Below, piece after piece: positions 1-64,000 of a stretch of DNA of 64,000 nt. The DNA is taken from NCBI GenBank assembly GCA_020328155.1, contig JAIXMX010000002.1, forward strand, positions 1,847 through 65,846, given 5' to 3'. The position numbers and the translations under genes were made by a program. Positions within the stretch are counted from its first letter, which is position 1; each line of letters begins with the position of its first letter. The DNA is from Candidatus Endomicrobiellum agilis. GTDB lineage: Bacteria > Elusimicrobiota > Endomicrobiia > Endomicrobiales > Endomicrobiaceae. Below the pieces are notes generated by a model. It worked only from the letters and a program-made list of their open reading frames with translations, made no database searches and was not told the DNA's origin.

Positions 1-625
<625 letters not shown>

Positions 626-629
<4 letters not shown>

Positions 630-825
630 GAGCCTAGAATGCCCGAAAACGTTGAGAGCGTTACAGAAGACATTTTAAAGGAAACACGCAACATCTACAT
701 TTCCGCACAGTCGTTAATAAGGCGGTTATGTGATAGGTTTGACGAGCTCCGAGAGAGCTGATTGATATGTGCGAAGACATAATAAGTTCAGTTTATAGAA
801 TTGAGGACAACTAATAAAATGAAAA
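626..825 (+). repeat. Conserved inter-cassette module, copy A (~200 bp; contains a small ORF, spacer, RBS and the ATG of the next lipoprotein gene)
   Basis: Near-identical to 1409..1609, with a handful of substitutions and one 1-nt indel. The flanking coding bodies are unrelated. Confidence 0.9.
639..761 (+). CDS. Conserved 40-aa small protein (MPENVESVTEDILKETRNIYISAQSLIRRLCDRFDELRES), copy A
   Basis: AGGAG lies 7 nt upstream of the ATG. It is too short for the ORF track. A second copy at 1422..1544 differs at 4 nt but only 1 aa. Confidence 0.6.
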   Translation: MPENVESVTEDILKETRNIYISAQSLIRRLCDRFDELRES

Positions 826-1412
826 AAACTATATGTATATGTATATGTATATGTATATGCCTGATGTCTGGCTGTGATAAGTCGCTTAGTCATGGAAGAC
901 CTGTGAATGCTGTTGTTGAGGATAAAGCAACGCATTCGCTGACGTCAGATACCTTAAATGCTTCTGCTCCTGAACCTTCAAACACTCCCACTCCAACACC
1001 TGAGCTGAGTAAGTCTGTTCAGCCGTCTGATACTACTGATACAGGTAGCTCGGTTGTGAAATATGGTCTTTGGGCTTTTGCTTTTATTGCTCTTATTGTT
1101 GGCTGTTATGATGTGTTTAGATATTTCAAACCTGAAAGAATAGAAATACCTGCGCCTAAGATTGCAGGTTATGTCCCTTCTACTTTTGACCAAATTGACC
1201 CTAAAGTTTACCAATTTTGTTATTGTAGGTATAACAGCGACATTTCTTATACTTGGTATTTTGCTAAAAGGAAAATTAAACGCTATTTTTGGACTGATTT
1301 TATACAGATGAAGAAAATTGATAGTAAAATACCTATTTATCAATTGTGTAATCCTTTGAATCATTCTTATCTTTTTAATTTTTATGTTTATAAGCCTGCA
1401 CCTAGCAAATAG
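819..1412 (+). CDS. Variable lipoprotein, paralogue B
   Basis: The ATG at 819 (the track start at 801 is an upstream TTG) gives MKKT-(IC)5-LMSGC-DKSLSHGR. It has the same N-terminal module as paralogue A, then a P/T-rich linker, the helix YGLWAFAFIALIVGCY and an unrelated C-terminus. Confidence 0.75.
   Translation: MKKTICICICICICLMSGCDKSLSHGRPVNAVVEDKATHSLTSDTLNASAPEPSNTPTPTPELSKSVQPSDTTDTGSSVVKYGLWAFAFIALIVGCYDVFRYFKPERIEIPAPKIAGYVPSTFDQIDPKVYQFCYCRYNSDISYTWYFAKRKIKRYFWTDFIQMKKIDSKIPIYQLCNPLNHSYLFNFYVYKPAPSK
830..859 (+). repeat. (ATATGT)n hexanucleotide microsatellite, ~5 units, encoding (Ile-Cys)5 in the signal peptide of paralogue B
   Basis: Direct reading: the same repeat as at 1-39, but shorter. 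Confidence 0.95.
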
Positions 1413-1609
1413 GAGCCTAGAATGCCCGAGAACGTTGAGAGCGTTACAGAAGACATTTTAAAGGAAACACGCAACATCTACATTTCCGCACAGCCGCTGA
1501 TAAGGCGGTTATGTGATAGGTTTGACGAGCTCCGAGAGAGCTGATTGATATGTGCGAAGACATAATAAGTTCAGTTTACAGGATTGGGGGACAACTAAGA
1601 AAATGAAAA
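1409..1609 (+). repeat. Conserved inter-cassette module, copy B (orphan: drives only a 5-codon stub)
   Basis: Aligns base-for-base with 626..825. Its terminal ATG (1603) reads M-K-T-A-E-stop (1603..1620) and runs into a terminator hairpin. Confidence 0.9.
1422..1544 (+). CDS. Conserved 40-aa small protein, copy B (S25P relative to copy A)
   Basis: Same RBS spacing as copy A. The differences from copy A are gaa>gag (synonymous), tcg>ccg (S>P) and tta>ctg (synonymous, 2 nt). Confidence 0.6.
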   Translation: MPENVESVTEDILKETRNIYISAQPLIRRLCDRFDELRES

Positions 1610-1645
1610 CAGCGGAGTGATGGAAAAGCACTCCGCTGTTTATAA
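1610..1645 (+). terminator. Intrinsic-terminator-like hairpin closing the cassette array
   Basis: Perfect 10-bp stem CAGCGGAGTG / CACTCCGCTG with a 9-nt loop, followed by TTTAT. Confidence 0.6.
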
Positions 1646-1710
1646 AGGAAATTAACCTCAAATCGTATATTGTTCACGATTTGAGATTTATATTGTACAA
1701 AAATTTAAGA

Positions 1711-1745
1711 AAAGCGCAATGAGTTTTCTCGTTGCGCTTTTTGCT
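1711..1745. terminator. Second terminator-like hairpin
   Basis: 9-bp stem AAAGCGCAA / TTGCGCTTT with a 12-nt loop. The 3' arm runs into a T-rich stretch (GCGCTTTTTGC). Confidence 0.5.
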
Positions 1746-1933
1746 TATTAAAAATATGTTATTATATATGTGTCGGTACGTGTTAATTCATCTTAAAACT
1801 AATTGATTTTTCAACATTTTGAGCGCTCACTAATTATCTGATATACTAATAATACTAAGTCCGACAAACGTCCGCCGGACGATTTTTTTCAAATTTTTTA
1901 AAGAACGAAAAAACAAAAATAAAGACGATAATA

Positions 1934-2125
1934 GTGCGGCAAGAAATTGCTGAAGAATTGAAAAAGGAATTGCCAAAACCAGAGTATGAGGATTGGATTA
2001 GTCCAATCCGAGAGCAGGTATATAGCGAAAAATTTAGCGAATTATCGTTAATTTGCCCAAACAATTACTATATAAACAAAATAAGGGAATACTGCGCTAA
2101 TAAGATAAAACCAATTATAAAATAA
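1934..2125 (+). CDS. Stand-alone DnaA domain-I (DnaA_N)-like protein, 63 aa, GTG start
   Basis: IAEELKKELPKPEYEDWISPI...LSLICPNNYYINKIREYCANKI follows the DnaA N-terminal pattern. Compare Bacillus subtilis LAQIEKKLSKPSFETWMKST...LTITAPNEFARDWLESRYLHLI. The ORF stops immediately after domain I. Confidence 0.5.
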   Translation: MRQEIAEELKKELPKPEYEDWISPIREQVYSEKFSELSLICPNNYYINKIREYCANKIKPIIK

Positions 2126-2821
2126 AAGTTCAGCGTTAATTATGAAAAAGTAAAAAGATTTCAAAAATCTGCCTGTTTAGTTATAAACTACAATATTAGC
2201 TGACTATTGGTTGCTGATAACTAAAATTCTTTGGGCGATGTTAGTAAAGCAATTTATTTGGACTGAGATGTAATAGCAAATAGAGATATATCAAAATTGC
2301 GGGATAAGCATTGATAATTATTTGTCCGATTGCATTGATATTGGCAGCAATTATTTTAATTCTGAAATAATGCTTTTGAACTCATTACGAATTAAGGAAA
2401 TTCAATTTCTATGACAAGTAGAAGAGGCGCGTTGAAGACAATATTGAAAAATTGGATATTACGGTCAGAGTATTTTGAATGCTGTCATAATTTACTAATA
2501 GTCAAAGCTGTGAAATTCATTATGTCGGTATCCTTTAGAGATTTCTATATTATGTATATAAAGATGACAAATTGAGGAGAGAATTTTAAATTTTCATTTT
2601 TTACTAGTAGGATATCGTTTATTAAGCTGTTTTTAAAATATTGGCTTATTCATCTTAAATTATGGAAAGCAGTAAAAAAGAAAGGCGCATTATTTGGGAT
2701 TTATTAAGGAAAAGAGCGCAATAGCGTTTTAATGTTGTTGATAATAGACATTTCCCCTAAATTTTTGTAAACTGATATTTTATATATGGATGATTAAGTA
2801 ACCAAATGGCTTTAGGATTAT

Positions 2822-3361
2822 ATGTCTTGCTTGAAACGTTTTAAACAGCCAAGAGGACAAGCGCTTGTTGAAGCTGCTTTAATTGCGCCTCTCATCATTT
2901 TTTTTCTTTTTACGATTATATGGTTTGTCCGTATTATGCTTACGTGGCAGCAGATTTCCACGGCTGCTAGATATGGTACGGATTTGATTGCGTACACTCC
3001 TTTCAGCAAAAAATATATAGAAGACGATATTAAAAATTATCTTTGCAATACAAATATAATCGGCAGAACTCTTGATCCGGAAAAGCTTGATATTAAAATT
3101 GAAATAAATGATTATGAACCTTTTGATGTTGAACATGTTTTTAATGTTGCAAATTTTAATCCTAAAAATTTCTTTAATACGTTAAAAGGATTAACTGTGT
3201 TTGGCGAAAAGTCTGTTGTAGAGATAACATACTCATATAAAATCCCGGAAGTATTAAAAATAACAGATAGAGAAAGCATAAAAATAAAAGCGCGCTCGGA
3301 GGTGTTGTCCGGAACTGGAAGCAAAGGCGCTCCAAAACGCCAAAAATCAAAGAGAGGATAA
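2822..3361 (+). CDS. tadE: TadE-like pseudopilin / Flp pilus assembly protein
   Basis: The N-terminus KQPRGQALVEAALIAPLIIFFLF is the TadE-type prepilin-like segment (G, then E at +5, then a hydrophobic helix). It is the first gene of the Tad cluster. Confidence 0.75.
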   Translation: MSCLKRFKQPRGQALVEAALIAPLIIFFLFTIIWFVRIMLTWQQISTAARYGTDLIAYTPFSKKYIEDDIKNYLCNTNIIGRTLDPEKLDIKIEINDYEPFDVEHVFNVANFNPKNFFNTLKGLTVFGEKSVVEITYSYKIPEVLKITDRESIKIKARSEVLSGTGSKGAPKRQKSKRG

Positions 3362-3367
3362 GAAAGG

Positions 3368-3544
3368 ATGTTAAATTTTGGTTGGATTAAAAGGCATAAA
3401 GGGCAGGGAATGGTTGAGTATATTCTTATTGTTGCGGTAATAGTGGGGATTGTTTTTGTCGCCTATAAAGCTTTCGGAAAAAAAGTTAAAGAGAAATTTG
3501 AAGTAGCTACGAAAACGGTGCAGAAAGCAGATAAACTTAAATAA
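3368..3544 (+). CDS. flp: Flp-family type IVb pilin, 58 aa (not in the ORF track)
   Basis: MLNFGWIKRHKG|QGMVEYILIVAVIVGIVFVAY carries the Flp motif G-x4-EY followed by a hydrophobic helix. GAAAGG lies just upstream of the ATG. It sits between tadE-like and cpaB. Confidence 0.8.
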   Translation: MLNFGWIKRHKGQGMVEYILIVAVIVGIVFVAYKAFGKKVKEKFEVATKTVQKADKLK

Positions 3545-3559
3545 ATATGGTTAAAAATT

Positions 3560-4387
3560 ATGAAAAAGACAATATTGTTTGCCCTTATTTTCGCCCTTAT
3601 TTCTGCATTTTTTGCTTATATGTATTTATCCGATTTGGAAATTAAGTATAAAACAATGGCTGAACCTGTGAGAGCGGTTATTGCAACGCGGAAAATCCCT
3701 CAAGGGACAGTTATAAGGTCGCATATGCTTGCTGAAAAACATATTCCGAAGGAATTCGTACAACCGAAAGCGTTTCAAAGTATAAAGGAGTTATTTACCA
3801 GCGATGGTACTGCAGTTTATATATCATTGAATGTGATTGAAGAAGGCGAGCAAATACTTTCAACGAAAATATCGAAAACGAATCAAGAAACCGGAATAGG
3901 CACTTTAATTCCTGAAAGCAAAAAAGCGTTATCAATAAACTTTGATATAGAAACATCGGATATTTTAACTCCCGGATCAAGAATAGATATTTTCAGCATA
4001 ATAGATTATTCCGATACGAGTAGAGAATTTCAGGAATCAGTATTTGCAGTCGCACAAAATATTCTCGTCTTAGCAGTGGGTAACAATTGCATAGGAACTG
4101 TAAGAAAACGGGATGATGATTCTGGAAATGCCAATGTTGTAACTTTAGCTGTATCTGTTGAGGAAGCGCAGAAAATTCTTATAGCTTCGAAAAAAGGAAG
4201 CCTTAAATATATAATAAGGCCTGTTGGCGATGTTGAGATATCGGATATAAAACCCTTAAAACTTTCTTCAATTGTGAAAGATGTTTCAAAAATAACGACG
4301 CCTGAAAAAAATACAAAAGATCCAAGACAGATAAACCAAAAAGAAATCTTAGAAATAATGAAAAAATATTCAAATATTAAAAAATAA
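3560..4387 (+). CDS. cpaB: Flp pilus assembly protein CpaB/RcpC
   Basis: An N-terminal TM anchor is followed by a region of the form V.V..A...I..GT.I....L....IP typical of CpaB (SAF-like). The gene context supports the call. Confidence 0.75.
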   Translation: MKKTILFALIFALISAFFAYMYLSDLEIKYKTMAEPVRAVIATRKIPQGTVIRSHMLAEKHIPKEFVQPKAFQSIKELFTSDGTAVYISLNVIEEGEQILSTKISKTNQETGIGTLIPESKKALSINFDIETSDILTPGSRIDIFSIIDYSDTSREFQESVFAVAQNILVLAVGNNCIGTVRKRDDDSGNANVVTLAVSVEEAQKILIASKKGSLKYIIRPVGDVEISDIKPLKLSSIVKDVSKITTPEKNTKDPRQINQKEILEIMKKYSNIKK

Positions 4388-4452
4388 TAAAAAATTATTT
4401 CAAATAAAAACGTCCAAAGGTGATGTACTTTACCTCGTCTAAGGAATAAATA

Positions 4453-6441
4453 ATGCTTTTAATAGCTCCTGGATGTAATATAGTGCAGCGAGATATAATC
4501 GCACATGGTTTGTCTTGCATAAGCGCAAATAAAAGAGAAGAAAACATTATTCTTGATTTTTCCATTCCCGGAACTGAAGCTTTTTGGTCAATATACAAGA
4601 ATGGAATGAAATATGTCGAGGACATACTGCCTGTTTTGTCTGGAATAAATCCTAAAATTTTAAGAGATTATTTGTCCCCTTTCGGGGCGAGTATGGTGCT
4701 TGGACTGAAAGATACAAAGGTAAGCGATATAAATATTGAAAGGATTTTATATCTTATTGCAGCTCTCGAAATCGGATTTAAATATGTTTTTGTTGTTATG
4801 CCTGACGAATTAAGCGGTAATGCGTTAGATCTTATAAAAGAATCAAGATACGTACTTCTTCCTTATATGTCAGACGCGGTATCTGAAAAGAACGCGATTT
4901 TCATTTCAAAAGAGTATAATTCTGTGTTGTCAAATGTAAATTTTATAACTTTAAAACTTGATGTCGGCTATGATTTTCATACGGATAAAGTGTTAGATGG
5001 TTTTGAAATTTTTAAGAATAGTATTCGCTCTGATTTCAGTTTTCATGTGCAAGAACAGGTGCTATCTCCGAAATTTTCTTATAGAGATAAATCAAATTCT
5101 TACGTCTCAGCTTTGGAAAATATAATTGGTATTTACAGTACACAAATAGGAACTGTAAATGTATCTGCCGGCGATTATTATAAAAATGAAACCGTATATA
5201 AGGAATTAAGAGATAGTATTCAAAAAGTGCTTTTAGAAGAAATGAAAGATTATGCCGATGAAACAGATAGTGAAAAATTAAAACAGATAGCAAAGAATAA
5301 AATAAGCGAAATCATTAAAAAGAAAGAACTCATTATACCGAAAGATGTTTCAGATAAGCTTTACAAGGAGCTTTGCGACGATATTGCAGGACTCGGCGTT
5401 TTGGAAGATTTTTTAAACGATTCTTCAATTACGGAAGTAATGGTTAACGGTCCTGACAGCATATTTGTTGAAAAAGCTGGAAAAATATCAAAGACGAATA
5501 TATCTTTTCCTGACGAAGGCAGACTCAAAACCGTTATAGATAGAATAGTTTCTCAGGTCGGCAGGCATATTGACGAATCGTCGCCTATTGTTGACGCAAG
5601 ACTTAAGGACGGTTCGCGAGTAAATGCGGTAATAAGACCTGTATCTTTGAACGGTCCCGTAATTACGATAAGAAAGTTTTTAAAAAATAAACTTCAGACA
5701 GATTCTTTGATTTCGTCGGGAAGCGTCAGTAAATCAATGGTTGAGTTTTTAAAAACGTCGGTTATTTTAAAAAGAAATATTATTGTTTCAGGCGGTACAG
5801 GAACCGGGAAAACTACTCTTTTAAATGCCATATCCTCGTTTATACCTGAAAAAGAAAGACTTGTTACCATTGAAGATTCTGCAGAATTACAACTTCAGCA
5901 GGAGCATGTGGTGAGGCTTGAAAGCAGACCGAAGTCAACAGAGGGAACAGGCGAAATAGACATAAGAAGGCTTGTGGTAAATGCTTTAAGAATGCGTCCT
6001 GACAGAATAATTGTGGGAGAATGTCGTTCGGGCGAAGCGCTTGATATGATTCAAGCGATGTCAACAGGACATGAAGGCAGTCTTACAACTTTGCATGCAA
6101 ATTCGCCGCAAGATGCAGTTTCAAGGCTTGTGACAATGGTGTTGATGTCGGGGATGGATTTGCCGGAACGCTCGATTGTCTCGCAAATTGCATCTGCAAT
6201 TAATATTATAGTACAGCTTACCCGTTATTCCGACGGTTCAAGAAAAATATCTTCAATTTCCATATTAAATAAAACGGATGATGACAGAATGTATGAAATT
6301 AAACCTGTTTTTGCGTTTGATTTAAGAGGTTTTGAAAACGGTATCCAAAAAGGCAGTTTTATTTTTTCAGGATATATTCCGGAATTTGTGAATACGGCTT
6401 CGCAAAAGGGAGTAAATATAGATATGGGAATTTTCAAATGA
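4453..6441 (+). CDS. tadA: Tad secretion ATPase TadA/CpaF with an extended N-terminus resembling a P-loop-less TadZ/CpaE domain
   Basis: The C-terminal ~380 aa hold the VirB11/CpaF core: GLGVLEDFLND..ITEVMVNG, Walker A SGGTGTGKTT, RLVTIEDSAEL, Asp/His boxes and TGHEGSLTTLHANS. About 320 aa precede the core, compared with the ~100-170 I recall for other TadA/CpaF proteins. Confidence 0.85.
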   Translation: MLLIAPGCNIVQRDIIAHGLSCISANKREENIILDFSIPGTEAFWSIYKNGMKYVEDILPVLSGINPKILRDYLSPFGASMVLGLKDTKVSDINIERILYLIAALEIGFKYVFVVMPDELSGNALDLIKESRYVLLPYMSDAVSEKNAIFISKEYNSVLSNVNFITLKLDVGYDFHTDKVLDGFEIFKNSIRSDFSFHVQEQVLSPKFSYRDKSNSYVSALENIIGIYSTQIGTVNVSAGDYYKNETVYKELRDSIQKVLLEEMKDYADETDSEKLKQIAKNKISEIIKKKELIIPKDVSDKLYKELCDDIAGLGVLEDFLNDSSITEVMVNGPDSIFVEKAGKISKTNISFPDEGRLKTVIDRIVSQVGRHIDESSPIVDARLKDGSRVNAVIRPVSLNGPVITIRKFLKNKLQTDSLISSGSVSKSMVEFLKTSVILKRNIIVSGGTGTGKTTLLNAISSFIPEKERLVTIEDSAELQLQQEHVVRLESRPKSTEGTGEIDIRRLVVNALRMRPDRIIVGECRSGEALDMIQAMSTGHEGSLTTLHANSPQDAVSRLVTMVLMSGMDLPERSIVSQIASAINIIVQLTRYSDGSRKISSISILNKTDDDRMYEIKPVFAFDLRGFENGIQKGSFIFSGYIPEFVNTASQKGVNIDMGIFK

Positions 6442-7250
6442 CAGAAATATTTTTTCTTATTTCTCTCGCTGCGTTTATATTTTGTTTTGTATATTTTTTT
6501 GTAAGTAAAATTGGGATAAAAATAAGAGAAAAAAAGAAAAAATCTTTTGATTTTAAGAGTTTAACTATTAAGAGGAAAAGAGCGCTTATTTCGCTGTTTA
6601 TTTTTCTTTTATCGGCGATTTTGCTGCATAATATTATTTTTGCATTTATTTTATGTATTTTTTATCTGTATTTCGACTGGTATATAAAGGATAAAAACAG
6701 GCGTAAACTTGTAAATTTAATGGACAAACAGGTTGTTGAAGCTTTAACTGTTATAAAAAGTGCAGTGCAGGCGGGGCAATCTCTTCAGAATGCAATTAGT
6801 ACTGCTCAAAATGAACTTAAAGATCCTATAAAGCGCGAATTTGAAAAGATGGCAGACAAATTGGCTTTGGGAGTGAGTTTTGATAGAGTTTTGGAAGACA
6901 CTTCACAGAACTCTAAGAGTAAGGAATTTAAACTTATGATAGACACCATAAGGATATCTAAAAACACGGGAGCGAGTTTAAGCGGCATATTTGACAGAAT
7001 AACCGATTCTACAAGCCAAAGAGTTGCAATACAGTCAAAAATAGTTGCTCTGACGGCACAGGGCAGAATGTCCGGAAATATTGTAAGCGTTATACCGTTT
7101 GTAGTTATATTTATGATGTATATAATTGAAGCTGATATGATGAAATCTTTATTTGTTACTTTGCCGGGCAATATTTTGCTTTTGATTGTAGTTGCGATGG
7201 TGCTCGCAGGCTCGTTTATTATAAGAAAAATGACGGAGATTGATTTTTAA
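6438..7250 (+). CDS. tadB: Tad platform protein TadB (T2SSF domain)
   Basis: T2SSF-like segment (VEALTVIKSAVQAGQSLQNAI...) between TM helices. Overlaps the tadA stop. Confidence 0.8.
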   Translation: MTEIFFLISLAAFIFCFVYFFVSKIGIKIREKKKKSFDFKSLTIKRKRALISLFIFLLSAILLHNIIFAFILCIFYLYFDWYIKDKNRRKLVNLMDKQVVEALTVIKSAVQAGQSLQNAISTAQNELKDPIKREFEKMADKLALGVSFDRVLEDTSQNSKSKEFKLMIDTIRISKNTGASLSGIFDRITDSTSQRVAIQSKIVALTAQGRMSGNIVSVIPFVVIFMMYIIEADMMKSLFVTLPGNILLLIVVAMVLAGSFIIRKMTEIDF

Positions 7251-8128
7251 TGATTGTATTATCTTGCGTATTTTCAGGTTTATTTGTGTTTTTTATGGTT
7301 TACTATCTGCTTGTAAACATCAGAATAATGGAAATTGCGGGAAGAGTGCATAATGCTGTTGAAAAAAGAGAGAGTAAAAGTTTTATATTACCCGTGATAA
7401 TGAATAATGCCGAAAAACTCGGCAGACTTATAGCCTATGTAAAATATAGGAAGTTTACAGTTGAGATTGATAAAATTGGAGTAATTTTAAAATCTATCGG
7501 CGGCAGTTATGAAAGAGTTAATCCTTACCAGTTCTTTGCACTTCAATTGTTTACAATGATCGCCGGAGTATTATTTGTCGTTATTCTTATAAGTACTGAT
7601 ATTTTTGTAATATTGTTGTTTGGGTTGATTTTCTTTTTTTTGCCTCTTTTGAAAATTAGAGAAGAAGTCAAGAAGAGAAAAGAACTTATAGCAAGACAAT
7701 TGCCAGATATGGCGGATTTACTTTCGGTTATGCTTGACGCAGGTCTTGACTTTTACGGAGCTGCTGAAAAAGTCATACAAATACTGCAAGGTCCGTTAGC
7801 AGATGAATTTAGAAGTGCTTTGGCAAAAGTTTCTCTCGGATATGATAAAAAAGCTGCTTTGACAGAAATGGTGCAGAAAACTGAAGTTGAACAGATGGGT
7901 TTTTTTGTCAGGACAGTAAATATGTCGCTTGAATCAGGCACGGGAATGTCGGATACTTTAAAACGTTTGACTATTTCCTTGAGAAATGAAAGAACATCGT
8001 CTGCCGAAAAAAAAGCGCAGGAAGCGCCCGTAAAAATGCTTATCCCTTTAGTATTGTTAATATTTCCGACTATATTTATAGTTATTTTCGGACCGATAGT
8101 GATCAATTTTATAAAAACAGGCTTCTGA
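7250..8128 (+). CDS. tadC: Tad platform protein TadC (T2SSF domain)
   Basis: LPDMADLLSVMLDAGLDFYGAAEKV plus C-terminal TM helices. Its start abuts the tadB stop. Confidence 0.8.
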   Translation: MIVLSCVFSGLFVFFMVYYLLVNIRIMEIAGRVHNAVEKRESKSFILPVIMNNAEKLGRLIAYVKYRKFTVEIDKIGVILKSIGGSYERVNPYQFFALQLFTMIAGVLFVVILISTDIFVILLFGLIFFFLPLLKIREEVKKRKELIARQLPDMADLLSVMLDAGLDFYGAAEKVIQILQGPLADEFRSALAKVSLGYDKKAALTEMVQKTEVEQMGFFVRTVNMSLESGTGMSDTLKRLTISLRNERTSSAEKKAQEAPVKMLIPLVLLIFPTIFIVIFGPIVINFIKTGF

Positions 8129-8306
8129 TTTGCTCTAAGATATGATAAGTTCTGTCAAATTGTTGTATATAGCAATAGAATGCCAGAGAAAAAGCAGACT
8201 GGGCAAGAATCCTAAAGAAAAATAAATAAGATTGTAAATAAACAAGCCTCAAGTGTAAATATTGCATATAATTTATAAAAATTTATTTGGGAATGGGCAG
8301 TGTACC

Positions 8307-9461
8307 ATGAAAAGTAAAATAGTAATTTTAACGGTTTTAACATTAGTTTTTAGCTCAATAGCTTTTGCATCACAACCGCGGAAGGAAAAAGAAGCAGTAA
8401 TAAAAGGTTTACGTCCTATGGGTATGGGCGGTGCTTTTACTGCGGTTTCTAATGATGAAAATGTATTCTTTTACAACCCTGCAGGTATAACTCGAAAAAG
8501 AAGTGATTGTTTAGTTCAGTTTTCTGCTATTGAAGCTGCCGTAAGTAGTCAGAAATTTGATTATTATAATTTCTATAAGGACAATAAAGTCGATTTGCAT
8601 AATTTTGGTAATCTTCCACTTGCGGACAAGAGTAGATTATTGATACAGGCGATGGAGAATGTCAATTATATTTTTATTTCAGGTCCAAAAATTTTATTTA
8701 TTGCCGAACCTATAGATGTTGCCGAGAACTCTTTGAATTTTGGTTTTGGCATTTTTTCTTATGCCGATTTAAGCTTTGATAAGCTTCGTCCATTGTCGTT
8801 TGAAATGGAAACTGCTGCGATGGGTATTCTTCCCGTCGCTTTTAAAATTAAGTCGCTTAAAGCAATAAAACTTCCCGGATCATTGTCTTTGGGAGCAAAT
8901 TTTAAATATATGTACAGAGCAAAGAGTTTTGGCGATAGTATGATGATTGTTGAGAATTACGATAAGTATGTTTTTGTTGGCGGAAAGTCTTTTGGAATAG
9001 ATTTGGGAACAATATATCATTTGAATTCGCACTGGAATTTCGGTTTGAGTATAGCAGATTTTTATGGTTCTGAAATAGAGTATAAGAAATTTAATTTAGC
9101 ATCATATAGGTCTTCAGAGATTTGTTATACGGCAAAAGTTAATCCGAAGCTAAACTTTGGAGCAGCATATATAAATGGCAAATTTGTTTTTGCATTTGAC
9201 TTAACAGACTTAATGAATCCAGATTTTGGCGAGGTTACTATTAAAAATTTACTACGTATCGGCGGACATGTCGGTGCTGAGTATAAATTTGGTATATTTG
9301 TTATAAGAGGAGGATTGAATTTTGGTTATCCTACAATTGGAGGAGGGATTGTTTCCGATGTAATTCGTCTTGAATATGCGTTTTACGGGGAAGAAAAAGG
9401 AAATTATGCGTGCAGAAAACCTGCTTGGTTTCATAGGATAGCGCTTTCTTTCAGATTTTAG
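8307..9461 (+). CDS. Outer-membrane beta-barrel protein (FadL/PorV/TraF-like family signature)
   Basis: The ATG at 8307 gives the signal peptide MKSKIVILTVLTLVFSSIAFA. The motif GMGGAFTAVSNDENVFFYNPAG is present. The sequence has alternating beta-strand character and ends in a terminal aromatic (..LSFRF). Confidence 0.65.
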   Translation: MKSKIVILTVLTLVFSSIAFASQPRKEKEAVIKGLRPMGMGGAFTAVSNDENVFFYNPAGITRKRSDCLVQFSAIEAAVSSQKFDYYNFYKDNKVDLHNFGNLPLADKSRLLIQAMENVNYIFISGPKILFIAEPIDVAENSLNFGFGIFSYADLSFDKLRPLSFEMETAAMGILPVAFKIKSLKAIKLPGSLSLGANFKYMYRAKSFGDSMMIVENYDKYVFVGGKSFGIDLGTIYHLNSHWNFGLSIADFYGSEIEYKKFNLASYRSSEICYTAKVNPKLNFGAAYINGKFVFAFDLTDLMNPDFGEVTIKNLLRIGGHVGAEYKFGIFVIRGGLNFGYPTIGGGIVSDVIRLEYAFYGEEKGNYACRKPAWFHRIALSFRF

Positions 9462-9748
9462 AATAAATTTATGTTAAAAAAGAAACAAAAGCAGAAATAA
9501 GGCAGAATAGCAGTGATGTTGTAGTAATTTACAGGATTTAAGATTTGCTGTGTACGAAACATGCAAATTTTTGAAACGTATTTCAGGAAGGGTTTTAAAA
9601 ATAGAGAAAACGGAAGCACATCAAAACGGTCTGTCCGCAGAAAATGGCGACACCAAAAAAACCACGCTGTTATAAGAAAACATATATATATTTTATGTAA
9701 GACATTATCATTTTATTCTATATCTTTTAAAGTCGGTCTGAAAAAATA

Positions 9749-10759
9749 CTATTTTATTTTAACGATTGTTCCTGCAATTTTATCGTCAGTGCTTATTGAA
9801 ACTGCGGTGATTGTGTAGTTATCAAAAGATTCATTGACTTCTTTTCCTGGGTTTTCATTAGCTTTAGTTATTACCTTAATCAGATTTTGGTTTTCTGAAA
9901 TTTCAAGTATATGTCCACTTTTTTCAAAATCTTTTTTCAAGATATTGTCAGTATTGTCGTAAGCATATACGACTCTGTTTAGTGAATTTAAGATTATAAA
10001 TGTCAGACTATCTTTAACTGACGTTTCCTGTGAATACTCAATAATTTTGCTTAAGCTTTCTCTGTCTTCTTCTAGTATTTCTATTTTCTTTACAATTTTT
10101 TCTCTTTCTGTCACAAAAATATCTGTGATTTCATCGTATTTGCCTTCTTTTATATTTTCCGAAGATTTGTTCTCCAAAGATTTTTTTATTTTTTTAAACG
10201 GCAGCATTATAAGTAATTTTGAAAGAAAATAGAGAATTGTTGCAATAAGTAATGCAACGGACGAGGCGACGGCGTAGTATTTTACTTTCCAATGTTTTGC
10301 AGTTTCTTTTGCTTTTTGGACTGAAAATACACAAAACAGCGTGTGGTTATCCGTGAGCGGTTCTGAAAATAGTAAAAAATCTTTGTCGGACGTTTGTTGT
10401 AAAAATTCAGCCTTTTGTTTTATTGCTTTATTGTAAATCCCGCTGGTTCTTTCTGTATTCCATTCACTTACGTTGTTATGTATGGTTACCTTGCTGTTTT
10501 TATCCAAAATAAAGCAGGTTGTAATATTTTCTATTTTTGCAACTGATTCAATATTTATAAGAAGATTTATATCGTCTGAATTTTCAAGAGCTTTGTTAAG
10601 AGACGGGACGATTACTTTTAAGGCGGATTTGGCTTTTTCCACCGCCATAATTTCCATATCTCTTGCTTTGTCTTTTGAAAGGAATTCAACAAGCGGGTAA
10701 AAAACTCCACAGACTACTATTAGTGATAAAAACGATAGGAATATAATATTTTTTCTCAT
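9749..10759 (-). CDS. Membrane protein of unknown function: two TM helices flank an extracytoplasmic domain, followed by a cytoplasmic coiled-coil/alpha-beta tail
   Basis: A 336-aa ORF in an AT-rich sequence is unlikely by chance. It has an N-terminal helix IIFLSFLSLIVVCGVFY and a second helix YYAVASSVALLIATILYFL. I recognised no catalytic motif. Confidence 0.7.
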   Translation of the reverse strand: MRKNIIFLSFLSLIVVCGVFYPLVEFLSKDKARDMEIMAVEKAKSALKVIVPSLNKALENSDDINLLINIESVAKIENITTCFILDKNSKVTIHNNVSEWNTERTSGIYNKAIKQKAEFLQQTSDKDFLLFSEPLTDNHTLFCVFSVQKAKETAKHWKVKYYAVASSVALLIATILYFLSKLLIMLPFKKIKKSLENKSSENIKEGKYDEITDIFVTEREKIVKKIEILEEDRESLSKIIEYSQETSVKDSLTFIILNSLNRVVYAYDNTDNILKKDFEKSGHILEISENQNLIKVITKANENPGKEVNESFDNYTITAVSISTDDKIAGTIVKIK

Positions 10760-10880
10760 GATAAATTTAATTATAACATAAATTGTAACGAGTTGTCATC
10801 GTGGACCGGCAGCGTTAACTTAAACAGTATAGGAATTGCTTTTTCGTGTTGTCGGTTTTCTATATTAAAGGATTTTAAGA

Positions 10881-11198
10881 ATGGAAGATATAAAGTTAAA
10901 TATAACTATATTGAGAGCGGAAACATTCTGGAAAAGATTTAGAGGATTTATGTTAAAAAGAAGCGCAAATTATGCTCTTTTGTTTGACAAATGTAAATCT
11001 GTGCATACTTTTTTTATGCGCTTTGATTTGGATATTGTCTATTTAGACGACAAAAAAAGAGTTGTAAAAGTTATAAGATCTTTAAAACCTTTCAGGATAG
11101 TGTTGCCCGTAAAAAATGCGGTTTCAATTCTTGAGATTCCTTCAGGTATTATTGACGTCGGAGCGTTGCAAGCATTTAAGAAATTGATTGATTTTTAA
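10881..11198 (+). CDS. DUF192 (COG1430) family protein
   Basis: AETFWKRFRGFMLKR...ALLF....SVHTFFMRFDLDIVYLD matches the DUF192 pattern (A.T...R..GLM.R...F....WM.nt..pLDi.f.d). Confidence 0.65.
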   Translation: MEDIKLNITILRAETFWKRFRGFMLKRSANYALLFDKCKSVHTFFMRFDLDIVYLDDKKRVVKVIRSLKPFRIVLPVKNAVSILEIPSGIIDVGALQAFKKLIDF

Positions 11199-11293
11199 GT
11201 AAAAAAATAGATTTATTGTTTTGACTGTAATTCAGGAAAATGATATAACTATTAGGGTTTTGTTTTAATTTTACACAGAGGAAAGAGCAGTAG

Positions 11294-12757
11294 ATGGAAA
11301 AGATTAAACGGCAGCCGGCTCCTATCGAACAAATAATTCGGCAGAGAAAACAAAAGGCGAGAGATTTTACAAATTCTGGAATAAATCCTTATCCTGCGAA
11401 ATATGCTTTAGATAAGAACAACGCTGATATCCAGAAAGAGTTTATTTATCTTGAAAAGGAGCAAGTGGCGGATGTAAAAGTTAAAGCTGCAGGCAGGGTC
11501 ATGACTTATAGAAATATGGGTAAGGCGGCATTTTTGGATATAAGGGATGGATTTGCGAAAATTCAAATATATGTTCGTGCAGATAAAATAGGAGAAGACC
11601 AATACGAGCTTTTTAAAAATGCAGTTGACACCTCTGATATCATTGCTGTTGAAGGAGTGCCTTTTAGAACAAAAACAAACGAACTAAGCGTAATGGTTGA
11701 AAAATGGACTATGCTTACGAAGGCATTAAGACCGTTACCTGAGAAGTGGCATGGACTTAAGGATACGGAGACGAGATACAGGCAGAGGTATCTGGATCTA
11801 ATCGCAAACAGCGAAGTAAAAGATATTTTTGTAAAAAGAAGTATGGTAATTTCAGCTGTAAGGCACAAACTTGAAGAACTTGGTTTTATAGAAGTGGAAA
11901 CTCCTGTTTTGCAGTCTCTTGCAGGGGGAGCAAATGCAAGGCCTTTCATAACGCATCATAACGCTTTAGATATAGATTTGTTTTTGAGAATTGCTCCGGA
12001 ACTTTTTTTAAAACGACTTGTGGTCGGAGGTATGGACAGAGTTTTTGAGATCGGAAGAAATTTCAGAAATGAAGGTATAGATAAAAACCACAATCCTGAA
12101 TTTACTATGTTGGAGCTTTATCAGGCGTACGCCGATTACAATGATATGATGGATGTTAGTGAAGTTTTAATCAAGACAGCTGCAAAAAAAATTGGCTCAA
12201 CTATAAATTTGGAGTTCAAAAGAGCAAAGATGTTTGATTTAATAAAAGAATACACGGGACTTGATTTATTCTCGTATATTGAAAGCGGAAAGATGTTTGA
12301 GCAGGTAAAACATTTGAATCTTGATTTGCCCGAAAATGCGAGTGATGAAAAGACTTTAGATCGTCTTTTTAACGAGAAAGTTGTACCGAATTTAAAAAAT
12401 CCTACTTTTGTTATGGATTACCCCGCAGTTTATTCGCCGCTTTCAAAAGTTAAATTTGATCAGCCTGAAATAGCCGAAAGATTTGAACTTTATATAAATG
12501 GAATGGAGATAGGAAATGCCTATTCCGAACTCAATGATCCGGAACTGCAAAAAATAAGATTTGCACAACAGATGGAAGCAAAAAAAAAGGGCGATGAAGA
12601 AGTTATGCCTTATGACGAAGATTTTATTTTTGCGCTTGAACAGGGTCTTCCTCCGACAGGCGGCTTGGGTATTGGTATAGACAGGCTTGTTATGATTTTA
12701 ACTGGTGTCGAATCAATCAGGGAAGTGATAATGTTTCCCGCGATGAGGCCCGAATAA
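11294..12757 (+). CDS. lysS: Lysine--tRNA ligase, class II
   Basis: OB-fold N-domain and class II motifs ([29 protein letters not shown]). Full length, 487 aa. Confidence 0.95.
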
Positions 12758-12763
12758 ATATTT

Positions 12764-13993
12764 ATGAATATGTTGCCTGTGGAGTTTTTTATAGCATTCA
12801 GGTACCTAAAAGCGAGGAAGAAAGGTTTTTTTTCTTTACTCACTACTTTTATTGCTATAGGCGGTACTAGTTTGGGAGTTGCGGCGCTTGTTGTAACTCT
12901 GGCTGTTATGAGTGGTTTCCAAAGCGATATAAGAAACAAAATTCTGGGCATACAGCCGCATATAGTTGTTATAAGAATTGACGGTGAATTATTTAAAGAT
13001 TATCTTCAGATTGAAAATAAAATAAAAACAAACAATGCAGTTCTAAATGTTTCTCCGTTTATATATAAACAGGGAGTAATCAGAAGTCTCGGCTCGGCAG
13101 CTTCAACGGGCGTAGTAATAAAAGCCATAAATTATGAAAATGAAGATAGTATGCTTGGTCTTTCAAAACAAATAACAATTGCAGATATAAATTTTAACGG
13201 TAAGAAAATAGGGGAAAAATCAATAATTCTCGGGAATGAACTCGCAAAAGGTATTGCTGTCGGGGCAGGTGATGAAGTTTTTTTAATGTTTCCTGGCGAT
13301 TTCAGAAGTATTCCTAAAATGTATAAGTTTACGGTGTCGGCTGTTGTACAGTCTGGAATGTATGATTTTGATTCTTCTCTGGGTTTTATCGACTTGGAAG
13401 AAGGACAGAAACTCTTTTCAATGCAAGATGAGATAACGGGGTTTGATGTAAATACAAATGATTTTGACAGAGCTGTAACGACAGCGTCGCAGCTGCAGAA
13501 AGATTTGTCCTATCCATACAGGGTAAAAGCGTGGATTGAGATGAATAGAAATCTTTTTTCAGCCCTTAAGCTTGAAAAAATAATGATGTTTCTAATTTTA
13601 GGACTTATAATACTTGTAGCTGCATTTAACATTATTTCCAATCTCCTGCTTTTAAGCGTTCAGAAATCAAAGGAAATAGGCATAATGTCTGCAATGGGTT
13701 TTTCAAAGTTTTCAATTTCAAAAATATTTTTTTACGAAGGGCTTATTGTAGGTTCGTCCGGGACTGCTTTAGGAATTACATTTGGGCTTATAGTGAGTTT
13801 TGTTTTGAAATATTTTAATATATTTAAGCTGCCGAAAGGCATTTATTATGTTGATAAGCTGCCTGTAACAGTAATACCTGCAGATATAGTCATGGTTGCC
13901 GCAAGCGCGTTTATTATTACTGTGGCAGCTGGAATTTATCCAGCTTATCAGGTTTCAAAATTAGAGCCGCTTGAAGCGATAAGATATGGGTAA
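12764..13993 (+). CDS. Lipoprotein-releasing ABC permease, LolC/LolE family (FtsX-like)
   Basis: FIAFRYLKARKKGFFS....IAIGGTSLGVAALVVTLAVMSGF and a C-terminal FtsX domain. Followed by lolD. Confidence 0.85.
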   Translation: MNMLPVEFFIAFRYLKARKKGFFSLLTTFIAIGGTSLGVAALVVTLAVMSGFQSDIRNKILGIQPHIVVIRIDGELFKDYLQIENKIKTNNAVLNVSPFIYKQGVIRSLGSAASTGVVIKAINYENEDSMLGLSKQITIADINFNGKKIGEKSIILGNELAKGIAVGAGDEVFLMFPGDFRSIPKMYKFTVSAVVQSGMYDFDSSLGFIDLEEGQKLFSMQDEITGFDVNTNDFDRAVTTASQLQKDLSYPYRVKAWIEMNRNLFSALKLEKIMMFLILGLIILVAAFNIISNLLLLSVQKSKEIGIMSAMGFSKFSISKIFFYEGLIVGSSGTALGITFGLIVSFVLKYFNIFKLPKGIYYVDKLPVTVIPADIVMVAASAFIITVAAGIYPAYQVSKLEPLEAIRYG

Positions 13994-14132
13994 ACGGAAG
14001 AGAGCGGTGAGCTAGTGTTGTTTTTAGCTTGTCGTTACGAACAGCCAGCGAAGTTGTAAAGTTGAAAATCCAGAAAGACTGAAATATTCCATAGCTCGCA
14101 ACTTTAGTTGCTTTACTCTCTCAAAGTATAAT

Positions 14133-14813
14133 ATGAGTACAAATAAGCGTAGAATGAACATAAGAGTAGAAAACTTAAATAAAAACTATAAGAAAAAAGA
14201 TTCGCCTGACGTTAAAGTGTTGAAGAACGTCAATCTTGAGATAATTTCAGGGCAGAAAATAGCTTTGACGGGTCCATCCGGAGCTGGTAAAAGTACTTTA
14301 ATTCACATCTTAGGACTTATGGACAGACCTACATCGGGTAAAGTTTATATAGATGATGTAGATTGTTTCGAGGGCGATGATAAGTACTTATGTATTATGA
14401 GAAAGAAAAATATAGGTTTCGTTTTTCAGTTTCATTACCTTATGCCGGATTTTACTGTTTTGGAAAATATTCTACTTCCAGTATGGGGTGAGAAGAACAT
14501 AAAATTCAAACAAGCTCAGAATATTTTGGAAAAAGTAGGACTTTTACACTGGCAAGATCATTTTCCTAACGAGCTGTCTGGCGGAGAGCAACAGAGGGCA
14601 GCGCTTGCAAGGGCATTGATAAATAATCCGCAGATAATTTTTGCCGATGAACCTACCGGTAATTTAGACAGAGTTACGGGGTGTGAAATAGAAAAATTGC
14701 TATTTGAAAGTTCTTCACAAACGGGTTCAACACTTGTGCTTGTTACGCATAATGACGATCTAGCTTCCAAAACCGATAAAGTAATAAAAATGACTGATGG
14801 AAAAATAGTGTAA
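14133..14813 (+). CDS. lolD: Lipoprotein-releasing ABC ATPase LolD
   Basis: Walker A GPSGAGKST, signature LSGGEQQR, Walker B IIFADEPTGNLD. Adjacent to the LolC/E permease. Confidence 0.8.
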   Translation: MSTNKRRMNIRVENLNKNYKKKDSPDVKVLKNVNLEIISGQKIALTGPSGAGKSTLIHILGLMDRPTSGKVYIDDVDCFEGDDKYLCIMRKKNIGFVFQFHYLMPDFTVLENILLPVWGEKNIKFKQAQNILEKVGLLHWQDHFPNELSGGEQQRAALARALINNPQIIFADEPTGNLDRVTGCEIEKLLFESSSQTGSTLVLVTHNDDLASKTDKVIKMTDGKIV

Positions 14814-14939
14814 ACAAAGCAGCAAACGCAATGTATGTTTGCCATGCTGAAAATTGAAAATTTGGAATATTGTTTTTTTTTGAGAGGGGCAAAAACTTTT
14901 ATAAAACGATATTAAATCTTATACTGAAAGGAGAGATGG

Positions 14940-15815
14940 ATGAAGATTTATCTTGATGGGAAATTTGTTGAAAGAGAAGATGCAAAAATTTCTGTTTTTG
15001 ACCATGGATTACTTTATGGAGACGGCATTTTTGAAGGTATAAGGGCGTATAACGGGAGAATTTTCAGATTAAAAGAACATTTGGACAGATTATGGGCATC
15101 TGCAAAAGCTATTAACATTACAATTCCTGTTCAGCAAAAAGATATGGAAAAAGCAGTAATCAAAACTCTTTTGGCAAACGAACTCTACGATGCCTACATA
15201 AGACTTGTAGTTACAAGAGGCCGAGGGGATTTGGGTCTTGATCCCAGAAAATGCACACTGCCGCCATCAATAATAGTCATTACGGACAATATTTCTTTAT
15301 ATCCTGAAGAACTATATGAGAAAGGAATGGATGTAATAACGGTTTCCACAAGAAGAATAAGACAGGATTCTTTAAGTCCGAATATTAAATCGCTTAATTA
15401 TTTAAACAACATAATTGCAAAAATGGAAGCTACAAGAGCTGGAGTTATGGAGGCCATAATGTTAAACGCCGAAGGGTATGTGGCTGAATGTACCGGCGAC
15501 AATATTTTTCTAATGAAAAACGGGATTCTTTATACGCCTCCCGGCTCGGAAGGAGCTTTAATGGGAATAACAAGGGACGCTGTGATAGAGCTTGCAAAAA
15601 ATAAACTGAAAATTTCAGTGAAAGAGGAACGTATCAGCATATACAACGTATATACTGCAGACGAGTGTTTCCTAACCGGGACCGCAGCTGAAATAATACC
15701 TGTTGTTACCGCCGATTCAAGAGAAATTGCTGACGGCAAACCGGGCAAAATGACGGTGAAACTTATAAAAGAATTTAAAAATCTTACGAGATTGACTGGC
15801 ACGCCGATTAAATAG
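14940..15815 (+). CDS. ilvE: Branched-chain amino-acid aminotransferase (class IV, short form)
   Basis: VFDHGLLYGDGIFEGIRAYNGRIFRLKEHLDRL and the overall 291-aa class IV layout. Confidence 0.8.
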   Translation: MKIYLDGKFVEREDAKISVFDHGLLYGDGIFEGIRAYNGRIFRLKEHLDRLWASAKAINITIPVQQKDMEKAVIKTLLANELYDAYIRLVVTRGRGDLGLDPRKCTLPPSIIVITDNISLYPEELYEKGMDVITVSTRRIRQDSLSPNIKSLNYLNNIIAKMEATRAGVMEAIMLNAEGYVAECTGDNIFLMKNGILYTPPGSEGALMGITRDAVIELAKNKLKISVKEERISIYNVYTADECFLTGTAAEIIPVVTADSREIADGKPGKMTVKLIKEFKNLTRLTGTPIK

Positions 15816-15933
15816 TTAGTTGTCATTCATCTGCCATATTAAAGGTTTTATACTGCACAACAGAGTTGTTTTACTTTTCAAAATGACAGGCAACAGCATA
15901 TCCTAAAACAAGTTACGAATAAGTTTATTTGAC

Positions 15934-18900
15934 ATGACGGCAAAGGTGCGAGGTATGTGCAAATTTCTGAAATACATTATGTCTATGCTTATTGTTTTAG
16001 CTGTGCTGGTTTCTTTATTATACTATGCAAGGGCTTCCATATTTGTACCTTTTATACAAAAATACATTCGCGCTAAAATAGGACATGAAATAAAGTTTGA
16101 TAATTTTTATATTTTGCCTCAGACTTTCAGTTTGGCGTTTACGAATGTAAAAGTAGATAATGTATTTGCGGTAAAGAAAATAACGTTTAATTTGAATCCT
16201 ATAAAGTTTTTTGCTTATATTGCTGCTCCGATGAAATGTATAAGCCGAATAGATATATCAAAACTGGAGGTTTCTTTAAACGCAAATTCTAAAGATAAAA
16301 ACGTTTCATCGGATAAAAACAATACTGCTTTTAAACTTCCTGAGTCTAAAATTACAATATTTGTAGATGAAGCTGTAATTAAAAATAATAAAGAGATTTT
16401 GAAGATTATAGATGCGCGTATATTGCTGGGTCCAAATCAAATCAACTTGGAGTCTATGATATATGCCTTAGGCATTCCGATAAAGATCAATTCGCACATT
16501 AAACGCGCGGCAGGCAACATTTTTAACATTTCGTCAATCCTTGCTGCGGAAAATAAATTAGATATGCTTGTGAACTCAAGCGGAACTGTTGATTTATCGT
16601 CTTTGGATATAACTCAAAATATTGCGGTTGAAAAACTGATATATGGCGGATTTAAGTTAAACGGTTCTTCGGGTATTTTTTCAAAAACAGGAAATGCTTG
16701 TAAAATAAGTTTATCAGGCAGCTTTGGAAAATTTGAGTTTAATTCTTTCGCGGACGGTGTGGCTGAAGCTAAATCCAAAATTGATATTTCAGAAATCAAC
16801 AAAAGTATGTCTGGAAATATTAATTTAAATTTTAAAAGACAAAATGATACGGCTGTCTTTGGATTGAATATAGTAGATTTAGTCGTTTTTGGCTTTAGAT
16901 TCAGAAATTTTAATTTGTCGGGAATGAAAAATCATAACGGCATTTACGATATGTCATGTATATATGAAACTGGCGGGAAAATCAAAATCGGCTATACAAG
17001 AAATGGGAATTATAAGGCATGCCTCGTAATTGGAAATAAAACTGCGGGGACGGTTGAAGGTAATACGGAAACCGGCGAAGTTGCGGTGGATATAAAGAGT
17101 GTCGATGCTGCATACGTCCCCGTAATTCCTTTTATATGGAAAGATGCCAAAGGAATCGTTAACATTTCAGGCGCAATAGATGAGGTGTCTGGACAAATTG
17201 ATTTTGCATTCAAAAGTCTCAATGTATCGACGGGCATAAACAGCGCGAATGTGACGGGAACCATAAACAGAAGCAATGATATGTATGTGTTCAATTTTTA
17301 TAAAAATGACAATTCCTTTGTCTTAAATAGCGTTATAAAAAGCGGTGAAATAGTTTCAGCAGACTTTAAATTTGCCGGTATTGATGTTTCAGATATATTG
17401 CGTATTTGCGGATATTCAAAATATAGCGTTTTGGGAACGGTCAGCGGACGCGTGAAATATGAAAAAAACTCAGGAGCGGAATTTGATATTAAAGTTTTTA
17501 ATGGAATATTATATGGTAATAAATTTAAAAAAATTGAAGCTAAAGGCGACGTAAATTTAGATAGGATAAATATAGAGCGTTTTATACTTAAAAATGATTC
17601 TGACGAAATCACAGCCGATATAATGGGACTGCTTGGTTTCACGAAAGCAAATTCAGTTTCTTCGGTTTATGTTAATGTAAGAGACATCGACGTCGGCGGG
17701 GTAAAAGTGAGCGGGTACGCATCCTTTCAGGGCAGTTTAAGCGATAATGATGAGATTAAAGGCATCGTTGAAAGTGTGGGGTCCAATGTATCCGGAGTAT
17801 CTCTTGGGAATCTTTTGGCAAATGCGACAATTTCAACAAAAAAGTTTGAAATTTCCAATTTAAAATCCAACAATGGCATAGAAGCGTCTGTAAGAGCAGA
17901 TTTCAAGGAAAATAAATTGTCGGGAAATCTTTCCTTTAAAAATACGGATATTAAAGGCGTTTATAACGGCGTATCCGGATTGTTGAACTCTACTGTAAAG
18001 TTTTCTGGCGAGTTGGACAATCCCGATGTCAGAATTGCGGCTTGCGTAAAAAAAGGGAAATATTTATTCCAATCTTTTTCTTTCTTGTCCGATTTGGAAT
18101 ACAGAAACAGTGTCTTTAAAGTGGATAAAGCTGTGCTGTCGGCGGATAAAACAAAAGTTTCACTGAAAGGAAATTATTTAAATGGCGGCATTATTTCTTT
18201 AACTGTTGAGAATTTAACTGAAAGGATTATCAATACATTTGTGGGTTTTAGAACTCCATTAAAAGGAAGTTTTTCGGGCGACGGCGTTCTTATGGCAAAG
18301 GACGGAAAACAGTGTCTTAAAATGTCTTTACAAGCTAAAAAGGCTTATGTTAAAACATTAAAGTTAAATGATGTTAAATCAGACATTGAAATAAACGGTG
18401 ACAATATTGCGATAAACAGTGCTTCCGCAGGAATTCTGGATAGCGAAATAAAAGTGGATAAAGGTTTCTTTAATATTGAAGACGGGAAATATGGGCTTAA
18501 TTTATCGTTGATTAACGCTCATGCGGGTCCTTTTGATTTGTTTGGCAGCATAAAATTATCAGGCGAAATAATAAAGAGGAAAGGCGGTTCTATATATACT
18601 GGCGCGATCGATTTGCAAAATTTATGGATAAACAAGTATAAGTTGTCTTATTGTCGCTTTGACTATAATATTAAAGACAAAACTTTGGAGTTCCTGCAAA
18701 AAGCGGACGGTGTGAATTTATATGATTCTTCGGGGCTTATTGTTTTCGGCGACACAATATCCGTAAAGAAATTTAATATTTCAAAAGATAAAACTTCTTT
18801 AGATTTAAAAGCAGATTTTTCAAATAATTCTGTCGATGTTGAAGTCGAAGGTTCAAATATTGACTGGCGCTTTATAACTGACGTTTTAAATCTGCCGATT

Positions 18901-20598
18901 GCCGTAAGAGGAAGCATAAATATAAATGCCGGCTTATCTGGACGTATCGGTCAACCTAAAGGGAGCATATCAATAACGTCGGTAAACGGGTCTGTGATGG
19001 AAACTCCGTACGACAATTTTGATGTTGAAGTTGATTTCTCGGATAATTATGCGCATATAAAAAAAGCCGTTGTGTTTAAGCGGAATGAAATCAGTATGTC
19101 TGTCCAAGGCGCTTTTCCGTTGTGGTTTGATAAAACTTTATCTGAAAAAATGCAAAATAAACCTATAGATGTAACTTATGAAGTAGAAGATAGCAAATTA
19201 AGCATCTTAAAATATTTATCTGGAGGTTATATTAAGCCCTATAGCGGAAAAATGCTTATAAAAGGATCTGTTAAAGGGACTTATGCAAAAATCAGCAGTA
19301 ATGGCAGACTTTCGGCAATGGGAGGATCCTTTGAAATAGAGAATTACATTGATAAAGCAAAAGATATGTCTATTGAAATGTCGCTTATTGAAGATTTGGT
19401 TAAAATTGATAAATTTAGTTTTAAATCTGGACCCGGAAAACTGAATGCTTATGGTCAGTTGCGGCTCAACAAATTTAATGTCAGGGATTTTGACATAAGG
19501 CTTGTTACCGGTAATAAAGGGATCTTTTTACGCGTTCCTCAACTGCCTATAACGAGCATTATGGGGGATAAATCATTGCTGCAGGATTATTCTGCCGGCG
19601 AACTCGGTTTTGACATTAGGGTACACGGTAGTCCGGAAGAGCCTAAAGTTGCGGGATCGATTTTGCTTGAAAATACGCGTTTTACATTTCCGGGAGATGG
19701 TAACGACGAAGATATAGGTTCTTTTATTCCTAAAAACACAGAGTTTGATTTGAAATTGCTAACTGCAAAGAATACGAGATTTGAGAATTCTTTTGTTTAC
19801 GCGTTGATAAATGGTTTTTTATACATCAGAGGTCCTTATAATAATCTGAGAACAAACGGAATAATTGAAGCTTCAAAAGGTAGAATAAACTATTTTGGGA
19901 TTGGATTTGACATAGTAAATGCTAAAGTAGAAGTAGTGGATAGAACGCATGAAAATCAGGTTTATGTCACTGCCGAAGGAGAAACAGCAGTATTTTTAAA
20001 AAAGGAGAACAAACCGGAAACTATAAAATTGATTGTTGACAGAACTGAAATATCTAAAATATCAACGGAGTCCATAAAGTTTTCTTCAAAAGACAATCCA
20101 AATATAGATTCGCATACAGCTCTTGAAAAAATTGTGGGAACTAAACGGGACACAGATATAAATGCGCCGGGACTTGGAATTATATCGAATTTTATGATTA
20201 AACAGCGGGTTTTACGTTTAGTTGATCAATTGCTTACAATGCCTTTTGCGAAAACAGTTTTACGCAAAACTGGACTCGTCGATGATTTTAGAGTTTCTTA
20301 CTCTCAGATTGACACCGATGTTTCTCAGAGTGATGCGTTTTCAAATTTATTTATTGGAAACAAATATTCAATTGAAAAAAATCTTACAAGTCAAATTCTT
20401 TTTGGATACTCAATTCTTCTTGACGAATTGCATAAGGAGCTTGACTTGCGTCACGAAATAGAAGTTAGGTATAAGCTTACGGATAATTTGTTTTTGATTG
20501 GTAGTTACGAACTTAATTTCAACGAATATTTGCGTCAACCTGACAGAAGATTGATGCTTCAGTATCAGGTACGTTTCGGATCGCCTGCAAAAGAGTAG
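15934..20598 (+). CDS. tamB: TamB/AsmA-like translocation and assembly module protein (1554 aa)
   Basis: N-terminal membrane anchor, very long beta-rich repetitive body, and a DUF490-like C-terminus (..LFLIGSYELNF...RRLMLQYQVRF). Confidence 0.65.
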   Translation: MTAKVRGMCKFLKYIMSMLIVLAVLVSLLYYARASIFVPFIQKYIRAKIGHEIKFDNFYILPQTFSLAFTNVKVDNVFAVKKITFNLNPIKFFAYIAAPMKCISRIDISKLEVSLNANSKDKNVSSDKNNTAFKLPESKITIFVDEAVIKNNKEILKIIDARILLGPNQINLESMIYALGIPIKINSHIKRAAGNIFNISSILAAENKLDMLVNSSGTVDLSSLDITQNIAVEKLIYGGFKLNGSSGIFSKTGNACKISLSGSFGKFEFNSFADGVAEAKSKIDISEINKSMSGNINLNFKRQNDTAVFGLNIVDLVVFGFRFRNFNLSGMKNHNGIYDMSCIYETGGKIKIGYTRNGNYKACLVIGNKTAGTVEGNTETGEVAVDIKSVDAAYVPVIPFIWKDAKGIVNISGAIDEVSGQIDFAFKSLNVSTGINSANVTGTINRSNDMYVFNFYKNDNSFVLNSVIKSGEIVSADFKFAGIDVSDILRICGYSKYSVLGTVSGRVKYEKNSGAEFDIKVFNGILYGNKFKKIEAKGDVNLDRINIERFILKNDSDEITADIMGLLGFTKANSVSSVYVNVRDIDVGGVKVSGYASFQGSLSDNDEIKGIVESVGSNVSGVSLGNLLANATISTKKFEISNLKSNNGIEASVRADFKENKLSGNLSFKNTDIKGVYNGVSGLLNSTVKFSGELDNPDVRIAACVKKGKYLFQSFSFLSDLEYRNSVFKVDKAVLSADKTKVSLKGNYLNGGIISLTVENLTERIINTFVGFRTPLKGSFSGDGVLMAKDGKQCLKMSLQAKKAYVKTLKLNDVKSDIEINGDNIAINSASAGILDSEIKVDKGFFNIEDGKYGLNLSLINAHAGPFDLFGSIKLSGEIIKRKGGSIYTGAIDLQNLWINKYKLSYCRFDYNIKDKTLEFLQKADGVNLYDSSGLIVFGDTISVKKFNISKDKTSLDLKADFSNNSVDVEVEGSNIDWRFITDVLNLPIAVRGSININAGLSGRIGQPKGSISITSVNGSVMETPYDNFDVEVDFSDNYAHIKKAVVFKRNEISMSVQGAFPLWFDKTLSEKMQNKPIDVTYEVEDSKLSILKYLSGGYIKPYSGKMLIKGSVKGTYAKISSNGRLSAMGGSFEIENYIDKAKDMSIEMSLIEDLVKIDKFSFKSGPGKLNAYGQLRLNKFNVRDFDIRLVTGNKGIFLRVPQLPITSIMGDKSLLQDYSAGELGFDIRVHGSPEEPKVAGSILLENTRFTFPGDGNDEDIGSFIPKNTEFDLKLLTAKNTRFENSFVYALINGFLYIRGPYNNLRTNGIIEASKGRINYFGIGFDIVNAKVEVVDRTHENQVYVTAEGETAVFLKKENKPETIKLIVDRTEISKISTESIKFSSKDNPNIDSHTALEKIVGTKRDTDINAPGLGIISNFMIKQRVLRLVDQLLTMPFAKTVLRKTGLVDDFRVSYSQIDTDVSQSDAFSNLFIGNKYSIEKNLTSQILFGYSILLDELHKELDLRHEIEVRYKLTDNLFLIGSYELNFNEYLRQPDRRLMLQYQVRFGSPAKE

Positions 20599-21119
20599 AA
20601 TGAGGAAGATAAAAAAATGATGGGAAAGTTCGTAGCAGTTGGTTTTTTAACATAGTGTTTTTACAAGATTATATTCCAAAATACTAAAATATTGCATCTG
20701 ACCAATGTAGAGATTTGTATATCAAAGTTTTTGTAATCGAGAATTTCTAAAAGAGGGGTTGCAAGTCAAAATTTGTAATTTATGATAGATTATATCAGCG
20801 CTGATATTCCCGCTCTACCGTCGACGGATCCTTTTGACATTTTCTTAGTATATGGTGAGAAAGCTTCTATTGGAGTTTTAGGCAATATTCTTGGAAAATT
20901 GTGTGACTGACTGAGATATTCAGCAATGGGGATTCATATACGCACTTATCTTAGCGTAGATTAATTGGTTCTGCAAACAAATGTACGGGGAGAACGGGGA
21001 GATAAAAGATAGATTCTCATTAAAATTGAACTTCCTAAAACATTCAGAAACAGAGCGGGCGTTGATTTCCGTAATGGCAAACAAGAAATAATGGACAAAA
21101 AATATATCGAGGAGTAATA

Positions 21120-22448
21120 ATGCAAAATTTTGATCAGTTTATTGGATCGTTTTCTTTTGATGACAGACTTGCGGAAGTTGATATTACCGGCTCAATAGCT
21201 CATACGAAAATGCTTATAAAAACTGGAATTATAAATTCTTCAGACGGCGAGAAAATTGTTTCGGGATTGACGTCTATTTTGAAAGATATGGAGAAAGGTT
21301 GGAAACTTCCGGATGAGGAAGATGTGCATTATGCCGTTGAAAAAGAGCTTATGCGGAGAATAGGTTCTGTCGGTGGAAAAATGCATACCGCAAGAAGTAG
21401 AAACGATCAGGTTGCAACTGATTTAAGAATTTATCTGAAACAGAAAATAGGAGTTATTCAAGGTCTTATAAACGATTTTCAGAAAGTACTTGTTAAAAAG
21501 GCCGATGAAAATATTGATGTTGTAATGCCCGGTTTTACACACTTGCAACCTGCCCAGCCTGTTTTGGCGGCTCATCATCTCCTCGCCTATGCATGGATGA
21601 TGCAAAGAGACAAAGAAAGACTTACCGACTGTTATAAGAGAACTGACATTCTGCCTTTAGGAAGCGCCGCTTTGGCAGGAACTTCTTTCGATATCGACAG
21701 GCAATATACAGCAAAACTTCTGGATTTTAAAAATGTAAGCGAAAATTCTTTAGATGCTGTAAGCGACAGAGATTTCGCCGTAGAATTTGTATTCTGTATA
21801 TCTTTAACAGCTTTGCATTTAACTAGGTTTTGTGAGGAAATAATTTTATGGATGAATCCGGAATTTGGTTATATAACGATAGATGACAAGTTCACGTCGG
21901 GTTCGTCGATAATGCCGCAGAAAAGAAATCCTGACTGCGCTGAAGTTATAAGAGGAAAATCCGGAAGAATTTTTGGAGATTTAATTGCGCTTCTTACAAT
22001 AATAAAATCTTTGCCGCTTGCTTATAATAGAGATTTACAGGAAGATAAGCCGCCTGTTTTTGATGCTTTGGATAATATCAAAATGTGCCTTGAGGTTATG
22101 AATGAAATGGCGGACAGTTTAAAATTTGTCATAGAAAAAACTTTAAAAAGCACAGAAAAAGGTTTTATTGCGGCAACTGAGATAGCTGATTATCTTGCAA
22201 GGAATAATGTGCCTTTCAGAGTGGCTCACGGTATAGTTAAAGACATTGTCTTATACTGCGGAAAGAATTCAAAAACGCTGAATGAGCTTTCTCTTGAGGA
22301 ATACCGCAAATTTTCAGAGATATTTAAGGAAGATATATTCAAACATTTGGATATAAGAAATATTGCCGAGATGAAAACTTCTTACGGCGGAACTTCAAAA
22401 AAATCTGTTTTACGCCAGATAGACAATATCAAACAAAAGTTAGAATAA
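21120..22448 (+). CDS. argH: Argininosuccinate lyase
   Basis: Fumarate-lyase signature GSSIMPQKRNPD and SRNDQVATD. About 15 aa shorter at the N-terminus than the E. coli enzyme; the frame is closed by a TAA at 21072. Confidence 0.92.
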   Translation: MQNFDQFIGSFSFDDRLAEVDITGSIAHTKMLIKTGIINSSDGEKIVSGLTSILKDMEKGWKLPDEEDVHYAVEKELMRRIGSVGGKMHTARSRNDQVATDLRIYLKQKIGVIQGLINDFQKVLVKKADENIDVVMPGFTHLQPAQPVLAAHHLLAYAWMMQRDKERLTDCYKRTDILPLGSAALAGTSFDIDRQYTAKLLDFKNVSENSLDAVSDRDFAVEFVFCISLTALHLTRFCEEIILWMNPEFGYITIDDKFTSGSSIMPQKRNPDCAEVIRGKSGRIFGDLIALLTIIKSLPLAYNRDLQEDKPPVFDALDNIKMCLEVMNEMADSLKFVIEKTLKSTEKGFIAATEIADYLARNNVPFRVAHGIVKDIVLYCGKNSKTLNELSLEEYRKFSEIFKEDIFKHLDIRNIAEMKTSYGGTSKKSVLRQIDNIKQKLE

Positions 22449-22914
22449 AAAAGTTTGCAGTCTTGCTTATTTTAACTGAGTTGCCGAATGTCCAGATGGT
22501 TTTGTAATGGATTTCGGTTAGTGCATGTATGCACGCGTAATATTTACGCAGAGCGGAGAATTGAAAAATAAGATTGCTGTGTTTTGTAAATGTTGTTTTA
22601 GGTTTAAGCCTGCCTGCTTCAATAATTGCAAATCTATGATAATATTTAATAGAGCGGTCGCGGTTTCTGTTTGTCTTCTTGACGGATAAAAAGATTTATA
22701 TTATTCTAAATTCTACGAAATTTTCAATATGTAAAGCGTTTATTGCAACTGAAGGACAAAAGCTGTGAACAAGCTTGCCGAAATTTGTCGACCGCAAGTT
22801 CTTTTGCGGAAATGAAGAAACGGCAGGAAAGCACGTTTTGTGCTGAAAAGGCACTTTGACAGTGAATATAAGGTTTTGATAAAATATTATAAAATAAGAG
22901 GAGTCGGAAGAAAA

Positions 22915-24147
22915 ATGCTTCAATTCAAGAAAGATGACTTATACATCGAGCAGGTGAAATTATCGGATATTGCAAAAGAATACGGAACTAGCACATATAT
23001 TTATTCAAAGAGTCAAATTGTAAATAACTTTGAAAACTATAAAAAAGCGTTAAGCCTCAAAGAGGGACTTATATGTTTTGCCTGTAAAACGAATTCAAAC
23101 GGCGCGATTTTAAAACTTCTTGCTGAACTCGGAGCCGGAGCGGATACAACTTCCGGCGGCGAAATATACAGATGTTTAAAAGCGGGTTTTGATCCGTCAA
23201 ATATAGTCTATGCGGGTGTCGGTAAAACTGCAGAAGAAATAGAATATGCTTTGAAAAGCAAAATTTTTATGTTTAATGTCGAATCTTTTGAAGAGCTTGA
23301 CGCAATAGATAAAATAGCCGGCAAAATTAAAGTCAAGGCAAAAATTGCATTCAGAGTGAATCCTCATGTTGATCCGGACACTCATTCTTATATAGTTACA
23401 GGTAAAAAAGGAACAAAGTTTGGCATTCCTTATGAAGATGCGGTGAACGCGTATTTAACTGCAAAACAAAAGAAAAATATTGTAATTCTCGGTATACATT
23501 CACATATTGGTTCACAAATCTTAGATGTCGGTTCTTTCAAACTTGCGGCGCAGAAAATAAAGAAAGTTGTTGACGCCGTAGAAAAGAACGGCATAAAACT
23601 TGAGTATATAAACTGTGGTGGTGGTCTTGGCGTCGAATATACAAAAAAGCAAAAAGCTCCATCTCCTAAACAGCTGATGTCGGAATTATTTCCAGTGTTT
23701 GATGCGGATAAAAAATTTATTTTTGAACCGGGTCGTTCAATAATCGCAAACGCCGGGCATCTTCTTGCAAAAGTTATATATAAAAAAGTTTCAGGCGGGA
23801 AAAGTTTTCTTATTACCGACGCAGGAATGAACGATTTAATAAGACCTACTTTGTATGAAGCTTATCATGAAATTATACCTGTAAAAAAGACGGATGATAA
23901 AAAAGTTAAAACTGACGTTGTGGGACCTATATGCGAAAGTGGCGATTTTATGGGCAAAGATAGAATGCTTTCTGTTGTAGAGCAGGGTGGGTATCTTCTT
24001 ATAACTTGTGCAGGAGCTTACGGATTTGCAATGTCGTCGGAATATAATTCAAGACCTTTGCTTGCCGAGGTTTTGATTGATGGCGACAAAGCTGTATTAA
24101 TAAGAAAAAGAGCAACATACGAGGATTTATTGTTAAACGAAGTCTAG
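22915..24147 (+). CDS. lysA: Diaminopimelate decarboxylase
   Basis: An ATG at 22915 after GAGGAG gives MLQFKKDDLYIE.. (the track start at 22840 is an upstream alternative). Orn/DAP/Arg decarboxylase motifs are present (FACKTNSN, GGGLGV, CESGD). Confidence 0.92.
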   Translation: MLQFKKDDLYIEQVKLSDIAKEYGTSTYIYSKSQIVNNFENYKKALSLKEGLICFACKTNSNGAILKLLAELGAGADTTSGGEIYRCLKAGFDPSNIVYAGVGKTAEEIEYALKSKIFMFNVESFEELDAIDKIAGKIKVKAKIAFRVNPHVDPDTHSYIVTGKKGTKFGIPYEDAVNAYLTAKQKKNIVILGIHSHIGSQILDVGSFKLAAQKIKKVVDAVEKNGIKLEYINCGGGLGVEYTKKQKAPSPKQLMSELFPVFDADKKFIFEPGRSIIANAGHLLAKVIYKKVSGGKSFLITDAGMNDLIRPTLYEAYHEIIPVKKTDDKKVKTDVVGPICESGDFMGKDRMLSVVEQGGYLLITCAGAYGFAMSSEYNSRPLLAEVLIDGDKAVLIRKRATYEDLLLNEV

Positions 24148-24342
24148 GTTTTAGGTATTCCGATAGGTAAAAAAGCTTGATTATTGTGAAAAATTGAGGG
24201 TTTTAGAGAGTATAAAAAGAGAAAGGGTAAATATTTCAGGACTTTACAAAAAAAGCTGTTTTTTAGGATAACGCGGTAGAAACAAGAGCGCAAGTACTCC
24301 GAAAACAGAGTTTCTTGACTGGGATAAAGTGGAGAGATAAGA

Positions 24343-25158
24343 ATGAACGTAAATTTTTCAAAACTCACTGCTGCCGGAAATGATTTTATTTTGATAGATA
24401 ACAGGAAAAATATAATTGCAGAGAAAGATTGTCAGACTCTGGCAAAAAAGCTCTGCGATAGAAAATATTCAATCGGAGCTGATGGTTTAATATTACTTGA
24501 AAAAAGCGCTAGTAAAGATTTTAGAATGAAATACTTTAACTCCGACGGCTCTTATGCTTCAATGTGCGGCAACGGCGGGAGATCCGTTGCGAAATTTGCT
24601 TATGATTTGGGCATTGCAAATTCAAAAATGGTTTTTGAAACTGATGCAGGGATTATAAATGCCGAAATTTTGCCGCAAGACAGAATCAAACTTGATTTAT
24701 ATAATCCGAAAGACTTAAAGAAAGGTATAAAAATTGAAGCTGATGGAGAGGAGTTTGACGTTGATTTTGTAAATACAGGCGTTCCGCATGCAATTATATT
24801 TGTTGCCGATGTTGAAAAAATCGATGTTTTTAAGTACGGGAAAGCCGTAAGGTATCATAAAGCTTTTGCTCCTGCGGGAACGAATGTTAATTTCGTCAAA
24901 GTCATAAAAGAAGACAATACTCTTCTTGTGCGTACTTATGAAAGAGGTGTTGAGGGCGAGACTTTAGCCTGCGGTACCGGCATAACCGCTTCGGGAATTA
25001 TTTCTGTCCTCAGAGGTTTTGCAAGGTCTCCAGTCAATATAATTGCAAGAGGTGGAGATAGATTGTCGGTTTCTTTAAAAAATTTGAACGATAGAATAAG
25101 CGATGTTGTGCTTGAAGGACCTGCCCTTATAGTATTTAAGGGAGTAATTGAAATATAG
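24343..25158 (+). CDS. dapF: Diaminopimelate epimerase
   Basis: FSKLTAAGNDFILID, the MCGNG active-site Cys and a second catalytic ACGTG. Confidence 0.92.
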   Translation: MNVNFSKLTAAGNDFILIDNRKNIIAEKDCQTLAKKLCDRKYSIGADGLILLEKSASKDFRMKYFNSDGSYASMCGNGGRSVAKFAYDLGIANSKMVFETDAGIINAEILPQDRIKLDLYNPKDLKKGIKIEADGEEFDVDFVNTGVPHAIIFVADVEKIDVFKYGKAVRYHKAFAPAGTNVNFVKVIKEDNTLLVRTYERGVEGETLACGTGITASGIISVLRGFARSPVNIIARGGDRLSVSLKNLNDRISDVVLEGPALIVFKGVIEI

Positions 25159-25289
25159 AGTGGGCGAGAAGAAAGTAGTTTTAATAACAGTTTGGAGTTT
25201 GGATAGTGATGTTTTAGCGTCGTTGTGATAATTTACGCTTTTTTTAACACTTCAAACTCGCAACTGACGAAGCGTATCATGGGGGATTT

Positions 25290-26165
25290 ATGTTTTCGGG
25301 AGTATATACCGCGTTAATTACGCCATTTAAAGATGGGAAAATTGATTTTGATGCATTGGAAAGATTGATTGAAAATCAGTATGAAAACGGAGTTGATGGA
25401 GTTGTTCCGTGCGGAACTACAGGCGAGTCGCCTACTTTGACCTATGAAGAACATGAAGCGGTTATAGAATTTTGCGTTAAAAATGCAAGGGGAAGAATGA
25501 AAGTTCTTGCTGGAACCGGTTCTAATTCTACAGATGAAGCGATATATTTTACGCGATCTGCAAAAAATGCAGGTTGTGATGGGGCGTTAGTGGTTTCGCC
25601 GTATTACAATAAGCCTACCCAGAAAGGTTTGTATCTGCATTTTAAGACTATAGCGGATACGGTAAATATTCCTATTGTGCTTTATAATATTGCTGGAAGA
25701 ACTTCCGTAAATATTGAACCTGCGACAATAGCAAAACTTTTTGAAGATTGCAAAAATATTATAGGTGTAAAGGAAGCGTCAGGACTTGTGGATCAGATGA
25801 GTATTATAAAATCCTTAGTGCCTGACATAGAACTTTTTTCAGGAGACGATGCGCTTACTCTTCCATCGTTATCAATAGGCGGGGTTGGAGTTATTTCGGT
25901 TTTATCTAACATTGTTCCTGCCAAAGTGGTGTCTCTTGTGAGAACTTTTGAAAAGGGTGATATTAAAGAGGCGATGAGAATCCACTATAGATTGTTTCCT
26001 CTAATAAAATCAATGTTTATGGAAACAAATCCTATACCTGTAAAAACTGCTGCATCTTTGCTTGGAATATGTAGGGCTGATCTAAGACTCCCAATATGTG
26101 AAATGGAAGAAGCAAATAGACTAAAACTTGAAAAAATATTAAAAGATTTTGATTTGTTAAAATAA
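25290..26165 (+). CDS. dapA: 4-hydroxy-tetrahydrodipicolinate synthase
   Basis: GVYTALITPF, GTTGESPTLT, YNKPTQ and a Schiff-base Lys region (IIGVKEASG). Confidence 0.95.
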   Translation: MFSGVYTALITPFKDGKIDFDALERLIENQYENGVDGVVPCGTTGESPTLTYEEHEAVIEFCVKNARGRMKVLAGTGSNSTDEAIYFTRSAKNAGCDGALVVSPYYNKPTQKGLYLHFKTIADTVNIPIVLYNIAGRTSVNIEPATIAKLFEDCKNIIGVKEASGLVDQMSIIKSLVPDIELFSGDDALTLPSLSIGGVGVISVLSNIVPAKVVSLVRTFEKGDIKEAMRIHYRLFPLIKSMFMETNPIPVKTAASLLGICRADLRLPICEMEEANRLKLEKILKDFDLLK

Positions 26166-26441
26166 GAGCGAAGCAAACAGTGTGATCTTATGCTATTTCA
26201 AAGTAGCATACATGAGTTTTCAGCTAAACAATAACCGTCGTCCGCTATATTAAAGAGTCATTTTAGTAGTTGTAGAGCGAGTCTTTCAGGAAGGAGAGAA
26301 AGGAGTAAACGAACCCCTCTTATTTCTGTATTTCAGCTTGATTAAAAAAGATGTGTCTGGATACGGTTGTTGCGATCTCTTTCTACTGTCAGAAAAGTGG
26401 AGAGATTTGTATATTTTTATTGTTATATTAGGAGTTTTTAA

Positions 26442-27215
26442 ATGAAAATAACGGTTTGTGGAGCTGCTGGAAGAATGGGACAAGCAATACTTGCGATAGC
26501 AAAATCAGATGAAGATGTTGAAGTTGTAGGTGCTTTAGAGCATGAAGGAAGCAGAGCAATCGGCACAGGCGAGCCAATAATATCTTCTGTCAATAATTTA
26601 GAAAAATTTTTATCTGAAACAGATGCTTTAATAGATTTTACGAACACTGACAGCGCTTTGAAGAATTTAGATATTGCAAAAGGATGTAAAATACCCGTAG
26701 TTATAGGAACAACGGGGTTTAATGAAGAACAGAAAAAGAGAGTAGCGGAAATATCAAAAAGTATTCCTATCGTTTTTTCGCCTAATATGTCGGTGGGCGT
26801 AAACATTTTGTTTAAACTCGTCGAAGCCGTTGCGAAAAAAATTCCCGATTATGATATTGAGATAGTTGAAGTGCATCACAATAAAAAGAAAGATTCACCG
26901 TCTGGTACAGCTACAAAATTAGCGGAAGTTGCGGCGTCTTCTATAGGAAGAGATATTAATGATGCAGGTGTTTACGGCAGACATTCTGCAGATGCGCTGA
27001 GAAAAAAAGACGAAATCGGTGTGCATTCCGTAAGAGCTGGAGATATTGTCGGGGATCACACAGTGTATTTTGCAGGACCGGGTGAGAGAATTGAATTGAC
27101 TCACAGAGCCCATTCGAGAGATACTTTTGCAGCAGGTGCAGTTAGAGCGGCAAAATGGGTAGTCGGTCGAAAAACTGGATTGTATGACATGACTGATGTG
27201 CTTTCTTTGAAATAA
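26442..27215 (+). CDS. dapB: 4-hydroxy-tetrahydrodipicolinate reductase
   Basis: MKITVCGAAGRMG, EVHHNKKKDSPSGTA and the C-terminal HRAHSRDTFA. Confidence 0.95.
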   Translation: MKITVCGAAGRMGQAILAIAKSDEDVEVVGALEHEGSRAIGTGEPIISSVNNLEKFLSETDALIDFTNTDSALKNLDIAKGCKIPVVIGTTGFNEEQKKRVAEISKSIPIVFSPNMSVGVNILFKLVEAVAKKIPDYDIEIVEVHHNKKKDSPSGTATKLAEVAASSIGRDINDAGVYGRHSADALRKKDEIGVHSVRAGDIVGDHTVYFAGPGERIELTHRAHSRDTFAAGAVRAAKWVVGRKTGLYDMTDVLSLK

Positions 27216-27288
27216 ATTCTTAAATGAGGCTTGCAGGTGGCAATAAAAATTTAATACAGATATAATCTCATAAGGAGAATTAAAAAAA

Positions 27289-28455
27289 ATGGAAATTCAT
27301 TATAATGAAAAATTAAAGAAGCTGCCGCCTTATCTTTTTATTGAGATAGATAGAAAGAAAAAAGAAGCAATTGAGCGCGGAGCGGATATAATATCTTTAG
27401 GTGTTGGTGATCCGGATTTGCCTACGCCAGATCATATAATAAAATCCGTTCAGGAAGCCGTGACAAAGCCTATAAACCACCAATATCCATTCGGATCAGG
27501 TTTGCTTTCTTACAGAAAAGCTATTGTGGAATGGTACAAAAAAAGATTTAAAGTTGATTTAAGCGCCGATGAAATCTGTGCTCTTATAGGTTCAAAGGAA
27601 GGTATAGGACATATGCATCTGGGGTTTATAAACCCTGGAGATGTAGTTTTGATACCTGAGCCGGGTTATCCTGTGTATAACACAGGCACAATTTTTACTG
27701 ACGGTGTTCCGTATTTTATGCCTTTACTTGAAAAGAACGGTTTCTTGCCTGATTTAGATGCTATTCCTGCGGATATTCTTAAAAAAGCAAAATTGATTTT
27801 TATAAATTATCCTAATAATCCCACCGCCGCCGTTGCTCCGAGAGAATTTTACCTGAAACTCATAGAATTTGCAAAAAAAAATAATATAATTGTCGTGGCA
27901 GATGCTGCATATTCTGAAATATATTATGATGAGAACGAAAAACCATTGAGCTTTCTTGAGTTTTCAGGTGCTAAGGAAGTGGGAGTAGAGTTTCATTCGC
28001 TTTCAAAAACTTATAATATGACCGGTTGGCGTATAGGTTGGGTCTGTGGCAATAAAGATGTAGTTGCAGGCATTTTAAAAGTAAAAGATAACTATGATTC
28101 TGGTGTTTTTCAGGCGATTCAAGAAGCGGCGATTACGGCGCTTACATCCTCGCAGGAATGTGTCAAAAATTCTAGAAAAATATATAAAGAACGCAGAGAT
28201 ATTTTAGTTGAGGGCTTACGAGGATTAGGCTGGGAAGTAAATCTACCAAAAGCGTCTTTTTATGTCTGGGCAAAGGTTCCGAAAGGTTATACGTCGTCGC
28301 AGACCGTTTCGAAACTTCTTGATGAAGCTGCTATAATATGTACTCCGGGCAACGGCATGGGAAAAAGTGGCGAAGGATATGTCAGATTTGCTCTTACTGT
28401 AAATGTGCCGAGGATTAAAGAAACTGTGGAACGTATCAGTAAAATAAAATGGTAA
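27289..28455 (+). CDS. dapL: LL-diaminopimelate aminotransferase-type class I aminotransferase
   Basis: KLPPYLFIEIDRKKKEAIERGADIISLGVGDPDLPTP and SLSKTYNMTGWRIGW (PLP Lys). It is the last gene of the lysA-dapF-dapA-dapB block, and no dapD/dapC/dapE is present here. Confidence 0.65.
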   Translation: MEIHYNEKLKKLPPYLFIEIDRKKKEAIERGADIISLGVGDPDLPTPDHIIKSVQEAVTKPINHQYPFGSGLLSYRKAIVEWYKKRFKVDLSADEICALIGSKEGIGHMHLGFINPGDVVLIPEPGYPVYNTGTIFTDGVPYFMPLLEKNGFLPDLDAIPADILKKAKLIFINYPNNPTAAVAPREFYLKLIEFAKKNNIIVVADAAYSEIYYDENEKPLSFLEFSGAKEVGVEFHSLSKTYNMTGWRIGWVCGNKDVVAGILKVKDNYDSGVFQAIQEAAITALTSSQECVKNSRKIYKERRDILVEGLRGLGWEVNLPKASFYVWAKVPKGYTSSQTVSKLLDEAAIICTPGNGMGKSGEGYVRFALTVNVPRIKETVERISKIKW

Positions 28456-29276
28456 ATAAGTTAGAAGATTTTATGGAACTTAGTTTATCGAGTTTCATAA
28501 AAGTGGTTAAACTTTTAAAGCAGACTATTGAAATTTCAGATATATTGGTAAATGATAAGATAAGTGTGCCGAAAAAAAAGATTCTTCTATACGAGACTTG
28601 GCTATAAAATTTTCAATTTAATTATGAACTTACGTTGAAGACTGTACAGCGTTGTATTATTTTGCATTTTAATTCTTAGATGAAAGTAATTGATTCCAAG
28701 AAGGATTTATTTTGGGCGGCATTTAAATGCGATATTAATTTAATATAAAAATGTCAGGGAGTCAAAAGTATGCCTATGATAAGGCAAAGGAACTAGAATA
28801 TACAAAGCTGCTAATATTTTACCGAAAATACAAAGTATTTGCTTAAAGGACTGGATAAACGGCGTGGGATGAAGATATAGATTTTAGATATAGTAATAGA
28901 ATTGGGAAAATAATCTTGAAAGTGCTGATATTTGCATATATGTTTTTGACTCGCGATAAAAAATATTTAAGGGTAAAGTAGGCGATAAAAAATATCTTCT
29001 GATATTGATTTAGTTTTTGATTGCTGTGAGGAAATATTACCTTATATCCTGATGTAAAGTACGAACTTTAAAAGAGCGATATTCCACATAATGTCGATGT
29101 GATAGATTCAAATGAAATTTCATGCAGTTGTAAAAATTGAAATAGAATATAGATAAAATATCCAGACGGACAACTCTCCTTTTTAAAATAGCTTTTCTAG
29201 ATAATCATATAAAAATGTTAAAGTTTTATGGTGGATAAGACTAATTCGCCATAAAATAGTGTTTAATGGAGTTTTT

Positions 29277-29669
29277 ATGAAAAACAAGTTCCCTGTTTTT
29301 GACAAAATAACACCATCTGTACTTGAAGCAATGCCCTACGAATACGACGGAAAAGATATAAATGTTTGTATTGAAACTGGAGAGTTTACTTGCCTTTGTC
29401 CGTGGACGATGCTTCCTGATTTTGCATATATTGTCATAAATTATATTCCTAATAAGACCGTAGTAGAATTTAAATCTTTAAAATTATACTTGCAGAGTTA
29501 TAGAATGGTTGGTATGGTGCACGAAAGCGTTGTAAACAGTATTTTAAACGATTTGGTAAAAATCATAAAACCCAAAGAACTGTCTATAGATATTAAATTT
29601 GGAATACGTGGGGGAATAACAACAACAGTTTCCGCCGAGTATTTAAGTAAAGAAACGAAAAAGAAATGA
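29277..29669 (+). CDS. queF: NADPH-dependent 7-cyano-7-deazaguanine reductase (unimodular QueF)
   Basis: EFTCLCPWTMLPDFA (catalytic Cys region) and the QueF motif EFKSLKLYLQSY. The ATG at 29277 follows GGAG. Confidence 0.8.
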   Translation: MKNKFPVFDKITPSVLEAMPYEYDGKDINVCIETGEFTCLCPWTMLPDFAYIVINYIPNKTVVEFKSLKLYLQSYRMVGMVHESVVNSILNDLVKIIKPKELSIDIKFGIRGGITTTVSAEYLSKETKKK

Positions 29670-29723
29670 TAAGAGTTTTGTTGTGTAAGTAAGTTTACTT
29701 GCGACGAGTCCGGTTTATTCAAA

Positions 29724-31097
29724 ATGGCGGTAAAAGAAAAACAAATGTTTCGGAAAAATCAGAATATACATTTTGTAGGTATCGGCGGATCCGGAATGTC
29801 CGGTATAGCTGAAGTTTTAATGAATTTAGGATATAAAGTTTCGGGTTCTGATTTAGAAAACACAGATGTTACAGAACATCTCAGAGAAATGGGTGCGAAA
29901 ATTTATATAGGGCATAACGCAAAAAATATACAATCTGCCGAAGTTGTTGTCACTTCTACTGCTATAAGTGAGAGCAATCCTGAAGTTATTGCCGCATTAA
30001 GAAAAAAAATTCCTGTAATCGCACGCATAGAAATGCTTGCTGAACTTGCAAGACTAAAATATACTATAGCAATAGCTGGAACTCATGGTAAAACAACAAC
30101 CACATCGCTTACTTCTCTTATTCTTGACGACGGGGGACTTGATCCCACGGTAGTTATCGGTGGCAGCCTTAAGAATCTTAAGATGAACGCAAGACTGGGT
30201 AGAGGTGATTATATTGTTGTAGAAGCAGACGAATCCGACGGTTCTTTTTTGAAACTTTCACCAGTTATTGCAGTTGTGACAAATATAGATGACGATCATT
30301 TGGATTATTACGGCAATATGGAAAATCTTAAAGAAGCTTTTGTGAAACATATTAACTGCGTTCCGTTTTATGGCGTCGCAATAATTTGTTCCGACGATGA
30401 AATCTCCAGGGAAATAATTCCTAAAATCACTAGAAAATACGTCACTTATGGACTTAATGGAAATCCGAATATTAAAGCTTCAAACATAAAAATATTAAAA
30501 AGCTTTACAAGCTTTGACGTTGTTTATATGGATAGAAAAGTCGGCAGTGTATGTATGAAAATTCTGGGAACGCACAATATATTAAATTCTCTTGCGGCAA
30601 TAGGCGTTGGACTGTGGCTTGACATACCGTTTGATTCAATTGCAAGTGCGATAAATAAATTTGACGGCGTCAGCAGGCGTCTTGAAATAAAAGGTGAAAA
30701 GAATGGTGTGACGATTATCGACGATTATGGTCATCATCCGACTGAAATTGCTGTTACTTTAAAGACTATAAAATGTTTTTGGGCTGAACGTAGGCTTGTT
30801 GTTTTATTCCAACCGCACAGATATACGAGAACAAAACTACTTTTCAATGAATTTGGCAAAAGTTTTTCAGATGCAGATTTTGTAAAAGTTTTAGATATTT
30901 ATCCCGCAGGCGAATGTCCTATAGATGGCGTGACTTCAGATTTAATATTAAAAAGTCTTGTTATGAATAAGTGCAAAGCAGAAAAGTTTTCGGGATTAGA
31001 AGAATTTTCGAGGAATCTTTCCGCTGGCGATATAGTTTTAACTTTGGGGGCAGGTGACGTCTGGAAAAAAGGAGAAGAGTTATTAACTCTGATTTGA
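29724..31097 (+). CDS. murC: UDP-N-acetylmuramate--L-alanine ligase
   Basis: HFVGIGGSGMSGIAEVL, GTHGKTTTT, DDYGHHP. Confidence 0.95.
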   Translation: MAVKEKQMFRKNQNIHFVGIGGSGMSGIAEVLMNLGYKVSGSDLENTDVTEHLREMGAKIYIGHNAKNIQSAEVVVTSTAISESNPEVIAALRKKIPVIARIEMLAELARLKYTIAIAGTHGKTTTTSLTSLILDDGGLDPTVVIGGSLKNLKMNARLGRGDYIVVEADESDGSFLKLSPVIAVVTNIDDDHLDYYGNMENLKEAFVKHINCVPFYGVAIICSDDEISREIIPKITRKYVTYGLNGNPNIKASNIKILKSFTSFDVVYMDRKVGSVCMKILGTHNILNSLAAIGVGLWLDIPFDSIASAINKFDGVSRRLEIKGEKNGVTIIDDYGHHPTEIAVTLKTIKCFWAERRLVVLFQPHRYTRTKLLFNEFGKSFSDADFVKVLDIYPAGECPIDGVTSDLILKSLVMNKCKAEKFSGLEEFSRNLSAGDIVLTLGAGDVWKKGEELLTLI

Positions 31098-31966
31098 TTA
31101 AAACTTTATCTTCTTTTGGATGTAAAATCTTAAAAGACGAGCCACTTTCCAAATATTGTTCCTTTAAAATCGGCGGTCCGGCTGATTTTTTTATTGAGAT
31201 ACTAAACGAGCAGGCTTTATTGGAATTTTTAAAAGTTATGTCAGGAGGTAAATTTTATGTTTTAAGCGGGGGAACAAACGTTCTTTTCTCCGATAAAGGT
31301 TATAGAGGAGCAATTATTCGCCTTGCGGGAGATTTCAGAAAAATCTCCGTTTTAGAGAATGAAATTTCGTGCGGTAGCGGGGTATTGCTTTCAGATGTTT
31401 TAAAAATCGCTCTTGAAAATGATTTAGTGGGTCTTGAATATATGGCGGGAATTCCGGGAACAGTTGGTGGCGCAGTTTACGGAAATACTGGAAGTAAAGA
31501 TGAGTGGATAAGCGCTGCCATAAAGACCGTAGAGGTTTATAAAAACTTGAGAAAAGAGCTTGTAAATAAAGAGGAAATCGTTTTCGGCTATAGAAAGAGC
31601 GGACTTGAAAATTGTATCATTTCAAAAGTCAATTTTTCCTTGAAAAAAGACATGAAAAATGGTAGTTTAAAAAAAATTTCTGGAAATATACGGAAACGTT
31701 TAGAAACACAACCTCTGAATATGCCAAACGCCGGCAGCATATTTAAGAATCCTAACGGATTTAGCGTCGGGAAACTTATTGAAGAAGCCGGTTTAAAAGG
31801 AAAATGCGTGGGCGGCGCTCAGATATCAAAACTTCACGGAAATTTTATAGTAAATACAGGCGGTGCTTTGGCAAAAGATGTTTTAACGCTGATTGATTTA
31901 GTAAAAGAAAGAATAAAAGAAAAATTTAGCATAGATCTCGAAACGGAGATAAAAATAATAAAATGA
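31094..31966 (+). CDS. murB: UDP-N-acetylenolpyruvoylglucosamine reductase
   Basis: FKIGGPADFF, GGTNVL, NAGSIFKNP. Overlaps the murC stop. Confidence 0.92.
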   Translation: MIKTLSSFGCKILKDEPLSKYCSFKIGGPADFFIEILNEQALLEFLKVMSGGKFYVLSGGTNVLFSDKGYRGAIIRLAGDFRKISVLENEISCGSGVLLSDVLKIALENDLVGLEYMAGIPGTVGGAVYGNTGSKDEWISAAIKTVEVYKNLRKELVNKEEIVFGYRKSGLENCIISKVNFSLKKDMKNGSLKKISGNIRKRLETQPLNMPNAGSIFKNPNGFSVGKLIEEAGLKGKCVGGAQISKLHGNFIVNTGGALAKDVLTLIDLVKERIKEKFSIDLETEIKIIK

Positions 31967-32883
31967 TAGATTCTGATATTTTGGCAAAGTTGAATAATAA
32001 AAGAATAGGCGTTTTATATGGCGGGCTTTCAAGCGAAAGAGAGATTTCGATTAAATCCGGCACGGCTGTTTTGAATGCATTAAAAAAATTGAAATTGAAC
32101 GTGTGTGGCATTGATGTGAATAGAGATGTTGCCGAAAAAATTAAAAAAGAAAAGATAGATATTGCATATATAGCTTTGCACGGTCAAATGGGCGAAGACG
32201 GAACAATTCAGGGCATGCTTGAAATATTGGGCGTTCCTTATACGGGTTGCGGTGTTTTTTCAAGTGCTGCTTCTATGGATAAAGATATTTCAAAAAGGAT
32301 ATTCAGATGTGCGGGTATTTTGACGCCCGAATGGAAAACTTTAAAGAAATTTGAAGCCGTGCCTGAAATAAAAAAGTATCCCGTTGTTGTAAAGCCAGTA
32401 TCGCAAGGATCTACAATAGGCGTGGTTATAGTAGAAAAGGTTTCGCAGTTTGTCGACGCTCTAAATGAAGTGTTTAAATATGGTGATGAAATTCTTATTG
32501 AGCAGTTCATAAAGGGCAAAGAAATAACCGTAGGTGTTCTAAACGGTAAAGCGTTGCCGGTTATAGAAATAGTTCCCAAAGGGAAATTTTATGATTTTAA
32601 GTCTAAATACCAAAAAGGCGGCTCACAACATATAATTCCTGCTGGAATAAGCGAAAAGTCTTATAAAACAGCACAGGATATTTCTGAAAAAGTGTATAAA
32701 ATTTTTAAATGCAGGGCAATTTGTCGCGTCGATATGATTGTGAGCGAGGATGATAGAGTATGGGTTCTTGAAAATAATACTATTCCGGGAATGACGGAAA
32801 CTTCTTTGGTTCCTGACGAAGGCAGGACTGTTGGGTATAGTTTTGAGACTTTGGTTCTAAAAATTTTAGAGAGCGCATTATAA
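31963..32883 (+). CDS. ddl: D-alanine--D-alanine ligase
   Basis: GVLYGGLSSEREISIKSG, ALHGQMGEDGTIQG and the ATP-grasp C-terminus (LENNTIPGMTETSL). Confidence 0.95.
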   Translation: MIDSDILAKLNNKRIGVLYGGLSSEREISIKSGTAVLNALKKLKLNVCGIDVNRDVAEKIKKEKIDIAYIALHGQMGEDGTIQGMLEILGVPYTGCGVFSSAASMDKDISKRIFRCAGILTPEWKTLKKFEAVPEIKKYPVVVKPVSQGSTIGVVIVEKVSQFVDALNEVFKYGDEILIEQFIKGKEITVGVLNGKALPVIEIVPKGKFYDFKSKYQKGGSQHIIPAGISEKSYKTAQDISEKVYKIFKCRAICRVDMIVSEDDRVWVLENNTIPGMTETSLVPDEGRTVGYSFETLVLKILESAL

Positions 32884-32884
32884 T

Positions 32885-33688
32885 ATGGCAAAAAAGAAGC
32901 GCTACGTTTACAGACATGTCTCAACGGTAAGCGGTTATTCGCGTTCGCATAAGAAAGGTAGAAAATTTATTAAATTGTTTTTCTATCTTATAGTATTTAT
33001 TTCTGTGGCTTTCGTGGCTTATTTTGGCGGTAAGAAGTTGATAAACCTCGCTTATAAATCTGACAGGATAGTTGTCAAAGATATAGAAGTTACCGGGACA
33101 AAAAATGTCACAAAATCCGAGATAAAAGAGCTGCTTCCTTTTAAAGTAGGTGACAATCTTTTAAAAATCAATCCGTCAAAAGCTGAGGATGAGATAAAAA
33201 GATTAAAGCCGGAATTGAAAAACATTGTAATCAATAGATATTGGCAGAAAGTAAAGATCAGACTTTATGAGAGAACTCCGGCAGCGTTTGTAATGTGCGG
33301 TAACGAAATGCTTGGCATAGATTTTGATAATACTCCTTTTCCTTTGCGTGGTTTTATGGTAACGATGAAAGTGCCGAAGCTTTCTTATAAATCCAATGCC
33401 GAAAGAAAAAAGCTTTTAGATTTTATTAAAAGGTTTAAATCTGTGTGCGGCGGTTTTTTTGTCGATGTTTCTGAAATGCAATTAAACAAGACCGGCGATA
33501 TAATTTTTGTTATGTGTAACGAGACGGTAATTTTGTGGGGTGCCGAAGAACAAGAAATATTATCGCATAAATTTAGAAAGTTTCAGAAAATTTATGCCGA
33601 TGCAATGTCAAAGTACAAACGGCTTGAGTATGTAGATATGACTCTTTATCGTTTTGGAAGAGCAATGGTAAAACCTATGGCGGACTAA
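32885..33688 (+). CDS. ftsQ: Cell division protein FtsQ (POTRA)
   Basis: Single TM followed by a POTRA-like segment (IVVKDIEVTGTKNVTKSEI). Positioned between ddl and ftsA. Confidence 0.8.
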   Translation: MAKKKRYVYRHVSTVSGYSRSHKKGRKFIKLFFYLIVFISVAFVAYFGGKKLINLAYKSDRIVVKDIEVTGTKNVTKSEIKELLPFKVGDNLLKINPSKAEDEIKRLKPELKNIVINRYWQKVKIRLYERTPAAFVMCGNEMLGIDFDNTPFPLRGFMVTMKVPKLSYKSNAERKKLLDFIKRFKSVCGGFFVDVSEMQLNKTGDIIFVMCNETVILWGAEEQEILSHKFRKFQKIYADAMSKYKRLEYVDMTLYRFGRAMVKPMAD

Positions 33689-33873
33689 AATTGTATTTAC
33701 CGAAAAATTGTTGCGGGCAGTAAACGGATGTTTCAAGTCTGTGCCTATTAATGGGGAGCGTTTTCTCAATCTTTGATGTGGTAGATAGATATAATTTAAG
33801 TCTGTCGTGTGTATTTTTCAGGATATATAATCATTATGGGATGCGGTGGACTTTCAATCTAAGGATTTAAATA

Positions 33874-35115
33874 ATGACAAAGCAAGCGCTTACAGCAGGT
33901 CTTGATGTGGGTAGCGGCCAGGTATGTTGTGTCGCTGGAATACGTGATAAAGATTCAAGAATTGTCAAAGTTTTAGGTGTGGCATCTGTTCCGTGCGATG
34001 GTATTAAAGCGGGCGCGGTTATCAATATACAGGAAGCGGCGTTGTCTATAGGCAGGGTTTTTGAAGAAACTGAAAAAGCTGCGGGTGGGCAGATAGGGAA
34101 AGTGGTTGTTGCCATGCGTGGCAATTTTATTAAGTCAAAAAACTTAAAGGGCGTTGCGAATGTAAACCATTCGAACAGAGAAATTACGCAGGAAACCGTT
34201 GAGAATGCTTTGGAAAGTGCAAGAAAGCAGATAAGAATAGATCCCGATCAGGAGGTACTTCAAATAGTTCCTCGCGAATATATATTAAATCAACAAAGAG
34301 GCATACAAAACCCTATTGGCATGGAAGGAACGTATATTGAGGTTGATGTGCGTGCTTTTATAGCTTCAAGCAGCAATATAGGAAATATAACGAAAGCCAT
34401 GAATTCCGTGGGAGTAAAGTACGACGATAGAGTTTATGGATATCTGGCTGCAAGCGATATTTTGGTTACAAGAGAAGAAAAAGAATTGAGTTGCCTTGTA
34501 GTTGATTTCGGCGGACTTACAATAGGTCTTGTCCACTATGTTGACGGCATAATAAGGCATACTGATGAAATTCTGGACGGGTCGGATTATATTACGAGAG
34601 ATATTGGACATAAGCTGAGGGCAGCTTACTCCGTTTCAAAAGGAATTAAAGAAATGTACGGCGCGGCTTTTGTCCATAGTGGTTTTAAAAATGAAAAATT
34701 TGAATACAGCGGTGCCAGCGGACAAAGCGCAAGAAAATGCGACAGACTTGAACTTGTAAACGGTATAATCACACCTAGAATTGACAGGATTTTGTATGAA
34801 ATAAAGCAGATTGTGGACAAGAACAATTATGGGTATGAATTTTTATCTGGTGGAATAATTCTTACGGGAGGTGGTAGTAATCTTTCAGGTCTTGTTGAAG
34901 CATTTGAAAAGGTATTTAACTGTTCTGTAAGAAATGGAACGCCTAATTCCGATAAAGTTATAGGTCCGGATGAAGTGCTGTCAAATCCGTCTTATACTAC
35001 AGGCATAGGTGCAATAGCTTCTAATTTTTTGAGTTCGGAAAACTATGTGCAGAAAAAGTTGACTGGAAACGGCATAGTGTCAAGAATATTGAGGTTGTTT
35101 GAGGAAATTTTTTAA
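33874..35115 (+). CDS. ftsA: Cell division protein FtsA
   Basis: Actin-like fold motifs (GLDVGS, VVDFGGLT, ILTGGGSNLSGL). dcw context. Confidence 0.92.
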   Translation: MTKQALTAGLDVGSGQVCCVAGIRDKDSRIVKVLGVASVPCDGIKAGAVINIQEAALSIGRVFEETEKAAGGQIGKVVVAMRGNFIKSKNLKGVANVNHSNREITQETVENALESARKQIRIDPDQEVLQIVPREYILNQQRGIQNPIGMEGTYIEVDVRAFIASSSNIGNITKAMNSVGVKYDDRVYGYLAASDILVTREEKELSCLVVDFGGLTIGLVHYVDGIIRHTDEILDGSDYITRDIGHKLRAAYSVSKGIKEMYGAAFVHSGFKNEKFEYSGASGQSARKCDRLELVNGIITPRIDRILYEIKQIVDKNNYGYEFLSGGIILTGGGSNLSGLVEAFEKVFNCSVRNGTPNSDKVIGPDEVLSNPSYTTGIGAIASNFLSSENYVQKKLTGNGIVSRILRLFEEIF

Positions 35116-35116
35116 A

Positions 35117-36214
35117 ATGAGCGTAAAAATAGCGTTGCCTACAAAAAAAACAAACGCAGGACAGCATGCAGTAATAAAAATTCTGGGCGTTGGAGGTGGG
35201 GGATGTAATGCCGTTAACAGAATGATTGCAGCGAATGTCGGTAACGTTGAATTTGTAGCTATTAATACTGATGCGCAGGTTTTGCTTAAATCTTCGGCTC
35301 CAGATATACTCCAAATTGGCGAAAAAATAACGAAGGGACTTGGCGTAGGAGGAAACCCTGAAGTCGGCAGACAGGCAGCTGAAGAGAGTGCGGAAGAAAT
35401 TAGAGGAAGGCTTGTGGGCGCAGATATGGTTTTTGTCACAGCGGGAATGGGTGGCGGGACAGGAACTGGAGTAGCCCCAATGGTTGCTAAATTTGCAAAA
35501 GAAAAGGGGATACTCACTATAGGTGTTGTCACAAAACCTTTTGAACATGAAGGTAAAGTGAGAATGACTCAAGCTGAAGAGGGAATTAAAAATCTTAAAG
35601 GATATACGGACGCTTTAATCGTTATTCCAAATGAAAAAGTTTTTAATATTATAAACGAAAGAGTCGCTCTTGATGCTTTTTATCAGATTATCGACGATGT
35701 TTTAAGACAGAGTATTCAGGCTATTACTGACGTTATAACCATTACTGGCGAAATCAATAGAGATTTTGCCGATGTAAAAAATATTTTGAGTAATTCAGGC
35801 ACTGCGCTGATAGGTATAGGCGAAAGTACGAGTTCCAACGTTAAAGAGGCTGTAAAAAAAGCGGTAACAAGTCCTCTTCTTGACAATTATGATATTTCAA
35901 AAGCTAAAAATGCGCTTGTCAATGTAACAATAAATTCTAGTGCCAACGCTTTAACGCTGCAGGAAATATTTCAAGATATTGCAAGTTACGGTATTAATGG
36001 GCATGTTTTTTTCGGACATACTATAGACAACAGGCTCGATGATAAAATTAAAGTTACCATCATTGCTACAGGCTTTGAGACAAATGATCCTGCCGCTGCA
36101 AAAAATAAGGAGTCGCTATACGATTTTTTTTCACAGCAGGATTTGCTTAAGCCCGAAGAAATAGATCCGTCAAAGCCGGCATATACGTATTGGAAACCCA
36201 TGTTCTTGAAATAG
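35117..36214 (+). CDS. ftsZ: Cell division GTPase FtsZ
   Basis: IKILGVGGGGCNAVNRM and the tubulin signature GGGTGTG. The ATG at 35117 lies directly after the ftsA stop. Confidence 0.97.
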   Translation: MSVKIALPTKKTNAGQHAVIKILGVGGGGCNAVNRMIAANVGNVEFVAINTDAQVLLKSSAPDILQIGEKITKGLGVGGNPEVGRQAAEESAEEIRGRLVGADMVFVTAGMGGGTGTGVAPMVAKFAKEKGILTIGVVTKPFEHEGKVRMTQAEEGIKNLKGYTDALIVIPNEKVFNIINERVALDAFYQIIDDVLRQSIQAITDVITITGEINRDFADVKNILSNSGTALIGIGESTSSNVKEAVKKAVTSPLLDNYDISKAKNALVNVTINSSANALTLQEIFQDIASYGINGHVFFGHTIDNRLDDKIKVTIIATGFETNDPAAAKNKESLYDFFSQQDLLKPEEIDPSKPAYTYWKPMFLK

Positions 36215-37458
36215 AATTATAGACTTTTGTATTTATGCCTTTCTTATCCGTTGAGAAAAGAAGCCGATTAGCTGGTATGAATTGCAATTTAATTCGCTTG
36301 AAGTGCGACTTGAGAACGCGCAAATGCGAAGTGTATATTATTGCAATTTTTACGCAACGCTCAATTGCGTCCTACTTGCCCGGAACCGGATTATGATTCA
36401 GTTTATTGAGAACGGCGCACAGATAAAACTGACGGAGTTTAGATGTCTATAAGGCGTCAATAGACAGATGAATTGCGAGTTGCAACAGTACGGAAACATT
36501 ATTCTTGCGGTTCAGCAAGCGATAGACGACACACGGAGTCTAGGAGCGGTAAACAATATACTTAAGGTAAGTTACACATGAAACCCTGCTTTGCTTATCT
36601 GTCGGAACGTCCTCTTATTTTTAGAGGGCGGCGCCCTCGGACTTTTCGCTTAAATATCTGAAAGGTTTGGGAATGTCGCAAAGATATCTTGATTTTTTGA
36701 GAGAGAATGGGCATAGAAAAGAAGACCTTAAAGCTATGGGAATATAAAGACGTATGGGTAATTTGTTGAAATTATCTCTTTCGTTCCTTGCTTTAACCTC
36801 CGGGATAGCTTCTGGTTTGTACGCTAAGCGTATGATAATTATGTTAAAATCAAAGATCCTTTAAGTGGTTCTATTAGATGTCCTTGTTGCTGCCTTGCTT
36901 CTTTCGCTTTCTTTGCTGAAGCGTGTTTTTTTTATTAGTTTATTTGTCTTTAATAATTTATAATTTTTCTTCCTTCCTGCGTAACTACCCGTTCTTATGA
37001 GAATTTAAGTTTAGAAGAAACTCAAAAAGCTGCAGCTGTTGCTCAGACTGAAAGCAGTTTTTGGAGTAAGATTGCTAGTATTTTTACGACGCTTGTTCGC
37101 TTTTTAGAGGCTTTAGTTGCATATCAAGATTTAAACGCGCCCGCTTGGATTTACGTAAAGCCTTATAGTCCATTTAAAAATAATTACCATTACCATTGTT
37201 GTAGATATTAAAAATGTATAAAATTATTATAGAAAGGAAGTTGAATAATATTCGTATTGCTACTCGCGAAGTCTATGCAGTCGCACAAGCATTGTCTTAT
37301 TCGATGTATTTATGCTTTATGGCGAAAGAAAATTTCCTATTTTAGTTCCTTTAGCGATTACAATGTTTATAGGTTTTTTAGTTACTTTTATGCTTTATTT
37401 AAATATACGCTGTCGTCCTCATTGTTGTTGTTATTATTCTTATTAAAAACGGTGGTTT

Positions 37459-37869
37459 ATGTCAAAGAATGTCCGTATTTATTTGGTTTGTTTCTTATTT
37501 TTAGGTTTATGCTTGTTGTTTGGAGTTCTGTCTCTTGCCAAAAAAACTGAGGTGCTTGACGAAGAACATAAGGTGCTTGTTGAAAAATATAATGTGCTTT
37601 GTGAAAGCTTAGCTAGTTTTTTAAACTTAGAAGTTGAGTCGTTTGGCGAAAGGCGTGTTGACATTTTAAAGTATTATGCACCTTTACGTGTTCATAAGGG
37701 GCTTGTCGAAGGATATAATAAGATTGCCAAAGAGCATAATAAGTTTATCGAAAAAGCTGAGACGCTTGACAAAAAAGATAAGAGAGAATTGATAAAGCTT
37801 TATAAAAAATCGGTAAAAGTTCTTGAAAAATCATTTGATATAATTTCAAAAGCTTGTAGTAATCTTTAA
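37459..37869 (+). CDS. Membrane-anchored hypothetical protein (136 aa)
   Basis: N-terminal helix IYLVCFLFLGLCLLFGVLSLA followed by a Lys/Glu-rich helical body. I recognised no family. Confidence 0.45.
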   Translation: MSKNVRIYLVCFLFLGLCLLFGVLSLAKKTEVLDEEHKVLVEKYNVLCESLASFLNLEVESFGERRVDILKYYAPLRVHKGLVEGYNKIAKEHNKFIEKAETLDKKDKRELIKLYKKSVKVLEKSFDIISKACSNL

Positions 37870-38286
37870 AATTGATTAATATTATTAGTTGAAATTACGC
37901 AAAGAAACGGGGGCGGTTTGTATTGCGCAAAATATATTCTCAAAGATATAAATCCGAAGCGGATATATACTATACTGCCTAAGCTGTCTGCCCGCCGTTG
38001 TCTTTCGTTTTTCTCGTATATTAAGTTGCTTGTTCGCGATGTCGCGAACCTAAATGACTCATTTTCGCTGTTCAATCTGTGTAAGTCGTTGCCGTTGTTG
38101 TGTCTTTTAGGTATGTTGATTTAGCGTGTGCGTGTTATGCGTGTAAGAAAATGTTTTACCAGCGTGCTGCATTCCTTAATATTGCTCTTTAGTCCTGCAA
38201 TTAAGCATGCTGTAGGTTCGGACAGGCGATTCGCACTTGGTCATTTATTTTAATTTTAATGTAGTATTTTGTATAATATTATTACT

Positions 38287-39141
38287 ATGAATAAATTTAT
38301 AAATGTAAGCAATCTTATCGATCTTGCACTGAAAGAAGATAGTGTTTTTGACGATATCACCACCAAAGAGTTTGTTCCAAGTGATAAACAAGCTAAAGCA
38401 GTTTTAATTGCAAATAATTCCGGGATTCTTTGCGGCACTGATGTTTTTATTAAGGTATTTAAAACTGTAGATGAAAAATGTAAAGTGTCGCTTAAAATAA
38501 AAGATGGTTCGCAAGTTAAACGGGGCGATAAGATTCTTGAGATTACGGGACCTGCCTGTGCAATTTTGTCCGGAGAAAGGACAGCGCTTAATTTTTTGCA
38601 GCATATGTCGGGAATTGCCACTTTGACAAATAAATTTGTAACATCTGTAAATAACAATAAAATAAAGATATATGATACGAGAAAAACTATTCCCGGATAT
38701 CGGGAACTTGCAAAATATGCGGTGAGATGTGGCGGTGGGACTAACCATAGGATAGGACTTTCTGATATGGTGCTTATAAAGGATAACCATTTAAAGCTTA
38801 CAAAGGATTTAACTGTTGAGATAAGCGAATTCAGAAAAAAATATAAAAATATTCCTGTTGAAGTTGAGTGTGAGAACATAAAACAGGTTGAATATGCTTT
38901 AGATGCAAAAGCCGACATTATAATGCTTGACAATACGGATTTTAAAAATACGAAAAAGATGATTGCTCTTATAAGGAAAAACTCTACAAAGGAATATAAA
39001 CCTGATATAGAAATTTCTGGCGGAATAAACTTGAAAACCGCAAAGAAATTTGCAAAACTTGATGTAGACAGGATTTCCATCGGAATGATTACGCATTCTT
39101 CTCCAGCCTTAGACGTTACTCTTGAGATCACAATAAAATGA
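38287..39141 (+). CDS. nadC: Nicotinate-nucleotide diphosphorylase (quinolinate phosphoribosyltransferase)
   Basis: ERTALNFLQHMSGIAT, TRKTIPGYR, RCGGGTNHRIGLSDMVLIKDNH. The ATG at 38287 is preferred over the TTG at 38269. Confidence 0.93.
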   Translation: MNKFINVSNLIDLALKEDSVFDDITTKEFVPSDKQAKAVLIANNSGILCGTDVFIKVFKTVDEKCKVSLKIKDGSQVKRGDKILEITGPACAILSGERTALNFLQHMSGIATLTNKFVTSVNNNKIKIYDTRKTIPGYRELAKYAVRCGGGTNHRIGLSDMVLIKDNHLKLTKDLTVEISEFRKKYKNIPVEVECENIKQVEYALDAKADIIMLDNTDFKNTKKMIALIRKNSTKEYKPDIEISGGINLKTAKKFAKLDVDRISIGMITHSSPALDVTLEITIK

Positions 39142-39142
39142 A

Positions 39143-40093
39143 ATGAGTATTATTGAAATTCTCTCGACAGAGAAATATATTTCCGGGAATGAAATAAGTA
39201 AATTTCTGGGAGTATCAAGAGTTGCCGTCCACAAACAAATCAACGAATTTAAAAAAATGGGATATGCAATAGGGTCCTCTTCTAAAGGTTATATTCTTAT
39301 CAAAAACGGCAAACTTCTTTTTAACGAGTATGAAATAAAAACAAATCTAAGAAAACAGCTTGATATATGTAAAACGATTAAATATTATGAGGAAATTACA
39401 TCGACGCAGACTGCCGTTAAAAAGCTTGCCGAAAAGGGTTTTGGCGAAGGGATTATTGTCGTTGCAGAAAAGCAGACTAAAGGTTATGGACGCATTAAGA
39501 GGATGTGGAATTCAAATGCTGGAGGTCTGTGGTTTTCGATGCTTTTAAAGCCCGTAATAAGTCCTGATGAATCTTCAAAGTTGTCATTGTTGTTGAGTAT
39601 TGCATTAAAGAGAATTTTTGAAAAGGAATATGGAATCGGTTCTGAAATAAAATGGCCTAACGATATTCTTATATTCGGGAAGAAAGTTGCAGGAATAATA
39701 ATAGAGATGTCCGCAGAGCAGGATGCAATAAACTGGATTGTCGCAGGTATAGGCATAAATATTAATAATAGTTTGCCCAAAAATTTAGAGAATATTTCAA
39801 TTTCTCTAAAAACAGTTTTGAAAAAGGAAATTGACAGGGCGGAATTTATGGCTGCATTTTTAACAGAATTTGAAAATTTGTATTTTGATTTTCAAAAAAA
39901 TGGATTTATACAGTTTTTGGAAGAATATAACAACAAAATCGCATATAAAGGTATGTTTGTAACCATTGATAGCGGATATGACGTAATAACTGGCAAAAAC
40001 TTTGGGATAGACGAAAATGGAAAGCTTATCTTAGAGTTGGATAATAAACTTGAAAAGATAGTATCTGGAACTCTAAGGAAAGCAGAAAAATGA
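39143..40093 (+). CDS. birA: Bifunctional biotin--[acetyl-CoA-carboxylase] ligase / repressor BirA
   Basis: N-terminal HTH (ISGNEISKFLGVSRVAVHKQINEF) and the ligase motif KGYGRIKRMWNS. Confidence 0.9.
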   Translation: MSIIEILSTEKYISGNEISKFLGVSRVAVHKQINEFKKMGYAIGSSSKGYILIKNGKLLFNEYEIKTNLRKQLDICKTIKYYEEITSTQTAVKKLAEKGFGEGIIVVAEKQTKGYGRIKRMWNSNAGGLWFSMLLKPVISPDESSKLSLLLSIALKRIFEKEYGIGSEIKWPNDILIFGKKVAGIIIEMSAEQDAINWIVAGIGININNSLPKNLENISISLKTVLKKEIDRAEFMAAFLTEFENLYFDFQKNGFIQFLEEYNNKIAYKGMFVTIDSGYDVITGKNFGIDENGKLILELDNKLEKIVSGTLRKAEK

Positions 40094-40591
40094 AATTAAA
40101 ATATATGATTCTGGTTTTGTATCCATTTTTGTTTTCTTACGTTTGTCTAAAATAAAAAATAATAATATAAATTTATACTATTGCCTTATAATTTTAAAAA
40201 CAATATGAGCTTAAGGATTTTAAATATCAAGCATTGCTGATTTTAGTAAAATAATTCTTAAGAAATATGATGTAATTACAACAAAAAATTTGTTTTATTA
40301 CTATACGCGAAGAAATATTTTATAGAATAGGCTTTCAAACAGCTTGGCGTCCTTTGTGGCGGCGAAATGGACAGACATCGAAACTCTTTGTAATTTTGTG
40401 TTTCTTTATAGAAGTCTTATGATAAATAGTATGTTAGCTTATATGCTTGAGAATATGCTAAGCAGTGTATCAGGGAATATAAACTGTATATCTTTTAAAC
40501 AATATGTCGATTAGTCTTAAGGTTTCGCGCGGGGAAACTCGTAAGATACTCTCTTTTTGAAAATAGTAGCTTTAACGAGATTTATAGTTAA

Positions 40592-40777
40592 ATGAAAAAA
40601 ATTAAGATCTTTTTCTATATCCTTTTTGCTTTAGACATTTTTGCAGGCTGTATTGTTGCAAAATTTATGAATTTATTTGCTGGAATTACTGCAGCTTCTG
40701 TTCTTCTTACTTTGAATATAACAGTTTATACTATAATTTTGAAGGTGATGAAAGTAGGTAATAATAAATCAAGGTAA
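40592..40777 (+). CDS. Small two-helix membrane protein (61 aa), hypothetical
   Basis: Two hydrophobic helices. It is an isolated ORF in a long spacer, and I recognised no homology. Confidence 0.3.
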   Translation: MKKIKIFFYILFALDIFAGCIVAKFMNLFAGITAASVLLTLNITVYTIILKVMKVGNNKSR

Positions 40778-40944
40778 AAGAGCAGTTTTGTTTACGAGGA
40801 GTTTGAAAAGTATATTCTTTGTAAATAAGCGGTTATTTTAGTCTGGATATTAATTAGGACTATACTGCTTATGTCTGTAAAAGTTTGTAATTAGAAAGTA
40901 AAAAATTAATTAAAAATCGGGAAATATGTAAAAAGGGGATTGAG

Positions 40945-41241
40945 ATGGAATTATTTAAGATGGCAAAAGAAGCGATGGCTATGAGAAGTAAAATGAGCGA
41001 TATGGATAAGAAGTTAAAAGCTCATATTATTGATGCGGAGTACAAGGGCATAAAAATACAGGTAAATGCTAAAAATGAATTTTTAAGTTTTAGTATTCCT
41101 GAAGACTTGCTTAAAGAGAATAAAACTAAGATAGAAAAACTCATATTGTCGGCTTTTGAAGCGGCGGGAAAAAAGGCGCAGAATGTTATGGCTGAAGAAG
41201 CTAAAAAACTTACTGGCACAATGAAAATACCCGGATTGTAA
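40945..41241 (+). CDS. ybaB: Nucleoid-associated protein YbaB/EbfC
   Basis: About 98 aa with the YbaB layout: an M-rich N-terminus, KIQVNAKNEFLSFSI..DLL, LILSAFEAAGKKAQ and the tail ..KIPGL. Confidence 0.8.
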   Translation: MELFKMAKEAMAMRSKMSDMDKKLKAHIIDAEYKGIKIQVNAKNEFLSFSIPEDLLKENKTKIEKLILSAFEAAGKKAQNVMAEEAKKLTGTMKIPGL

Positions 41242-41859
41242 GAATTAGCAGACAAATTGTAAACACGTATTGATAAAATGCGATAGACAATAAGCAAATT
41301 ACAAGATAGCAAGTAATGAAAAAAAGTAATTGCGGTTTCTTATGATAGTCGGTTGTGCTTATTTTAGATTGCAAAAGACGAAGACTTTCGCGCAAAAATG
41401 TTATAAAAGAAAGCAGAATCGCCATAGGAGCTACTGAAAAAACGAAAGTCTGTTGTACGAGGTTGTCCGGGAACGGAAATGCAAGAAAGTAAATTACAGA
41501 AGAAATCTTGATATGGATAATTGTAGCATTTAGCTCATTTGCACCAATTTTGATAATTGAGGAATTAATTTGAGTTTATGACGGAGGAACTTGTAAGAGA
41601 AATCGCAAGAAAGTGTTAAGAAGCTGAAAAAAGCAATCGTATCATTATCAATTTATGCTATAATGCAGCAAATTTGTACGCAAGAAATTATGCACTTCTA
41701 AGACTTGTTTGCCATAGGTGATTTTGAAGTAAACAACTAATGATGAGAGAAGGTTATGCATTATTTACGGTTTGTACGCTTAATTTATCGTCAGCGCGTA
41801 TAAAAGCGTATAATCTCCTGTTATATTTTCTTTATAGGCTTTTAAATTCTCGTACGTTC

Positions 41860-42570
41860 CTATTTAAAAATCCCTCCTGTATTCTTACACCAGAACAACA
41901 TATCCAAATGAGACATTGGAATTCCGATATTTTTTGCAAAATCCTGCATTTGCTTTTCTATTCTCAGGTATGTTTTTGCATTAAGCGTCTTAGGTATTTC
42001 TTTTATTGTGCCGTAAACTTTAAGATTTTTTAATATGTGTCTGTCCAATATGGCGAGATCTTTTCCTATGCCTATATTTCTCAAGAAGTGTCCCGCTTCT
42101 TTGTACCCTATGCCTTTAATATTGTTTATAAGCCATTCTCTCAATTCATAAGTATCTTTAAAAGATTTAAGTTTCTCTTTTATACTTATTTTACCGCTAG
42201 TCGTAAACAATTTCCTTGTTTTGACGACGTACTTTGCTTTATTGTTTCTAAATCTGACTTGTTTAATTGTTTTTGCTATATCTTCCTCTTTTGAATTAAA
42301 TATCATATTTTTGTCGGCGAGATCGTTTACTGCAGCCCAGCACGATACTGCTTTGCTCTGCGGAGTAAAAAGACAAAATACAAGTTCTGCAAAAATTTCT
42401 TCTTCAGTTCCGTTTTTCCATACGTCGTCAAAATGTTTTTCTCTGTATGAAATAAGAGGAAAAACTTTTTTCCAGAAATCTTTTAACCCTGTAATCGTAT
42501 CGGAATTGTCAGTCGGCGTCTCTAAGAAATTAATTGGTATCAAGCTATTTTTCATAAATGTATTATACAA
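41860..42570 (-). CDS. ogg: 8-oxoguanine DNA glycosylase/AP lyase, Ogg2 (archaeal/Thermotoga-type) HhH-GPD enzyme
   Basis: LVFCLFTPQSKA and the HhH-GPD segment IKGIGYKEAGHFLRNIGIGKDLAILDRHIL. Confidence 0.8.
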   Translation of the reverse strand: MYNTFMKNSLIPINFLETPTDNSDTITGLKDFWKKVFPLISYREKHFDDVWKNGTEEEIFAELVFCLFTPQSKAVSCWAAVNDLADKNMIFNSKEEDIAKTIKQVRFRNNKAKYVVKTRKLFTTSGKISIKEKLKSFKDTYELREWLINNIKGIGYKEAGHFLRNIGIGKDLAILDRHILKNLKVYGTIKEIPKTLNAKTYLRIEKQMQDFAKNIGIPMSHLDMLFWCKNTGGIFK

Positions 42571-42771
42571 AAATATATAAAATGACCATTATACGTATAT
42601 ACGTAAATGCATAACGTACTTTCTGAAACCACCGCTCCCGTAATATGAATTTTGGTGGTAATTTCCCATAAATTTCTCTACATTTTATACTATAACTGTC
42701 GTATTATATATCATTTCATGCGGTGGTTTACTTGTTAAATATGATTTGTTATAATTTCTCAATACCTAATT

Positions 42772-43182
42772 ATGATACGACTTCTTTTTATCTTAATAAT
42801 ATCCTTTTTGTTTTTAATGTCATGCTCGTCGGTTTTATTGGATTATTCGGGACGTGCGTTGGGTTTTTCTATTGAAAAATTTAAAGATGAGAAAACCGGA
42901 AGAATTGATAAAATTTTTGCGATGTCAAAGAAAGAATGTTTTGATAAAAGCCTCGTCGCGATAGAGAATATCATGGCAAAAGTTGTACATAAAAGTTTTG
43001 AAGACGGATATATAGTGGCTTTCAATTTTTCAAAGAGTTTTGATTGTTGTTTAGATTCGACCGAAGTAGGCGTTTTCATAGCGGATGTAGAAGATGGCAA
43101 TATAAAAGTTGAAGTAATTTCTAACAACAGTTTGCTGTCTAAGAGGTTTTCTGTTAAATTTTTTGAAATGCTTATAAATTGA
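42772..43182 (+). CDS. Small lipoprotein, unknown function
   Basis: Signal peptide MIRLLFILIISFLFLMSC with a lipobox-like L-M-S-C. Confidence 0.55.
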   Translation: MIRLLFILIISFLFLMSCSSVLLDYSGRALGFSIEKFKDEKTGRIDKIFAMSKKECFDKSLVAIENIMAKVVHKSFEDGYIVAFNFSKSFDCCLDSTEVGVFIADVEDGNIKVEVISNNSLLSKRFSVKFFEMLIN

Positions 43183-43226
43183 CGGGTATAAGTCGCTGCA
43201 AATCTTAAATTAGAGGGGTATTAAGT

Positions 43227-44531
43227 ATGGCAAAAGTTGTAAAAATCACAGGCAGGGAAATTATTGATTCGCGTGGGAATCCTACGGTTGAGGTTGACGT
43301 TAAACTTGAAGACGGCACATTGGGAAGAGCAGCTGTTCCGTCAGGGGCTTCAACAGGTTCAAGGGAAGCTTTAGAACTCAGAGATGGTGACAAAAGGAGA
43401 TTTGGCGGTAAAGGTGTGTTGAAAGCGGTTTCAAATATTAACAATATAATTGCTCCTAAACTCACAGGTTTTGAAATAACGAAACAGCAAGACATCGACG
43501 ATGTAATGATGAAACTTGACGGCACAGATTTTAAAAGTAATCTTGGCGCCAATGCAATTTTGGGAGTATCGCTTGCTTGTGCCAAAGCCGGTTCAAATTC
43601 AAATAAACTTCCCGTATACGAGTATGTGAGAGAAATTTACAATATTAAAAGCGACAAATATATTTTACCTGTGCCGCTTATGAATATTATCAACGGCGGA
43701 GAACATGCCGACAATAATGTTGATTTACAGGAATTTATGATTGCGCCCGTAAGCGCTCCAAATTTCCGCGAGGCTTTAAGGATGGGCTGCGAAGTTTTTC
43801 ACAGTTTAAGAAAAGTTTTAAACGAAAAAGGTTATGCGACTGGAGTCGGCGATGAAGGTGGATTTGCTCCGAATTTAAAGTCCAATGCGCAGGCTTTAGA
43901 AGTAATATGCGAAGCCGTTAAAGCGGCCGGTTACGAAATTGGTAAAGATATCGTTTTTGCTTTAGATGTTGCGGCGAGCGAACTCTATGAAAACAACAAA
44001 TATACTCTTGAAGGCGAAGTAAAAGATAAAGTAAAAACGTCAAAAGATATGATTTCTTTTTATGCAGGTCTTTTGGAAAAATATCCTGTAATATCCATAG
44101 AAGATGGATTAAGTGAGTCCGATTGGGACGGTTGGAAAGTTTTAACGGAAGAATTGAAATCGAAGCTTCAGCTTGTTGGCGACGACCTTTTTGTTACAAA
44201 TACGAAAATATTTAAAGATGGCATTGATAAAGGCATTGCAAATTCAATTCTTATAAAGGTTAATCAGATAGGTTCTCTTTCTGAAACGGTTGCTGCTGTT
44301 CAGATGGCGTATAAAGCTGGCTATACGGCGATTATGTCGCACCGTTCAGGCGAAACTGAAGATAACATTATTGCGGATTTAGCTGTTGCTCTTAATACGG
44401 GGCAGATTAAAACAGGGTCCGCATCAAGAACTGACAGAATGTGTAAGTATAATCAGCTTTTAAGAATTGAAGAAGAGCTGGGATCCAAAGCAACTTATTT
44501 AGGCAGATCTGCGTTTTCAAGCATAAAGTGA
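43227..44531 (+). CDS. eno: Enolase
   Basis: [25 protein letters not shown] and [11 protein letters not shown]. Full length, 434 aa. Confidence 0.98.
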
Positions 44532-44542
44532 TACGGCTTTCC

Positions 44543-44577
44543 CCATCTTCCCTTTTCTTTTTGAGAAGGGAAGATGG
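44543..44577 (+). terminator. Very stable hairpin 12 nt after the eno stop
   Basis: Perfect 12-bp stem CCATCTTCCCTT / AAGGGAAGATGG with an 11-nt loop. No T-run follows, so a terminator function is not certain. Confidence 0.45.
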
Positions 44578-44893
44578 AACTGTCTTCTATTGAGTATTTT
44601 TCTCTCCGCTTGGCAGGTAAGACGCGTATAAAAAGATGGGAAAGTATCCATATTAAAGAATTTGGTTAAAGCGATTAGGAGAAGGTGTCATTCGTGAATA
44701 TATAGAACCTTGATGTTTTGACAATGTGTGAGCCAAAGTTTGTTGTTGCCTTTGCATGTCATTGAAAAGAAGTTTGTGCTTTTTCAGAATTCTGAAGAAA
44801 GAGCAAATCTTTCAGGAATTTTGTTCTTTCAAGGAAAGTAAACTGTTCTGTTTAAAGATTGTAGAAGTAACAGATAAAAGAAGATTCCTGAAA

Positions 44894-45178
44894 ATGAGAA
44901 GATTTAAAGTTCGTTATATTATTTTTATCATTGCTATACCTGCTTTGTTGGTTTTAACTTTAAACGAGGGCAATAGAACTCTTGTAAGACGTTTTTTTGA
45001 ACAAAATAAATTAAAGAAAGATATAGAGAATGCGCGGGCTGAAAACGATTTGTTGAAAAATAGGATATATTATCTTGAAAATGAACCGTCTTATCTTGAA
45101 AGAATGGTGCGCAGCGAGTTAAAGGTTGTGTCGACAGGGGAGATAGAGTATAGATTCTCATTTAAAAATCAGGAATAA
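44894..45178 (+). CDS. ftsB: Septum formation initiator FtsB/DivIC
   Basis: The ATG at 44894 gives MRRFKVRYIIFIIAIPALLVL (TM), then a coiled coil and ..LENEPSYLERMVRSELKVV. The eno-ftsB linkage is conserved. Confidence 0.8.
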   Translation: MRRFKVRYIIFIIAIPALLVLTLNEGNRTLVRRFFEQNKLKKDIENARAENDLLKNRIYYLENEPSYLERMVRSELKVVSTGEIEYRFSFKNQE

Positions 45179-45784
45179 GAATAAGTAGTAGCAAGCAATA
45201 CTTTATGATGTAAGAACTTAATCTTTATGCTTTTTTAACTTACAAAGAAAGCCAACTTTCATATCTAAGAGATAAAAACCAAAAAAAATAGCTGTGCAGA
45301 TGAATTTTTCAGTCTGCAGGATTTTAGCGTTTTTTTGTTAATTTGCAAACAAGAAAAAGAAATCCCGCCGCTGTTTTATTTTTTTTGTTTAAATATGCGT
45401 ACTGTTTTTAAAAGCTCTAAAAATATTTTAATGGCGAATTTTTATCGTGATTTTGTCAATAGAAAAAACTTAATGATTTCTACAATATGCTTATTTTGTG
45501 GATACAGGTGCTTTAGTGCATAATCTCAACATAATTTTCCCTTTTAAATAAAGATGTTGAGATAGTGTGCTTAATAAGAATTGGATTCTTTTAGAAAATT
45601 TAGTGTTGAAAGTGGGAGAAAAGTTCTTTTATTTTGAAAATCTCGATTCTTTTGTGGCGAATTCAATGTTCTCTGAAAAAATATATATAGCGGAAAGATT
45701 TAAATAACAAAACATATTCAGAGACGCAATGTTTTCAAAAAGCGAAAGAATTGATATTATAGCTTTACTGTTGGAGACTATATA

Positions 45785-46657
45785 ATGAATGATGAAAATG
45801 TCAGTGATTTATATGTTGATATGCATGTTCACACGAATTGTTCTGACGGCGCATTTACCCCCAAAGAAGCGATTGAATATGCTTCTAAAATGAAACTTGC
45901 CGCAATAGGTATAACAGATCATGATTCTGTAGACGGCATTGATGAGGCTTTAAAAGCTGCATCAAAGACTGGACTTGAAGTTATTCCCGGAATCGAATTA
46001 TCATCTGAAATTATATCGAATTCGCAAAAGAATGAAATGCATATTTTAGGGTATTATATAGATTATAAATCTGAGAAATTGAAAGAGACTTTAACTATTT
46101 TAAAAAAAGCAAGGTATGAAAGAGCTGAGAAAATGCTTTGGAACCTTAAAAATAACGGCGCTGAGTTGAAAGATGACAGTTTTGTAAAAAAAGCCGGGAA
46201 TAGGGCTATAGGAAGACTGCATTTTGCTAAAGCATTGGTCGAAGAAAAACTTGTGGGAAGTATTGAAGAAGCGTTTCGGAGATATTTGGCAAACGATAAA
46301 CCGGCTTATGCTTCTAAACATTATGTCTCGGCGCACGATGCAATAAAACTTATTTTAAATACCGGTGGAGTGCCTGTTGTCGCGCATCCTTATTATATTA
46401 ATTATAATGATGAAAATATATTTAAACTCCTTATCAAAAGCGGACTTATGGGCATTGAAGCTTGGCATATAAAGCATTCGGAAAATATGGTGAAAAAGTT
46501 TTTAAGTCTTGCTAAAAAGTTTAATCTTGTTGCAACAGGAGGGTCGGACTGCCATGGTCCTTATAAAGAAAAACCTCCGACTATGGGCAGAATGAGAATA
46601 CCTTATTCAGTTGTGGAAAAACTTAGAAAGATTAAAGAAAAGATGGTTAAGACTTAG
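45785..46657 (+). CDS. PHP-domain metal-dependent phosphoesterase (TrpH/YciV-like)
   Basis: YVDMHVHTNCSDG, IGITDHDSVDG, VVAHP and GGSDCHG. Confidence 0.85.
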   Translation: MNDENVSDLYVDMHVHTNCSDGAFTPKEAIEYASKMKLAAIGITDHDSVDGIDEALKAASKTGLEVIPGIELSSEIISNSQKNEMHILGYYIDYKSEKLKETLTILKKARYERAEKMLWNLKNNGAELKDDSFVKKAGNRAIGRLHFAKALVEEKLVGSIEEAFRRYLANDKPAYASKHYVSAHDAIKLILNTGGVPVVAHPYYINYNDENIFKLLIKSGLMGIEAWHIKHSENMVKKFLSLAKKFNLVATGGSDCHGPYKEKPPTMGRMRIPYSVVEKLRKIKEKMVKT

Positions 46658-46938
46658 CGGTGATGTATGAAAGATGTTTGTTATTCCAAAGCGTCTCAGA
46701 CTTGTCGTTTTTTATAACAAGGAAATCTATCTTATGATTAGTGTCAGCTTTTAACGTTGTTAAATAGATATTCCGTAGTTATGGAAATATAATTTAACGC
46801 AATCTTCGGTCGCGGGCGTATCCGCTTTAAAATAAATGATAGATTGTTGAGAGAAACTTTTGAGATAGCGGGCGTGGTGAAACTTGGAAATCTCTTCTCT
46901 TGCGTGTGCAATAATGATGCACATCGAGTGTCTGAGCT

Positions 46939-48387
46939 ATGGATATAAATAAAACTATTTTTGTCAATTATTTGAGATGTCCTACTTTAGGCTGGATGAC
47001 AAAGAGAGGTATGGTTCAAAGGCTTAGCGGTTTAAATAATGAGCTTCTGAGGCTTGAACTGAGGAATATCCATAAAGTTTCACAACATCTTTTTTCGGAT
47101 ATGGTAAACGCCAAAAAATCAAGAACTGATGATTCAATATTATATGCCAAAGAATTAGTTTTAAATCCCGATGTTAAAGCAATTTGCGGAGCTTCTTTTG
47201 CTGCCGGTGGTTATTCAATAAGGGTCGATATATTACGAAAACTTGCTGATAATTCGTGGCATTTATTTGAGGTTAAAGCGGGCGGCAAATATAAGATTAG
47301 ACACATTCATGATGTGGCTTTTAACGCAATGGTTTTGGCTAAATTAGGACTTAGCGTAAGTAAGACCAGTCTTCTTTATTTATCAAATGATTATCGTCTT
47401 GGAATGGATGTATCACAGCTTTTCAAGGAATTAGACTGTACTGAAAAAGTTGGAATGAAAGTTCAGGAATTTTTAAATCTTTCAGATGAGATTCTTAAAG
47501 ATGTTAAATCTGAAAATATGCCGAAACCTTATTTAAAAAAAAGCTGTAAAAACTGTCCGATATTTGACATATGTATTAATAACAAGGATGTGAAAAACCA
47601 TATATTTGATTTGCCAAGGCTTTCTGCTCTTGCAATAGAGGAATTAATATCGTTGGGTGTGGATACAATTGATAAAATTCCGGACAATTTTGAGCTTTCG
47701 GAGATGCAGCGGATAGTTAAAAATTGTGTTTTAACAAATACAAACTATGTTTCTGAAAATTTAAAGACCGAACTTGAGAATATAAAACGTCCTTTTTATT
47801 ATCTTGATTTTGAGTCGGTGACGATGATAATGCCGTTATATCAGGATATTGCTCCACATACGCAGCTTTTGACACAATTTTCAATAGATGAAACTGATGA
47901 TGTGGGAAACATATTAAATCATTATGAGTATATTGCGGATCATACAAAAGACTGCCGTCGTGAAATTGCAGAAAAACTTATTAAGTATCTCGGAGTAGAA
48001 GGTAGTATTATAACCTATGCAAATTTTGAACGTATTGCCATATCTAAACTTGCGGGACTTTTTCCTGACTTATGCGAAAAACTTATTAAGATAGTCGGAA
48101 GAATTGTCGATTTGGAACTAGTCGTCAGAAAGAATTATTACAATATAAATTTTCACGGTCGTTCATCTATTAAAAAGATTCTTCCAGTATTAATTCCTAC
48201 AATGAGTTATGCAGATTTAGAAATAGGAGACGGCGGCGCCGCCGCCGCTGCTTTTGCTTTTATGGCAATGAAACTTTATGACGATAAAAAAATTGAAGAA
48301 ACAAAAAAGAACTTACTTAAATATTGCGCCCAAGATACTTTAGCAATGGTAAAAATCCATCAATTCTTAAAATCTCTTGTCTCTTAA
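46939..48387 (+). CDS. DUF2779-type protein: Cas4-like Fe-S PD-(D/E)xK nuclease domain fused to a DEDD-like exonuclease domain
   Basis: N-terminal YLRCPTLGW, VDIL...HLFEVKAG and C-x2-C-x5-C (SCKNCPIFDIC). The C-terminal half carries YYLDFES and YCAQDTLAMVKI. Confidence 0.7.
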   Translation: MDINKTIFVNYLRCPTLGWMTKRGMVQRLSGLNNELLRLELRNIHKVSQHLFSDMVNAKKSRTDDSILYAKELVLNPDVKAICGASFAAGGYSIRVDILRKLADNSWHLFEVKAGGKYKIRHIHDVAFNAMVLAKLGLSVSKTSLLYLSNDYRLGMDVSQLFKELDCTEKVGMKVQEFLNLSDEILKDVKSENMPKPYLKKSCKNCPIFDICINNKDVKNHIFDLPRLSALAIEELISLGVDTIDKIPDNFELSEMQRIVKNCVLTNTNYVSENLKTELENIKRPFYYLDFESVTMIMPLYQDIAPHTQLLTQFSIDETDDVGNILNHYEYIADHTKDCRREIAEKLIKYLGVEGSIITYANFERIAISKLAGLFPDLCEKLIKIVGRIVDLELVVRKNYYNINFHGRSSIKKILPVLIPTMSYADLEIGDGGAAAAAFAFMAMKLYDDKKIEETKKNLLKYCAQDTLAMVKIHQFLKSLVS

Positions 48388-48874
48388 GCTTAAGTTTGGA
48401 AAAGAAAATACAATAGAATATGCTTTTGTTGTTCTGAAAGACGAGATAGTTTTACTACAAAATCTTGAAAAATCCAAAAATATCAGGGTATTTTAAAGTT
48501 TGGTTTTTTGTAAAATAACGCATATATGCGAAATGACAAAACCTGTTAAATATTATATCATACAATTTTACCTATAAATTATGCTTTATTAATAGAATGT
48601 TTAAACGCACAGTCGGCATAGTTATTTTGTCCGTCGGCGCAGAGAGTTTTGATAATGCGGCAAAAAAATATGGTAGCCTAGACTGAAGTAAAAAACATAT
48701 ATTAGTGGATACAGAAAATGCGTTTATGAATGTTGAATCAGGCAAAATTGTAAAAGTATTAATATGATTCTTTTCCTTTCCTTATCGCTTTTAGACAGGA
48801 AATTGGCATAAGGGGGGGGATTTATTGTTGATAATAACTTATGAGCGGAAATAGAAATATAGTCGGGGGAAGTT

Positions 48875-49954
48875 ATGGCAAAAGATGAAAAGCTTAAGGC
48901 GTTGGATTTAGCTCTTTTACAGATTGAAAAAGATTTTGGGAAAGAAGCGATTATGAGACTTGGTGAGAAGCATTTGAAAGAAAAAGTTGATTCAATACCA
49001 ACAGGCGCTCTTCCTCTTGATATAGCTATCGGCGTAGGAGGAATCCCGCGCGGAAGGATAATTGAGATTTATGGTCCAGAGTCGTCAGGAAAAACAACGC
49101 TTGCTTTGTGTATGGTTGCTGAGGCGCAAAAGCTTGGCGGTATTGCGGCATATATTGACGCAGAACACGCCATGGATCCTGAGTATGCGCAAAAACTTGG
49201 CGTGGATATAGACAATCTTTTAATATCGCAGCCGGATTCAGGTGAGCAAGGGCTTGAAATTGCGGATAAGCTTATACGTTCCGGAGCGGTTGATATTATA
49301 GTTGTCGACTCTGTAGCGGCTCTTGTTCCTAAAGCTGAAATTGAAGGCGAGATGGGAGATTCTTTTGTAGGTCTTCAGGCAAGACTTATGAGTCAGGCGC
49401 TTAGAAAACTTACTTCAAATATTTCTAAATCGAAAACTTCAATAATATTTATAAACCAGTTGAGACAAAAAATAGGAGTGATGTGGGGAAACCCTGAAAC
49501 AACTCCCGGAGGGCTTGCGCTCAAATTTTATTCTTCAGTAAGACTGGATATAAGAAGAATCGAATCAATTAAAAAAGGTGAAGAAATTTTAGGCAACAGA
49601 GTAAGAGTCAAAGTTGTAAAAAATAAAGTTGCGGCGCCTTTTAAGCAGGCTGAATTTGAAATAATATTTGGACAGGGTGTTGATAAGCTTGGCTATTTGA
49701 TAGATATGGGCGTAAATGACGGAATAATTGAGAAAGCGGGGGCATTTTTCAGCTATAAAGGCGAGAGACTCGGACAAGGAAGAGATAATGTAAAAACATT
49801 TTTGTCCGAAAATTCCGCAGTTGCCGAAGAAATAGAGGCTGAAATAAGGGAAAGAGTTTTTGGGGAAAACGAAAAAAAAATAGATGTCAAGAAAGAAGAA
49901 CCTCCTAAAGGAAAATCGCTTAAGTCTGCTAAAAAAAGTGAGAGGGGTCTATGA
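48875..49954 (+). CDS. recA: Recombinase RecA
   Basis: [42 protein letters not shown]. Confidence 0.98.
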
Positions 49955-51144
49955 TTTTGTTTTGTCCTGAAGCGCATAAAATAGCGTTGGAAGAAGCCGA
50001 TGCAGAGCTGACTTCATTGAGCATGAAAATAAAGAGGCAAAATCAAAAAATCAAAAAAAGAAAAATAATTAAAGATTTCCTTAAAAGTTTTCCTCATTCT
50101 TTCTATCTAATGTCGGGGAAAAACGAGGATAAAAGAATTTATATCGCTGTAGTTCTTGCAGGTGGTATCGGCGATATTATAAGACAAAAAAGTGCGGTGT
50201 TAAAACTTATTGATATATTTCCATCGGTGATAATTGATATTTATAATATAAAATCTAAACCATTTTTAGCGGATGTAAAAAATATAAGATTTTTCTTTTA
50301 TGATTATTCTATAGAGCTTACGCGTAAGAAATATGATATTATCGTAGATTATTTGAGTTTAAACAAAGTGACGTCGGGTATAGCTGATTTAAAGATAAAT
50401 AATTTAAAAAACGATATTTTGAAGAAGTTTGCGACCGATTTTGAGGAGATAAAGAAGGAATATCCATACTGTTTTGGTCCTGAAAACCAGTATCTTTTTC
50501 AGAAAGAAGCTGTTAAAAACGGTTTAAATATTAATTCTGTTATGAAGCTGACTGCCGGTATTAAGGACGTTGAAGAAAATGATTTGGTGTTAAATTATAA
50601 ATATCAGGATATTGCGAAATTTGGGTTGAGTAAAAGGGATAAATATATAACTTTTCAGCATGGTTGGGGAAATAGAGGTTATGTCCCGAGGATAAATAGA
50701 TGGCACACAAAAATATGGGAAACTAAAAGCTGGAAAAGATTGTTGGAAAACATAAAGAGAAAATTAAAATATTTTAAGATAGTTCAGGTCGGTATAAGCA
50801 GCGATTGTTTTGAAGAGACAGATATAGATTTGAACGGAAAAACTTCTTTTGACGAGCTTTGCTCGGTTATTAAGTATTCGTCGCTTCATATTGATACCGA
50901 CGGCGGTTGTGTACATATCGCTAGAGCTTTGAATGTGAAATCCGTTGTTCTTTTCGGTCCCTCTAATGCTAGATATGTCGGTTATGAAAATAATATAAAT
51001 ATTACATCGGGATTATGTTCAGATTGTTTTACGGTAATTAAAGACTGGGACCTAAAATGCATTAGAGGTTTTGATAAGGCTGTATGCATGAATTCCATTT
51101 CGCCGGACTTTGTTGCAAAAGTAATTTGTAACCAGCTGGCTTAA
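49951..51144 (+). CDS. Glycosyltransferase family 9 (heptosyltransferase-like), paralogue 1
   Basis: [22 protein letters not shown] and the C-terminal [25 protein letters not shown]. Its ATG overlaps the recA TGA (ATGA). Confidence 0.65.
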
Positions 51145-51173
51145 CTTATACTGCTTATTAAGAGGTGATTTTT

Positions 51174-53647
<2,474 letters not shown>

Positions 53648-53714
53648 GGACATAAGGCAGATAGATTATTTTTATAACGCGGAAAGGATTGTGCAAATTT
53701 CTTGATGAGTAATA

Positions 53715-54806
53715 TTGGAAAACAAGAGAATGCAGAGCGGGTTAAAAGCAAGAATAAGATCTTTAAGAGAATTGTTGGCAAAAAAGTTTTTTGATAAGAA
53801 AAGTAGATCTGGCAAGGTTTTAGATGCGAGTAGAGCCAAGTCTGTTTTGTTTTTTAGAAATGACGACAAGATGGGCGATACTGTGGTTTCGACCTTATTT
53901 TTTAGGGAAATAAAAAAGAAATATCCCAGTATTAAGGTTATAGTTCTCTGTGGTAGAAGTAACAGAGAAATAATAAGATACAATAGTAATGTTGATCAGA
54001 TATATGAAACCGGGAAAAGTTTTTTTAGAGATATTTTGGTTTTTAGAGAATTGCAGAGGCAAAATATAAGTCTTGCTGTTGATTTTTATCCATTCAGACC
54101 TCGTCTTAAACACATGTTGATGTTGCGTATTATCGCTCCAGAATTTCTCATAGGATTTTACAAGAGTTCATATAATATTTACGATTTTTCAATAGATGTG
54201 AGTTTTTTTAGGCTACATATTTCAAAATGGTATGAGCATCTTTTAAAAATCCTGAAAATTGAAAATCCTGATTTAAAATACGATATAACTTTTACTTATA
54301 AAGAAGAGAGCGAAGCTCTTAAATTAATCAAGAAATGTAATGCGAAATATAGGATAGTTTTAAATCCTTTTGCCGCAAGCAAACATAGAAGTTTTAGTTA
54401 TTTGAAACTTAAAGAACTAATTGACATTATAGAGAATGAAATTGACTGTTGTGTATTTGTGTTATGCCAGCAAAAAAATAAAAAGAAAATAATATCTTTG
54501 GAGAGTGACAGGACTTTCGTGTCTAGCTTCGAATCGATACTGAAAAGTGCCGCCTTAATAAAATGCGCGGATGTGGTGATTACTCCCGATACGTCTATAG
54601 TTCATATTGCGACAGCTTTTAATAAGAAGACAGTTGCTTTGTATTTAAATTATTCAAATACTTATGAGAGAGTTGATATAATTTGGGCTCCTAACAATCC
54701 AAACGCTGTTCAGATTTTTGTTGATACGAAAAACAACAGTTTAGAAAATGATATAAAAAATATATCCAATGACAACGTTTTGGAAGCTTTACGAAAACTT
54801 TTATAA
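53715..54806 (+). CDS. Glycosyltransferase family 9 (heptosyltransferase-like), paralogue 2
   Basis: VLFFRNDDKMGDTVVSTLFFREIKKKYP and TPDTSIVHIATAFNKKTVALY. The likely start is the ATG at 53730. Confidence 0.65.
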   Translation: MENKRMQSGLKARIRSLRELLAKKFFDKKSRSGKVLDASRAKSVLFFRNDDKMGDTVVSTLFFREIKKKYPSIKVIVLCGRSNREIIRYNSNVDQIYETGKSFFRDILVFRELQRQNISLAVDFYPFRPRLKHMLMLRIIAPEFLIGFYKSSYNIYDFSIDVSFFRLHISKWYEHLLKILKIENPDLKYDITFTYKEESEALKLIKKCNAKYRIVLNPFAASKHRSFSYLKLKELIDIIENEIDCCVFVLCQQKNKKKIISLESDRTFVSSFESILKSAALIKCADVVITPDTSIVHIATAFNKKTVALYLNYSNTYERVDIIWAPNNPNAVQIFVDTKNNSLENDIKNISNDNVLEALRKLL

Positions 54807-54816
54807 GGGTTTTGAA

Positions 54817-55695
54817 ATGAAGCTGATGATTGCAATACCTGTTTACAACAGAAAACAATATCTTGAGATTACCGCAAAATCTTTATATGAGTGTTCAAAT
54901 GTTAATAAAAGTATAATAAAGGTTTTTAACGATTGCAGCACTGAATTTGATAGTGATTATTTAAGACAGTTATTTAATAAATTTAATGCATGGATTGTGG
55001 ACGGGGAAAATAACTTAAAAGCTGATAGGCATACTTATAAAATTATACTTGATTTTTTAAATACAGAAAACGAAGTTTTATTTATTTGTGATTCTGATTT
55101 ATTGTTAAGACCTGACGCAATAGACTATATTTTAAATAACTTTGATAGAACTGACGGCTTTTTGGGATTATATAATTCGGAACTTCACAGGGACATATAT
55201 TTTGACGGGGAATTTGTGTATAAAGAAAACGTTGGTTTTGCTGGAATTTGTGTCTCAAAAGATCTTCTTCAAAAATTTGTTTTAAAACAAGAAGGAAATT
55301 CGGGCTGTATGGATTTTATATTATCTGATTTTTTAATTGACAACGGCGTAAGGCTTATGGTTCCAAAAAATTGTTATGTTCAACATATAGGTTTTTACGG
55401 ACAGAACTGCAGCTCGTCTTCAGTTGAGTTTTCTACAAATTTTATGCCGTTATCTGAATTCAATAAGGAAATAGTGAACAAAATGCTTCCTATGGCTTTA
55501 AAGATACAAGCAAATGTGATAAAGTACCTATTGTTTGAAGATAAGTACAGAAAGCATGGTTTTATGCTTCATCAAACTCGTAGTTATTTTGCAAGAAATA
55601 GAAAGATAAAAGCATTAAAAAAATATTATGCGCAAAAATATCCTATCAGAGTTGTTGATGGGAAAAATGTGGAAAATTTAAAGATGAGAAAATAA
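54817..55695 (+). CDS. Glycosyltransferase family 2-like
   Basis: MKLMIAIPVYNRKQYL and a DxD-like CDSD. The ATG at 54817 lies just after the GT9 stop. Confidence 0.65.
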   Translation: MKLMIAIPVYNRKQYLEITAKSLYECSNVNKSIIKVFNDCSTEFDSDYLRQLFNKFNAWIVDGENNLKADRHTYKIILDFLNTENEVLFICDSDLLLRPDAIDYILNNFDRTDGFLGLYNSELHRDIYFDGEFVYKENVGFAGICVSKDLLQKFVLKQEGNSGCMDFILSDFLIDNGVRLMVPKNCYVQHIGFYGQNCSSSSVEFSTNFMPLSEFNKEIVNKMLPMALKIQANVIKYLLFEDKYRKHGFMLHQTRSYFARNRKIKALKKYYAQKYPIRVVDGKNVENLKMRK

Positions 55696-55758
55696 AGAGT
55701 TTCTTTATTTAAACTAGTTTTTTTGATTTTTAATATATATTAAAACGTACTTTAATTT

Positions 55759-56913
55759 ATGAGAAAAATATTATGTGTTTTATTATTTTCAGTTTTTTGC
55801 AGCGCGATTATTGCCGTCGTAGTTTTTGCTGAACAGTCGACAGGTTACCAAGATCTGGATCAGAGTGATTTTTTTATGCGTCATAGAGGACTTTTCGTAG
55901 ATGGTGCCATTTTTCCGTTTGATGGAAAGGTTTTATCTAGAGGCAGCAAAGGTGACTATGATGAAATTTCATACGATTATTTTCAAGAATTTAATCATGG
56001 GATGGGAGGCAATTTTGCGTCTTTGTTTGACAAAGTTCAACTTATAGAGCCGTTGCATGAACAAAATACTTTTTCAATATACGGCGAAGATGCAGTTTTT
56101 AAGGTAAAGTATAACGGTCAATCAGAACTTCCTCAACTTATTTTAACATCCCCAGATGGTTCGACAAAGACTCATACGATGAATAAAAGCAGTGTAGAAG
56201 ATAATATCTGTATATGCAGTTTGCGTTTAAAGAAAGGGAGCTACAATTATAAATATATAACCACAGATAAACTCTGTGAAATATCAGGGTGTTGGCATGT
56301 TACTACAAGACCTTATAATTTCGTTAGAAAATCTCCGAGTCTGCTTAATGATGTTTCGCCTGATAATGTTTGCTTTTCATGGAGTGTAAAGAGCGATGAA
56401 GAGAATGATTTGCTATCTTATAAATTATATCTTGGGTTTGAGCAATCGGAATCAAAGTTACCTGAAGTTGACAGTGGACCTAGTGTTAATTCGCTGTCGT
56501 TTACCATTTCAAATCTCGACCATAGAAAACGATATTATTGGTATATGATAGTAAAAAATAAGTTTGGTGCTTCTCTTAAAACTGAGGTTTATTCTTTTAT
56601 AACAGGAGGCCTGCCAAAAAGATTTTATAATGCTCCAAATCCTTTTAATCCAACAAGAGTCGCTCAAACTGCTTTTGTTTTTCCTATGTATCAAAATGGA
56701 ACAGCACAGATAACGATTTATTCTGAGTACGGTGATAAAATATGGGAATCGTCGACTATATCCTTTCCAGGAAATGCTCCGCAAATTATAATGTATGACG
56801 GAAAGGACGACGCCGGCAGGATGCTTTATAGCGGCACTTATCTAGCGGTTTTAACTAAAAGGTATTTAAATAAAACGGAAACAGAAAAATGCAGAATCTT
56901 AATAGTAAAATAA
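55759..56913 (+). CDS. Secreted protein with an FN3-like domain and a C-terminal FlgD-Ig / T9SS-type sorting-like domain
   Basis: Signal peptide MRKILCVLLFSVFCSAIIAVVVFA. The C-terminus YNAPNPFNP....ITIYSEYGDKIW....YDGKDDAGRMLYSGTYLAVL follows the FlgD_ig/Por-tail pattern. Confidence 0.7.
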   Translation: MRKILCVLLFSVFCSAIIAVVVFAEQSTGYQDLDQSDFFMRHRGLFVDGAIFPFDGKVLSRGSKGDYDEISYDYFQEFNHGMGGNFASLFDKVQLIEPLHEQNTFSIYGEDAVFKVKYNGQSELPQLILTSPDGSTKTHTMNKSSVEDNICICSLRLKKGSYNYKYITTDKLCEISGCWHVTTRPYNFVRKSPSLLNDVSPDNVCFSWSVKSDEENDLLSYKLYLGFEQSESKLPEVDSGPSVNSLSFTISNLDHRKRYYWYMIVKNKFGASLKTEVYSFITGGLPKRFYNAPNPFNPTRVAQTAFVFPMYQNGTAQITIYSEYGDKIWESSTISFPGNAPQIIMYDGKDDAGRMLYSGTYLAVLTKRYLNKTETEKCRILIVK

Positions 56914-58697
56914 TAGCAGTTGTTTTGTCGTTAACGCTTATTATTGTAAATACGCGAATCTCTTACTCTGAATTTGGAAGAAGGAGACATTTTTTATCGC
57001 ATGGCTCGAGTGTAACTTCTTTCGGCACTGGCGAAAGCGTATTTTCAGCTTATGACGATCCTGCAAGTTTACAGTACAACCCGTCGCTTATGGTGTTTTT
57101 CCCCGTGAATGCTGTAAGTTTTTCAAGATTTAATTTGTTTGAAGGAAGTTCCCATAATTCAATATCAGCAGTGTTTGGAGCGGAAAAGAAAGCGTTTATT
57201 GGGATTTCCGCTTCTAATTTGTCGAGCGGAAATGTAGAGCTGAGAAAAGATATATTCAGCAATCCTGAAAAAGTCAATTCTGTAAATACTTGGGATTTTG
57301 TTGTCGCTGCCTCCTGTTTTATAAATTTTTTAAATGTAGCTTGCGGATTTAGTGCTAAATGTTTACCTCGTGATTTAAATTTTAAAAATGGTACATATGC
57401 AATTGACGGCGGACTTTCAAAAATTATTGATTTCGGCAATGTTTTGAAAGTAAAGCTGGGAATATCGGCGCAGAATTTTACTGTAAGTCGGCTGAACAAT
57501 GGCGACGGTAGAGAAGATGGAATACCGATAATTTATAGATTAAGTTTTGCTTTTATTTTTCCGGTGTGCAACAGATTTAAATCAAAAGATACGATAAATA
57601 TTTATGCCGATTTAAAACGTGAAGATGGTTATACGAATTTTTGCGGGGGTTTAGCTTACATAATTGCAGACAAATACACTTTGTGTGCCGGATATTATCC
57701 TGAGCATTTTACTTTTGGCATAGGGATAAGTTTTTATTCGTTTATATTGAATTATGCTGCTGATTTTGGAAATATGGGGTTAATAAATCGTTTTGGACTT
57801 ACTTATAAATGGAATTTTAAAAAATCTGATGAATTTTCGGACGAACTTTCAAAAGAAGCGTATGATGCTTTAAACAAAAGGGAAATGAATTTTAAAAATG
57901 CCGAAAAAAAATTTGTAGAAGCAAAACGTTTATATGATAATAAAGAATATTTAAGAGCTACGGATATGCTTTCCGCTATAGTTATGTCTTGTCCGGATTA
58001 TGAATTGCCTCGGGATCTTTATGAAAAAATCGCTAAGATGATGAAAGAAACGGCATATAGTACCAATGAGTCGGATTTTGGGAAATTAACTTATGCGAAA
58101 GCATATGTTGCTTATTACGACGCCAATTACAAAGAGGCGCTAAACGAATGGAAAAAGAATATTGGTTTTGTTGGCGGGACCGAAGAAATAAAAGATTACA
58201 GCAAGAAAATAGATACGATTCTTAAGCTTGAAAAATTGGAAGAGAGAGAGAAAAAACTCGATATGCAGGCGAGAGAAATGCTAAAAAGGGGAATTGAAAA
58301 ATATAATTTGAGGAAATGGTTACAGTGTGTAAAGGAAATGGAAGAGCTTGAAAAATTTGTAAGCAGTAATAATTTTTCAAAAACTCTGGAATACTGTAAC
58401 AAAGCAAGAGAATATATTGGTAAATCCGTAGCTGAACTTTCAAAGTCATTGTCGGTAAAGAATAAAACGACTAGCCAGTCTGAAGGACAGCAGGAAGAAA
58501 AAGTTGAATACGACGAAGCGTCGGCCGATAAAAAATATGCTGAAGGACTAGTCTTGTACGCACAGGGTAAATATTATGAAGCTGAACGTGCATGGGAACT
58601 TACCTTAAGATTTAATCCGCGTCATCACAAAGCAAATATCGCTCTCCGCAAACTCAAGAATTCTATGACTAACAGTAGTATTACCGCAACAGATTAA
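56889..58697 (+). CDS. Outer-membrane barrel (paralogous N-terminal signature to 8307..9461) fused to a C-terminal coiled-coil/TPR region
   Basis: Signal-like IIAVVLSLTLIIVN, the motif FGTGESVFSAYDDPASLQYNPS and a beta-rich ~300 aa. This is followed by TPR-like repeats (YAEGLVLYAQGKYYEAERAWELTLRFNP). Overlaps the upstream gene by 25 nt. Confidence 0.6.
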   Translation: MQNLNSKIIAVVLSLTLIIVNTRISYSEFGRRRHFLSHGSSVTSFGTGESVFSAYDDPASLQYNPSLMVFFPVNAVSFSRFNLFEGSSHNSISAVFGAEKKAFIGISASNLSSGNVELRKDIFSNPEKVNSVNTWDFVVAASCFINFLNVACGFSAKCLPRDLNFKNGTYAIDGGLSKIIDFGNVLKVKLGISAQNFTVSRLNNGDGREDGIPIIYRLSFAFIFPVCNRFKSKDTINIYADLKREDGYTNFCGGLAYIIADKYTLCAGYYPEHFTFGIGISFYSFILNYAADFGNMGLINRFGLTYKWNFKKSDEFSDELSKEAYDALNKREMNFKNAEKKFVEAKRLYDNKEYLRATDMLSAIVMSCPDYELPRDLYEKIAKMMKETAYSTNESDFGKLTYAKAYVAYYDANYKEALNEWKKNIGFVGGTEEIKDYSKKIDTILKLEKLEEREKKLDMQAREMLKRGIEKYNLRKWLQCVKEMEELEKFVSSNNFSKTLEYCNKAREYIGKSVAELSKSLSVKNKTTSQSEGQQEEKVEYDEASADKKYAEGLVLYAQGKYYEAERAWELTLRFNPRHHKANIALRKLKNSMTNSSITATD

Positions 58698-58814
58698 ACT
58701 CAATTCTTGGCAATTACATAAATATTGAAAAGCAACTCACTTTAAAGTTCTTAAAATAGCAAAGAATATGCTATAATTATAACGATATTATTAAAGAATA
58801 CTAAAGAAATATAA

Positions 58815-59513
58815 ATGAACAATATCCGTGCAAACATAGAATTCATTAAAAATGCCATAGATTCAGTCAAAAATGCCTCTACTGATGTTGTTGAACTTGT
58901 AGCAGTGACAAAAACTTTTCCTTATTGGGATGTTTTAGAAGCTTTGAAACACGAGATAGAACATATCGGAGAAAGTAAAATACAGGAGGCGTTGCTCAAA
59001 TTTGGACGACTTGGCTCCTCTCTCGACGGTATTACAAAGCATTTTGTCGGACATTTACAATCAAACAAGGCAAAAAAAGCTGTAGAAAATTTTGATTTGA
59101 TACACTCTTTAGACAGTATAGACCTTGCTGTTGCTATAGGTCGCCATGCGGCGGGTATGGGCAAGCTGCAGAATTGTCTTGTCGAAGTAAAAGTTTCGCA
59201 CGAAGTTACTAAAACTGGCGTCAGTCCTGATGATTTAGAAGATTTTTATAAACAGTGTCTGTCAATTCCGAACATTTTAATAAAAGGGTTAATGGTTATA
59301 GCGCCTTATAGCGATAATCCCGAAGATTCGAGACCTTATTTTAAACAAACGTATAAATTATTTGAAAACATAAAAAGATCTTTTGGCAGTTCCGAATTTA
59401 ATATTTTATCTATGGGAATGTCAGACGATTATAAAATTGCCGTTGAAGAAGGCGCTACTATGGTGAGGGTAGGTTCGGCAATATTTGGGAAAAGAAATTA
59501 TGGAAATAAGTAA
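58815..59513 (+). CDS. yggS: PLP homeostasis protein YggS/PROSC family
   Basis: LVAVTKTF, HFVGHLQSNK and MGMSDDY..A...G.T.VRVGSAIFG. Confidence 0.9.
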   Translation: MNNIRANIEFIKNAIDSVKNASTDVVELVAVTKTFPYWDVLEALKHEIEHIGESKIQEALLKFGRLGSSLDGITKHFVGHLQSNKAKKAVENFDLIHSLDSIDLAVAIGRHAAGMGKLQNCLVEVKVSHEVTKTGVSPDDLEDFYKQCLSIPNILIKGLMVIAPYSDNPEDSRPYFKQTYKLFENIKRSFGSSEFNILSMGMSDDYKIAVEEGATMVRVGSAIFGKRNYGNK

Positions 59514-60312
59514 AAAGCTTTTTTTTATCGGTTCTGGAAATATGGCACAGGCTATTATAGGCGGTCTTTTAGGTGCGAGACTTGTTAAGGCTGAAAATAT
59601 TGTTTGCAATGACATAGTTAAAGAAAAAGTGTTAAATCTCCAAAGAAAATTCAGCGTATCAATCTCCGAAGACAAAGGTGAAGCTATAATAGGAGCCGAT
59701 ATAATTTTTCTTTCCGTTAAACCGCAGAATATGCTTAAAGTATTTGATGAGATAAGAAATTTTATAAAAAGGAAGGCGATTGTTATTTCAATTGCTGCTG
59801 GAATAACGACGAGGTTTATTGAAGACAATATTCAAAAAAACGTTGCGGTTATCAGAGCAATGCCTAATACTCCGGCTCTTGTGCTTTCAGGTGCTACGGC
59901 TTTGTGCAAAGGGAGATTCGTTTCAGATGAGCAACTTCAAAGGGCGAAATGTTTATTTTCAGCTATAGGAAAAGCTGAGATTCTTGACGAGAAAAATTTT
60001 AATGTTATTACGGCGTTGTCTGGCTCGGGACCTGCGTACATATTTTATTTCTGCGAACTTATGCAAAAAGCCGCTGAGAAACTTGGACTTAACAAAGATA
60101 TTGCAAAAAAGTTTGCGGTTCAAACTGTTTATGGCTCGGGCAAAATGCTTGACGTGACAGAGGAATTTGCCGGAACATTAAAAGAAAAAGTGAAATCTTT
60201 AAACGGTACAACTGAAGCGGCGTTGAATTATTTCGAGTCTAGAAATCTTTTAGATATTGTTTATAAAGCTATGGAACAAGCTATGGAAACGTCTAAAAAA
60301 CTTAGTAAGTGA
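59500..60312 (+). CDS. proC: Pyrroline-5-carboxylate reductase
   Basis: FIGSGNMAQAII, MPNTPALV, SGSGPAY. The ATG at 59500 overlaps the yggS end. Confidence 0.9.
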   Translation: MEISKKLFFIGSGNMAQAIIGGLLGARLVKAENIVCNDIVKEKVLNLQRKFSVSISEDKGEAIIGADIIFLSVKPQNMLKVFDEIRNFIKRKAIVISIAAGITTRFIEDNIQKNVAVIRAMPNTPALVLSGATALCKGRFVSDEQLQRAKCLFSAIGKAEILDEKNFNVITALSGSGPAYIFYFCELMQKAAEKLGLNKDIAKKFAVQTVYGSGKMLDVTEEFAGTLKEKVKSLNGTTEAALNYFESRNLLDIVYKAMEQAMETSKKLSK

Positions 60313-60345
60313 ATTTCAACCTATTTGTGAGATGGGGGAATTATA

Positions 60346-60609
60346 ATGATTATTAAAGTTAGAGTGATACCTAATGCGAAGAGAAATGAGGTCGTGAGCA
60401 GGGTTGGATCTATTTTAAGAGTAAAGATTACGATGCCTGCGGTTGAGGGCAAAGCGAATGAAGAGCTTTGCGATTTTTTGTCAGAATTTTTTGACGTGAA
60501 AAGATCGATGATTTTCTTGAGAAAAGGCGAAAGAGGCAGAGAAAAAACTATTGAAATATTAGGACGTCTAGAAGAAGAGCTTAACGAGGTTTTGGATACA
60601 ATACCGTAA
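60346..60609 (+). CDS. yggU: DUF167 (YggU) family protein
   Basis: An ~87-aa protein with V.PNAKRNEV....LRVKI..P.VEGKANEEL..FLS. The yggS-proC-yggU neighbourhood is conserved. Confidence 0.8.
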   Translation: MIIKVRVIPNAKRNEVVSRVGSILRVKITMPAVEGKANEELCDFLSEFFDVKRSMIFLRKGERGREKTIEILGRLEEELNEVLDTIP

Positions 60610-60657
60610 ATCTATATAAAGTGTCAATGTAACAAGTTAAAGAGTTTGTTGGGATAA

Positions 60658-63450
60658 GTGAAAATGAATGAAGAAAAAAATTATTCAAAGACGTTAAATC
60701 TTCCTAGAACAGATTTTCAGATGAAAGCAAATCTTGCGCGGAAAGAGCCTGCTTTTATTGAGGAGTGGGATAAAGAGCATCTTTATATTAAAATCTGTGA
60801 AAAAAATAAAAACCGAGAAAAATTTATTTTTCATGATGGTCCTCCTTATGCAAATGCAAGTATACATATAGGAACTGGACTTAATAAGGTTTTAAAAGAT
60901 TTCATTGTAAAGTATCGTTCTATGTCTGGAAATTATGTGCCTTTTACTCCCGGTTGGGACTGTCACGGTCTTCCTATTGAACAACTTGTTTTAAAGGAAA
61001 TGAAAATCGACAAAAGTAAAGTTGATAGGCTCGTTTTCAGGAAGCAAGCTGCCGATTTTGCAAGAAAGTTTATTGAAATACAGAAAAGTGAATTTAAAAG
61101 GCTTGGTGTTATAGCAGATTGGGATCATCCTTATTTGACTCTAGATCCTAAATACGAAATGTCTATAATAAAAGTTTTCGGCGACTTGGTAAAAAAAGGA
61201 TTTATATATAGAAGAAAAAAACCTGTTTATTGGTGTCCTACTTGCGAGACGGCTATGGCGGATGCCGAAGTTGAATATGCGGATATTAATTCGGATTCTA
61301 TTTTTGTAAAGTTTCGGATAATATCGCTTCCTGAAGCGTTTAAGACCAAAGAAACTGTGTTAGAAGGTTTTTCCGTGCTAATATGGACAACAACTCCGTG
61401 GACGCTTCCTGCAAATGTCGCATTGGCTTTTAATAAGGACTATGAATATGTCGCTGCGGTTTATAAGTTTGAAGATCTAAGAGAGGAAAAGCTTATAGTC
61501 GCGAAAGATTTGGCTGAAAGCGTTAAAGATAAAATAAAAGCCGTAAATTTTGAGATTGTTTTTAAAGCTAAAGGTGTTGATTTTGTAAATGCGAAGTGCC
61601 AAAGTCCGTTGATTGCAGACAGATGGTCACAGTGTATTGTGGCTGAATTTGTGAGTGTAGAAGATGGAACCGGCATAGTGCATATAGCGCCGGGACATGG
61701 ACCGGAAGACTATCAAGCAGGATTGGAATACGGTCTCGAAATTATATCTCCTGTCAACGATAAAGGGTTGTACACAAAAGAAGTTCCAGAATTTGAGAGT
61801 ATTCACGTTTACAGAGCAAATCCTTTGATAATAGAAAAGCTTGAGAAAGAAGGAAAAATTCTGGCGAAATTAAGATTATCTCATTCGTATCCACACTGCT
61901 GGAGATGTAAGAATCCAATAATTTTTAGAGCTACGCCACAGTGGTTTTTGTCGGTGGAGCATAATGATTTGAGAAAGAGATTATTGGAGTCTGTGAAAAA
62001 CGTCCAATGGATCCCAAAATATGGCGAAAATAGAATAACGGCAATGCTTGAAGGACGTCCGGACTGGTGTTTAAGTCGCCAGCGTTTGTGGGGAGTTCCT
62101 ATACCTGTGTTTTACTGTGGAGAATGCGGCGAACCGCTGCTTGATTCTGAAGTTATAGACGGGATATCGGCATTGTTTGGAGAGAAAGGATCTAATTCGT
62201 GGTTTGAAATGAGTGCAGAAGAACTTTTGAAAGGAACCGTTGTAAAATGCTCTTCGTGCAATTGTTCAAATTTTAAAAAAGAAAAAGACATATTGGACGT
62301 ATGGTTTGATTCTGGTGTTTCTTATGAAGCCGTTTTGTCAAGTGGAAACTATAGAGATTTGGAATATCCCGCGGATTTATATGTTGAAGGAAGTGACCAG
62401 CATCGCGGATGGTTTCAAACTTCTATGATCCCGTCTGTGGCAATAAAAGGAAAATCGCCTTATAAAAGTGTTTTGACGCACGGTTTTGTTGTCGACGGAC
62501 AAGGAAAAAAAATGTCAAAGTCAATAGGCAATATTGTGTCAAGCGAACAGTTAATAAATAAATATGGAGCCGATGTCGTCCGTCTTTGGGTAGCTTCAAG
62601 CGATTACAAAGAGGACATAAGAATATCTGATGAGATTATAAAAGGTTTAAGCGATACTTATAGAAAAATAAGAAATACAATAAGATTTTTATTGGGAAAT
62701 CTCGCCGATTTTGATTTAGCGACACAGGCTTTGCCTTTTGAATATATGCAGGAGACTGATAAATATGCGTTGAACAGGCTTCAGCAGCTTATATCGTGTA
62801 CTGTATCCTCTTATAAAAATTACGAGTTCCATAGAGTCGCGACAGCGATAAATAACTTTTGCATAGTATTTTTAAGCGGTTTTTACCTTGATGTTTTAAA
62901 GGATGTTCTCTACTGCGATAAAAAAGACAGTAGAGAAAGGAAGAGTGCCCAGTCTGCAATGCTCGAAATCTGTTCCGTTATAATAAGGCTTGTGTCGCCG
63001 ATACTTTCGTTTACCGCTGAAGAAGCTTGGAAAGAAATGAGAAAATTAGTGCATGATCTGCCGCAATCGGTTTTTCTTGCGGATTTTCCGGCGGCAAACG
63101 GTAAATGTATTCTTAATGTCGAAACACTTGAAAAATGGGAAAAGATATTTTACGTAAGAAAAGAAGCGTTAGCTTCTTATGAAAAATTAAGGCGGAACAA
63201 AGTTATAGGTTCAAATCTTGAGGCTTCGTTAAATATAACGTACGGACAAAAATATAATGAAGTTTTTAAAGATATGAAACTTATGAATCTGACGCTGGGT
63301 AGTTGGGATATAAAGTGTAACTTCTCGGATAAAGATGATTTGCTAATAGAAGCTGCAAAATCAGAGTACGGAAAATGTGCAAGATGCTGGAGACATATCG
63401 ATGGTATAAAAGACGGATTATGCCCAAGATGCAGAGAGGTTGTCGAATAG
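60658..63450 (+). CDS. ileS: Isoleucine--tRNA ligase (type 1, C-terminal Zn-binding Cys pairs)
   Basis: HIGT variant of HIGH (PPYANASIHIGTGLN), KMSKS and the C-terminal CARCWRH...CPRC. The start is either the GTG at 60658 or the ATG at 60664. Confidence 0.97.
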   Translation: MKMNEEKNYSKTLNLPRTDFQMKANLARKEPAFIEEWDKEHLYIKICEKNKNREKFIFHDGPPYANASIHIGTGLNKVLKDFIVKYRSMSGNYVPFTPGWDCHGLPIEQLVLKEMKIDKSKVDRLVFRKQAADFARKFIEIQKSEFKRLGVIADWDHPYLTLDPKYEMSIIKVFGDLVKKGFIYRRKKPVYWCPTCETAMADAEVEYADINSDSIFVKFRIISLPEAFKTKETVLEGFSVLIWTTTPWTLPANVALAFNKDYEYVAAVYKFEDLREEKLIVAKDLAESVKDKIKAVNFEIVFKAKGVDFVNAKCQSPLIADRWSQCIVAEFVSVEDGTGIVHIAPGHGPEDYQAGLEYGLEIISPVNDKGLYTKEVPEFESIHVYRANPLIIEKLEKEGKILAKLRLSHSYPHCWRCKNPIIFRATPQWFLSVEHNDLRKRLLESVKNVQWIPKYGENRITAMLEGRPDWCLSRQRLWGVPIPVFYCGECGEPLLDSEVIDGISALFGEKGSNSWFEMSAEELLKGTVVKCSSCNCSNFKKEKDILDVWFDSGVSYEAVLSSGNYRDLEYPADLYVEGSDQHRGWFQTSMIPSVAIKGKSPYKSVLTHGFVVDGQGKKMSKSIGNIVSSEQLINKYGADVVRLWVASSDYKEDIRISDEIIKGLSDTYRKIRNTIRFLLGNLADFDLATQALPFEYMQETDKYALNRLQQLISCTVSSYKNYEFHRVATAINNFCIVFLSGFYLDVLKDVLYCDKKDSRERKSAQSAMLEICSVIIRLVSPILSFTAEEAWKEMRKLVHDLPQSVFLADFPAANGKCILNVETLEKWEKIFYVRKEALASYEKLRRNKVIGSNLEASLNITYGQKYNEVFKDMKLMNLTLGSWDIKCNFSDKDDLLIEAAKSEYGKCARCWRHIDGIKDGLCPRCREVVE

Positions 63451-63930
63451 ATGAAAAGACCGCTGCTGATAGGTATTATTGCACTTATTTTAGATCAGCT
63501 TACAAAGACTTTAGTGGATAAATTTATAGACTATGCTTCTTCAGTCAATGTTATTTCGTTTCTTGATTTTTTCAATATTGTAAACGTTCGTAACACAGGA
63601 GCGTCTTTCAGCATGTTTCAAGGCAGGAATTCATTATTTGCGCTTATGGTGTTTTTGTTTTTGTCTGCTGTATCGATATGGCTTTATAAAAACTGGAATA
63701 AAATTCGCAAAGTTCAGAGATATGCTTTTTGTCTTGTTATTTCGGGAGGGCTTGGGAATCTTATAGATAGATTGTTGCGTGGTGCTGTTGTTGATTTTCT
63801 TGATTTTGGGATTAATTCTTTAAGATGGCCTGCATTTAATGTCGCCGATTCCTGTATTTTTATAGCAGCAGTTATTATTTTTGTTGATATCTTGATGTTT
63901 TCTAAGCGGCAAAAGGAAGAAAAGGTATAA
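63451..63930 (+). CDS. lspA: Lipoprotein signal peptidase (SPase II)
   Basis: NTGASFSM, GNLIDR and FNVAD motifs. Directly follows ileS. Confidence 0.93.
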   Translation: MKRPLLIGIIALILDQLTKTLVDKFIDYASSVNVISFLDFFNIVNVRNTGASFSMFQGRNSLFALMVFLFLSAVSIWLYKNWNKIRKVQRYAFCLVISGGLGNLIDRLLRGAVVDFLDFGINSLRWPAFNVADSCIFIAAVIIFVDILMFSKRQKEEKV

Positions 63931-63932
63931 AT

Positions 63933-64000
63933 ATGCACCCAATTCTTTTTAGATTTGGAAGTTTTACAATCTATACTTATGGTCTTTTTATGGCTGCGGC
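63933..64000 (+). CDS. lgt: Prolipoprotein diacylglyceryl transferase, N-terminal fragment (runs off the window)
   Basis: MHPILFRFGSFTIYTYGLFMAA matches the Lgt N-terminus pattern. It follows lspA. Only 22 codons are visible. Confidence 0.55.
   Translation, partial: MHPILFRFGSFTIYTYGLFMAA

Follow-up and report, generated by a model that had tools for sequence, protein, structure and literature searches.

An in-frame Ile-Cys microsatellite of variable length in lipoprotein-type signal peptides of Candidatus Endomicrobiellum agilis

Described repeats in surface-protein and signal-peptide genes

In bacterial genes for surface proteins, simple repeats are the textbook example of an on/off switch. 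The units of frame-shifting 5' repeats, such as the CTCTT pentamer of Neisseria opa and the CT dinucleotides of Helicobacter outer-membrane-protein genes, are not multiples of three, and slippage therefore switches the gene on or off. The variable lipoprotein families of the Mollicutes (Vlp of Mycoplasma hyorhinis, Vsp of M. bovis and Vsa of M. pulmonis) are tandem lipoprotein arrays in which the 5' leader and signal peptide are highly conserved and the mature region diverges; in-frame repeats change protein size, and members recombine extensively. Their repeats lie in the mature, surface-exposed part, and switching is brought about by promoter poly(A) tracts or site-specific invertases. Within signal peptides, the number of repeats in the (CTG)n leucine repeat of human CNDP1 has been reported to change secretion efficiency. 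The repeat of sabA is a further example of the frame-shifting 5' class (PMC2715451), and the nuSa-alpha island of Staphylococcus aureus carries a tandem lipoprotein-like (lpl) cluster (PMC4470592). The closest precedent for the repeat reported here is the (Leu-Ala)n tract in the signal peptide of human SMPD1 (acid sphingomyelinase), a polymorphic hexanucleotide repeat of 4-10 units with no associated phenotype (PMC2241771, citing Wan and Schuchman 1995). We found no bacterial precedent.

The present repeat, (ATATGT)n read as Ile-Cys, lies in two paralogous genes, A and B, at the start of the window, by which we mean the whole 64-kb stretch of DNA analysed. Its source is Endomicrobium (Candidatus Endomicrobiellum agilis), an endosymbiont of termite-gut flagellates. 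Like SMPD1, the tract has an in-frame 6-nt unit, a hydrophobic dipeptide repeat (LALALA in SMPD1) in the h-region, a polymorphic copy number and a frame that is kept. In contrast to SMPD1, a single-copy gene in which an imperfect unit, CTGG(TC)(GT), sits in a eukaryotic ER signal peptide, it has a perfect AT-rich unit in the predicted SPase II-type signal peptide of a bacterial multigene family. CNDP1 shares the in-frame lengthening of the h-region and differs in being a trinucleotide encoding a single amino acid in a eukaryote; the secretion effect is reported for CNDP1 and only proposed for the Ile-Cys tract. With the opa, Helicobacter and sabA repeats it has in common a slippage-prone 5' coding repeat in a surface or membrane multigene family with strain-variable copy number, but the 6-nt unit makes this length variation and not phase variation. 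The resemblance to the Mollicute families extends to tandem arrays whose leader is conserved and whose mature region diverges, although here the repeat is in the signal peptide, and a limited search of the Endomicrobium arrays revealed neither promoter poly(A) tracts nor site-specific invertases, nor any inverted repeats in window 1-2400. The lpl cluster likewise comprises strain-variable tandem paralogous lipoprotein genes on a genomic island; it is an unrelated protein family, and the excerpted source describes no signal-peptide microsatellite for it.

The tracts of paralogues A and B

Tandem Repeats Finder identified a perfect period-6 tract on the forward strand of each paralogue: (TATATG)5 in paralogue B at 830-859 (5.0 copies, 100% matches) and (TATGTA)6.5 in paralogue A at 1-39 (6.5 copies, 100% matches). 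The full length of tract A is not visible because the window begins inside it, and the six Cys-Ile pairs encoded are a minimum. The locus tags of same-contig paralogues suggest that the window start is internal to the contig. These are the only two perfect period-6 tracts of at least 18 nt in the 64 kb, and the longest such tract averaged 15 nt, and was never above 19 nt, when the window was simulated 300 times under a second-order Markov model. Both tracts are far beyond chance expectation.

The original prediction, that the hexanucleotide is read in frame as (Ile-Cys)n within a signal peptide and differs in length between the two genes, was borne out. Gene B opens with ATG at 819-821 and AAA AAA ACT, followed by (ATA TGT)4 ATA TGC at 831-860 and CTG ATG TCT GGC TGT at 861-875, giving MKKT(IC)5-LMSGC-DK. 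The frame of gene A, taken from its lipobox, runs from TGT at 3-5 to ATA at 36-38 and on through TTC TTG ACG TCT GGC TGT at 39-56, giving ...(CI)6-FLTSGC-DK. The five units of B, and the six or more of A, follow the MKK start and precede the lipobox, in the h-region of a signal peptide of lipoprotein type; as in SMPD1 and CNDP1 the repeat is in frame within the h-region, and in B its position between MKKT and the lipobox is common to all members of the family. Contrary to what had been supposed, the tract does not directly abut S-G-C, since L-M (B) or F-L-T (A) intervene and belong to the lipobox. The perfect pyrimidine-purine alternation is real and covers 830-860, but the proneness to non-B DNA read into it found no support from hairpin prediction, which addresses the hairpin or cruciform form only: none was predicted in the tract (ΔG -0.3 to -1.4 kcal/mol, z about 0). 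An antisense ORF at 726-935 (-), reading YTYTYT through the tract, was rejected as spurious, antisense ORFs elsewhere being in another frame (HIHIHI) or of another length.

Bacterial lipoprotein signal peptides have an uncharged hydrophobic h-region of roughly 7-22 residues and a lipobox, [LVI..][ASTVIM..][GAS]-Cys, with the Cys at about residue 15-35. Essentially every family member has a positively charged n-region, MKK or MRK/MKR. The h-region is 12 residues long in B and 16 or more in A, with a mean Kyte-Doolittle hydropathy of 3.1-3.7, and is followed by the lipobox L-M-S-G-C in B (CTG ATG TCT GGC TGT, 861-875, + strand) or L-T-S-G-C in A (TTG ACG TCT GGC TGT, 42-56, + strand), both accepted by pattern check. 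S-G-C is invariant in an alignment of 25 sequences, and Cys19 of B is the predicted site of lipidation and cleavage. Two simple lipoprotein pattern rules, one G+LPP-like and one PROSITE PS51257-like, are satisfied by B-type signal peptides with n=3-9 and by A-type ones with n=2-8. One member, P0019, falls under the usual length rules (n=2, an h-region of only 6 residues, Cys at residue 13), so not all repeat states need be functional. Family members that lack the repeat have classical signal peptides such as MKKVLSLLLCIILVSGC. Repeated Cys in a signal peptide had been thought odd, and it is unusual; yet it is one state in a graded series, for interrupted members already have x-Cys-x-Cys (ISVCLCIC, ICVCVCLCIC).

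Past the lipobox, the coding sequence of paralogue A (3-629, + strand, with its 5' end beyond the window) specifies a Ser/Thr/Pro linker and then a hydrophobic segment, and it ends in a 'YGGYKPLYRFAD'-type C-terminal domain, its C-terminal 95 aa being 93% identical to P0043 of a sister genome. In paralogue B (819-1412, + strand, 197 aa), sequence and an AlphaFold2 model indicate a disordered Ser/Thr/Pro linker, followed by a transmembrane helix that spans residues 78-101 (nt 1050-1121) and by a C-terminal domain rich in beta structure, which is conserved and confidently modelled (best Foldseek PDB match E = 0.6). A GAGGA ribosome-binding-site-like motif, read from the sequence at 803-807 (+), lies 11 nt upstream of the gene B ATG, and the same motif stands upstream of family genes in loci L001 and L011. 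Neither A nor B matched any Pfam or NCBIfam family, all homologues are Endomicrobium proteins or unnamed metagenome proteins, and no sequence similarity to the Vlp, Vsp and Vsa families was found.

We considered whether the tract might not be a functional coding feature at all, being instead an assembly artefact, an untranslated leader with the start at the Met of LMSGC, or part of decaying pseudogenes. Metagenome gene callers did often begin these genes at the internal Met (MSGCDK... proteins), paralogue A is absent from the protein database, and one tract heads a 22-codon pseudogene (L011 128). However, a translation start downstream of the repeat, the outcome that would have undone the original reading, is contradicted by the MKK, hydrophobic stretch and lipobox found in every member. 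Such a start would leave the protein without a signal peptide, and many repeat-bearing members (the FLTSGC, FLASGC, SSFGC, LISGC and SLTAGC types) have no internal Met, which supports a start upstream of the tract and makes an internal one impossible in the FLTSGC, FLASGC, SSFGC and SLTAGC members. An artefact is further opposed by tracts of 24-36 nt, well within short-read length, and by the recurrence of n=4 with identical flanks in three independent samples. The frame is always kept, with full-length ORFs downstream, and the conserved, confidently modelled C-terminal domain of B speaks against a pseudogene. We regard this alternative as extremely improbable; judged from its sequence, the tract is a translated, slippage-prone, in-frame repeat.

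Repeat number across strains and paralogues

A survey of 156 kb of related DNA covered both strands and tracts of at least two perfect units. All 21 tracts lay on the coding strand and none was found elsewhere. Twenty directly follow a ATGAAAAAA start (ATGA[AG]AAAA), the remaining one being cut by the window edge, and every tract is in frame with the downstream coding sequence, a full-length ORF in each case except the L011 pseudogene. The expectation that a 6-nt unit never breaks the frame held for every observed change: repeat number spans n=2-8, placing the lipobox Cys at residue 13-27. Among members without a perfect tract the Cys is almost always at residue 17 of an MKK-type signal peptide, and the other positions (13, 19, 21, at least 23, and 27) are those of perfect tracts, with a single decayed 5-unit tract also at 19. 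Many members have decayed, interrupted tracts (ISVCLCIC in 14 sequences; IGICICIC; CLYIC), which argues that tract purity is not generally kept by selection. The longest perfect tracts persist at up to 53 nt, and three or more lipoprotein subfamilies, unlike in lipobox and mature part, carry the repeat at their head; this recurrence or persistence could instead reflect selection for the tract. A search with the junction pattern gave no match in genome or metagenome contig collections, though it matched local sequences. Protein-based locus finding yielded no locus in genomes, and one of its candidates, L002, was discarded as a false positive, a high-GC contig with an antisense match to a penicillin-binding-protein gene.

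Unit counts in related strains had been proposed as a check, with an identical number everywhere counting against a tuning role. We found 4 versus 5 units at two orthologous loci, and the number is therefore not the same throughout. At the first, a gene on a 4.9-kb circular plasmid-like element has n=4 in L003, L005 and L006 and n=5 in L004. Within a 261-column alignment around the signal peptide nothing differs internally except the 6-nt unit, and the elements are 99.3-99.7% identical overall. Alleles thus segregate naturally, as for SMPD1 and CNDP1, here in few samples and from assemblies only (n=4 in three, n=5 in one). At the second, L008 has n=5 and L009 n=4, with 92% identity through the gene. 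The polymorphism rests in both sets on assembled contigs, each set one unit apart. Further differences occur within the family: A (n at least 6) and P0058 (n=5) are identical over the 28 residues that follow the lipobox Cys, SSFGC homologues differ with n=3 versus 5, and SLTAGC paralogues within one genome have n=3, 4 and 8. The 8-unit gene had no orthologues of its own in the database, only the paralogues with n=3 and n=4. No length change was seen in orthologue sets with n=3 or interrupted tracts, and one n=4 set was invariant across three sources; the tract is therefore not hypervariable. As in contingency loci, a simple repeat is polymorphic between strains; slippage that switches expression on or off was not found, the unit being 6 nt and all 21 tracts in frame.

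We favor the reading that this is a real translated in-frame microsatellite, changed by slippage and acting as a near-neutral hotspot in a permissive segment, and consider it probable, if not strongly so. In the lipoprotein-type signal peptide, MKK[IT]-(IC)n-[LM/IFLT/SS..]-[SAF]-G-C, the greater part of the hydrophobic core is made up of (ATA-TGT)n, which heads the genes of a family of small membrane lipoproteins that varies between strains and is associated with plasmids. Its probable ancestor is an older h-region of the x-Cys-x-Cys kind, ISVCLCIC for example. Replication slippage, as shown by one-unit differences between otherwise identical or near-identical orthologues, adds or removes whole 6-nt units, so that the signal peptide shifts by two residues per step and the frame is never lost. 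Expansion would proceed only while the tract is perfect, and point substitutions would freeze it. Most length variation would be tolerated and not used. The observed range of n keeps the h-region at about 6-20 residues, roughly within what Sec targeting and lipoprotein processing accept, and the repeat would therefore behave as a near-neutral hotspot. It is presumably neither an on/off switch nor a proven rheostat, and tolerated, near-neutral variation is more likely than a tuning role. The earlier interpretation stands in part: the repeat is in frame, length-variable and strain-variable; the remark on non-B DNA gained no support from hairpin prediction.

The tuning role supposes that in-frame slippage is selected as an adaptive rheostat, with two-residue steps in the h-region grading Sec targeting, Lgt/LspA processing or membrane retention and giving each lipoprotein heritable, reversible, quantitative expression states. 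Consistent with this, n is polymorphic between strains and paralogues over the full span of 2-8 (Cys at residue 13-27), and the tract is confined to signal peptides while recurring in several lipoprotein subfamilies. A processing effect is plausible at the extremes, n=2 and n=8, which are near the limits of the simple lipoprotein rules. The genes also belong to a fast-evolving plasmid-linked family, the kind of gene set in which variation is often selected, and CNDP1 offers a case of repeat number altering secretion. Yet many members have lost slippability through point substitutions with their length unchanged, and several orthologue sets are invariant. The commonest lengths, 17-19, coincide with those of members lacking a perfect tract, which is what would be predicted were deviations simply tolerated, and SMPD1, the nearest precedent, varies over 4-10 units without a detected phenotype (PMC2241771). 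On this evidence we hold a selected rheostat to be possible but unlikely.

Mosaic cassettes and the plasmid link

Family genes occur in tandem arrays of 2-7 in the window, L001, L007, L010 and L011. Genes A and B are separated by a spacer (626-806, +) that holds a 40-codon ORF (639-761), runs on into the gene B 5' leader and is 95% identical to L003 1988-2148. A second spacer copy (1409-1589, +), recognized by its 96% identity to the first, follows gene B and has its own 40-codon ORF at 1422-1544. The 40-aa ORF was rejected as a partner gene: it derives by truncation from a 68-aa plasmid ORF, has no ATG in L001 and is cut down to 15 codons in L003-L006. No RNA element was detected in the spacer (fold z-score -0.28; Rfam matches all far below gathering scores). 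At 1603-1643 (+) we read the stub of a third family start codon (ATGAAAA...), at which the likeness to the gene B leader stops, and then a GC-rich hairpin (1610-1619 / 1629-1638) and T-run that look like a terminator of the array. A 63-aa DnaA_N-domain ORF at 1934-2125 (+; Pfam DnaA_N, E = 1.1e-7) is a remnant of a 440-aa DnaA_N initiator-like gene carried by the 4.9-kb circular element, with a full-length homologue in L003, and identifies the locus as plasmid-derived. The syntenic locus L010 has the same remnant.

The family is mosaic. In twenty pairs a shared 5' module is followed by unrelated C-termini, identity being at least 90% over the first 40 residues beyond the Cys and less than 45% in the C-terminal region. 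Members that have their C-terminal domain in common can carry different 5' modules (P0019/P0027; P0010/P0021; paralogue A versus P0043), and a ATGAAAAAAATT(ATATGT)n head is shared by lipoprotein genes whose mature sequences are unrelated. A complete cassette, consisting of gene B and a spacer, distinguishes two strains whose flanks are 98.6% identical, and the similarity between L008 and L009 begins at the tract, the leaders upstream of the ATG being unrelated. All of these observations would suit a role at the DNA level, in which the start codon plus perfect tract (30-60 nt, identical between paralogues) is a homology patch through which cassettes recombine or undergo gene conversion; promoters and leaders, or else 5' modules, would be swapped, and translation as Ile-Cys would be a tolerated by-product. 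The junctions visible in protein alignments are, however, mostly in the Ser/Thr/Pro linker or the 181-nt spacer and not at the tract, and members with interrupted tracts are equally mosaic. The tract has no hairpin potential, and no recombinase Pfam family was seen among the called genes flanking the arrays in a limited search. Tracts of 18-30 nt are no longer than the minimum usually needed for homologous recombination to be efficient. We therefore find a DNA-level role highly doubtful.

A more far-reaching proposal would make the tract a non-switching contingency locus, a heritable, reversible rheostat of h-region length for each lipoprotein. Its long end might yield an uncleaved membrane anchor, the envelope lipoproteome of an obligate intracellular symbiont might be diversified in a graded, copy-by-copy manner, and the tract might also help to shuffle 5' ends between plasmid and chromosomal cassettes. 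We think this distinctly unlikely.

Copy number differs from strain to strain and from gene copy to gene copy; it changes the length of the signal and never turns the gene off. A strain-variable in-frame repeat serving as the hydrophobic core of a lipoprotein signal peptide would be a graded, not binary, mode of variation. The natural allelic series, from n=2 to 8 or more with the Cys at residue 13-27, could be used to relate h-region length to Sec targeting and Lgt/LspA processing. If the variation is neutral, the family would still illustrate cleanly how a microsatellite is born, expands and decays in a permissive coding segment. The repeat also draws attention to a lipoprotein family, linked to plasmids and evolving fast, in an uncultured symbiont that lives inside termite-gut flagellates, where host-facing envelope proteins are of interest.

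Sequence context and translation of the Ile-Cys tract

Two lipoprotein paralogues at the start of the window, A (3-629, its 5' end outside) and B (819-1412), carry a hexanucleotide tract within the signal peptide. Tandem Repeats Finder identified a perfect (TATATG)5.0 at 830-859 in B and a perfect (TATGTA)6.5 at 1-39 in A, where the window edge cuts the tract. No other perfect period-6 tract in the 64-kb window reaches 18 nt, and 300 second-order Markov simulations of the window gave a longest tract of 15 nt on average and 19 nt at most. Gene B starts at ATG 819 on the plus strand, with a GAGGA motif 11 nt upstream; after MKKT the tract is read at 831-860 as (ATA TGT)4 ATA TGC, or (IC)5, and is followed by the lipobox L-M-S-G-C (861-875). 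The signal peptide of A, also on the plus strand, ends ...(CI)6-F-L-T-S-G-C with its Cys at 54-56, and its unit number n of at least 6 is a lower bound, as the window starts inside the tract with the start codon of A beyond the edge. Repeat calls and reading frame together confirm the original prediction of a perfect in-frame (Ile-Cys)n repeat with different lengths in A and B, and the pyrimidine-purine alternation it described is real; its placement of the repeat immediately before S-G-C is slightly loose, two or three lipobox residues lying between them. Paralogue B has a protein-database entry and A has none; possible explanations are that A went unannotated, that it is a pseudogene or that it lies close to an assembly break.

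We surveyed 156 kb on both strands, comprising the window and twelve related loci, for at least two perfect ATATGT units. The coding strand carries 21 of 21 tracts, and 20 lie directly 3' of an ATGA[AG]AAAA start, the remaining one being paralogue A, cut by the window edge. At least three lipoprotein subfamilies (LMSGC/FL[TAS]SGC, SSFGC and SLTAGC) carry the tract at their head, and these differ in lipobox and are unrelated in their mature sequences. The same arrangement, MKK (or MRK) followed by a hydrophobic stretch and [STAF]-G-C, occupies the corresponding position in all family members, and repeat-free members have classical lipoprotein signal peptides, for example MKKVLSLLLCIILVSGC and MKKVMSLLLIAVLISGC. 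Metagenome gene calls that start at the Met of LMSGC yield proteins without any signal peptide. Many repeat-bearing members, ending in FLTSGC, FLASGC, FLSSGC, SSFGC or SLTAGC, lack an internal Met, which places the start upstream of the tract and contradicts translation beginning 3' of the repeat. This coding context shows that the tract is translated, and it is unlikely to be an artefact or an untranslated leader.

Elsewhere in the window, an imperfect 21-nt repeat (3.1 copies, 75-77% matches) lies at 37534-37606 inside a 136-aa ORF (37459-37869). With a unit length divisible by three, it would be read in frame as a heptad-like protein repeat, and it is unrelated to the Ile-Cys tract. GC content is ~35%, and all 4-kb bins of 1-64000 show a strongly positive GC skew (0.15-0.27), which suggests that the window belongs to one replication arm on which the plus strand is the leading strand.

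A mosaic lipoprotein family and its plasmid-like element

The nearest proteins come from "Endomicrobium sp." MAGs, Ca. Endomicrobiellum agilis and JGI/ENA metagenomes, and none matched a Pfam or NCBIfam family. Members consist of the signal peptide, ~60 disordered Ser/Thr/Pro-rich residues, one transmembrane helix (residues 78-101 in B) and a beta-rich C-terminal domain of ~90 residues, of which the family has several types, modelled at pLDDT ~90. In B this domain (window 1134-1391, about residues 106-191) gives a compact beta-rich model with pLDDT ~90 and no significant match to a solved structure (best PDB E = 0.6), and it may belong to a fold family not yet described and restricted to these symbionts. 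The family is mosaic: 20 protein pairs are at least 90% identical over the 40 residues after the Cys and below 45% identical in the C-terminal region, and the converse also occurs (e.g. P0019/P0027). It is improbable that the tract itself acts as a recombination patch, as most visible junctions fall in linker and spacer and no hairpin potential was predicted for the tract. Gene organisation resembles that of Mollicute variable lipoprotein families, but sequence is not shared and a dedicated switch was not found here. Additional in-frame tandem repeats lie in the Ser/Thr/Pro linkers, namely 5.3 copies of CCATCA, encoding Pro-Ser runs, and two copies of 24-30-nt units (sister-genome locus L001 6489-6520, 7308-7370 and 10146-10192; window 952-1004), and the mature N-terminal region is therefore also length-variable. 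The sister genome also has a six-gene family array (L001 5800-10935) between two glycine-cleavage P-protein subunit genes, both matching Pfam GDC-P.

One tract-bearing gene resides on a plasmid-like element found in ENA assemblies ERZ28648417 (L003) and ERZ28641514 (L004), and also in L013. The ends of L003 (1-5983) repeat each other over 1,071 bp with 100% identity, which is how a circle, here one of 4,912 bp, shows up in an assembly. Besides three lipoproteins, one of them tract-bearing, the element encodes a 68-aa ORF and a 440-aa likely replication initiator that contains a DnaA_N domain and matches Rep3_N weakly, below threshold. An Endomicrobia genome paper that names Em. agilis makes no mention of plasmids, lipoproteins or the 4,912-bp element (PMC11257099). 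Window 1-1860 is homologous to the element, and the lipoprotein locus at 1-2125 resembles a copy of it that integrated and decayed: the 40-codon ORFs here are truncated copies of the 68-aa ORF, and a 63-aa DnaA_N ORF (1934-2125) is what is left of the 440-aa gene. The syntenic sister-genome locus L010 has the same order of family array, 68-aa ORF, DnaA_N remnant, TadE, Flp and RcpC, with flanks 98.6% identical (window 1409-9000). L010 (8001-9336 compared) lacks the whole cassette of gene B plus one spacer copy (window 788-1408), and its counterpart of A, P0043, has only 85% DNA identity and an interrupted 17-residue signal peptide. Directly 3' of the lipoprotein cassette is a Tad/Flp pilus locus (window 2822-4387 and downstream) encoding a TadE-like protein, a 58-aa Flp-like ORF and RcpC/CpaB; L010 continues with T2SSE and T2SSF.

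Variation in unit number and signal-peptide length

Unit counts across related strains, a check proposed with the original prediction, revealed four versus five units at orthologous loci. The plasmid-element gene encoding P0026 is called from an internal Met, and an identical called protein is thus located on several contigs; n is 4 in L003, L005 and L006 and 5 in L004. In a 261-column alignment the sole internal difference is one 6-nt unit, and the two complete elements are 99.3-99.7% identical overall. Similarly, L008 (JGI metagenome) has n=5 versus n=4 in L009 (GCA_020328115.1), with 92% identity through the gene. In further comparisons, paralogue A (n at least 6) and P0058 (n=5, same contig) are identical over 28 residues after the lipobox Cys, SSFGC homologues have n=3 and n=5, and SLTAGC paralogues within one genome have n=3, 4 and 8. 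The 8-unit tract, the longest at 53 nt (L010 5535-5587), encodes MKKI(IC)8ISLTAGC, in which the lipobox Cys is residue 27; its gene (5524-6294), missing from the protein search database, encodes a Lys/Glu/Pro-rich membrane protein whose mature part is unrelated to the window's family. No length change was found in the n=3 orthologue set P0064/67/68 or the interrupted-tract sets P0059/70/71/72 and P0050/74, where the sole change is one Cys-to-Tyr substitution, and the n=4 set P0075/77/79 is also invariant. Since some orthologue sets differ by four versus five units and others are static, the tract is polymorphic but not hypervariable. Variation was seen only in longer, pure tracts, broadly as replication slippage predicts.

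Among 37 distinct family signal peptides, almost all members without a perfect tract have the lipobox Cys at residue 17 (MKK-type); a few look longer only through N-terminal extensions added by gene callers. The remaining positions, 13 (n=2), 19, 21, at least 23 in paralogue A and 27 for n=8, belong to perfect-tract members, apart from a single decayed five-unit tract, ICVCVCLCIC, with Cys at 19. Two simple patterns for lipoproteins (G+LPP-like and PROSITE PS51257-like) accommodate B-type signal peptides with n=3-9 and A-type ones with n=2-8, leaving only P0019 (n=2, LMSGC type) outside. The wide range of n, its extremes near processing limits and the recurrence of the tract on several subfamilies speak for h-region length as adaptive tuning, a reading that we rate as less likely than tolerated variation.

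Origin of the tract and the meaning of its length

The hydrophobic cores form a graded series from unrelated (VLSLLLCIILV) through interrupted x-Cys-x-Cys (ISVCLCIC in 14 sequences, ICVCLCIC, IGICICIC, ICACLCIF) to perfect (IC)n. Most substitutions in the interrupted cores alter the first base of the codon for the hydrophobic residue (ATA to GTA, TTA or GTG), and some change Cys to Ser, Gly, Tyr or Trp. We suggest that the microsatellite was born in an h-region already Cys-rich, that it would grow and shrink by replication slippage while perfect, and that interruptions would then freeze it.

In Neisseria opa and Helicobacter outer-membrane-protein genes such as sabA, the defining feature of 5'-coding repeats is frame-shifting on/off switching. 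The Ile-Cys tract is superficially like these repeats but lacks that feature. It works like human signal-peptide length polymorphisms, of which CNDP1 is one. SMPD1 is another, with alleles of 4-10 units for which no phenotype was detected (PMC2241771). Full-text searches of an open-access library gave no example of a bacterial in-frame repeat forming a signal-peptide h-region, which is not proof of novelty.

Overall, the lipoprotein signal peptides contain a genuine in-frame microsatellite that is polymorphic: it differs by whole units between genes that are otherwise identical or nearly so, and the frame is never broken. Tolerated, near-neutral variation is the most likely reading, because many copies have lost slippability without length change, modal lengths match that of the members lacking a perfect tract, several sets of orthologues do not vary, and the alleles of the nearest precedent, SMPD1, have not been tied to a phenotype. 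The consequences of a change in length would thus be mostly tolerated.
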